32,000 nucleotides of DNA from the NCBI GenBank assembly GCA_048938295.1, contig JBHLMI010000021.1, positions 1-32,000 on the forward strand, in the 5' to 3' direction. The notes below the pieces were generated by a model, which was not told where the DNA came from, searched no databases, and saw only the letters and a program-made list of their open reading frames with translations. Shown one piece after another: positions 1 through 32,000 of this stretch. Origin of the DNA: Promethearchaeota archaeon (GTDB taxonomy: Archaea; Asgardarchaeota; Hermodarchaeia; Hermodarchaeales; Hermodarchaeaceae). The first letter of the stretch is position 1, and each line of letters opens with the position of its first letter. A program made the position numbers and the translations under genes.

Positions 1-94
1 CGTTATGTACGTGAGCTAAAATACCACAGGACATCAGACAATGAGGAGGACAGAACGTACGTATTACTTGATGTTTAGTTTGGTGTTTTGACAC
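1..94 (-). CDS. N-terminus of a molybdopterin (Mo/W-bis-PGD) oxidoreductase with 4Fe-4S motif; partial, runs off left edge; not in ORF track
   Basis: Manual translation from GTG at 94 (alternative GTG at 97), preceded by AGGTG, gives MSKHQTKHQVIRTFCPPHCLMSCGILAHVHN(G). This resembles the C-x2/3-C-x3-C..V.NG N-terminal Fe-S motif of DMSO-reductase-family enzymes. Only 31 codons are visible. Confidence 0.65.
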   Translation of the reverse strand, partial: MSKHQTKHQVIRTFCPPHCLMSCGILAHVHN

Positions 95-247
95 CACAAT
101 ACACCTAATGAACATACATTCATGAGATATATTCATAAAAACTTTCAGACGCTTCTCTAAGCCTTTTTGACAAAAGAACAATCACCATACCAGAACATTC
201 ACTCCAGTGACTGTACAACTAAATTCTTCATACGGGGATTGACTGTT

Positions 248-505
248 ATAGGTCGGATTACTGTTCTTGGTGGCTTCGGAGCAGTTGGTCGAGTTGCGGT
301 CAGAACACCGAAAGAGTTACTGGATTTTGACGAAATCGTCATCGCTGACATCAATACTGATGCTGTAGAGTTGTTAGCTGAGGAGTTGAGTGAGGCGTGC
401 ACCCCGTTCGAAGTGGATGCGCTGCAGCTGAAGCCCATTCAGTCAGCAATTCAGGGCTCAGATGTGGTCCTCAACTGTGTGGGTTCTTTCTACAGGTTTA
501 GCCTG
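248..505 (+). pseudogene. Truncated, start-less duplicate of the 5' end of the saccharopine dehydrogenase-like gene at 1884
   Basis: Codon-by-codon collinear with 1884-~2140 (17 mismatches in the first 90 nt by manual count). ATG is replaced by ATA at 248. Homology is lost after ~505 and the frame runs through unrelated sequence to a stop at 634. Confidence 0.85.
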
Positions 506-645
506 TCTTCATTATCTGCCATTTTCACCGAATACGTCTTTGAACACAATTCAAATGACCAATACCACAAGGAAAAACGCCCTGCGCGTCTCTCAACAAG
601 TGCCTTGCTTTTTTTGCTTGCAGCGTTGTTTTAATCAAATATAAT

Positions 646-1662
646 TCAAAGGGCTATAAGCACGTAATAGAGAGTGATTTGGTAGATTCCCCAAAAACAG
701 ATGGCGAGAATAGCTGAGACAGGAACAGTAAGCAGAGAGGTTAAGATTAGTTTTCGTAAAACCCGTTTATTTGAGGAAATACGATGGACCAGAGTTGCTC
801 CTATTATTGATGTTATTAGAATGTGCGTTGCAGCAAGAGGGATCCCCATTATCGTACCTACGAGGAGCACTATTGCGCTTGCTGTGGCTGATGAAAAACT
901 GGCACTGGGCCGTAACTCGGTCAGCTCAATTCCAACCGTCCTGACTACCCGGCGTCCCAAAATCACTAATCCTATGGCCATACCCAACCCACCAAGGAAC
1001 AGTAATAATGAAAAATCGAGGGGCCCCGTGAAAAATATCGTCAGCAAACCTATCGCTTTCGCCACATCATTTCCTCCCCGACTCAAACAGATAACAATAA
1101 CCATCACCAGTAACAACACACCAAAAATTCGCTCTTTTCGTTCCACTTCAGCTAATCCGCGACTCTTCACCAGAACTGAATTCCGGACGACCCATTGGAG
1201 ACAATATGCGATGGCCAGACTTAGAATCGGACTCACAACCCAGCCAAAAACAATGATGGAGATGGTGTCCCACCGGACCAGGGGTGTGCCCAACCCCAGC
1301 TCGCCTAAAAGCCCAATCCCAATAATGCCTCCAACAATTGAATGGGTTGCAGAAATCGGATATCCAAGATACGCACTGAACAACATCCACACGATGATGG
1401 CTAACGAAATAACAAACACGAGGTCGACAGAGAGTGGTTGGGTGACCATACCTGTCCCAATCGTTGTACTCACGCCCTGACCCAAGGCCACCGCGCCAAT
1501 GATCATTAAGATGCCGCCTAATATTACCGCGTTTCTCGAGGAAAGTACTTTAGCGCCTACCAGACTGCCCATTGTACTATCATTGGCTCCAGTTGCGAAG
1601 GCCGCAATAAACGCCAGAACGAGCAATAAAATGATGGGAATGGTAAGCACAACGAATAGCAA
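646..1662 (-). CDS. pit: PiT-family inorganic phosphate transporter
   Basis: Two PiT signature-like segments (ATGANDST.., GGNDVAKAIG), plus PISATHSIVG and PLAATHILITS; highly hydrophobic; TTG start uncertain. Confidence 0.9.
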   Translation of the reverse strand: MLFVVLTIPIILLLVLAFIAAFATGANDSTMGSLVGAKVLSSRNAVILGGILMIIGAVALGQGVSTTIGTGMVTQPLSVDLVFVISLAIIVWMLFSAYLGYPISATHSIVGGIIGIGLLGELGLGTPLVRWDTISIIVFGWVVSPILSLAIAYCLQWVVRNSVLVKSRGLAEVERKERIFGVLLLVMVIVICLSRGGNDVAKAIGLLTIFFTGPLDFSLLLFLGGLGMAIGLVILGRRVVRTVGIELTELRPSASFSSATASAIVLLVGTIMGIPLAATHILITSIIGATLVHRISSNKRVLRKLILTSLLTVPVSAILAICFWGIYQITLYYVLIAL

Positions 1663-1719
1663 GAGGACAGGACCTCCGATAGAGTAGTGGCATTAATGAG
1701 TGCCAACGTGGAATCGTAA

Positions 1720-1754
1720 TTATATAAACTAAATAGTATATCAAATTTATATAA
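1720..1754. promoter_or_regulatory. Two TATA-like boxes in the divergent intergenic region between pit and the dehydrogenase operon
   Basis: TTATATAA at 1720-1727 and TTTATATAA at 1746-1754 in an AT-rich gap between divergent genes. Confidence 0.55.
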
Positions 1755-1883
1755 TCATTCCGGATGGTTTCCAAAGATCCAAAAAATACCAGGTAATGTC
1801 ACAAGGGATCCGTTTGTATCATAATAGACACAGCCTTCTCAGTGCCGAATACAACTAAATACCACATGCGGTGATTGGCTGCT

Positions 1884-3095
1884 ATGAGTCGAATTACTGT
1901 CCTTGGTGGCTGTGGCGTAGTTGGTCGCGTTGCAGCCAGAACGCTGAAGGACTTACCGGATTTTGACGAAATCATTATTGCCGATATCAACACTGAGGCA
2001 GCGGAATTATTAGCTGATGAATTAGGTGAGGCATGCACCCCGTTTGAAGTGGATGTGCTGCAGCCAAAGTCTATTCAATCCGCGATTCAGGGTTCAGATG
2101 TGGTCCTCAATTGTGTGGGCCCCTTTTACAAGTTTGGTCCGCCCATTCTGCAAGCCGTCATCAAGGCGGGGATTCCCTACGTGGATGTGTGTGATGATGT
2201 GGAGCCGACGCAAGCTTTGTTAGCCATGGACAAGCAGGCGAAAAAAGCGGGGATGTCAGCGTTAATTGGCATGGGTAGTTCACCCGGCGTGTCGAATTTA
2301 CTCGTGAAGTTTGCGACGGAGCAGCTGCTGGAACGGGTGGACGCCATTGACATTTTCCATGCGCATGGGGGTGAGCCGATTGAAGGGGCAGCGGTGATTG
2401 CACATCGGATTCATGCCATGACGTCGGAGATTCCGATGTTCTTAGACGGCAAACATCAGAAAGTTCGCTTTTTTGGCAAGGACGGAGTCGCCTTACGCGA
2501 AGAGGTTGTGTTCCACCAAATTGGCACCCATTTATGCTATCCGTATCCCCACCCTGAGACCATTACGCTACCGAACTATATCCAATGTAAACGGGTCACC
2601 AACAAGGGCACGGTGCTCCCGGATCGCTACTTCCAGTTCATCATGAATATTGTGGAATCCGGGTTAACAGGTGAAGACCCGGTTATGGTAAAAGGATTGA
2701 TGGTGGTGCCACGGGACTTTGCTATTGCCTACATCATCGAAGAACGGAAACGCATTCTCAAAGAGACCAAGTTTGGGGAGCAGCGTGGCTGCGTGAAAAT
2801 CGTCGTTTCGGGGTTCAAAGGAGGGAAACCGCACCAATACATCTTTTCGCTCTGGTCGGTTAGGGAAGGTATGGGTGAAGGCACCGGTATCCCTGCCGCG
2901 TTGGGGGCGACCCTGATGCAACGAGGCAAAATTCCTAGAAGGGGTGTGTTTCCACCGGAAGCTGCCGTTAATCCCATGGAATTCCTGGGCGTCATGCAAG
3001 AGCTGCTGAACCTCGACCAGATGACCGGCGCGGGTAGCCCGCTGTTGATTCAGTCGGTTGATGCCGATGGAAATATCAAAGAACTTTTCCTCTAG
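1884..3095 (+). CDS. Saccharopine dehydrogenase / lysine 6-dehydrogenase-like NAD(P)-binding oxidoreductase
   Basis: Rossmann VLGGCGVVG..IADIN, VLNCVGPFYKFG, YVDVCDD, GMGSSPGVSN, HPETITLP and TGIPAA motifs; ATG at 1884 preferred over 1875. Confidence 0.85.
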   Translation: MSRITVLGGCGVVGRVAARTLKDLPDFDEIIIADINTEAAELLADELGEACTPFEVDVLQPKSIQSAIQGSDVVLNCVGPFYKFGPPILQAVIKAGIPYVDVCDDVEPTQALLAMDKQAKKAGMSALIGMGSSPGVSNLLVKFATEQLLERVDAIDIFHAHGGEPIEGAAVIAHRIHAMTSEIPMFLDGKHQKVRFFGKDGVALREEVVFHQIGTHLCYPYPHPETITLPNYIQCKRVTNKGTVLPDRYFQFIMNIVESGLTGEDPVMVKGLMVVPRDFAIAYIIEERKRILKETKFGEQRGCVKIVVSGFKGGKPHQYIFSLWSVREGMGEGTGIPAALGATLMQRGKIPRRGVFPPEAAVNPMEFLGVMQELLNLDQMTGAGSPLLIQSVDADGNIKELFL

Positions 3096-3176
3096 CCCTT
3101 CGGGGACTGGAGCCAAAGTCTATTTCAGAGAATAGCGTCCAATAGTAGTAGCTCCTGTATGTATGGAGGTCATATC

Positions 3177-4772
3177 ATGACTTCGGTATCCGAGAAGGAT
3201 CGGTACATCTTAGCCATTGATCATGGGACTTCGGCGATGAAGCCAGCAATTGTGTCGACACGGGGTGAAGTGCTGGGTTGGACGTGTGAGAATACCCCGT
3301 TGTATCTGCTTTCAGGTGGTGGTGCAGAGCAGAACCCTGACGAATGGTGGCAGGCGTTCATCTCCGCCACCAAGGCGCTCTTAGCCCAGGACCTGGTTCC
3401 TGTAGATGCAATTGACGCTGTCTGTAATACGAGTCAATGGTCGGGCACGGTAGCGGTTGATGCAAATGGGCAGCCTCTGATGAATGCCATCATTTGGATG
3501 GACGCCCGTGGCGCCCCCTACATCGCGGACACCTTCAAAGGCCTCATTAACATCCAAGGCTACTCGCTGGGTGCACTGCTCCGATGGCTTCGCAAAACGG
3601 GAGGGATCCCCACGAAGAGTGGCAAAGATCCCATCGCCCACATCCTCTACCTGTTACATGAACATCCAGACGTTTATGAGCAGACCCGGTGGTTCCTAGA
3701 ACCCACCGATTACATCAACTTCCGCCTCTCAGGGCAAATCGCTTCTTCACCGGCTTCGATGCTGTTACATTGGATTGTCAATTCCCGCAATGTGAATAAT
3801 CTCCATTACGATGAGGGGCTCATCAAGCGCTTGGGGATTCATCGAGAGAAATTACCGGAACTGCGGGCCTCCACCGATGTATTGGGTTCGCTTCAAAAAG
3901 AGGTAGCAAACACGCTGGGTCTCCGTGAGGATGTGAAAGTCTTTGTCAGCGCATCGGATATTCCGTCAGCGGTAATCGGGTCGGGCGCGGTTCGGGATTT
4001 TGAAGGCCATGTCTACATTGGGACCAGTAGTTGGCTCACGTGTCATGTGCCCTTCAAGAAAACTGACATTGGGTCCAACATGGCCTCGCTGCCCTCGGCG
4101 ATCCCTGGACGCTACTTCATTGCGAACGAGCAAGAAAGTGCGGGTGCGTGCCTCACTTTCCTGCGTGACCAAGTGTTCTACCCCGATGATACGGCAAAAT
4201 GTGGAAACCAAGAAGTCTACAAAGAATTTGATCGGATAGTTGAACAGGTGCCGGCTGGGAGTAACAACATCATTTTCACTCCCTGGTTGTACGGTGAACG
4301 AACGCCGGTCGAAGATCATACTGTTCGTGGTGCGTTTTTCAACCTCTCCTTGGACAGTGACAAAAGACAGCTGATTCGTGCCGTCTTTGAAGGCGTTGCG
4401 TATAATAGTCGCTGGGTGCTGGAGGCGGTGGAGAAATTCATCAAGCGACCTTTCGAGACCCTCAACATGATTGGGGGTGGTGCACAATCTGACATCTGGT
4501 GTCAAATTTACGCGGACGTATTCAACCGGACGATTCAGCAAGTCCATGATCCCATTCACGCGAATGCTCGGGGTGCTGCCTTTATCGCGAGTGTCGGGCT
4601 GGGCCATATCACTTTCAACGATATTCCCAACCTCATTCGAATCGCGCATGTCTTTCAACCGAATCCTAAACATCGGGCCCTCTATGATGCGCTTTTCAAG
4701 GAATATGTAGGCATCTACGAAACTAACAAAAAATTCTACCAGCGACTGAACCAGGGCATCAATTCGACATAG
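3177..4772 (+). CDS. FGGY-family carbohydrate kinase (xylulokinase-like)
   Basis: LAIDHGTSAMK, IIWMDARG, EPTDY, YIGTSSW, PWLYGERTP, RAVFEGVAY and IGGGAQSDIWCQIYADV motifs; GGAGGT 6 nt before ATG 3177. Confidence 0.92.
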   Translation: MTSVSEKDRYILAIDHGTSAMKPAIVSTRGEVLGWTCENTPLYLLSGGGAEQNPDEWWQAFISATKALLAQDLVPVDAIDAVCNTSQWSGTVAVDANGQPLMNAIIWMDARGAPYIADTFKGLINIQGYSLGALLRWLRKTGGIPTKSGKDPIAHILYLLHEHPDVYEQTRWFLEPTDYINFRLSGQIASSPASMLLHWIVNSRNVNNLHYDEGLIKRLGIHREKLPELRASTDVLGSLQKEVANTLGLREDVKVFVSASDIPSAVIGSGAVRDFEGHVYIGTSSWLTCHVPFKKTDIGSNMASLPSAIPGRYFIANEQESAGACLTFLRDQVFYPDDTAKCGNQEVYKEFDRIVEQVPAGSNNIIFTPWLYGERTPVEDHTVRGAFFNLSLDSDKRQLIRAVFEGVAYNSRWVLEAVEKFIKRPFETLNMIGGGAQSDIWCQIYADVFNRTIQQVHDPIHANARGAAFIASVGLGHITFNDIPNLIRIAHVFQPNPKHRALYDALFKEYVGIYETNKKFYQRLNQGINST

Positions 4773-4994
4773 CAGTTTAGCGGATGCTAATCGTATAGTC
4801 TAATCCAGTCCATCTTATACTCCACCAGGCGGATCCTATTATTGAAAGTGGAGGTGGCGTTCATTTTCCCGGTCGAAATGATTTAAGTACGCAGCCCGTC
4901 TTCCACAAGAAAGGTCACCGGATAGGTGGAAGGTTTGAAGAATTTGTAGATTTCAAGCATTTTCCTTTAATACTGGGGAGTCTAGATTCATCTT

Positions 4995-5492
4995 TTGGCG
5001 AATACTTTGGGATCTGAAGCTTTTCGGAATGTGAAGAATCAGGTTGGATATTGTGGTATTTGGTGTGGTAGCTGTCCAGGAGGGAATGGTGTCTCGATCG
5101 AATTGACCAAGAAATACGATGAATTCGTGAAGAAGAACCAGCTGGAAAAATGGGCTCCCCGCACCTTTAGTTTCAGTGAATTCGAAAAGGGGCTTGCGGC
5201 GATCCAAGCTATGTCTTCATGTGTTGGCTGCCTAAAGGGTGGTGGTAATCCAGCCTGCAAGGTCAGACTCTGTGCATCAGAGAAGCAGGTTGTGAACTGT
5301 AGTCAATGTGAAGAGCTTTCTGTGTGTAAGAATTTTGAGGCACTTGAACAGACCCATCCGAACATCAAGGAGGTTTTGAGAAAGATGAAGAATGACAAGG
5401 TTCAGGCGCTGATAAAGAAGTGGATAAAAGAACTAAGCCAAAAGTGGCCCTACTGCATATTGTTATGCCCGTCTGTGCAATCTCAAACCTGA
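4995..5492 (+). CDS. DUF3795-like cysteine-rich small protein
   Basis: CGIWCGSCP, CVGC..C.VRLC and CSQCEE..C spacing; TTG start. Confidence 0.7.
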   Translation: MANTLGSEAFRNVKNQVGYCGIWCGSCPGGNGVSIELTKKYDEFVKKNQLEKWAPRTFSFSEFEKGLAAIQAMSSCVGCLKGGGNPACKVRLCASEKQVVNCSQCEELSVCKNFEALEQTHPNIKEVLRKMKNDKVQALIKKWIKELSQKWPYCILLCPSVQSQT

Positions 5493-5544
5493 ATCAAACC
5501 TCTGTTGATGTTGCCGTCCTGTAACTAAGAATGATGAGGGCTTC

Positions 5545-6057
5545 TTATTGTGTGGTGCTATTGAAGCCGTTTGTAGATGTGAAGTGTCCGTCATCGCGAG
5601 AAGTGGTAAGTTTGTGGATGTGGTCGGCTAACCACCCAATCTGTGGAGCAGATCGGGCATCGAAGGCGGGTACATAGGGTTTGATGTCGAGGAGAGGGGT
5701 GCCATCTACGATGTCGACATCCTGGATATACAATCGACCATTTTCTATCCGTTGAAGCCGGACGATGGAGAGACCGATAGGGTTGGGGCGACTGGGTCCG
5801 CGGATGGCGAATACACCGCGTTTCTGGGTATCCATGTAGGGTTTCCGCAGCAGGGGACCGGGGTGAGCGAGATGAAAATGATAGACGAGAATGAGGTGAG
5901 AGAAGCCATCGACATCCTGGAGCCCTTGCTGGTACTTGGGATAGACTTCGACGATGCCTTCGATGCCTTCCGCAGCAGAGGCTTGGATTGGAGTGCCTTT
6001 CGGTTCGGAGAAGGGAGAGTGAATGATACCTATGGGTTGGTAGCAGATTGGTTGCAT
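5545..6057 (-). CDS. trmO: tRNA m6t6A37 methyltransferase TrmO (TsaA)-like
   Basis: PIGIIHSPF, GFSHLILVYHFH, GVFAIRGPSRPNPIGLS and DGTPLLDIKPY. Confidence 0.9.
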   Translation of the reverse strand: MQPICYQPIGIIHSPFSEPKGTPIQASAAEGIEGIVEVYPKYQQGLQDVDGFSHLILVYHFHLAHPGPLLRKPYMDTQKRGVFAIRGPSRPNPIGLSIVRLQRIENGRLYIQDVDIVDGTPLLDIKPYVPAFDARSAPQIGWLADHIHKLTTSRDDGHFTSTNGFNSTTQ

Positions 6058-6153
6058 TTAACCACCTTCAGGTTCATCTGATGTTCTGTTCTAGGTCATT
6101 GGACGGGTGAACCTTTTTATCCGATTCCATCCGATGAATGGCGGAGGTTTGAT

Positions 6154-6654
6154 GTGATGCCATCAGTTGTTGATGTGTTGCTTAGTGTGTTTGAGCATGA
6201 AGCTGACCAAGCACGGTGTGTCCTTGCCGCGATTCAGGACATGGACATGAAGTATACACCCAAGGAGGGCATGCGCCCCTTAAGCGAGCTGGCGAACCAC
6301 CTAGCCCAAATTCCTTTGTTGGATCCGAGCATGTATGCCCATGAAATCAAAGATGTGGAGCAGGCTCGGGTACGGGAAAAAGAATTAAACCGCACCAAAC
6401 TCGCGGATATACTAGCCCTCTTTGATAAGGGGATTAAATCGGTGAAAACCCGATTTGCTGACATGTCAGAGAAGGAGTTCTTTGCCAAGACCCTCAAGCC
6501 GTTTTATGAACAGGGTCCGGAGAAGAACTGGGCATACTTTATGCCAGAATTCATCACGCACATGGCGATGCATAAGATGCAGTTGTGGATGTATTTGAAA
6601 CTGGCGGGTGCCAAGGTGGACATGATGACCTACTATGGTCATCCCCCCGGATAA
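6154..6654 (+). CDS. DinB/YfiT-like four-helix-bundle protein
   Basis: P.EGMRPLSELANHLA and HMAMHKMQLWMYLKLAG match the DinB-family His pattern. Confidence 0.7.
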   Translation: MMPSVVDVLLSVFEHEADQARCVLAAIQDMDMKYTPKEGMRPLSELANHLAQIPLLDPSMYAHEIKDVEQARVREKELNRTKLADILALFDKGIKSVKTRFADMSEKEFFAKTLKPFYEQGPEKNWAYFMPEFITHMAMHKMQLWMYLKLAGAKVDMMTYYGHPPG

Positions 6655-6661
6655 AGTAAAG

Positions 6662-8095
6662 TCAGGGTCGAAACATCAGGAACATGTCTTTGAGCGCTTG
6701 GACGACGCCACGGCGCATCATGTAACGGTAACAGGTGCGTTTGACTTTGTTGGAGGAGAAGAGTCCCGTGAGGCGGCGTTTCCATGATCCGAAGAAGTTG
6801 CGGTAGCAGTGGTACAGTTCGCCTTGAACTTCACGAGCAGAGAGATAATCGGTGGGCATGATGGCATGGACCATATCGTAGTGGGCCCAGTTCTCATCCT
6901 CTATCCAGCCCTCTCGTTGGGCAAGAGCGTATAATTCTGTACCCGGAAAAGGCGTTAGAATCATGAAGATGGCAATGTCGGGGTCAACATCGTCAATCCA
7001 GCGACGAAACGCCTGAATCGACTCGTGAGTATCACTGCGTTCACCGATGATCGCTGTTGTTTGTGCCATGATATCATTAGCTTTCAAGGTAGCCATTGCC
7101 TGTTTGGCCATAGTTGGATCAATACCCTTGCGATACTTTTCTAGCGTCGTCGGGTTGTAGGTTTCCACACCCGCCATCGCCCAGTGAAGCCCGGTTTTAC
7201 GCATTTTAGGGAGGAGATGTTGATTGTTGATAATGTCATCAGCTCGAATTTGCATAAACCAAAGTAAATCATCCATGTCCCGTTGTAGAAGTTCCTCACA
7301 GAATTGATCCATCCAGGGACCAAGACCTAGGTTATCGTCGGTCAGCCAGAGGAAGCGACTGCCAAATTCCCGGTAGACGTGTTCGAATTCATCCGCGACG
7401 CGTTGAGGAGATTTGCGTCGACAGCGCCCCCAGTAGCGCCATTGTGTACAGAATGTGCATTGGTGGTCGCACCCCCGTGAGGCTTCGATCAATGCATAGG
7501 GGTTCTTTCTACCGGCCATCATGAGAAAGTGGTATTTTTTCATATGATCGCGTACGAAATGATAGCCCGGATACGGTAGACTGTTCAAATCCTTGATATA
7601 TACACGATCAGGAGTGGAGACGATTTTCCCTTCGTGGCGATAGGTCAATCCATTCACCTTCGCAAGTGAATGGTGATTATCTAATGCCTGTGCTAGTTCT
7701 AACAGTGTTTGTTCACCTTCACCTCGCACGACATAATCGATCTCAGGATAGGTGGCAAGCGATTCTTCAGAGAGAGTAGAGAAATGAATGCCGCCGACCA
7801 CTGTTGTGATATCTGGATTGACCTTCTTGGCTAGCTGGACTGTTCGTGCGACAAGGAAGGTATTTGCGGTTGAAAGAGCACCTGGACATACCATATCGGG
7901 TCGAAAGTCGTTGATTCGGTTCTCTAAGCCATCCCAAAGAAGTTGTTCAGCTTGACAGTCCACGACATGGATTTCCGCATCTTTGAGATGTGCTTCCAAA
8001 TATGCAGCCAAACATAGGAGCCCAAAGGGGGGTGGACGATACTCACCCATGATGAACCAGTAATCCTTGGGAGGCTCGATAAAGAGAATTCGCAT
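6662..8095 (-). CDS. Cobalamin (B12)-binding radical SAM protein (BchE-like class B architecture)
   Basis: N-terminal PPFGLLCLAAYL..VDCQAE..GGIHFS B12 domain; EASRGCDHQCTFC CxxxCxxC motif; TDDNLG; LTPFPGTELY. ATG at 8095. Confidence 0.9.
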   Translation of the reverse strand: MRILFIEPPKDYWFIMGEYRPPPFGLLCLAAYLEAHLKDAEIHVVDCQAEQLLWDGLENRINDFRPDMVCPGALSTANTFLVARTVQLAKKVNPDITTVVGGIHFSTLSEESLATYPEIDYVVRGEGEQTLLELAQALDNHHSLAKVNGLTYRHEGKIVSTPDRVYIKDLNSLPYPGYHFVRDHMKKYHFLMMAGRKNPYALIEASRGCDHQCTFCTQWRYWGRCRRKSPQRVADEFEHVYREFGSRFLWLTDDNLGLGPWMDQFCEELLQRDMDDLLWFMQIRADDIINNQHLLPKMRKTGLHWAMAGVETYNPTTLEKYRKGIDPTMAKQAMATLKANDIMAQTTAIIGERSDTHESIQAFRRWIDDVDPDIAIFMILTPFPGTELYALAQREGWIEDENWAHYDMVHAIMPTDYLSAREVQGELYHCYRNFFGSWKRRLTGLFSSNKVKRTCYRYMMRRGVVQALKDMFLMFRP

Positions 8096-8228
8096 GGGAG
8101 TCACTTCAAAGTGAAAGGTTGCTCAGTTTTACTTTAAATATCATATAGCTCATCCAGTAACTTAAGAAACTGGAAGGCTTGTAAACCCATTTATATTGGC
8201 AGACTCCATATCGACGTGAGGGGTATCT

Positions 8229-8993
8229 ATGGAATCCAAATGGAAAACCCTGTTGTTCTATGTGCTTCTGATTCTGTGCTCATTCTTACCGCTTCTCACC
8301 ATGATTCCCTATGCGCCGTGGGATCGGGGATTGGTCATGTTCGAGCTCTTCATGACGACCAGTCTCAGTTATCCCCTTTGGCTTCGTGGCTTCCTTCATA
8401 TATTCACCCTCATCCTCGTCTTACTCCTCATACCCTATGGAAGGCGGATAGGACGCTTTGTTTCAGCATATTTTGGCATTCTCGTTTTTTTCTATGCCAT
8501 TACTCAGAATATTGCTGCGCTTCCCTCCTATGGTCTGACGATTTTATTAGGGAATCTCGTTCTCCTCGCCATCTTGGGATTCTTTTGGATATGGGAAGCA
8601 TATCAACCCTATAATGAATACACCTTCACGCGGTTGCCGTGGTGGCGTTACTGGCCTATCCCGTTCTTAGCGCTTGCATTCTGGTTTCCATATGGCGCAG
8701 GCCTTCTTCCCGATTTTAACCCCTTACTGTTGTTATTCTCCGATTTTGGGGTTACCTTCTGTGCCACAGCCCCGCTGATTATCGCCCTTCTCACCTGGAT
8801 TTTCCCGAAGGTTAATAGACGACTTTACATGCTCACTTGCTTCATAGGCGCCCTCATTGGAGTCTTCAATATATTAGCACCGCTCACGATGCCGGGCTAT
8901 TCACTCTGGATGCTTTTCCTCCACACTCCACTTATTTTCATCTCCTTCTATGGGCTCCTTCTTCCACGAATCCTCGCTTCGACTAAACTTTGA
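8229..8993 (+). CDS. Multi-pass membrane protein of unknown function
   Basis: 254-aa ORF with ~7-8 hydrophobic segments; ATG preceded by GAGGG. Confidence 0.7.
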   Translation: MESKWKTLLFYVLLILCSFLPLLTMIPYAPWDRGLVMFELFMTTSLSYPLWLRGFLHIFTLILVLLLIPYGRRIGRFVSAYFGILVFFYAITQNIAALPSYGLTILLGNLVLLAILGFFWIWEAYQPYNEYTFTRLPWWRYWPIPFLALAFWFPYGAGLLPDFNPLLLLFSDFGVTFCATAPLIIALLTWIFPKVNRRLYMLTCFIGALIGVFNILAPLTMPGYSLWMLFLHTPLIFISFYGLLLPRILASTKL

Positions 8994-9078
8994 AAGAATC
9001 AAATGATAACCGATCAATAGCCATGTTAGAATCCTCCATCAAAAAAGTGCCAGAAAACCAGCGAATTTCAAACAGTAC

Positions 9079-9762
9079 TTATTGTTGAGCCGAATACTGC
9101 ATGACAAAATATACGGATTGATAGTGACTTGGATATTTGTGATAGCCTTCGATTTCTTGTTCTGCTTGGTGAAGGGCGGTTTTTAATTCCGAATCTGTGG
9201 GGTTGCTTCGCCAAATTTGTTGGATCTGTTGTTGGAGCGGTTCAAAGTAGTTGAGCCACCATACCTTTTCTCGGAGTTCAAACCAGTCCATTAAATGATA
9301 TCCACAGGCAGTGACGGCGGTGATTTTCTTTTCGAGGTTCACCGCTACGTCATGGACCACGAGGTACTCATTCGTTTTGAGGAATTTTTTCCACGTTTTG
9401 AGACCCTTTGCGAAGCCGATAACATAGATTGAGCCCTCGGACCAGAGGATGTCAAAGCTCTCTACGGGAAAGTTCATTGTCTTCAAGGAGCCTTTGACTA
9501 TCGTAATGCGGTCTTCCAGTCCAGCTGCTTTCACCTTGTCGCGTAGCCGCTGAAGGGCTTCAGGGTCAATATCGAGGGCCGTGACCTCACCGCCACTAAT
9601 TCGTGCCAGTTCAATGGTGGGAACACCTGAGCCACAGCCGATATCTAAAATCCGTGGATTGGTGATAGGCGGGATTTGTTGAAAAGCCCGATTGAGGTAT
9701 TCCAGAAAAGGTTGGCGAAGCTCATCTTTGAGGTCCTCGAATCCGCGTTTGTCGGTGATCAT
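9079..9762 (-). CDS. Class I SAM-dependent methyltransferase
   Basis: ILDIGCGSG motif I, ALDID motif II and FDILWSEGS. Confidence 0.88.
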   Translation of the reverse strand: MITDKRGFEDLKDELRQPFLEYLNRAFQQIPPITNPRILDIGCGSGVPTIELARISGGEVTALDIDPEALQRLRDKVKAAGLEDRITIVKGSLKTMNFPVESFDILWSEGSIYVIGFAKGLKTWKKFLKTNEYLVVHDVAVNLEKKITAVTACGYHLMDWFELREKVWWLNYFEPLQQQIQQIWRSNPTDSELKTALHQAEQEIEGYHKYPSHYQSVYFVMQYSAQQ

Positions 9763-9768
9763 GGTTGG

Positions 9769-10938
9769 TCACGTGTTGGTTTTCAAGACGACTTTGCCGT
9801 CTTTGCGCGTCATCAGCTGGAACATCGCTTGGGCCATGGTGGTGATTGTGGTTTTTTCAGAGCGCCCGATGCTCTGAAAGAGCTGGATGGTCATGGCATC
9901 GCCAGGGTTATCGAAGACCCGGTTCCAGGTGCCGATGATTTTCCCATTGACCCAGACGGTGGGTTGGGCTTCCCCTCTGATGTAGACTTTGTCTTCATGT
10001 TCGGGTTTCACCAGTCGGTTGCGGATCGAATAGCCCTTTGGATATGGGTCCTCGTAGGGTAGGAGCAAAGCTGGGAGGGAGCGGGGAGCCTTGAATTTCT
10101 TCATGGCAGCAAAATCAGATTCCAGCATTACATACTCGCCGAGGCTCCCTTTGATCTGAATTTGCACTAGCTCGGGTTCGAGTAGAGCCATTGCAGTGCG
10201 GATTTGGCTTTTGCCAATTCCAGTCCACCATGCAGCATCTTCTTCATTGACGGGGCCAAAGACTTCGATGTAGCGTTTCAACAGTTGCACTTGGGCATCT
10301 TCGTGGCTGATTGATTCTAGGTCTAACTGTGGGTAGACGATTCCCATTAGGGCATAGCGGTTCTCATGGCGTGTCAGTATCGGATCTGTATATTTCTCAC
10401 TGAACACCTTTCCATGCTGGACTAGTATGGTCATGACGACGTTGATGTTGGTCATGCTGGCGACTTGTTTGCCTACGGGGAGTTTGATGGTCCGGATGAG
10501 CCCGGGGGACATAGATTGTTTGATGATGCGTAAGGGTTGGGGGCCATCCTTGAGTGCCGCATAAATGGAGTCGGCGATACGCTGATATTCGGATTGGGGA
10601 ATTCCCCAGACTTTGAGTTGTTCTGCACTTGTGGCTTTCGCTGCTCTGGTGGCCTGGAACACCATTGGTGCCGTCGCTGTGGGTAGGATGAACAGGGTGC
10701 GGCGCATGCTTGCGAGGCGTATTAGGTTGCGGTTAGCGTATAATTCACGGTCCAGCGACCCCCGTTGGAATTTTGCCATTCGTGCAAACAGGGACAGGTA
10801 GGGTGAGGTGGCGCTGGTGGCATGCAGGGCGATGATATCGTTGACGACCTCGAGGACGGTGTTCGCTAGCGAGGTGTGGAGGAGGTGCTGTTTGTGGAGC
10901 AGGTACTTTGACACGGTGTCCTCTTTCACTTTCTGCAT
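9769..10938 (-). CDS. AlkZ/YcaQ-like (HTH_42) DNA glycosylase, crosslink-repair family
   Basis: IALHAT...PYLSLFAR, MRRTLFIL, RYIEVFGP...DAAWWTG, LLLPYEDPY and PTVWVNGKIIGTW. Confidence 0.8.
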   Translation of the reverse strand: MQKVKEDTVSKYLLHKQHLLHTSLANTVLEVVNDIIALHATSATSPYLSLFARMAKFQRGSLDRELYANRNLIRLASMRRTLFILPTATAPMVFQATRAAKATSAEQLKVWGIPQSEYQRIADSIYAALKDGPQPLRIIKQSMSPGLIRTIKLPVGKQVASMTNINVVMTILVQHGKVFSEKYTDPILTRHENRYALMGIVYPQLDLESISHEDAQVQLLKRYIEVFGPVNEEDAAWWTGIGKSQIRTAMALLEPELVQIQIKGSLGEYVMLESDFAAMKKFKAPRSLPALLLPYEDPYPKGYSIRNRLVKPEHEDKVYIRGEAQPTVWVNGKIIGTWNRVFDNPGDAMTIQLFQSIGRSEKTTITTMAQAMFQLMTRKDGKVVLKTNT

Positions 10939-11124
10939 GGTCAGCCCAAGTTCGGTTCAGTGATTTGTTCTCCTTCTTTCTCAATTGGATATAAATGGGG
11001 ACCATGCAGGCTTTGTTTATCGCAAAACCAATTCAATAAATCATTTAGAGCTCAGTCTATTAGCCTGCATATTGAGTAAGATAAGCCGATTTAGCATGCA
11101 GGCAGAAAAAGGAATCCAGCAAAA

Positions 11125-12102
11125 TTACTTCTGGTATTCCTTGGGGATTTGTACTGCAAACTTACAGTGGAGCGCTCCACTCAACGCAGTTTCAACGGGT
11201 TGCACTGAAACGGGCTGCCCGAAGACGTAGTCCCAGTATTTTTTGGTAAAACCGGCGCTGCAATAACAGAAATTCGCAGAGAGTTCAGCTTCGGTTCCAT
11301 CGCGGATGGCACCGCGCACCCAAGGACAATAACAGACGTAGTAGCGTTTCATTCGTTGATCTTTTACGTCGAGCATTGCCTTGATTTGGTAGGGGATCTT
11401 CGTTTGGATGATTTTGTCGCCCTCACGTATGCCTGGTGAGATGGTTGGCGTATTTTCTACATACTCAATGACGGCATCATCGACATATTGAGCCCATTCG
11501 AGGGTTCCATCTTTTTTGTGTTGGCGGAATCGGTCGACGACTTCCTGGTGTTTCAGGGCTAAGAAGGCGTCAAGGTCGCTGAGGCGGAGAAAATCCTCGC
11601 GGGCCTTCGGTTCCTCAGGACGTCCGTGCAAACAGGGTGCTAGCAAGGCAATGGTGTTGGCATCACCGAGCTCCGACTCCAGTCGCTGCATCACGGCTTT
11701 GGTGACCGCACTTTTGGATCCGGGATCAACGCCTAGCGGTGGCAGGTCAACATCAGCAAAGATCCTGTCGCGAACCTCAGTGCCGTGCTGTTCGGCCACT
11801 CGTTCATAGAGGGTGTCCATGGCGTTGGAGGCTTCAGCGATGTCTAGGACTTCGGCGACATAATCGTAGTTGTGGATGAAGTTGCCGTAGTGAATGAGGG
11901 CTCGAAGTGTATCTAAGACTGCTTTGGGATCCTGCTCCACGAGGTGTTCCGTATAGTGGAGAATGCTGCCCCTTGGCAGGGTCTCGATGTTTTTGGTTTT
12001 CAGAAAGGCTTTCAGGTCCGCTAGATGATTGACAAAGACGGTAGCCTGCTTTCTCTTCACGTCTTTTTCGAACAGATAGGTACGAAATGCAAGTTCATTC
12101 AA
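11125..12102 (-). CDS. DUF6144-like protein with C-terminal C.C / FCYCSAG metal-binding domain
   Basis: CYCPWVR and FCYCSAGFTKKYWDYVFGQPV.V...ET.L.G...CKF; TTG start with GGTGA upstream. Confidence 0.65.
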   Translation of the reverse strand: MNELAFRTYLFEKDVKRKQATVFVNHLADLKAFLKTKNIETLPRGSILHYTEHLVEQDPKAVLDTLRALIHYGNFIHNYDYVAEVLDIAEASNAMDTLYERVAEQHGTEVRDRIFADVDLPPLGVDPGSKSAVTKAVMQRLESELGDANTIALLAPCLHGRPEEPKAREDFLRLSDLDAFLALKHQEVVDRFRQHKKDGTLEWAQYVDDAVIEYVENTPTISPGIREGDKIIQTKIPYQIKAMLDVKDQRMKRYYVCYCPWVRGAIRDGTEAELSANFCYCSAGFTKKYWDYVFGQPVSVQPVETALSGALHCKFAVQIPKEYQK

Positions 12103-12203
12103 CAGCGTTCACCTTCTTTTTTCCCGTGAGGTATGGGTGTAATTTGATGATTATTCGTCGAGCCGTCTTGGGGATGGAAGCGTTTAATGACTGTGATTTT
12201 CAT
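12099..12203 (-). CDS. 34-aa small ORF or gene remnant translationally coupled to the DUF6144-like gene
   Basis: MKITVIKRFHPQDGSTNNHQITPIPHGKKEGERC*; its TGA overlaps the downstream TTG start (TTGA). Below the ORF-track cutoff. Confidence 0.35.
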   Translation of the reverse strand: MKITVIKRFHPQDGSTNNHQITPIPHGKKEGERC

Positions 12204-12402
12204 TTTTGGCAGTTGTTCTCACCAAAAGGGATGACTGTCTCAGTCCATGAGATATTTAATGGTTTGGTAACCGGCGGGTGCGATTTCTGCCCGAAGCCAG
12301 TGGAAACGTGCTAACCAGTGCTTCTCTGGCATTGCACTATTAAGGGAAGAGAGGTCAGGTACTCCACATTACTTCCTTGACAGTACGTGAGGTGAATTTA
12401 CT

Positions 12403-13020
12403 GTGACCGAAGATCCGCCTTGGCTCAACGAGTATTATCAGAAAGTGAATCAGGAAAAGAATGTCAACTTGCAGCGGAAAGACTCGTTCACGAACTGGGC
12501 CTTGGTGACCCTCCTTGGCTTCTTTGCTATCTACGGACAATTCTTTCTGATCACGCTACCCCCCTTCATCCATTTTGGGGCGCTAGCCATTGCCATAATC
12601 TTGATTTTTCGCTTTTATTTACGCTCCTGTATCAGCTTCGCGGATATCCGCCGTCAGAACGTGCTCCGTCGGGCCATCGAGGGCCATTGGATTCATGGGA
12701 AGCCGTCGATGAAACGGATTGAAACGCTCATCCAGGTCTTTGATATTGAGTGTTGGTCTCCGTCCCCGCTCCGAAGGGTGTTGTGGACCCAGCTCAAAGC
12801 CGGATTCATTGTTTTATTTCTCGCCCCGGTTCTTGCGTTAGTCTATGAGACCATCAATCTCCACGTGTTATTCTTCATGTTTATGATTCCCTGGGAGACC
12901 TTGCTGATTAGCTATGGTATTCTCGGGTTCCTCGTCATCTATATCCTCTATGAGCTCATCAGTATCCGACACTATCAACCCCTGCAGATGAAGCCCCGAG
13001 AGACCAAAGTGAAGAATTGA
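12403..13020 (+). CDS. Membrane protein, DUF2270-like
   Basis: RKDSFTNWAL resembles the DUF2270 R.D.TTNWA motif; ~4 TM segments; GAGGTGA upstream of GTG. Confidence 0.5.
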   Translation: MTEDPPWLNEYYQKVNQEKNVNLQRKDSFTNWALVTLLGFFAIYGQFFLITLPPFIHFGALAIAIILIFRFYLRSCISFADIRRQNVLRRAIEGHWIHGKPSMKRIETLIQVFDIECWSPSPLRRVLWTQLKAGFIVLFLAPVLALVYETINLHVLFFMFMIPWETLLISYGILGFLVIYILYELISIRHYQPLQMKPRETKVKN

Positions 13021-13069
13021 ACCCTAAGGTAAGTTGACCATTGTTTCAAACACGGTAATTAGATTCAGG

Positions 13070-13969
13070 TTATTTGGCATGTTTTGTGATTAATTCGATG
13101 ATTTGGGGAGCCACTTGGCGTGGAATATCGTGTCCCATACCTTTGATGATTGTTAGTTGTGCGCCAGGAACCGACGCGGCGGTGTCTTTTCCACCTTCTA
13201 CAGGCATCAAGGGGTCAGCATCGCCATGTATGACAAGCGTTGGCGTTTTCACATTTTTCAATGCATCTTTTCGGTTTCCCGAGGCCAGTATCGCGGCAAG
13301 TTGTCGGGCGGTGCCTTGTGGATAGAAACTGCGGTCGAAGGTTCGGGCGGCAAGGTCGCGTACGTTTGCCTCATCTAGCGGATAGTGGGACCCTGACAGG
13401 ACTTGTTGCCGCTTCACGGTATACTCAATGTATTCGTCGCGGTCACTGGGAGGGGCTTGTAGCAATATCATCTGGGCTTCAGGTTTTGGCTGGGGTAATT
13501 CGGGATTTCCGGTTGATGACATGATGGACGTTAACGTTTGCACCCTGTCGGGATAATTGATGGTCATGGTTTGTGCAATCATTCCACCTAAGGATGCACC
13601 TACCACGTGTGCGGCATTAATTTTTAAGACGTCGAGGAGCCCCACGGCATCCTTAGCCATGTCAGTTAGCGTATACGGTGCGGAAACAACCTTTCCTTGC
13701 TGAACCTCTAGGAGCATGGATATTATGTTGGGTATCCCTGCCTCCTCGAACTTCGTGGATTTGCCCACATCGCGGTTATCAAACCGGATAACAAAATAGC
13801 CATTGGTTGCCAGTTGCTCACAGAACTCGCCCTTCCATCGGATCATCTGCGCCCCTAATCCCATAACCAATAGCATCGCAGGATTCTGGGGATCTCCAAA
13901 GGTGTCATAGCATAAGTCGACACCATTAACTTTGACAATAGTTTCAGGACTCTTCGTGATTTTTCCCAT
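13070..13969 (-). CDS. Alpha/beta-fold hydrolase
   Basis: LVMGLGAQ, FDNRDVGKS, HVVGASLGG nucleophile elbow, HGDADPL and GMGHD; ATG at 13969 with GAGGTGG upstream. Confidence 0.92.
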   Translation of the reverse strand: MGKITKSPETIVKVNGVDLCYDTFGDPQNPAMLLVMGLGAQMIRWKGEFCEQLATNGYFVIRFDNRDVGKSTKFEEAGIPNIISMLLEVQQGKVVSAPYTLTDMAKDAVGLLDVLKINAAHVVGASLGGMIAQTMTINYPDRVQTLTSIMSSTGNPELPQPKPEAQMILLQAPPSDRDEYIEYTVKRQQVLSGSHYPLDEANVRDLAARTFDRSFYPQGTARQLAAILASGNRKDALKNVKTPTLVIHGDADPLMPVEGGKDTAASVPGAQLTIIKGMGHDIPRQVAPQIIELITKHAK

Positions 13970-14150
13970 CAGAATCCACCTCACGATAATACCCCACGCC
14001 TATGCTTTAATCGTTATCTCAAAACCCCTAATACGACACTAACGATGCCTGGGCTGGTGTGAATAATATATATTAGTGGTGCCGTCTATTTCATTCTACA
14101 GATTGTGTTGGCAGATTACGCAATCTATGCAATAGGAGGGAAGAACTATA

Positions 14151-15317
14151 GTGCAAAATCGAAAGCAAATTAGAAAAGTATTCATGGGGCTCGGGTTTAC
14201 GATCCTCTTCGCCTTCATGATGTTGACGCCTCCTAATGTGTTGGCGATTCCAATTGGTGAATGGACGAATATGGAACCCACTACTGCCCCTATACCTCGT
14301 ATGCATAGCCCGTTGGCCTATAATGTCAACGCGGGACGAGTGATGCTCTACGGTGGCTTCAATGCCACATTTGATCATTTAGGCGATACTTGGGCCTACC
14401 GGTATAGCACGAATACTTGGACCAATCGGGCACCTTCCACCTCACCCCCTGCTACGGGCGGGCATTGTCTTAGTTATGACTTGGATTCTCGACAGATCAT
14501 CCTCTTTGGAGGGCATCTCAGTGGTTCGTCTTCCACCATTGTTAGCTATTATGAGACCTGGGCATACGATTACGATACCAATACCTGGACCAACCGCACG
14601 ACAACAACTCACCCACCAGGCACCGCGTGGGGAGACATGGCATATGCTATTCAAGCCGAACGACAAATCCTGTTCGGAGGGCTTGGTGATAGTGCGACAT
14701 ATCTTGGCGACACCTGGGCATACGATTACGATACCAATACCTGGACCGACAGGGCCCCAGCCGCTAGTCCACCAAGACGGTTTGATCACCGAATGGTCTA
14801 CGATAGCGAATCGGACAAGGTCATTCTCGTCGGAGGTATTGGTTTGGGGGCCGCGATTCTTGATGATGTTTGGGCCTACGATTACGATACCAATACCTGG
14901 ACGGAACGCACCTCATTCCCCACAATTATCGCCTCACACAGTCTAGCGTATGATAGTGCGATGGATCGCGTCATCCTTTATGGTGGCGCACGGAACTTTG
15001 GGGAAACCGATCTTCGTGATGAAACTTGGACTTATGACTACAACACTGACACGTGGGAGCTGCTCATAACTGATCCTCATCCCCCAGAGGCTTGTCGTGG
15101 GTACATGACTTATGATGCAGGAGCTGAGCGCACCATCCTCTTCGGCTTTCGTGGACCGCAGCCAGATCCAGTCCTTTATGAGGAAACCTGGGCCTTACAC
15201 TACTTAGATATCACAATACCGCCACCACCATTTCCTGGTTTCCCCACCGCTGCAATTGTCTTGGGCATCGCCCTTACCCTTGGAATTGTAATCTTAATTC
15301 GACGTAAGCGAAACTAG
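14151..15317 (+). CDS. Secreted Kelch-repeat beta-propeller surface protein with PGF-like C-terminal sorting/anchor tail
   Basis: N-terminal signal peptide; ~6 repeats of LFGG...(D/E)TWAYDYDTNTWT; C-terminal PPPPFPGFP-TM-RRKRN. Confidence 0.85.
   Translation: MQNRKQIRKVFMGLGFTILFAFMMLTPPNVLAIPIGEWTNMEPTTAPIPRMHSPLAYNVNAGRVMLYGGFNATFDHLGDTWAYRYSTNTWTNRAPSTSPPATGGHCLSYDLDSRQIILFGGHLSGSSSTIVSYYETWAYDYDTNTWTNRTTTTHPPGTAWGDMAYAIQAERQILFGGLGDSATYLGDTWAYDYDTNTWTDRAPAASPPRRFDHRMVYDSESDKVILVGGIGLGAAILDDVWAYDYDTNTWTERTSFPTIIASHSLAYDSAMDRVILYGGARNFGETDLRDETWTYDYNTDTWELLITDPHPPEACRGYMTYDAGAERTILFGFRGPQPDPVLYEETWALHYLDITIPPPPFPGFPTAAIVLGIALTLGIVILIRRKRN
14556..14902 (+). repeat. Intragenic direct repeats encoding Kelch blades
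   Basis: 36-bp exact repeat ACCTGGGCATACGATTACGATACCAATACCTGGACC at 14556-14591 and 14712-14747; 32-bp copy with one mismatch at 14871-14902. Confidence 0.95.
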
Positions 15318-15344
15318 CAGAATGTCAGAACTAAATGAACTTTA

Positions 15345-15377
15345 AGGAGGCGATAACGCCTCCTGTCTTTTTCTTTT
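15345..15377 (+). terminator. Hairpin plus T-tract terminator-like element between convergent genes
   Basis: AGGAGGCG-ATAA-CGCCTCCT (8-bp stem) followed by GTCTTTTTCTTTT. Confidence 0.7.
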
Positions 15378-15425
15378 GCACTGTCTTATTTGGCTTCAAG
15401 AAGAGAACCCATCATGCAAAGCCGT

Positions 15426-16892
15426 CTATGCTTCGCGAATTTGTGCAAGACGTTTTGCGAGTGCCTTTTTATCCTCAAGGTTTGCCAATCGGCCAATCAT
15501 AATACGTTGGGCTTGTGGAGAACCAGCACCATGCATGGACTCGGTAAGATACCCAACTGCTGCTCGGCCCAATGTTAGGTTCTCAATTAATCTGAGTATT
15601 TTGATGCGATTAATTGTGCTGACATTTTCAACCCCGGTGAGATATTTTTCGATGATTTTCTTGGTTTCAGGGTTTTCCAATTCTTTTGCGCTGGGAAGAG
15701 TGACAAATAAGCCTCCGGCGATGTCTTGGAGGAGACGGGCGATTTCGAAGGGGAATCGGGTGACATTCTGTTTGCATACATTCGCTAATAGAATATCTAC
15801 GAGGTAGTTTCCGGCGTTGGTTGCATGACCGCAACTGGAGCAAGCCATTCCGCAGGCATACAGGGTTTCGTTGAGGTGCACCATTTCGGTGAGCTTGTCT
15901 TTGATGTGGGAAGCGTTCTCCACGCCATTATATTCGGCAATAGTTGCGGCGGCGCCAATTAACACGTCGCCGACCCCTACTTTGCAGCCCCCATAGCTTT
16001 GTCGATGGTAGGCCGCAAAGCTTTCCACCAAACGCCCGCAGAATTCGGATTCTCCATTCATGAAAATGCGGTCATTGGGCACAAAGACATCGTCAAAGAT
16101 AACTAAGCATTCTTGTCCCCCGAACTCAGGGTTCCCACAATCAATATCACCTTCAGCGCTCTGGTCCAATCGTCGAAGATCACTGGATTGGCGTCCGTAA
16201 AAGTAAGTGATACCCTTTGCGTCAGCAGGGACAGCACAACAAATGGTGAACGCTGCTTCTTCATTGCGCATGGCGAGGGTGGGCATAATGAGGTGTTCAT
16301 GGGAGTTTACGGCCCCAGTTTGGTGAGCCTTTGCTCCACGAATGACCACTCCATCATCGCGGCGATCCACCACATGAACGTAGACATCGGGGTCCTTTTG
16401 TTCGGAGGGACGTTTGCTGCGATCACCTTTAGGGTCCGTCATGCAGCCATCAATAACCCAGTCGTGAGCCTCAGTTTGCTTCATGTAATCTGTGAAGCGC
16501 TGGTGATACGTGGTTCCGTGTTTCTGGTCAATATCATAGGTTGTCAAGTAAACAGCATTCATAGCATCCATGCCCACGCAGCGTTGGAAACATGTACCGC
16601 ATCGTTGGCCCAGCAGACGGAGCATTTGCACTTTCTTTTCCAAATCCGTAGTGTTTTGGTGTAAATGGCAGAACCGGTTAATCTGTTTGCTCGTCAACGC
16701 CGAGGTCGCCGTCATGATATCTCGCGTCTGCGGGTCATGGGCTAAGTCATAGGTGAGGGCTACTGAGTTAATGGAGGCTCGCACGATGGGGTGAGTTAGG
16801 GGGTCTTGGAGTTGCTCCCCAGTGAAATAGACTGTCATCGGACCTCGTTTTTTCAAGCTTTGCCGATACTCGTCACCAGTCATAAGAACCAT
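15426..16892 (-). CDS. abfD: 4-hydroxybutyryl-CoA dehydratase / vinylacetyl-CoA isomerase
   Basis: Conserved Fe-S ligand segments CFQRCVGMDA and HRQSYGGCKVG, MTDPKGDRS, GAKAHQTG and ESMHGAGSPQAQR. Confidence 0.92.
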   Translation of the reverse strand: MVLMTGDEYRQSLKKRGPMTVYFTGEQLQDPLTHPIVRASINSVALTYDLAHDPQTRDIMTATSALTSKQINRFCHLHQNTTDLEKKVQMLRLLGQRCGTCFQRCVGMDAMNAVYLTTYDIDQKHGTTYHQRFTDYMKQTEAHDWVIDGCMTDPKGDRSKRPSEQKDPDVYVHVVDRRDDGVVIRGAKAHQTGAVNSHEHLIMPTLAMRNEEAAFTICCAVPADAKGITYFYGRQSSDLRRLDQSAEGDIDCGNPEFGGQECLVIFDDVFVPNDRIFMNGESEFCGRLVESFAAYHRQSYGGCKVGVGDVLIGAAATIAEYNGVENASHIKDKLTEMVHLNETLYACGMACSSCGHATNAGNYLVDILLANVCKQNVTRFPFEIARLLQDIAGGLFVTLPSAKELENPETKKIIEKYLTGVENVSTINRIKILRLIENLTLGRAAVGYLTESMHGAGSPQAQRIMIGRLANLEDKKALAKRLAQIREA

Positions 16893-16985
16893 ATACTATC
16901 ACCTAGGGATGAGAATTGATAATGCTACCTTAGCGGATAGTCTACTTTTGCATTTCGAATTTCATTGAATGACACTTGGTTGCCG

Positions 16986-17735
16986 CTATTTGGTTCGACG
17001 TGGTCTTCCGATCGGACAAGCGTCAATACAAATCGTGCATTCGACGTAGCTATTTGGTGTTGGTCGTTGAGTGAGTTTCTTTTCGACTTGCCGGACCTCA
17101 TCGGGAACGTCTTGTGCGACTGGCTGTTCGGCTGCGTAGGTCAGGCAGCGTGTGATTGTAATTTTGTAGGGTTCCAAGGCTTTTGTGGGGCATGCTTTGA
17201 TGCATTTTTCACAATCGCCGCACAGGTCATCAGTGAATGGTTCATCGGTGTCCAGTTCGGCGTTGGTGAGAACGGCGATTAATCGGATTCGCGGTCCATA
17301 GTCGGGAGTAATCAGGAGGGTGTTTTTCCCTTGGCTGCCTAGCCCGCATCGCACGGCAGAGGTTTTGAGAGGAATAGACAGCGAAAGGCATGCTTCATAC
17401 CCTTGCTTGATCAGGTAGTCGACCAGTGCCCAGGCCTTGTTCTTCAGGATTTCGTAATACAGTTGGTAGCGTTCCGCGGGCACTTCCGGTGTTTGCTTTT
17501 CACGATCAAGAAGATAGGCTGAATCGACTGCGATATTGAGGGATTTATCCCAGGCATAGTAGCCCAGCAACATGACTGATTTCACGGTGGGTAGCACTTC
17601 TTCCGGGATTAGCAGGTTCTGAACCGTATGGACCCATCCGTGTGGTAAACCGCGAAGCGTCTCCGGTGTGGCAATACCCATCGTAACAAAACCTGCATCC
17701 GTTGCAAGTGTCTTAAGAGCAGAAGTCAGAGTCAT
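16986..17735 (-). CDS. QueG/reductive-dehalogenase-like cobalamin and 2x4Fe-4S protein
   Basis: K.SAVRCGLG..GKNTLLITPDYGPRIRL..VLT, CGDCEKCIKACP, RCLTY and CTICIDACP; ATG at 17735. Confidence 0.8.
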   Translation of the reverse strand: MTLTSALKTLATDAGFVTMGIATPETLRGLPHGWVHTVQNLLIPEEVLPTVKSVMLLGYYAWDKSLNIAVDSAYLLDREKQTPEVPAERYQLYYEILKNKAWALVDYLIKQGYEACLSLSIPLKTSAVRCGLGSQGKNTLLITPDYGPRIRLIAVLTNAELDTDEPFTDDLCGDCEKCIKACPTKALEPYKITITRCLTYAAEQPVAQDVPDEVRQVEKKLTQRPTPNSYVECTICIDACPIGRPRRTK

Positions 17736-17917
17736 TTTACAGAATCCACCCAAATACTGCATTGTAAGCTAATGTGTGATTTCAGTTAAATGATTTCTAC
17801 AAACTAGCGGAGTGTTTTGATCGTGAAGGTAGCTTGACGGGTTTAATCCTGTCAGACACTTTTTTGTCCGATAAATTTGTAAGGCGGTTTTTTCTATAGA
17901 AGTAACGAGGTGAAATT

Positions 17918-18100
17918 ATGTCAAAGGAAATCAAATGCCCGAAATGTGGTGAAAAAAAGAAACTAAGGCTGATGTTGTTGGATACGCCTGCGAATCGGAA
18001 GAGAGAGGAGGAGGATCCGGATGGTATTCTGTTGGTGGCATCGAAGGCGTTTGACGGCAAGTTGGAATGCCTGAAGTGTGGGCATTTCTGGGATGCCTAA
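17918..18100 (+). CDS. 60-aa zinc-ribbon protein
   Basis: CPKCG near the N-terminus and CLKCGHFW at the C-terminus; GAGGTGA upstream of ATG. Confidence 0.75.
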   Translation: MSKEIKCPKCGEKKKLRLMLLDTPANRKREEEDPDGILLVASKAFDGKLECLKCGHFWDA

Positions 18101-18262
18101 TTAGGTGTAGGCTTGAATCTGTGGCAGCTTGCTCAGAACCATGAGAAACGTATGGTTGATATTAGCCTAGAAACCCGAGGCCTTCATAAGTACTCCTTTC
18201 TGGTGGGTGCGTGGACCTTTTCCTCTTTTATGTCCAATGTTAGGGGAACTGGTGGAAGTCTA

Positions 18263-18796
18263 ATGGATCCGTGGCTGATAATTGGGTATATCGTTATTAT
18301 CATTCTCCTCTTCATCATTGCTGTAATCACCTCAGCTCTTTGGCCAACAGTAATTGGGGCAGTGTGGATACCGACTCCACGAGAAACTGCGCGAAAGATG
18401 TTGGAGTTAGCCAAGGTAACCCCTGAAGATACCGTCGTTGATTTGGGATCAGGAGATGGACGGATCATTGTCATGGCTGCAGAAGAGTTCGGTGCTACAG
18501 CCTTGGGTATTGAAGCCGATCCGTTGCGTGTGTTGTGGTCACGGAGTATCATTTGGCGCCATGGTCTGAGAGATAGGGTGAAGGTGGTGTGGGGGAATTT
18601 CTATTCACAAAGTATCGCTGCGGCTACTGTGGTGACGGTGTTTCAGGGTCAGGCGATTAATAAAAATCTGCAGTCCAAATTGTCAATTGAGCTGAAACCC
18701 GGCACACGTGTGGTCTCCTATTCCTTCTCCTTCGAAGATTGGGACCCGGTGGAGACGCAGAAAAAACCCAATCTCTACCTTTATGTAATCGGATAG
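18263..18796 (+). CDS. Membrane-anchored SAM methyltransferase, FAM173/aKMT-like protein lysine methyltransferase
   Basis: N-terminal TM helix, VWIPTP, VVDLGSGDGRI, GIEAD and LKPGTRVVSYSF; ATG at 18263 preferred over 18113. Confidence 0.8.
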   Translation: MDPWLIIGYIVIIILLFIIAVITSALWPTVIGAVWIPTPRETARKMLELAKVTPEDTVVDLGSGDGRIIVMAAEEFGATALGIEADPLRVLWSRSIIWRHGLRDRVKVVWGNFYSQSIAAATVVTVFQGQAINKNLQSKLSIELKPGTRVVSYSFSFEDWDPVETQKKPNLYLYVIG

Positions 18797-18877
18797 AGTG
18801 TCCTTTTCTCGCCTTAAATAGGCTCACCCGGAAACTTCCTGTATTGGATCGCTAAGAAGCAGCGAGGTATGACTGGG

Positions 18878-19075
18878 TTAAACTTTGTGAACTTTGGCGG
18901 CTTTAGGACGGCCGTTGCCTTCTTTGAGTTCGAAGGTGACTTGATCTCCGGTATTGAGAGAGGTGCCTTCTTCGATATCGTCGCCATGGACGAAGACATC
19001 GGCATCACCATTTTCGCGTTCAATAAACCCATAGTTGCTCTCTGGATTAAACCATTTGATTTTACCGTTTTCCAT
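18878..19075 (-). CDS. csp: Cold-shock domain protein
   Basis: GKIKWFN, NYGFI (RNP1), DVFVH (RNP2) and [14 protein letters not shown]; ATG at 19075 (alternative 19084). Confidence 0.92.
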
Positions 19076-19186
19076 TGAAATCATCTTGATTGTTTGGATT
19101 GGGTGTAGCATGATATCTCATGAGCTAGTTTTCACGAAAAATCGAAACTAGTTCTATTTGATATTGCGGAAACGCCAGGGATTTCG

Positions 19187-19201
19187 CTTAAAGTTCTTTC
19201 G
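19187..19201 (-). promoter_or_regulatory. Putative BRE-TATA promoter of csp
   Basis: Minus-strand CGAAAGAAC-TTTAAG, ~110 nt upstream of the csp ATG. Confidence 0.5.
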
Positions 19202-19258
19202 AATGTGTACCATCATCAAGAAAATGGTTTGAATTCCGAATATTAGACTCAACAACCA

Positions 19259-19744
19259 CTAAAGCTTGTTGAGCAGTGGACGAAGCTTTGTGAATTGGGG
19301 ATCAGTTTGAATAGTTGATAGAAGCTCCCCTGATAGTGAGTGATCGATTGCAGCTTTGAGTTGTTTAATCGCCTTCTCAGTTTGTCCGAGCTCAATGAGT
19401 GTTAGGGCGTGGTGGAGATAGATGGTGGGAGAAGCGTCGTTGAGCTTGGCGGCCTTGGCATAACATTCTTCGGCTTGTTTCCACTGACCGAGGATAATAT
19501 GGAGGTAGCCAAGGTTATTCCAATGTTGAGGATTTTCGGGATCGAGTCGGGCACTCCGTTGAGCCGTTAAAAGGGCATGTTGGGGCTGTTGATATTGTTG
19601 GTAAATAGTGGTGAGAAAGGTGAGGAGTTCGAGGTTGTTTCGGTCTTCTTCAAGGAGTTTTAAAAGTTGTTGTTTCGCCCTTTCTGGATTACCACCTGCG
19701 AGGGCGGCGATTGACCGCTGGAATAGGTCATTCTCGGCTCCCAA
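19259..19744 (-). CDS. TPR-repeat protein
   Basis: ARLDPENPQHWNNLGYLH..LGQW.QA..CY.KA and YLHHALTL..LG...KA; TTG start uncertain. Confidence 0.8.
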   Translation of the reverse strand: MGAENDLFQRSIAALAGGNPERAKQQLLKLLEEDRNNLELLTFLTTIYQQYQQPQHALLTAQRSARLDPENPQHWNNLGYLHIILGQWKQAEECYAKAAKLNDASPTIYLHHALTLIELGQTEKAIKQLKAAIDHSLSGELLSTIQTDPQFTKLRPLLNKL

Positions 19745-19953
19745 GCCATCACCTGACCCATATTATAAGAGGGTGATGAATTTTAAGGACTATTTGTTTC
19801 TACGATTCACCGAAGCATTCTTGGTGAAATCGCAATAAGCGGAGAATTGAATCGGCTTATTCTGAAGCTGCTCATCGAATCAAAAAGTCTAAGGCATTAA
19901 TACCCCTGTATTTCTAAGGTGTACTTTTCTATCTCTACTAGAGTTGATTCAAA

Positions 19954-20805
19954 ATGGTACTGCGAAACATTGCTCAAGATGATCCAGAGATTGAGCAGTT
20001 CAAAGAACAAATTAAGCACTACACGGAACAAGTCGAGGCCCTTGGTTTCGGTTACCAGTTGTATCTGAACGACGACCAGATTGTGGCGTTGGCGGTAATT
20101 GGCAAAGAACCGATGCAACTATTCAAACCCGTTGGCACACCCCTGATTCGACTGTATGTAATTAATTACGACCAACCGATCAACATCCTTACTGCGCTAG
20201 CAGATGATCTATTATTGCTAGCGAAGAAGCGCTCCGTGGACTTTGCTTACCTGGATATCCCAGCTAGCCGCAAAGAGTTGGCCTCATACTTCCGAAAGAT
20301 TGGGTTTGAGGAACTTGCTAATCGGTTTGAAATGACGCTACCACTCAATGATTCCATAGAGGTTACGAATCTGCTCCGATATGAACAGATCAAACGGAAG
20401 GATGTGGACCAGTTTTTCGATTGCATGAAGGAATTCATGCGTGGATCGCCGGATGCCGTGCTGAATTTAGTTTTGGAGAATTTCAAGAACGTCCCAGAGG
20501 TTTTGCTAGATTATTGGTATGAAAGCGAGAAGGCGTATTTCGTTTACTGTGACGATGAGTTAATTGGAATTTTAGATTTGGCGCCAGAACAGAGTTATAT
20601 CCAGAATATTGGAGTGGCTCCGGCTTATCGTGGCAAGGGATACGGTACGGAGATGCTCCGGTTTTGCTTGAAACTGTTTAAGGACGGAGGCGGCGAAACT
20701 GCAAGTCTTGGAGTACATGTGGATAACAAGCAAGCCATCCACGTCTATGAGAAATTAGGCTTTACGATTGCGAAGCAGACGCAGACCCTTGTATGGTGGA
20801 AATAA
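19954..20805 (+). CDS. GNAT N-acetyltransferase with additional N-terminal domain
   Basis: IGVAPAYRGKGYG acetyl-CoA motif, L.V...N..AI.VYEKLGF. Confidence 0.85.
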   Translation: MVLRNIAQDDPEIEQFKEQIKHYTEQVEALGFGYQLYLNDDQIVALAVIGKEPMQLFKPVGTPLIRLYVINYDQPINILTALADDLLLLAKKRSVDFAYLDIPASRKELASYFRKIGFEELANRFEMTLPLNDSIEVTNLLRYEQIKRKDVDQFFDCMKEFMRGSPDAVLNLVLENFKNVPEVLLDYWYESEKAYFVYCDDELIGILDLAPEQSYIQNIGVAPAYRGKGYGTEMLRFCLKLFKDGGGETASLGVHVDNKQAIHVYEKLGFTIAKQTQTLVWWK

Positions 20806-20981
20806 CTCGAGTATGTTAATCTCTAAGGAGATCTTCGTAGGGTTACCTTCAAGCGGTTTCCTGCTGATAAACGTGTGAGTACCGTGTAATTGCACTGTCA
20901 CTTTCCTGCCTGTCTCTGTCTATTTTTAACTCGGCTTGGATTTTCTAATGTGAAACGACTAGCTCTTAGTAGGCCTATTGT

Positions 20982-22082
20982 ATGTCGCGATGGCTGTTTC
21001 ATGTTGATATGGATGCCTTCTTTGCCTCGGTGGAACAGTATCGACTGCATCCCGAGTTCATCGGAGAGCCGTTGTGCGTTGGTCCTGACCCGAAGAAAGG
21101 GCAACGACGGGGTGTTGTTCGGGTCGCCTCCTATGAGGCTCGCGCGTACGGAATTCATGCGGGAATGCCGGTGACAAAAGCCTATAGCCTGTGCCCTGAC
21201 GCTGTGTTTGTATTCGGAGCGTTTTCAAATTATGTAGAAGCTTCTGATGAAGTCATGGAGGTGCTCCAAGACTTTGCTGATGAGCGACGCATCCGGAAGG
21301 CTAGTATTGATGAAGCGTACCTTGAGGTTACAGAACGGGTAAAACAGTACAATAGTCCTAAGGAGTTGGCATTGGAAGTTCAACGTGCAATCAAAGAAGA
21401 AACCAAGCTGCCTTGTTCGATTGGTATTGCACCGAATATGGCGGTGGCGAAGATTGCGACGGAGCAGAACAAACCGCTAGGCATTACTCTTGTTCCGCAA
21501 GATCCGGTATCGGTAGCCAAATTCTTAGCGCCATTGAATGTCACAGCGATTAATGGCATCGGACGTGTGACCGGGAACCATCTGAAAAAGCATGGCATTA
21601 CCACATTAGGTCAAATCCAGCAGATGTCTCTACAGGAGCTATTACCGGTATTCGGAAAGGGAGCCAAGTGGTTATCGGACCGCGCGTGGGGTATTGATAA
21701 CCGAGGAATTGTGCGTACCGGTCCTTGGCGACGGAGATCCATGGGCAATGAACGGACTTTTCCGAAGGATGTGGACTCCAAATCCATGAACGTGGCATTG
21801 GAAACTCTTGAAGGATTGTCTTCACACATTTGCCAGCGACTCCAGTTGAAGTCTTATCATTTCCGAACTGTGACGGTGAAAATCCGGTATCGGGACTTTA
21901 CCACGATGCAACGGAGTCGAACATTACCAGTTAGCACGAATGATGGGAACACCTTATCGAAGACTGTGACCTCGTTGTTTGAGGAGCATCGGAAACCGGA
22001 TACACCGTTACGATTGGTGGGTGTCCGTGTTACCAATCTTACACGAATGACTGGTCAAGCCAGCCTATCCGATTATGTCTAA
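20982..22082 (+). CDS. dinB: Y-family DNA polymerase IV (DinB/Dpo4)
   Basis: HVDMDAFFASVEQ, ASYEARAYG, SIDEAYLE, CSIGIAPN..VAKIA, GIG..T and RTVTVKIRY.DF little-finger domain. Confidence 0.96.
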   Translation: MSRWLFHVDMDAFFASVEQYRLHPEFIGEPLCVGPDPKKGQRRGVVRVASYEARAYGIHAGMPVTKAYSLCPDAVFVFGAFSNYVEASDEVMEVLQDFADERRIRKASIDEAYLEVTERVKQYNSPKELALEVQRAIKEETKLPCSIGIAPNMAVAKIATEQNKPLGITLVPQDPVSVAKFLAPLNVTAINGIGRVTGNHLKKHGITTLGQIQQMSLQELLPVFGKGAKWLSDRAWGIDNRGIVRTGPWRRRSMGNERTFPKDVDSKSMNVALETLEGLSSHICQRLQLKSYHFRTVTVKIRYRDFTTMQRSRTLPVSTNDGNTLSKTVTSLFEEHRKPDTPLRLVGVRVTNLTRMTGQASLSDYV

Positions 22083-22165
22083 GTGATGGGATGCAAACAT
22101 TCATTCAGGACTCCAGACCTAGGATACCCCTGGTGGTTGACGTGTACTTCAAGGGTCTGTCCACG

Positions 22166-22423
22166 ATGTTAGATGAACCTGGTGACTCCTATCCCCGGCG
22201 ATCTGAGTTGAAAATCATTCGGGGAAAAACTCTTACGAAAACTCCGAGCTGGCATAAGGCCATCGTGTTAGTTGAACTAGCGAAAGGGCGTCAGCTACGG
22301 TTAGTGGGATGGCAGTTGAATAAAGATGGCGAGTGGCGAATGCGCCAGAAATTCAATATCTCCAAGGGGTATGCGTTGAACATTGCAGAAATCTGTGAAG
22401 CCTTTGCGAATGAATGGGAATAG
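22166..22423 (+). CDS. Small protein, PC4/YdbC-like ssDNA-binding fold (tentative)
   Basis: W-H-K-A-I-V-L-V...L-R-L-V-G-W...GEW..RQKFNIS followed by a C-terminal helix resembles the YdbC/PC4 pattern; start 22166 or 22091. Confidence 0.5.
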   Translation: MLDEPGDSYPRRSELKIIRGKTLTKTPSWHKAIVLVELAKGRQLRLVGWQLNKDGEWRMRQKFNISKGYALNIAEICEAFANEWE

Positions 22424-22440
22424 CATGGAAGGTGAAACTG

Positions 22441-22923
22441 GTGGCGAAGATCTTGGTTGTGTATGATTCAGAAACAGGAAATACGGAAAAGATGGCGAAA
22501 GCCGTAGAAAAAGGAGTCTTAGAAGTTGAAGGAATAACGGTTGAGTTGAAACGGGCAAGGGACACAACAAACGACGATTTGCTTGCCGCGGATGGCATTA
22601 TTGCTGGCTCCCCGGTCTACTATGGGCTCATGTCGGCTTCGTTGAAACAGGTCTTTGATGCCTCCGTGAAGATTCATGGCAAACTTGATGGAAAAGTGGG
22701 TGGTGCTTTTGCGTCAAGTGGTGGGATTGCTACGGGCGCTGAAACAACCATATTGTCCATTGTGGAAGCGATGTTAGTACATGGGATGATCGTTCAGGGG
22801 AATGCTAGAGGTGCCATGCAACACTATGGAGCAGCAGCCAAAGGTGCTCCCGATGAGAAGGAGCAAATGGCCTGTCAACATCTTGGGACCCGTGTGGCAC
22901 GCCTTTTAATGCGGCTAAAGTAG
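22441..22923 (+). CDS. WrbA-like flavodoxin-fold NAD(P)H:quinone oxidoreductase
   Basis: VVYDSETGNTEKMA, DGIIAGSPVYYG and GKVGGAFASSGG...GAET; GTG at 22441 after GGTGA. Confidence 0.85.
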   Translation: MAKILVVYDSETGNTEKMAKAVEKGVLEVEGITVELKRARDTTNDDLLAADGIIAGSPVYYGLMSASLKQVFDASVKIHGKLDGKVGGAFASSGGIATGAETTILSIVEAMLVHGMIVQGNARGAMQHYGAAAKGAPDEKEQMACQHLGTRVARLLMRLK

Positions 22924-22935
22924 AGGAGCTAGGTA

Positions 22936-23423
22936 TTACGAAGCTGTATGAGATAGCGTATAGCTTCGCCGACGAATTAGGGCTAGCCCAATTACTCCTA
23001 GCAGCCCGATGGCAATGGCTGCTAGCGGAAAGCCCAGAATAGCAGGTGGTGGTTGGGTTTGTAATCCGCCACAGAGGAGACGGTAATTTGACGTCTGATT
23101 TGACCCGAGATACTACAGATTGCTATAACTTGGAGGATGTCATCGTCTTCCGCATATATGTTGAATGTGTCCGTCATCGACGAGGTCGAAGCTTGACTTG
23201 TATAGGTGTGGTTCATGGCAAAGACACCATTTTTGTTAATGATGATTTCCTCAATATAGGGGGTGTCTGCCACTGAATGAAATATAGTAACTGTAAGAAT
23301 TTAGTTGTCGTAGTCATAACTGAGCGTCATATTTGAAGAGGCATGAGCTGGAACTGGAGTGATGCAAAATAAGAATAAGGTAATGGTGCAAAGAATACCT
23401 AACAGGAGAAGCGATTTTCTTAT
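22936..23423 (-). pseudogene. Inactivated secreted surface-protein gene with PGF-like C-terminal tail
   Basis: Reconstructed: (ATA for M)RKSLLLLGILCTITLFLFCITPVPAHA signal peptide; in-frame TAA at 23301-23303; body ILTVTIFHSVADTPYIEEII..AICSISG; 1-bp frameshift near 23071; tail QPPPAILGFPLAAIAIGLLGVIGLALIRRRS; stop at 22936. Confidence 0.85.
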
Positions 23424-23601
23424 TGAGTAATTGCTTCCAATAAGACTTGATTATTCTTGACTTCTCCTGTTAAGAACCTTGAGGTTACCGATAGCAGTAA
23501 TTTACTATTATCGTTTGATTCTGTGATTTATCTAAATCAATCACAGAATATGGGTGTAACCCTACACCCTCTATCCCGTCTACCGATGAGGCTTTCGGGA
23601 C
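23400..23601. other. Block of consecutive inverted repeats (candidate structured RNA or DNA hairpin element)
   Basis: Stems: 23400-23411/23461-23472 (12 bp, perfect) enclosing 23418-23425/23438-23445 (8 bp); 23475-23486; 23489-23513; 23518-23549; 23552-23569; 23574-23600. Confidence 0.6.
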
Positions 23602-23631
23602 TGCTTCCATCAATTGGGTTTCAAAAATAAG

Positions 23632-23639
23632 TATATAAA
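23632..23639. promoter_or_regulatory. TATA box (TATATAAA on +, TTTATATA on -), potentially bidirectional
   Basis: Lies 50 nt upstream of ATG 23689 and ~30 nt from the end of the hairpin block. Confidence 0.6.
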
Positions 23640-23688
23640 GTCACTATTTTTTTGTCTTACTAGTGAAATGTCTTGATGGAGGGTTACT

Positions 23689-24054
23689 ATGCGATTACGT
23701 ACGCCTCAATGGATTCAGCTAGAAGAAGTTGTGTTTGAGAATCCTGGAGATGAGATTTCTGGGTTAGTGATTGGAAAATTATTCCGGAAGGCACGGTTCG
23801 GGGAAATCCCCGTTTTTCTCCTCTACGATGTCGAAAAAAGCCGCATAATCGCTATTCAGGCGTGGGCGAAGATGCTGCGGAATTATCTTCAGGGTGGTTC
23901 GGGTCGAACAGGCGTACGGATGGGCGAATACATCACCATCACTTACCAAGGACGGAAGGCCAAGAAAAAACCGCCTGGAACATTTTATCATGTGTTTCGT
24001 CGAACGAGGAGCCATTATATTTCTAAACAGTATACATATCCCGAGAAAAAGTGA
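23689..24054 (+). CDS. Small basic protein, virus/plasmid-type OB-fold ssDNA-binding-like (tentative)
   Basis: FENPGDEISG...GEIPVFLL...W.KML...G.YITITYQG.K....Y.VF pattern; GGAGG before ATG. Confidence 0.5.
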   Translation: MRLRTPQWIQLEEVVFENPGDEISGLVIGKLFRKARFGEIPVFLLYDVEKSRIIAIQAWAKMLRNYLQGGSGRTGVRMGEYITITYQGRKAKKKPPGTFYHVFRRTRSHYISKQYTYPEKK

Positions 24055-24080
24055 GTAGAGTCCTGTTAAGGTGATCTGTA

Positions 24081-24914
24081 TTGGTTATGGTTGTAAAATG
24101 GGACGGACGAAACGAAGAGTTTGATCCAAGTAAAATCGTTCGAACGTTGACTCGAATGGGAGCGCCTCAAAACGTTGCGGAAGAGATAGCAGATGACCTG
24201 GAAGACCACATTGAGGAGGGGATGACGACCAAGGAAATCTATGACATGGCAGTGACTGAACTTGAAACCCATAAAGAGGTCGTAGAATTTCGTCGCGATC
24301 TTCGCGATGGGCTAGCACGGATTGGCAGCGGCTTTATCTTCGAAGATTACGTACGCTTGCTCCTCGAAGAATACGGATATAAAGTGTCAGGAAATGTGGT
24401 AATTCAGGGGGCGTGCGTTAACCACGAAATCGACAGCATCGCGGAAAGAAACGGGGAAACCGTGTATGTGGAAATGAAACACCACAGCGTGTTGGAGCGG
24501 TACACCCCCTTCGAAGTGACATTAGCGGCAAAGGCAAAATGGGACGATTTGCAGGCCGGTTGTGACCAAGGATTAAATGATTGTAAATTTGACCGAGTTC
24601 TCATTGTGACGAATACGCGATTAACCCAACATGCTCAACGCTACGCCGAGTGTGTGGGAATGGAGCACTTTGGTTGGAACTCACCACGCGGTCGTGGGAT
24701 CGAGTGGTTCATCGAAAACAAGAAACTGTATCCTATAACGATTTTGAGAACAATGAACGATGAAGAAAGGGATCAGTTGTATTCTCACAACATCCTAACA
24801 CTTCGACAATTAGTCAATGCAGATCCAAAATCAGCGGGATTGTCGGAAAAACGTGTTAAAGAGCTGATTGATGAGACGCATCGTGTCTTTACTTGTTGCC
24901 AAGCAGATTCGTAG
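24081..24914 (+). CDS. ATP-cone domain + Mrr-like PD-(D/E)xK endonuclease + C-terminal helical domain
   Basis: VVKWDGRNEEFDPSKI.RTL.RMGA ATP-cone; G..FE.YV..LLEEYGY, HEIDSIAE...VYVEMKHH nuclease motifs; AGGTGA upstream. Confidence 0.8.
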   Translation: MVMVVKWDGRNEEFDPSKIVRTLTRMGAPQNVAEEIADDLEDHIEEGMTTKEIYDMAVTELETHKEVVEFRRDLRDGLARIGSGFIFEDYVRLLLEEYGYKVSGNVVIQGACVNHEIDSIAERNGETVYVEMKHHSVLERYTPFEVTLAAKAKWDDLQAGCDQGLNDCKFDRVLIVTNTRLTQHAQRYAECVGMEHFGWNSPRGRGIEWFIENKKLYPITILRTMNDEERDQLYSHNILTLRQLVNADPKSAGLSEKRVKELIDETHRVFTCCQADS

Positions 24915-25004
24915 CTACTTCAAATGTTACCAACACGAAAGTCTTTTGTTGAAGTTCAGTAGGATAGGGCGGTGGTTACTAATCCTCGATAGGTGAAACT
25001 TATT

Positions 25005-25385
25005 ATGGAAACTCTAGATGTTGGAAAACTCTTAGTGCGCATCGGTGCGCTTCTCATTATCATTGCAGGCTTTGTACAAATCGGTGAATACGCAATTTAC
25101 ATTGTTATGGATTTCTTTAACTACGGATATACTGGTCCCTGGATGATGTTCTGGTTATCAACAGGGGTGGTAGCAGTCGTCTTCGGATTTCTAGTTATGT
25201 TCTCCTTCCTCCGGATGATTGACAAAAATCATGTCACGGCATCGATTCTCATCATCATCTTCGGGATTTTAGGGGCTGTATTCGCTGCTGAGTGGGCGAT
25301 CATTGGCGCTCCTGGCGCCATTCTATGTTTGGCTGGAGCAATTCTTTTCTTCGTTGAAATGGGAAGCACAAACGGAGGAGCTTAG
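25005..25385 (+). CDS. Small 4-TM membrane protein
   Basis: Four hydrophobic segments; AGGTGA upstream of ATG 25005. Confidence 0.65.
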   Translation: METLDVGKLLVRIGALLIIIAGFVQIGEYAIYIVMDFFNYGYTGPWMMFWLSTGVVAVVFGFLVMFSFLRMIDKNHVTASILIIIFGILGAVFAAEWAIIGAPGAILCLAGAILFFVEMGSTNGGA

Positions 25386-25408
25386 GCTCCTTCCTCCACT
25401 CTTTTTTT
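25374..25408 (+). terminator. Hairpin plus T-tract after the membrane-protein gene
   Basis: GGAGC-TTAG-GCTCC stem across the stop codon, followed by TTTTTTT at 25402-25408. Confidence 0.45.
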
Positions 25409-25447
25409 ATTCATGGAAAGGTTGCACTTGTTTGAGGCTAGTCGCCC

Positions 25448-26530
25448 GTGAACTATCATCTTGTCTTGACTCATCGGTGTAACCTGAACTGCGATTATTG
25501 CCACGGGGGGGAAGCCGATGGCCCCCACACTGAAATCGAGTATTCCTTAGATGATCTTGCTAAGTTCCTCCGACAGGATTCTGATGTCCAACTAATGTTC
25601 TATGGGGGCGAACCCACTCTTCGGATTCCGCTCATGACGGATATCATAACCCGGTTTCCATCCGCCCGGTATATGCTACAGACCAATGGGCTTCTGCTTC
25701 ATCATATTCCCGTGGGCTATTTACCTTACTTTCATTCGATTCTTGTCTCAATTGATGGAAGAGAAGAAATAACGGATGGGTACCGATCAAAGGGCGTATA
25801 TAATCAAGTAATAGAGAATGTGCGCTGGTTATACGAGCATGACTATAAGGGTGACATTGTTGCCCGAATGGCAGTGTCTGAGCAGACTGATATTTACCAG
25901 GATGTACGGCATCTCCTTGACCTTCAAGATCCGCACTTTCAGCATGTTCACTGGCAACTGAATGTGGTCTGGGACGAGGAGGAGAATTGGATTGATTTTG
26001 ACCGGTGGGTTCGTGAATCCTACTATCCAGGAATTAGTCGATTAGTGAACGACTGGCTCGCTAAAATGCGAACGGGGACCGTTGAAGGTATCGTCCCATT
26101 TTTGCCAATAATGCACGATCTGTTAACAGGAAACAAGAGTCGGATCCGATGTGGCGCAGGTCATGATACCTTTGCGATTCATGTGGATGGATCGATTGGC
26201 ATTTGTCCAATTTCACCGGATTGGCCCTTTTCAATAGTGGGAGACCTTTGGTCATCAAAGCCGTCAGAACTCCGTGACAGCATGTTGTTTGGCGAACCGT
26301 GCCCATCTTGTAAAGAATTTGGGTTGTGTGGAGGACGGTGTTTGTTTGCGAACAAGCAGCGGTTGTGGGGTGAGGAGGGGTTTCTCAAAGTGTGTGAAGC
26401 GGTAAAACACCTTCTGGGGTGCCTCAGAGATATTTTACCCGAAGTTCATAGGCTAATCGCACAAGGAAAAATTGCACTCAATGACTTCGTGTACCCGGAA
26501 TTTAATAATGGCTGTGAGATTATTCCGTAA
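25448..26530 (+). CDS. Radical SAM/SPASM protein, AF0577 (TIGR04084)-like
   Basis: LTHRCNLNCDYC, YGGEPTL, QTNG, SIDG, CGAG....I..DG.I..CP, C..C.....CGGRC and C-terminal NGCEIIP. Confidence 0.85.
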   Translation: MNYHLVLTHRCNLNCDYCHGGEADGPHTEIEYSLDDLAKFLRQDSDVQLMFYGGEPTLRIPLMTDIITRFPSARYMLQTNGLLLHHIPVGYLPYFHSILVSIDGREEITDGYRSKGVYNQVIENVRWLYEHDYKGDIVARMAVSEQTDIYQDVRHLLDLQDPHFQHVHWQLNVVWDEEENWIDFDRWVRESYYPGISRLVNDWLAKMRTGTVEGIVPFLPIMHDLLTGNKSRIRCGAGHDTFAIHVDGSIGICPISPDWPFSIVGDLWSSKPSELRDSMLFGEPCPSCKEFGLCGGRCLFANKQRLWGEEGFLKVCEAVKHLLGCLRDILPEVHRLIAQGKIALNDFVYPEFNNGCEIIP

Positions 26531-26616
26531 GGCTGATGAAAAGTGGTCTCAGGCGAAAACCCTTTTGGTAGTCTACCGATAACAAGTATCACTCAACTCT
26601 TTTGGAGGTCCTGTAA

Positions 26617-27810
26617 TTGCCCATTGTGAAAATTCCCAAGTACCGGTTTGAGGAACGCTTAGCCAAGTTACGCCAGACACTTGCGAAAGAAAAAATTGCG
26701 CATTTCATTGTGTTTAACCCAACCCATATCTATTATCTCACAGGGTTTGTCCACATCCCAACGGAACGCCCATTTGCCCTGATCGTACAAGACTCGGATA
26801 TCAGCTTCTTTGTCCCAGAGTTAGAAAAACAGCACGTCGAAGAAGAAGTGCCAGGGGTGGCAAAGATTGGCAGCTACTTCGACTATCCTGATTCCGAGCA
26901 TCCAATGAAGCATTTCGCTGCCTTCCTAAAAGAGGAGCTAAAAATCAAGGATCGATTAGGCGCTGAAGCACCAGGGAGTTCAGGTCGGTGGGGGTATGAG
27001 GGACCGAAGTTAGAAGAAGTCTTAGGATTTCCCGTGAAGGTGGAATCACAGCTATTGACGAATATGCGAATTATCAAAGATACAGATGAGCTGGCCTGTA
27101 TTCGTGAGTCAGCCATGTGGGCAAATCTAGCCCACCAACTGCTTCAGGATAAGACCAAAGTTGGTCTAAACGAAGTCGAGGTTTCTACACAGGCATCCCT
27201 CGAAGCGTCGATGGCAATGGGTAAAGCCCTAGGCATCGCCTATCGTCCATTTGCGATTAGTGGGTTACCAGTTCATGCAGGTTACCGCGGTCAGATTGGC
27301 ACCTACTCTGCAATCCCCCATGCGATGACACGGTTCACAGTCTTCAAGGCTGGAGATACCCTCGTGACGGGGGCTACAGCCAATGTCGCTGGGTATTATG
27401 CTGAATTGGAACGAACCATGTTTTTAGGAGAACCGAACGCGAAACAACGGAAATACTTTGATATTATGATGGAAGCCCAACAAGCTGCCTTTGATGCTTT
27501 TGCTCCTGGCAAGCCCTGTTCAATCGTTGATAAAGCCACGCGAACCGTGTTTAAACAACATGGGGTTATGGAACTGGTTCAACACCACACGGGGCATTCC
27601 ATCGGGCTAGAGGGACATGAAAAACCGTTTCTTGACCATGGAATAGATAATACTATGGAACCGGGCATGGTCTTTACCGTAGAACCCGGAATCTATGATC
27701 GGACAATTGGCGGCTTTCGTCATTCCGATACCGTGTTTATCACCGATGATGGGATTGAGAAGGTGACTTACTATCCCTGGGATATCGAATACCTAACTAT
27801 TGACATCTAG
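26617..27810 (+). CDS. M24-family (aminopeptidase P/creatinase fold) hydrolase
   Basis: N-terminal creatinase_N domain (YYLTGF..IPTERP); GYYAELERT, HHTGHSIGL, FTVEPG and GGFRHSDTV. Confidence 0.88.
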   Translation: MPIVKIPKYRFEERLAKLRQTLAKEKIAHFIVFNPTHIYYLTGFVHIPTERPFALIVQDSDISFFVPELEKQHVEEEVPGVAKIGSYFDYPDSEHPMKHFAAFLKEELKIKDRLGAEAPGSSGRWGYEGPKLEEVLGFPVKVESQLLTNMRIIKDTDELACIRESAMWANLAHQLLQDKTKVGLNEVEVSTQASLEASMAMGKALGIAYRPFAISGLPVHAGYRGQIGTYSAIPHAMTRFTVFKAGDTLVTGATANVAGYYAELERTMFLGEPNAKQRKYFDIMMEAQQAAFDAFAPGKPCSIVDKATRTVFKQHGVMELVQHHTGHSIGLEGHEKPFLDHGIDNTMEPGMVFTVEPGIYDRTIGGFRHSDTVFITDDGIEKVTYYPWDIEYLTIDI

Positions 27811-27831
27811 ACATCTGCTTCGGCAAATTCC

Positions 27832-28413
27832 TCAGCGCGGTTTACAAATCAATTCTTGAATGTACAAGTCGAAGACATTGTTCGTATGCGCTGGCTGAAC
27901 TACTATGGCGGTATCGACACCACGATTAGTTCCTCCGAGTGCGATGATGGATTGGTCCATGGGAATCAGTCCCGCATCTGCGGCCATGAGGGTGATTTCG
28001 ACCCCGACTTTTACACCTTGACCTAGCATTTTGAGGGCGCTGGCAATCACAATGGCAGGACCAATGGTATCGAACTTATTTCGTATACCCCGTTCAACGC
28101 CGCTAAGCGCATGGCTGGCTGTGAGGATTGGGGTGTTTGATTCTTCGAGGATTTTTCGATGTTCGGGGAGGAGCTGGTTTTTGCCGGATTCTTTGAACCC
28201 GCTCATGTGAGTGACAACAACTAGGTTCACTTCGTTCATGATTTCTAAGGCTTTGACGGCGGTGGCACCCGATGTCGTAGGCACCACAATGTGAGTTATT
28301 TTCAATTGTTTGGCTCGTTGATAGGCGAGGCGAAGGGTTTCATCGGTATTCTTTGTGGTCTTTTCTTCAAAATAGGTGACTGGGACTTTCATGAGAGTCT
28401 TTTCATTTTTCAT
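27832..28413 (-). CDS. Stand-alone pyruvate-kinase C-terminal-like alpha/beta protein (MTH1675-like)
   Basis: YFE...KNTDETL..A..RA, IVVPTTSGATA, HALSGVER, GQGVKVGVEI.LMAADAG and GGTNRGVDTA; ATG at 28413 (or 28392). Confidence 0.85.
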   Translation of the reverse strand: MKNEKTLMKVPVTYFEEKTTKNTDETLRLAYQRAKQLKITHIVVPTTSGATAVKALEIMNEVNLVVVTHMSGFKESGKNQLLPEHRKILEESNTPILTASHALSGVERGIRNKFDTIGPAIVIASALKMLGQGVKVGVEITLMAADAGLIPMDQSIIALGGTNRGVDTAIVVQPAHTNNVFDLYIQELICKPR

Positions 28414-28470
28414 AGTTGATAAACCTCTAGCTTTTTTTGGTACAGAGGTTACTCTCAATACGGTGCCGGT

Positions 28471-29148
28471 ATGAGTGAGATTCCTGAAAACATCGAAGAA
28501 ACTGTGGTTCAACGTTTCAATGAGGAATTGAAGGATCCTGTAAGACTTGTCTTTTTCACGCAGGAGATGGAATGCCCTTTTTGTGCCCAAACACATAAGC
28601 TTCTAGAAACGGTGGCTAATCTTTCGGAAAAGATCACTTTTGAAGTATACGATTTTATCAAGGACAAAGATAAGGCAGAGGAGTTAGGGATTGATAAGAT
28701 ACCAGCGCTGGCCATTTTGGGCGAAAAGGATTATGGGCTCCGGATGTTTGGTATTCCGTCAGGATACGAGTTTCAGACATTAGTTGAAGGAATAGTGTTT
28801 GCCTCGACAGGGAACAGTGAGTTATCGCCAAAAGCACAAGAAGCCCTACGAAAAGCAGCAACCAAACCCGTCAAAATTCAAATCTTTGTAATCCCGACAT
28901 GTCCTGTATGCCCTGTCCTCGGAGCCATAGCGTTTCAGTTTGCCATTGCCAGCGCCAATATTTCCGTTGATATAGTTGAAATTGCGGAATTCCCGCATCT
29001 TGCGATAAAATATAATGTGATCGGAACACCCAAGGCTGCACTGAATGAAAAAGTGCAATTCGAAGGACTGGTGCCTCCTAGACAATTCTTGGCGTTCATC
29101 CAGCAAGCAGCCCAAGGCTCACCGACAGGCATTTCTCCAACGATCTAA
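28471..29148 (+). CDS. pdo: Protein disulfide oxidoreductase (two thioredoxin folds)
   Basis: CPFC and CPVC motifs, GIDKIPA, GIPSGYEF.TL and YNVIGTPK. Confidence 0.9.
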   Translation: MSEIPENIEETVVQRFNEELKDPVRLVFFTQEMECPFCAQTHKLLETVANLSEKITFEVYDFIKDKDKAEELGIDKIPALAILGEKDYGLRMFGIPSGYEFQTLVEGIVFASTGNSELSPKAQEALRKAATKPVKIQIFVIPTCPVCPVLGAIAFQFAIASANISVDIVEIAEFPHLAIKYNVIGTPKAALNEKVQFEGLVPPRQFLAFIQQAAQGSPTGISPTI

Positions 29149-29172
29149 AGTGCTGAGTAACTGGAACTTATT

Positions 29173-30186
29173 GTGGATGTGAATCATGTGACAGACCAAC
29201 AACCAATGTATGATCTCGCCATTATTGGTGGCGGAGTAACTGGTCTCGCGGCAGCGATGTATGCAGGACGTATGAAGCTGCGAACCGTCCTGATTGGTTA
29301 TCCCCCGGGTGGAGTACTTGCCACCACGGATTGGATTGAAAACTACCCGGGATTCATCTCCTTATCGGGAAAAGAATTAGCTGACAAAATAATGGCTCAC
29401 GCCAAAGAGTATGAGGCGGACATGGTCTTTGATGAGGCCACAGAGATTACCCGGGACGACCGATGTTTTACCGTCAATACTGCGTTCGACGAATATCGGG
29501 CAAAAACAGTGCTTTTTGCGACTGGAACGCGTTATCGCAAACTTGCGGTGCCTGGTGCAGATACCTTTGAAGGGAAAGGGATCCAATTTTGTGGCCTCTG
29601 TGATGGACCGATGTTTCAAGACAAAGTTGTGGCAGTTGTAGGAGGCAGTGATAGTGCCGCAAAGGAGGCCTTGATCCTGGCACAATGGGCAAAGCACATC
29701 TATGTCATTATTCGCGGGGATCAGTTGAAAGCCGAGCCGGTCAATCTGGAACGGGTCAACAAAACAGAGAAAATCACGCTTGTATTCAACACCAACGTAA
29801 CCAGTATTGAAGGAAGTCAGGGTATCGAAAAAATCGTATTGGATCAGTCTTTTGAAGGAAAAAATGAACTTGCGGTGAAAGGCGTGTTCATCGCCATTGG
29901 AAGTCTTCCCTTATCTCAATTGGCAGTACAACTGGGTGTTCAAGTTAACGAGAAGGGAGAAATCCTCATTAACCGCCAAACAGAAACCAATATCCCAGGT
30001 GTGTTTGCAGCAGGGGATGTGACAGATACACAGTTTAAACAAGCGATTACTGGTGTAGCCGAGGGAGTTACTGCCGCTTATCAAGCGTACAGATATTTGG
30101 GCGGAGAATTTGTTTGCACCTGTGTTGATGCGGACTATCTGGATTGCCCAGCTGCGTCTGAAGATTTGCGTGGACGCACTGAATAA
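29173..30186 (+). CDS. trxB: Thioredoxin reductase (low-Mr type) with Cys-containing C-terminal extension
   Basis: IIGGGVTGLAAA, IENYPGF, ATGT, CGLCDG redox motif, VVGGSDSA, ETNIPGVFAAGDVT and KQAITGVAEG; exact start uncertain. Confidence 0.92.
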   Translation: MDVNHVTDQQPMYDLAIIGGGVTGLAAAMYAGRMKLRTVLIGYPPGGVLATTDWIENYPGFISLSGKELADKIMAHAKEYEADMVFDEATEITRDDRCFTVNTAFDEYRAKTVLFATGTRYRKLAVPGADTFEGKGIQFCGLCDGPMFQDKVVAVVGGSDSAAKEALILAQWAKHIYVIIRGDQLKAEPVNLERVNKTEKITLVFNTNVTSIEGSQGIEKIVLDQSFEGKNELAVKGVFIAIGSLPLSQLAVQLGVQVNEKGEILINRQTETNIPGVFAAGDVTDTQFKQAITGVAEGVTAAYQAYRYLGGEFVCTCVDADYLDCPAASEDLRGRTE

Positions 30187-30284
30187 CATCATTTGATGGA
30201 GATAGAGAAAGAAGTCCTATTATGATTAAGAACGCTTACGACAGGCGCTTCGTAGAAGAAAACCATACCCCAACAACATAAATG

Positions 30285-31154
30285 TCATTCAGGGATTGGA
30301 TGCCACAAAGTTGGATTAGTTTTGATATAGTATTTCATCTGTTCAGAGACTTTGAAGCCTTCAGTCTCGAAGATATGCCGCGCAGGGGTATTGGCAACTG
30401 AAACTCGAAGCCATGCCCGGAAATGACCTTGTCCCGCGAGGTGGTTTTTTGCCCATTGGGTCATTTTGCGACCATAACCCTTTCCTCTCAGGTTGGGATG
30501 AACACCAAGCATTCCAATGGTGGGACCCTCAAAGCTGATCACTCCCACGGTGTTGGCTTGATCTTTGACTAAGATGACTTCCATTTGGGAGAGGGTTGAT
30601 TCGAGTTTGTCTGGGGGAAGATGCCGGATATTATAGACTACTGTACGGAGTAAACGACCTGGTGTATTAGCCATCATCGTTTCGAGGTTATGTAACACGA
30701 GGGAGGTTTCATCAGGAGAAGTACGGGTGAACGTTAACTCCGTCTGAGGTGGCGTTATGTCCTGTAAGGGAACGCCCATTTTTACAGTTTCATCGTATAC
30801 CGAAAAGCTCGCATTTTCTAGCGATTGAATCGTCGCTTGTTTATCAGCGCTGACGACACAGCTAATGTAGGCGGCCTGCTGCGGAGTAGCAATCGTGTCA
30901 GCTTCATCCAGGATCCGTGTTACTGCACTCGGTTCATGACGAAATAGATAGACTTGGATGAAGGTAGTACTAGCGGGTTGTAATAGGTCTCGAGGTTCCT
31001 TGGCTGCCACTATTAATCCCAAGACAATTTGTTCGTGGACAAGTGCCCAGAAAGGGAACTTAGCTTGCTCGAAGATGGTTTTCAATCCGAGAAATTGATC
31101 CGAGTACGTTGCCATATCGGGCTCTGTGGATGCAAGAAGACGCATACTCTTCAC
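30285..31154 (-). CDS. GNAT N-acetyltransferase, paralog of 19954-20805
   Basis: LGVHPNLRGKGYG and LRVSVANTPA..IFE..GF; shares the KEPxxLxxPxxT N-terminal motif. Confidence 0.82.
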   Translation of the reverse strand: MKSMRLLASTEPDMATYSDQFLGLKTIFEQAKFPFWALVHEQIVLGLIVAAKEPRDLLQPASTTFIQVYLFRHEPSAVTRILDEADTIATPQQAAYISCVVSADKQATIQSLENASFSVYDETVKMGVPLQDITPPQTELTFTRTSPDETSLVLHNLETMMANTPGRLLRTVVYNIRHLPPDKLESTLSQMEVILVKDQANTVGVISFEGPTIGMLGVHPNLRGKGYGRKMTQWAKNHLAGQGHFRAWLRVSVANTPARHIFETEGFKVSEQMKYYIKTNPTLWHPIPE

Positions 31155-31255
31155 CTGCTTCTTGAAATTCCTTCCAATAAAGCCACTTAAAGATGGTGTC
31201 AGTGATAGAGATTCCAGAATTTCATCAGGGGATTCGCAGACCTGGATTTTTTCAC

Positions 31256-32000
31256 TCAGACGAGGTCTTCAGAGAGCGTGATTGGAATCGGAAGATTACA
31301 GGATGGACAGCGCCCCTCCCGTGTTAGTCGTACAGAAAGTGTACGTACACCTAATCGTTCGATGAGGAGCGCGCCACAGTTCGGACATATGGTATTGGCC
31401 CCTTGATGCCCGGGAACATTACCTAAATAGACGTATTTGAGACCTGCACGCGATGAGAGTTCTGCAGCGGTTTCAAGTTTCTTAATGGAGGTGGGTGGGA
31501 GATTACTCATCTTGTAATGGGGATAAAACCGTAAGAGATGGAGTGGCGTATCTTCGCCGAGTTCCTTAACGATCCATTGGGCTAGTTTTTCCGCTTCTTT
31601 AGTGTCATCGCCGACATCGGATACGAGGAGGTTAGTGATTTCGATATGAATGTCTGCAGCCTTCATCGCTTTGAGCGAATCAAAAATAGGCTCTACTTTG
31701 GGAACATGACAATATGTTTTGTAAAAAGCAGGATTGGCATTACCCTTGAAATCAACAGTGGCCGCGTCAAGGTAAGGGGCAATGGTGTCAATGGCATCGG
31801 TGGTCATGTAACCGTTAGTGACAAAAGTATTGAACAGCCCCTTTGCGTGGGCTATCTTTGCGGTATCATAGGCGTATTCAAAGAAAATGGTCGGCTCCGT
31901 ATATGTATAAGATATGCCTGTGCAGCCGGTTTCCAACGCATACTCAACAATTTTCTCAGGAGACATTTTACGCCCTACAATATCACGCTCATGGCTAATT
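31256..32000 (-). CDS. amrS: AmmeMemoRadiSam-system radical SAM enzyme (AmrS/PflA-like), 5'-partial
   Basis: ISYTYTEPTIFFEYAYDTA, FVTNGY, VDFKG, HIEITNL, PLHLLRFYPHYKM, YVYLGNV and CPNCG..C. The frame stays open to the window edge (ISHERDIVGRK-MSPEK). Confidence 0.85.
   Translation of the reverse strand, partial: ISHERDIVGRKMSPEKIVEYALETGCTGISYTYTEPTIFFEYAYDTAKIAHAKGLFNTFVTNGYMTTDAIDTIAPYLDAATVDFKGNANPAFYKTYCHVPKVEPIFDSLKAMKAADIHIEITNLLVSDVGDDTKEAEKLAQWIVKELGEDTPLHLLRFYPHYKMSNLPPTSIKKLETAAELSSRAGLKYVYLGNVPGHQGANTICPNCGALLIERLGVRTLSVRLTREGRCPSCNLPIPITLSEDLV

Follow-up and report, generated by a model that had tools for sequence, protein, structure and literature searches.

What is the dense run of hairpins in this intergenic region, and does it encode a structured RNA that serves the neighbouring genes? 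The initial annotation of the window (the whole 32-kb stretch of DNA that was analysed) had described six inverted repeats lying back to back and had seen no comparable density elsewhere in the window. All six repeats are present: stem 1, with 12-bp perfect outer arms (23400–23411/23461–23472) enclosing an 8-bp inner pair (23418–23425/23438–23445); stem 2 (23475–23486; AACCT..AGGTT); stem 3, an imperfect 12-bp stem (23489–23513); stem 4, with 14-nt arms (23518–23531/23536–23549); stem 5 (23552–23569; GGGTGTA..TACACCC); and stem 6 (23574–23600; TCCCG..CGGGA). The impression of unusual density was likewise borne out, with 23395–23610 being the most structured 200-nt stretch of the 32 kb on both strands. 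A sliding 200-nt scan of the whole window ranked the block first on both strands, with the lowest GC-adjusted folding energy on each (residual z of approximately −3.8 and −4.2). Compared with 200 dinucleotide shuffles, the shuffled control that had been proposed for it, 23395–23610 had z = −6.1 on the plus strand and z = −6.3 on the minus strand, with 0/200 shuffles folding as well on either. Strong folding was also found in each part of the block on its own, both in the half containing stem 1 (23396–23476, minus strand; z = −6.3) and in the remainder (23484–23607, minus strand; z = −5.9). Other samples of the same study, together with a second study, supplied contigs that span 23396–23689 and 23470–23789 with 0 differences, and an assembly artefact was excluded because of these identical contigs. 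No joint skipping the element was seen among the DNA contigs, which by their nature cannot show absence. Known RNA families gave no lead: Rfam 15 returned 0 matches across the whole window at the gathering threshold, the region 23000–24000 searched at E up to 10 returned only a chance snoRNA match (E = 9.9), and ARAGORN predicted no tRNA or tmRNA. We conclude that the block is very probably a composite of two unrelated things, namely a derivative of an IS200/IS605-type insertion sequence and a private palindrome, stem 1.

The identity of the larger part followed from homology searches. Within the same genome, 23380–23620 matched two other places over 23540–23606 with 85–86 % identity, and both (contigs C33 and C35) proved to be the 3′ ends of ORFs of 390–410 aa carrying the Pfam domains OrfB_IS605 and Cas12f1-like_TNB. 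These ORFs are therefore tnpB genes, and they look intact; the closest solved structural relatives of the encoded TnpBs are Cas12f/OrfB-type proteins. A full-length TnpB query matched the window in tblastn with residues 367–388, placing the last 22 tnpB codons, which read AVPKASSVDGIEGVGLHPYSVI, at 23542–23607 on the minus strand. Beyond these codons approximately 60 nt of the window align with the post-stop sequence of full-length copies, and identity to the copies on C33 and C35 outside the coding part is 75–80 %. An HMM made from 10 full-length 3′ regions found the window with E = 5.3e-28, whilst a module HMM built without the window copy matched 23606–23483 over model positions 2–132 of 132 (E = 2.3e-26). 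The segment 23483–23606 (minus strand, 124 nt) is therefore described here as a complete 3′ module of an IS200/IS605-family tnpB-only (IS1341-type) element. It contains stems 3–6 and the AACCT half of stem 2, and its post-stop right end, which occupies the position of an omegaRNA/reRNA scaffold, finishes in GGTAACC. The minus strand of the module folds better, and G.U pairs fall on this tnpB-sense strand.

By these matches, transposon sequence accounts for two thirds of the block and recurs at unrelated loci. The BLAST search that had been suggested for finding further copies brought the count to three in this genome, the window copy included, and to dozens in the genus, where the family is abundant (at least 9 copies in genome G006 alone). 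What sets the window unit apart is how little of the element accompanies the module: the 22 C-terminal codons are all that is present of tnpB, no left end was recognisable in the unit, and the subterminal left-end hairpin is absent while the right-end hairpins are present. Canonical gene-less derivatives of the family that have both a left end and a right end (LE+RE) are present in G005 and G006. What is seen here thus belongs to an already described kind of element, the gene-less IS200/IS605 derivatives in which the right-end/omegaRNA module is kept, and is no new riboswitch. One of the earlier proposals, the hairpin end of a vanished mobile element, holds for the two thirds of the block formed by 23483–23606 and fails for stem 1, which lies outside the element; we found no evidence for an origin or a hairpin telomere. 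The expectation that dispersed copies would recast the block as a MITE-like element was borne out, since such copies exist; the unit itself does not have the canonical multi-copy form with both ends. In one sense the module may still be called an ncRNA gene, since in the IS200/IS605 tnpB family this is the DNA that encodes the TnpB guide RNA.

Conservation across the family provided a second line of evidence. The four hairpins of the window copy (stems 6, 5, 4 and 3) were mapped on 21 copies, with the structure taken from the window copy. Paired cells made up 88.6 % of the total, versus 35–45 % when partners were slid, and the compensatory changes that had been put forward as a check were found at 12 pairs in which both partners have changed, most of them in stems 4 and 3; 0–3 of 500 shuffles reached the observed values. 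Stem 3, the subterminal right-end hairpin (23489–23513, minus strand), has 10 pairs, 6 of them changed on both sides, and 81 % of cells paired across the 21 copies. Stem 4 (23518–23549, minus strand) lies across the former tnpB stop codon and has 9 pairs, 5 changed on both sides; in the alignment, a 4-nt deletion in this stem is common to the window copy and a sister copy in another species (G009:C87). The two remaining hairpins lie in coding sequence and are nearly invariant: stem 5 (23552–23569, minus strand), a GGGUGU(R)-loop-(Y)ACACCC hairpin in the C-terminal codons of tnpB, with 97 % of cells paired, and stem 6 (23574–23600, minus strand), a GUCCCG...CGGGAU hairpin at the module start, with 96 % paired. 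This covariation signal fits an omegaRNA, and DNA-level hairpins recognized by TnpA would give the same signal.

The 5′ boundary of the module was located with a further HMM covering the last 300 nt of tnpB plus the right end (10 full-length copies, 435 positions). Within the genus, all copies without tnpB start in the interval 290–301 of the 435 model positions, comprising six LE+RE derivatives and three copies lacking a left end (LE-less), the window copy among them. At that same point, column identity across the 10 full-length copies rises from approximately 0.65 to approximately 0.95, and identity at third codon positions from 0.4–0.5 to 0.8–0.9. Because the jump includes third codon positions, non-coding constraint begins at the module start, and the predicted 5′ boundary of the RNA is placed at AAAGCAG, where the jump occurs. 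From its position, its conservation and the literature on ISDra2 and archaeal elements, we infer that the module is a TnpB omegaRNA/reRNA scaffold. The putative guide position would then be the first 16 nt beyond the right end (23467–23482, minus strand), as predicted from the right-end boundary and reRNA architecture (PMC8612924). The AGGTT in this stretch is the second half of stem 2, in which the final bases of the element pair with the flank. A search of the genome for a second target of the putative guide beside a plausible motif returned chance-level matches only.

Empty sites in related genomes defined how the family inserts. The C35 copy is a 1436-bp insertion between TGTA and T without duplication, and it is missing at the orthologous sites of four genomes of the genus (G001, G014, G012 and G003). 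At C33, the flank that matches the empty site begins right after the terminal AACC. AACC is thus where the right end finishes in the two copies for which an empty or flank-matching site is available. Boundaries considered earlier, with a right end at AACCT and a left end at CCACTTATC, were discarded, as the empty sites put the right end at AACC and the left end approximately 115 nt further out. A recurrent T-N(1-3)-AGGTYC following the right end was also considered as an extension of the element and rejected; because the C33 flank aligns with the empty site directly after AACC, this motif is a property of the target and not of the element. A Y1 TnpA (PF01797) was not found in the window's own genome assembly (91.6 % complete), and just one (G013:C208) was counted among 15 genomes of the genus.

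The sister copy at G009:C87 allowed the inserted unit to be delimited on its 5′ side. It shares approximately 30 nt upstream of the module with the window, and in BLAST the corresponding 29-nt segment (23607–23635, minus strand) was common to these two copies only. The neighbours of G009:C87 differ from those of the window; the genes orthologous to them are found on contig C16 of the window's own genome (G000), with an empty site. The site is empty in seven genomes altogether (G000 and six others), and the homologous 30 nt accordingly belong to the insertion. The sister unit begins right after CTTA and ends with AACC before T. By homology, the window unit probably runs from 23635 to 23483 (153 nt) in the arrangement TTTA, unit, T, with TTTA (23636–23639, minus strand) as the putative insertion-site (TAM-like) motif on comparison with the sister site and the C35 site. 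The exact 5′ boundary at 23635 is drawn from homology with the sister copy, since no close relative offers an empty site at the window locus and the assembly of the nearest genome, G001, lacks this region; by an alternative alignment AATAAGTAT (23625–23633) would instead be ancestral promoter sequence. Two other interpretations of this end were rejected. That the TATA region is an ancestral promoter resembling G009:C87 by chance or shared descent is contradicted by the orthologous empty sites; that the 29-nt piece is a left-end stub found no support in local alignment to five left-end starts of the family, which gave scores not above those of shuffles. Taken together, 23483–23635 (minus strand) is in all likelihood a 153-nt protein-less derivative of an IS200/IS605-family tnpB-only insertion sequence. 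The window-type unit is present once in its own genome, and the order contains a single sister copy. The presence of such a unit at two loci in two species despite the missing left-end hairpin counts against this account.

The same boundary bears on the octamer TTTATATA (23639–23632, minus strand), which is present as the initial annotation reported and had been taken for a TATA box. It is the junction of TTTA with the first four bases of the element (TATA), and it sits where the TATA box of a neighbouring 121-aa gene is expected. This gene (23689–24054, plus strand) has no Pfam match and is conserved in 10 of 14 genomes of the genus. Its TATA-like box TATATAAA (23632–23639, plus strand) lies 49 nt before the ATG and is partly element sequence, and relatives have TTAATAAG 42 nt upstream of the corresponding ATG. 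On the other side of the block lies a secreted-protein pseudogene with a PGF-CTERM-like tail (22951–23423, minus strand), identified by tblastn with the orthologues from G010, G014 and G008 at 61–71 % identity. The diagnosis of a dead gene was confirmed by comparison with these intact orthologues: the start codon is now ATA (23423–23421), and the other lesions are a Gln codon turned into a stop, the loss of two codons, a frameshift near 23071 and a change of PGF to LGF, which damages the sorting signal. As had been noticed, stem 1 buries the former start codon, which is located in an arm of its inner hairpin.

In G014, G010, G008, G003 and G007, the secreted-protein and 121-aa genes are divergent and 70–100 nt apart with no hairpin block between them, and other relatives are without the secreted-protein gene altogether. 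The block is not a conserved leader, because relatives with the intact gene have only the 70–100-nt spacer. On these comparisons, the 153-nt derivative very probably inserted 3′ of TTTA into the short divergent promoter region of the two genes. The insertion would have pushed the TATA region of the secreted-protein gene approximately 150 nt away from the side of the 121-aa gene. Left without a good promoter, the secreted-protein gene may then have decayed, and the junction of TTTA with TATA... may have recreated a TATA box for the 121-aa gene.

Is the 153-nt unit a relic, or does it still do something? Most likely the window copy is immobile and slowly decaying, because tnpB is gone, a left end cannot be recognised and the approximately 92 %-complete assembly yielded no Y1 transposase. 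Counts of departures at 78 highly conserved columns gave 6 for the window copy, 0–5 for tnpB-linked copies and 7–11 for the other LE-less solo copies, whilst LE+RE gene-less copies (0–4) fell within the tnpB-linked range. The module is kept in full, with its four family hairpins intact, an observation that also fits an RNA still in use.

One alternative is that the 153-nt unit still works as an orphan guide-RNA gene, whose product would be bound in trans by a TnpB predicted from C33 or C35. On that account TTTATATA would start a minus-strand transcript approximately 25 nt downstream, at about 23606–23609; the transcript would comprise the scaffold and a 16-nt guide from the flank, and stem 1 with the T-rich run that follows it would aid termination. 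The piece that has been retained is exactly the conserved module with all helices intact, and the genome has intact-looking tnpB genes. The sister copy has an identical box at an identical spacing of 25 nt, as well as a GC-rich hairpin and T run after its guide position, and a third LE-less copy (G009:C22) has TTTAAATA 25 nt before the module. There is precedent elsewhere, in that PATEs encoding omegaRNAs used in trans have been described (preprint 10.1101/2023.03.14.532601) and expressed intergenic RNAs resembling right ends are known in Halobacterium (PMC4615843). However, the box is accounted for without function as a TAM plus the first bases of the element, it sits where the 121-aa gene needs its TATA, and the A-rich bases upstream of it, by eye, favour the plus direction. 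Departures are most numerous in the LE-less solo copies, that of the window included (6–11 versus 0–5 for tnpB-linked copies), suggesting relaxed constraint, and with just 75–80 % identity to the C33 and C35 copies outside the coding part, binding by a cognate protein is uncertain. Furthermore, the putative guide has no second genomic target, a copy that cannot be excised gains nothing from homing, and a pattern specific for the junction of the 5′ piece and the module start had no match in the metagenome collection. We consider a working orphan gene possible but unlikely, and retain the decaying derivative as the preferred interpretation.

A more far-reaching version joins this idea to stem 1. 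It envisages a mobile unit of approximately 155 nt, consisting of the 5′ piece and a complete TnpB guide scaffold, that would make its own TATA 25 nt before the scaffold whenever it inserts at (T/G)TA. Such a unit would be a self-promoting, protein-less guide-RNA gene using TnpB and transposase in trans in Asgard archaea, and repair of breaks at the guide position would leave scars like stem 1. We offer this proposal as a speculation and judge it quite improbable.

Stem 1 itself (23400–23472) is a 12-bp perfect palindrome, or 15 bp with G.U pairs on the minus strand, around an 8-bp hairpin. Its left arm corresponds to codons 4–8 of the dead gene, its loop contains the former RBS and start of that gene, and its right arm falls where the ancestral TATA region of the gene was. 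The syntenic loci of relatives have no comparable complementarity, and stem 1 with its 5′ flank has no other copy in its own genome or in 40 relatives. It lies outside the mobile element and is a lineage-specific palindrome. Candidate origins are chance, templated (quasi-palindrome) mutation in neutral DNA and repair after a break. Perfect inverted repeats of at least 12 bp with a loop of up to 60 nt number just 13 in the 2.5-Mb genome, stem 1 included, which is near chance expectation, and the others share nothing with stem 1. Stem 1 is 10 nt from the element, and a post hoc estimate puts the chance of one such repeat within 100 nt at approximately 1e-3.

The last of these origins can be framed as a repair scar linked to the element, whereby a break near the guide position would have been followed by fold-back or template switching that copied signal-peptide codons in inverted form. 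The non-coding arm starts 9 nt after the right end, within the stretch of an emptied donor site predicted to be cut by TnpB–omegaRNA (inferred from PMC8612924), and an extra insertion of approximately 245 nt in the sister copy likewise begins close to the right end, 16 nt after it. The absence of such complementarity in relatives is in keeping with a scar, and the ATG to ATA change improves the inner hairpin. Against this, the ancestral spacer in relatives can be aligned with the loop and with much of the arm region, so that no clean inverted duplication is visible, and the genome-wide count of such repeats is near what chance would give. We regard a scar of this kind as very doubtful. The remaining interpretation, and the one with which the initial annotation had led, is that the block encodes a structured RNA of the host for the neighbouring genes, be it a riboswitch, an attenuator leader or a new ncRNA family; this interpretation had very strong folding on both strands and an intergenic position beside a TATA-like box in its favour, yet can hardly be maintained given that the block is missing at all syntenic loci with intact neighbours, that two thirds of it is transposon sequence present at unrelated loci too, that no Rfam family matched even at E = 10 and no tRNA or tmRNA was predicted, and that the gene it would lead is dead.

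In sum, the main value of these results is a correction: the most structured non-coding stretch of the window appears to be transposon debris and no new regulatory RNA. The locus provides a clean Asgard example of tnpB-less derivatives keeping precisely the conserved guide-RNA/right-end module, the 5′ boundary of which can be read from a jump in synonymous-site conservation. It also shows such an insertion into a 70–100-nt bidirectional promoter going together with the loss of one flanking gene and the retention of a TATA box by the other. Should an orphan module of this kind prove to be transcribed and taken up by TnpB, the case for regarding the guide RNAs and nucleases of these elements as exchangeable would be strengthened. 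In a metagenome collection, a 25-nt motif around stem 5 is present in 96 contigs; among the loci listed from these, approximately 15 of 80 had no TnpB homology upstream of the module. Four of those approximately 15 loci are apparently the LE+RE copies of G006 already counted in the genus, and the rest are more divergent subfamilies, whose TnpB may be too diverged for the query.

Comparison with characterized systems places the module close to known guide RNAs. The reRNA of ISDra2 from Deinococcus radiodurans is approximately 150 nt long and is derived from the tnpB 3′ end and the right end, except for its final ~16 nt, which come from the flank (PMC8612924). The sotRNAs of IS1341-type elements in Halobacterium salinarum are sense-overlapping RNAs with hairpins resembling right ends, and intergenic ones derived from PATEs also occur (PMC4615843). 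As in these regions, the module described here is located where tnpB ends, takes in its last codons, extends as far as the right-end boundary and contains stable conserved hairpins, and its ~124 nt plus 16 nt of flank come close to the ~150 nt of the ISDra2 reRNA. Insertion beside a short motif without target duplication, as seen for the C35 copy and the sister copy, is a further likeness of the family to ISDra2 and IS1341-type elements, although the motif differs, being (G/T)TA followed by T in this family and TTGAT or TTTAA in the known systems. In contrast to ISDra2 and the sotRNA loci, no tnpB is attached to the window unit, and its sequence is unrelated to the described bacterial and haloarchaeal RNAs and matches no Rfam family. 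PATEs are protein-less, MITE-like IS200/IS605 derivatives that often keep the omegaRNA (preprint 10.1101/2023.03.14.532601; PMC4615843). The window unit differs from them in having a 29-nt 5′ piece in place of a recognisable left end or left-end hairpin, and in occurring as one copy here and one sister copy elsewhere instead of a dispersed multi-copy family. It resembles them in being short, protein-less, intergenic and derived from IS200/IS605, with the right end and RNA module kept.

The base directly following the terminal AACC was T in 21 of 21 right ends of the IS200/IS605-family elements compared in alignment A1 (loci L017-L034, L002 and L003, and window 23475-23486). In approximately half of these copies the T was followed by the motif N(1-3)-AGGT(Y)C, whose sequence can pair with AACCT, the last bases of the element. 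Comparison with empty sites assigned this motif to the flank and not to the element. Judging from these sequences, the IS family seems to prefer targets that are able to pair with its own right end.

The sister copy of the window unit (L016, contig C87 of genome G009) carried a second insertion of ~245 nt (1677-1920), which started 16 nt past the right end and was missing from seven empty sites. It displayed a GC-rich hairpin and a T run at its start, and sequence from downstream was partially duplicated within it. This insertion thus starts where the guide slot, the 16 nt directly 3' of the right end, finishes.

Within the window's own genome (G000), 16 nt of the unit's 5' piece (minus strand, window 23629-23614) recurred without mismatch at C33:93587-93602 (E = 0.026). 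The tnpB copy on the same contig (C33:121912-123081) is cut off by the end of C33, and the first 25 codons of this copy recur at the start of contig C56 (C56:3-77); C33 and C56 therefore probably join inside the IS. Five further tnpB-like ORFs, located on contigs C6, C2, C19 and C33, displayed ~25 % identity to the C33 TnpB and belong to other TnpB families; the right ends of these five ORFs did not match the window module.

The genes on either side of the block were also compared across the genus. The 121-aa protein encoded at 23689-24054 (plus strand) had no Pfam family and was conserved in 10 of the 14 genus genomes, always followed by a nuclease gene (ATP-cone, Mrr_cat and AF1548-like_C; window 24081-24914). 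The genes upstream of this pair differed from species to species. The secreted PGF-CTERM-like gene on the other side (22951-23423, minus strand; loci L049, L053 and L056) is dispensable in the genus: it was intact in G014, G010, G008 and G013, dead in the window, and not present at this locus in G012, G005 and G006.

Six loci in G006 and G005 (L017-L020, L022 and L027) were canonical gene-less derivatives of the same IS family, retaining both left and right ends and having in common one deletion junction, which precedes the start of the module by ~10 nt. One of these, L017, adjoins an opposite-strand sequence that by eye resembles the T-arm, or 3' part, of a tRNA gene. Four metagenome contig loci (L131, L148, L153 and L168), at which the query used detected no homology to TnpB, represented a more distant subfamily. 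These had only stems 6-5 in common with the window module, and carried their own conserved hairpin-rich segment of ~100 nt upstream.
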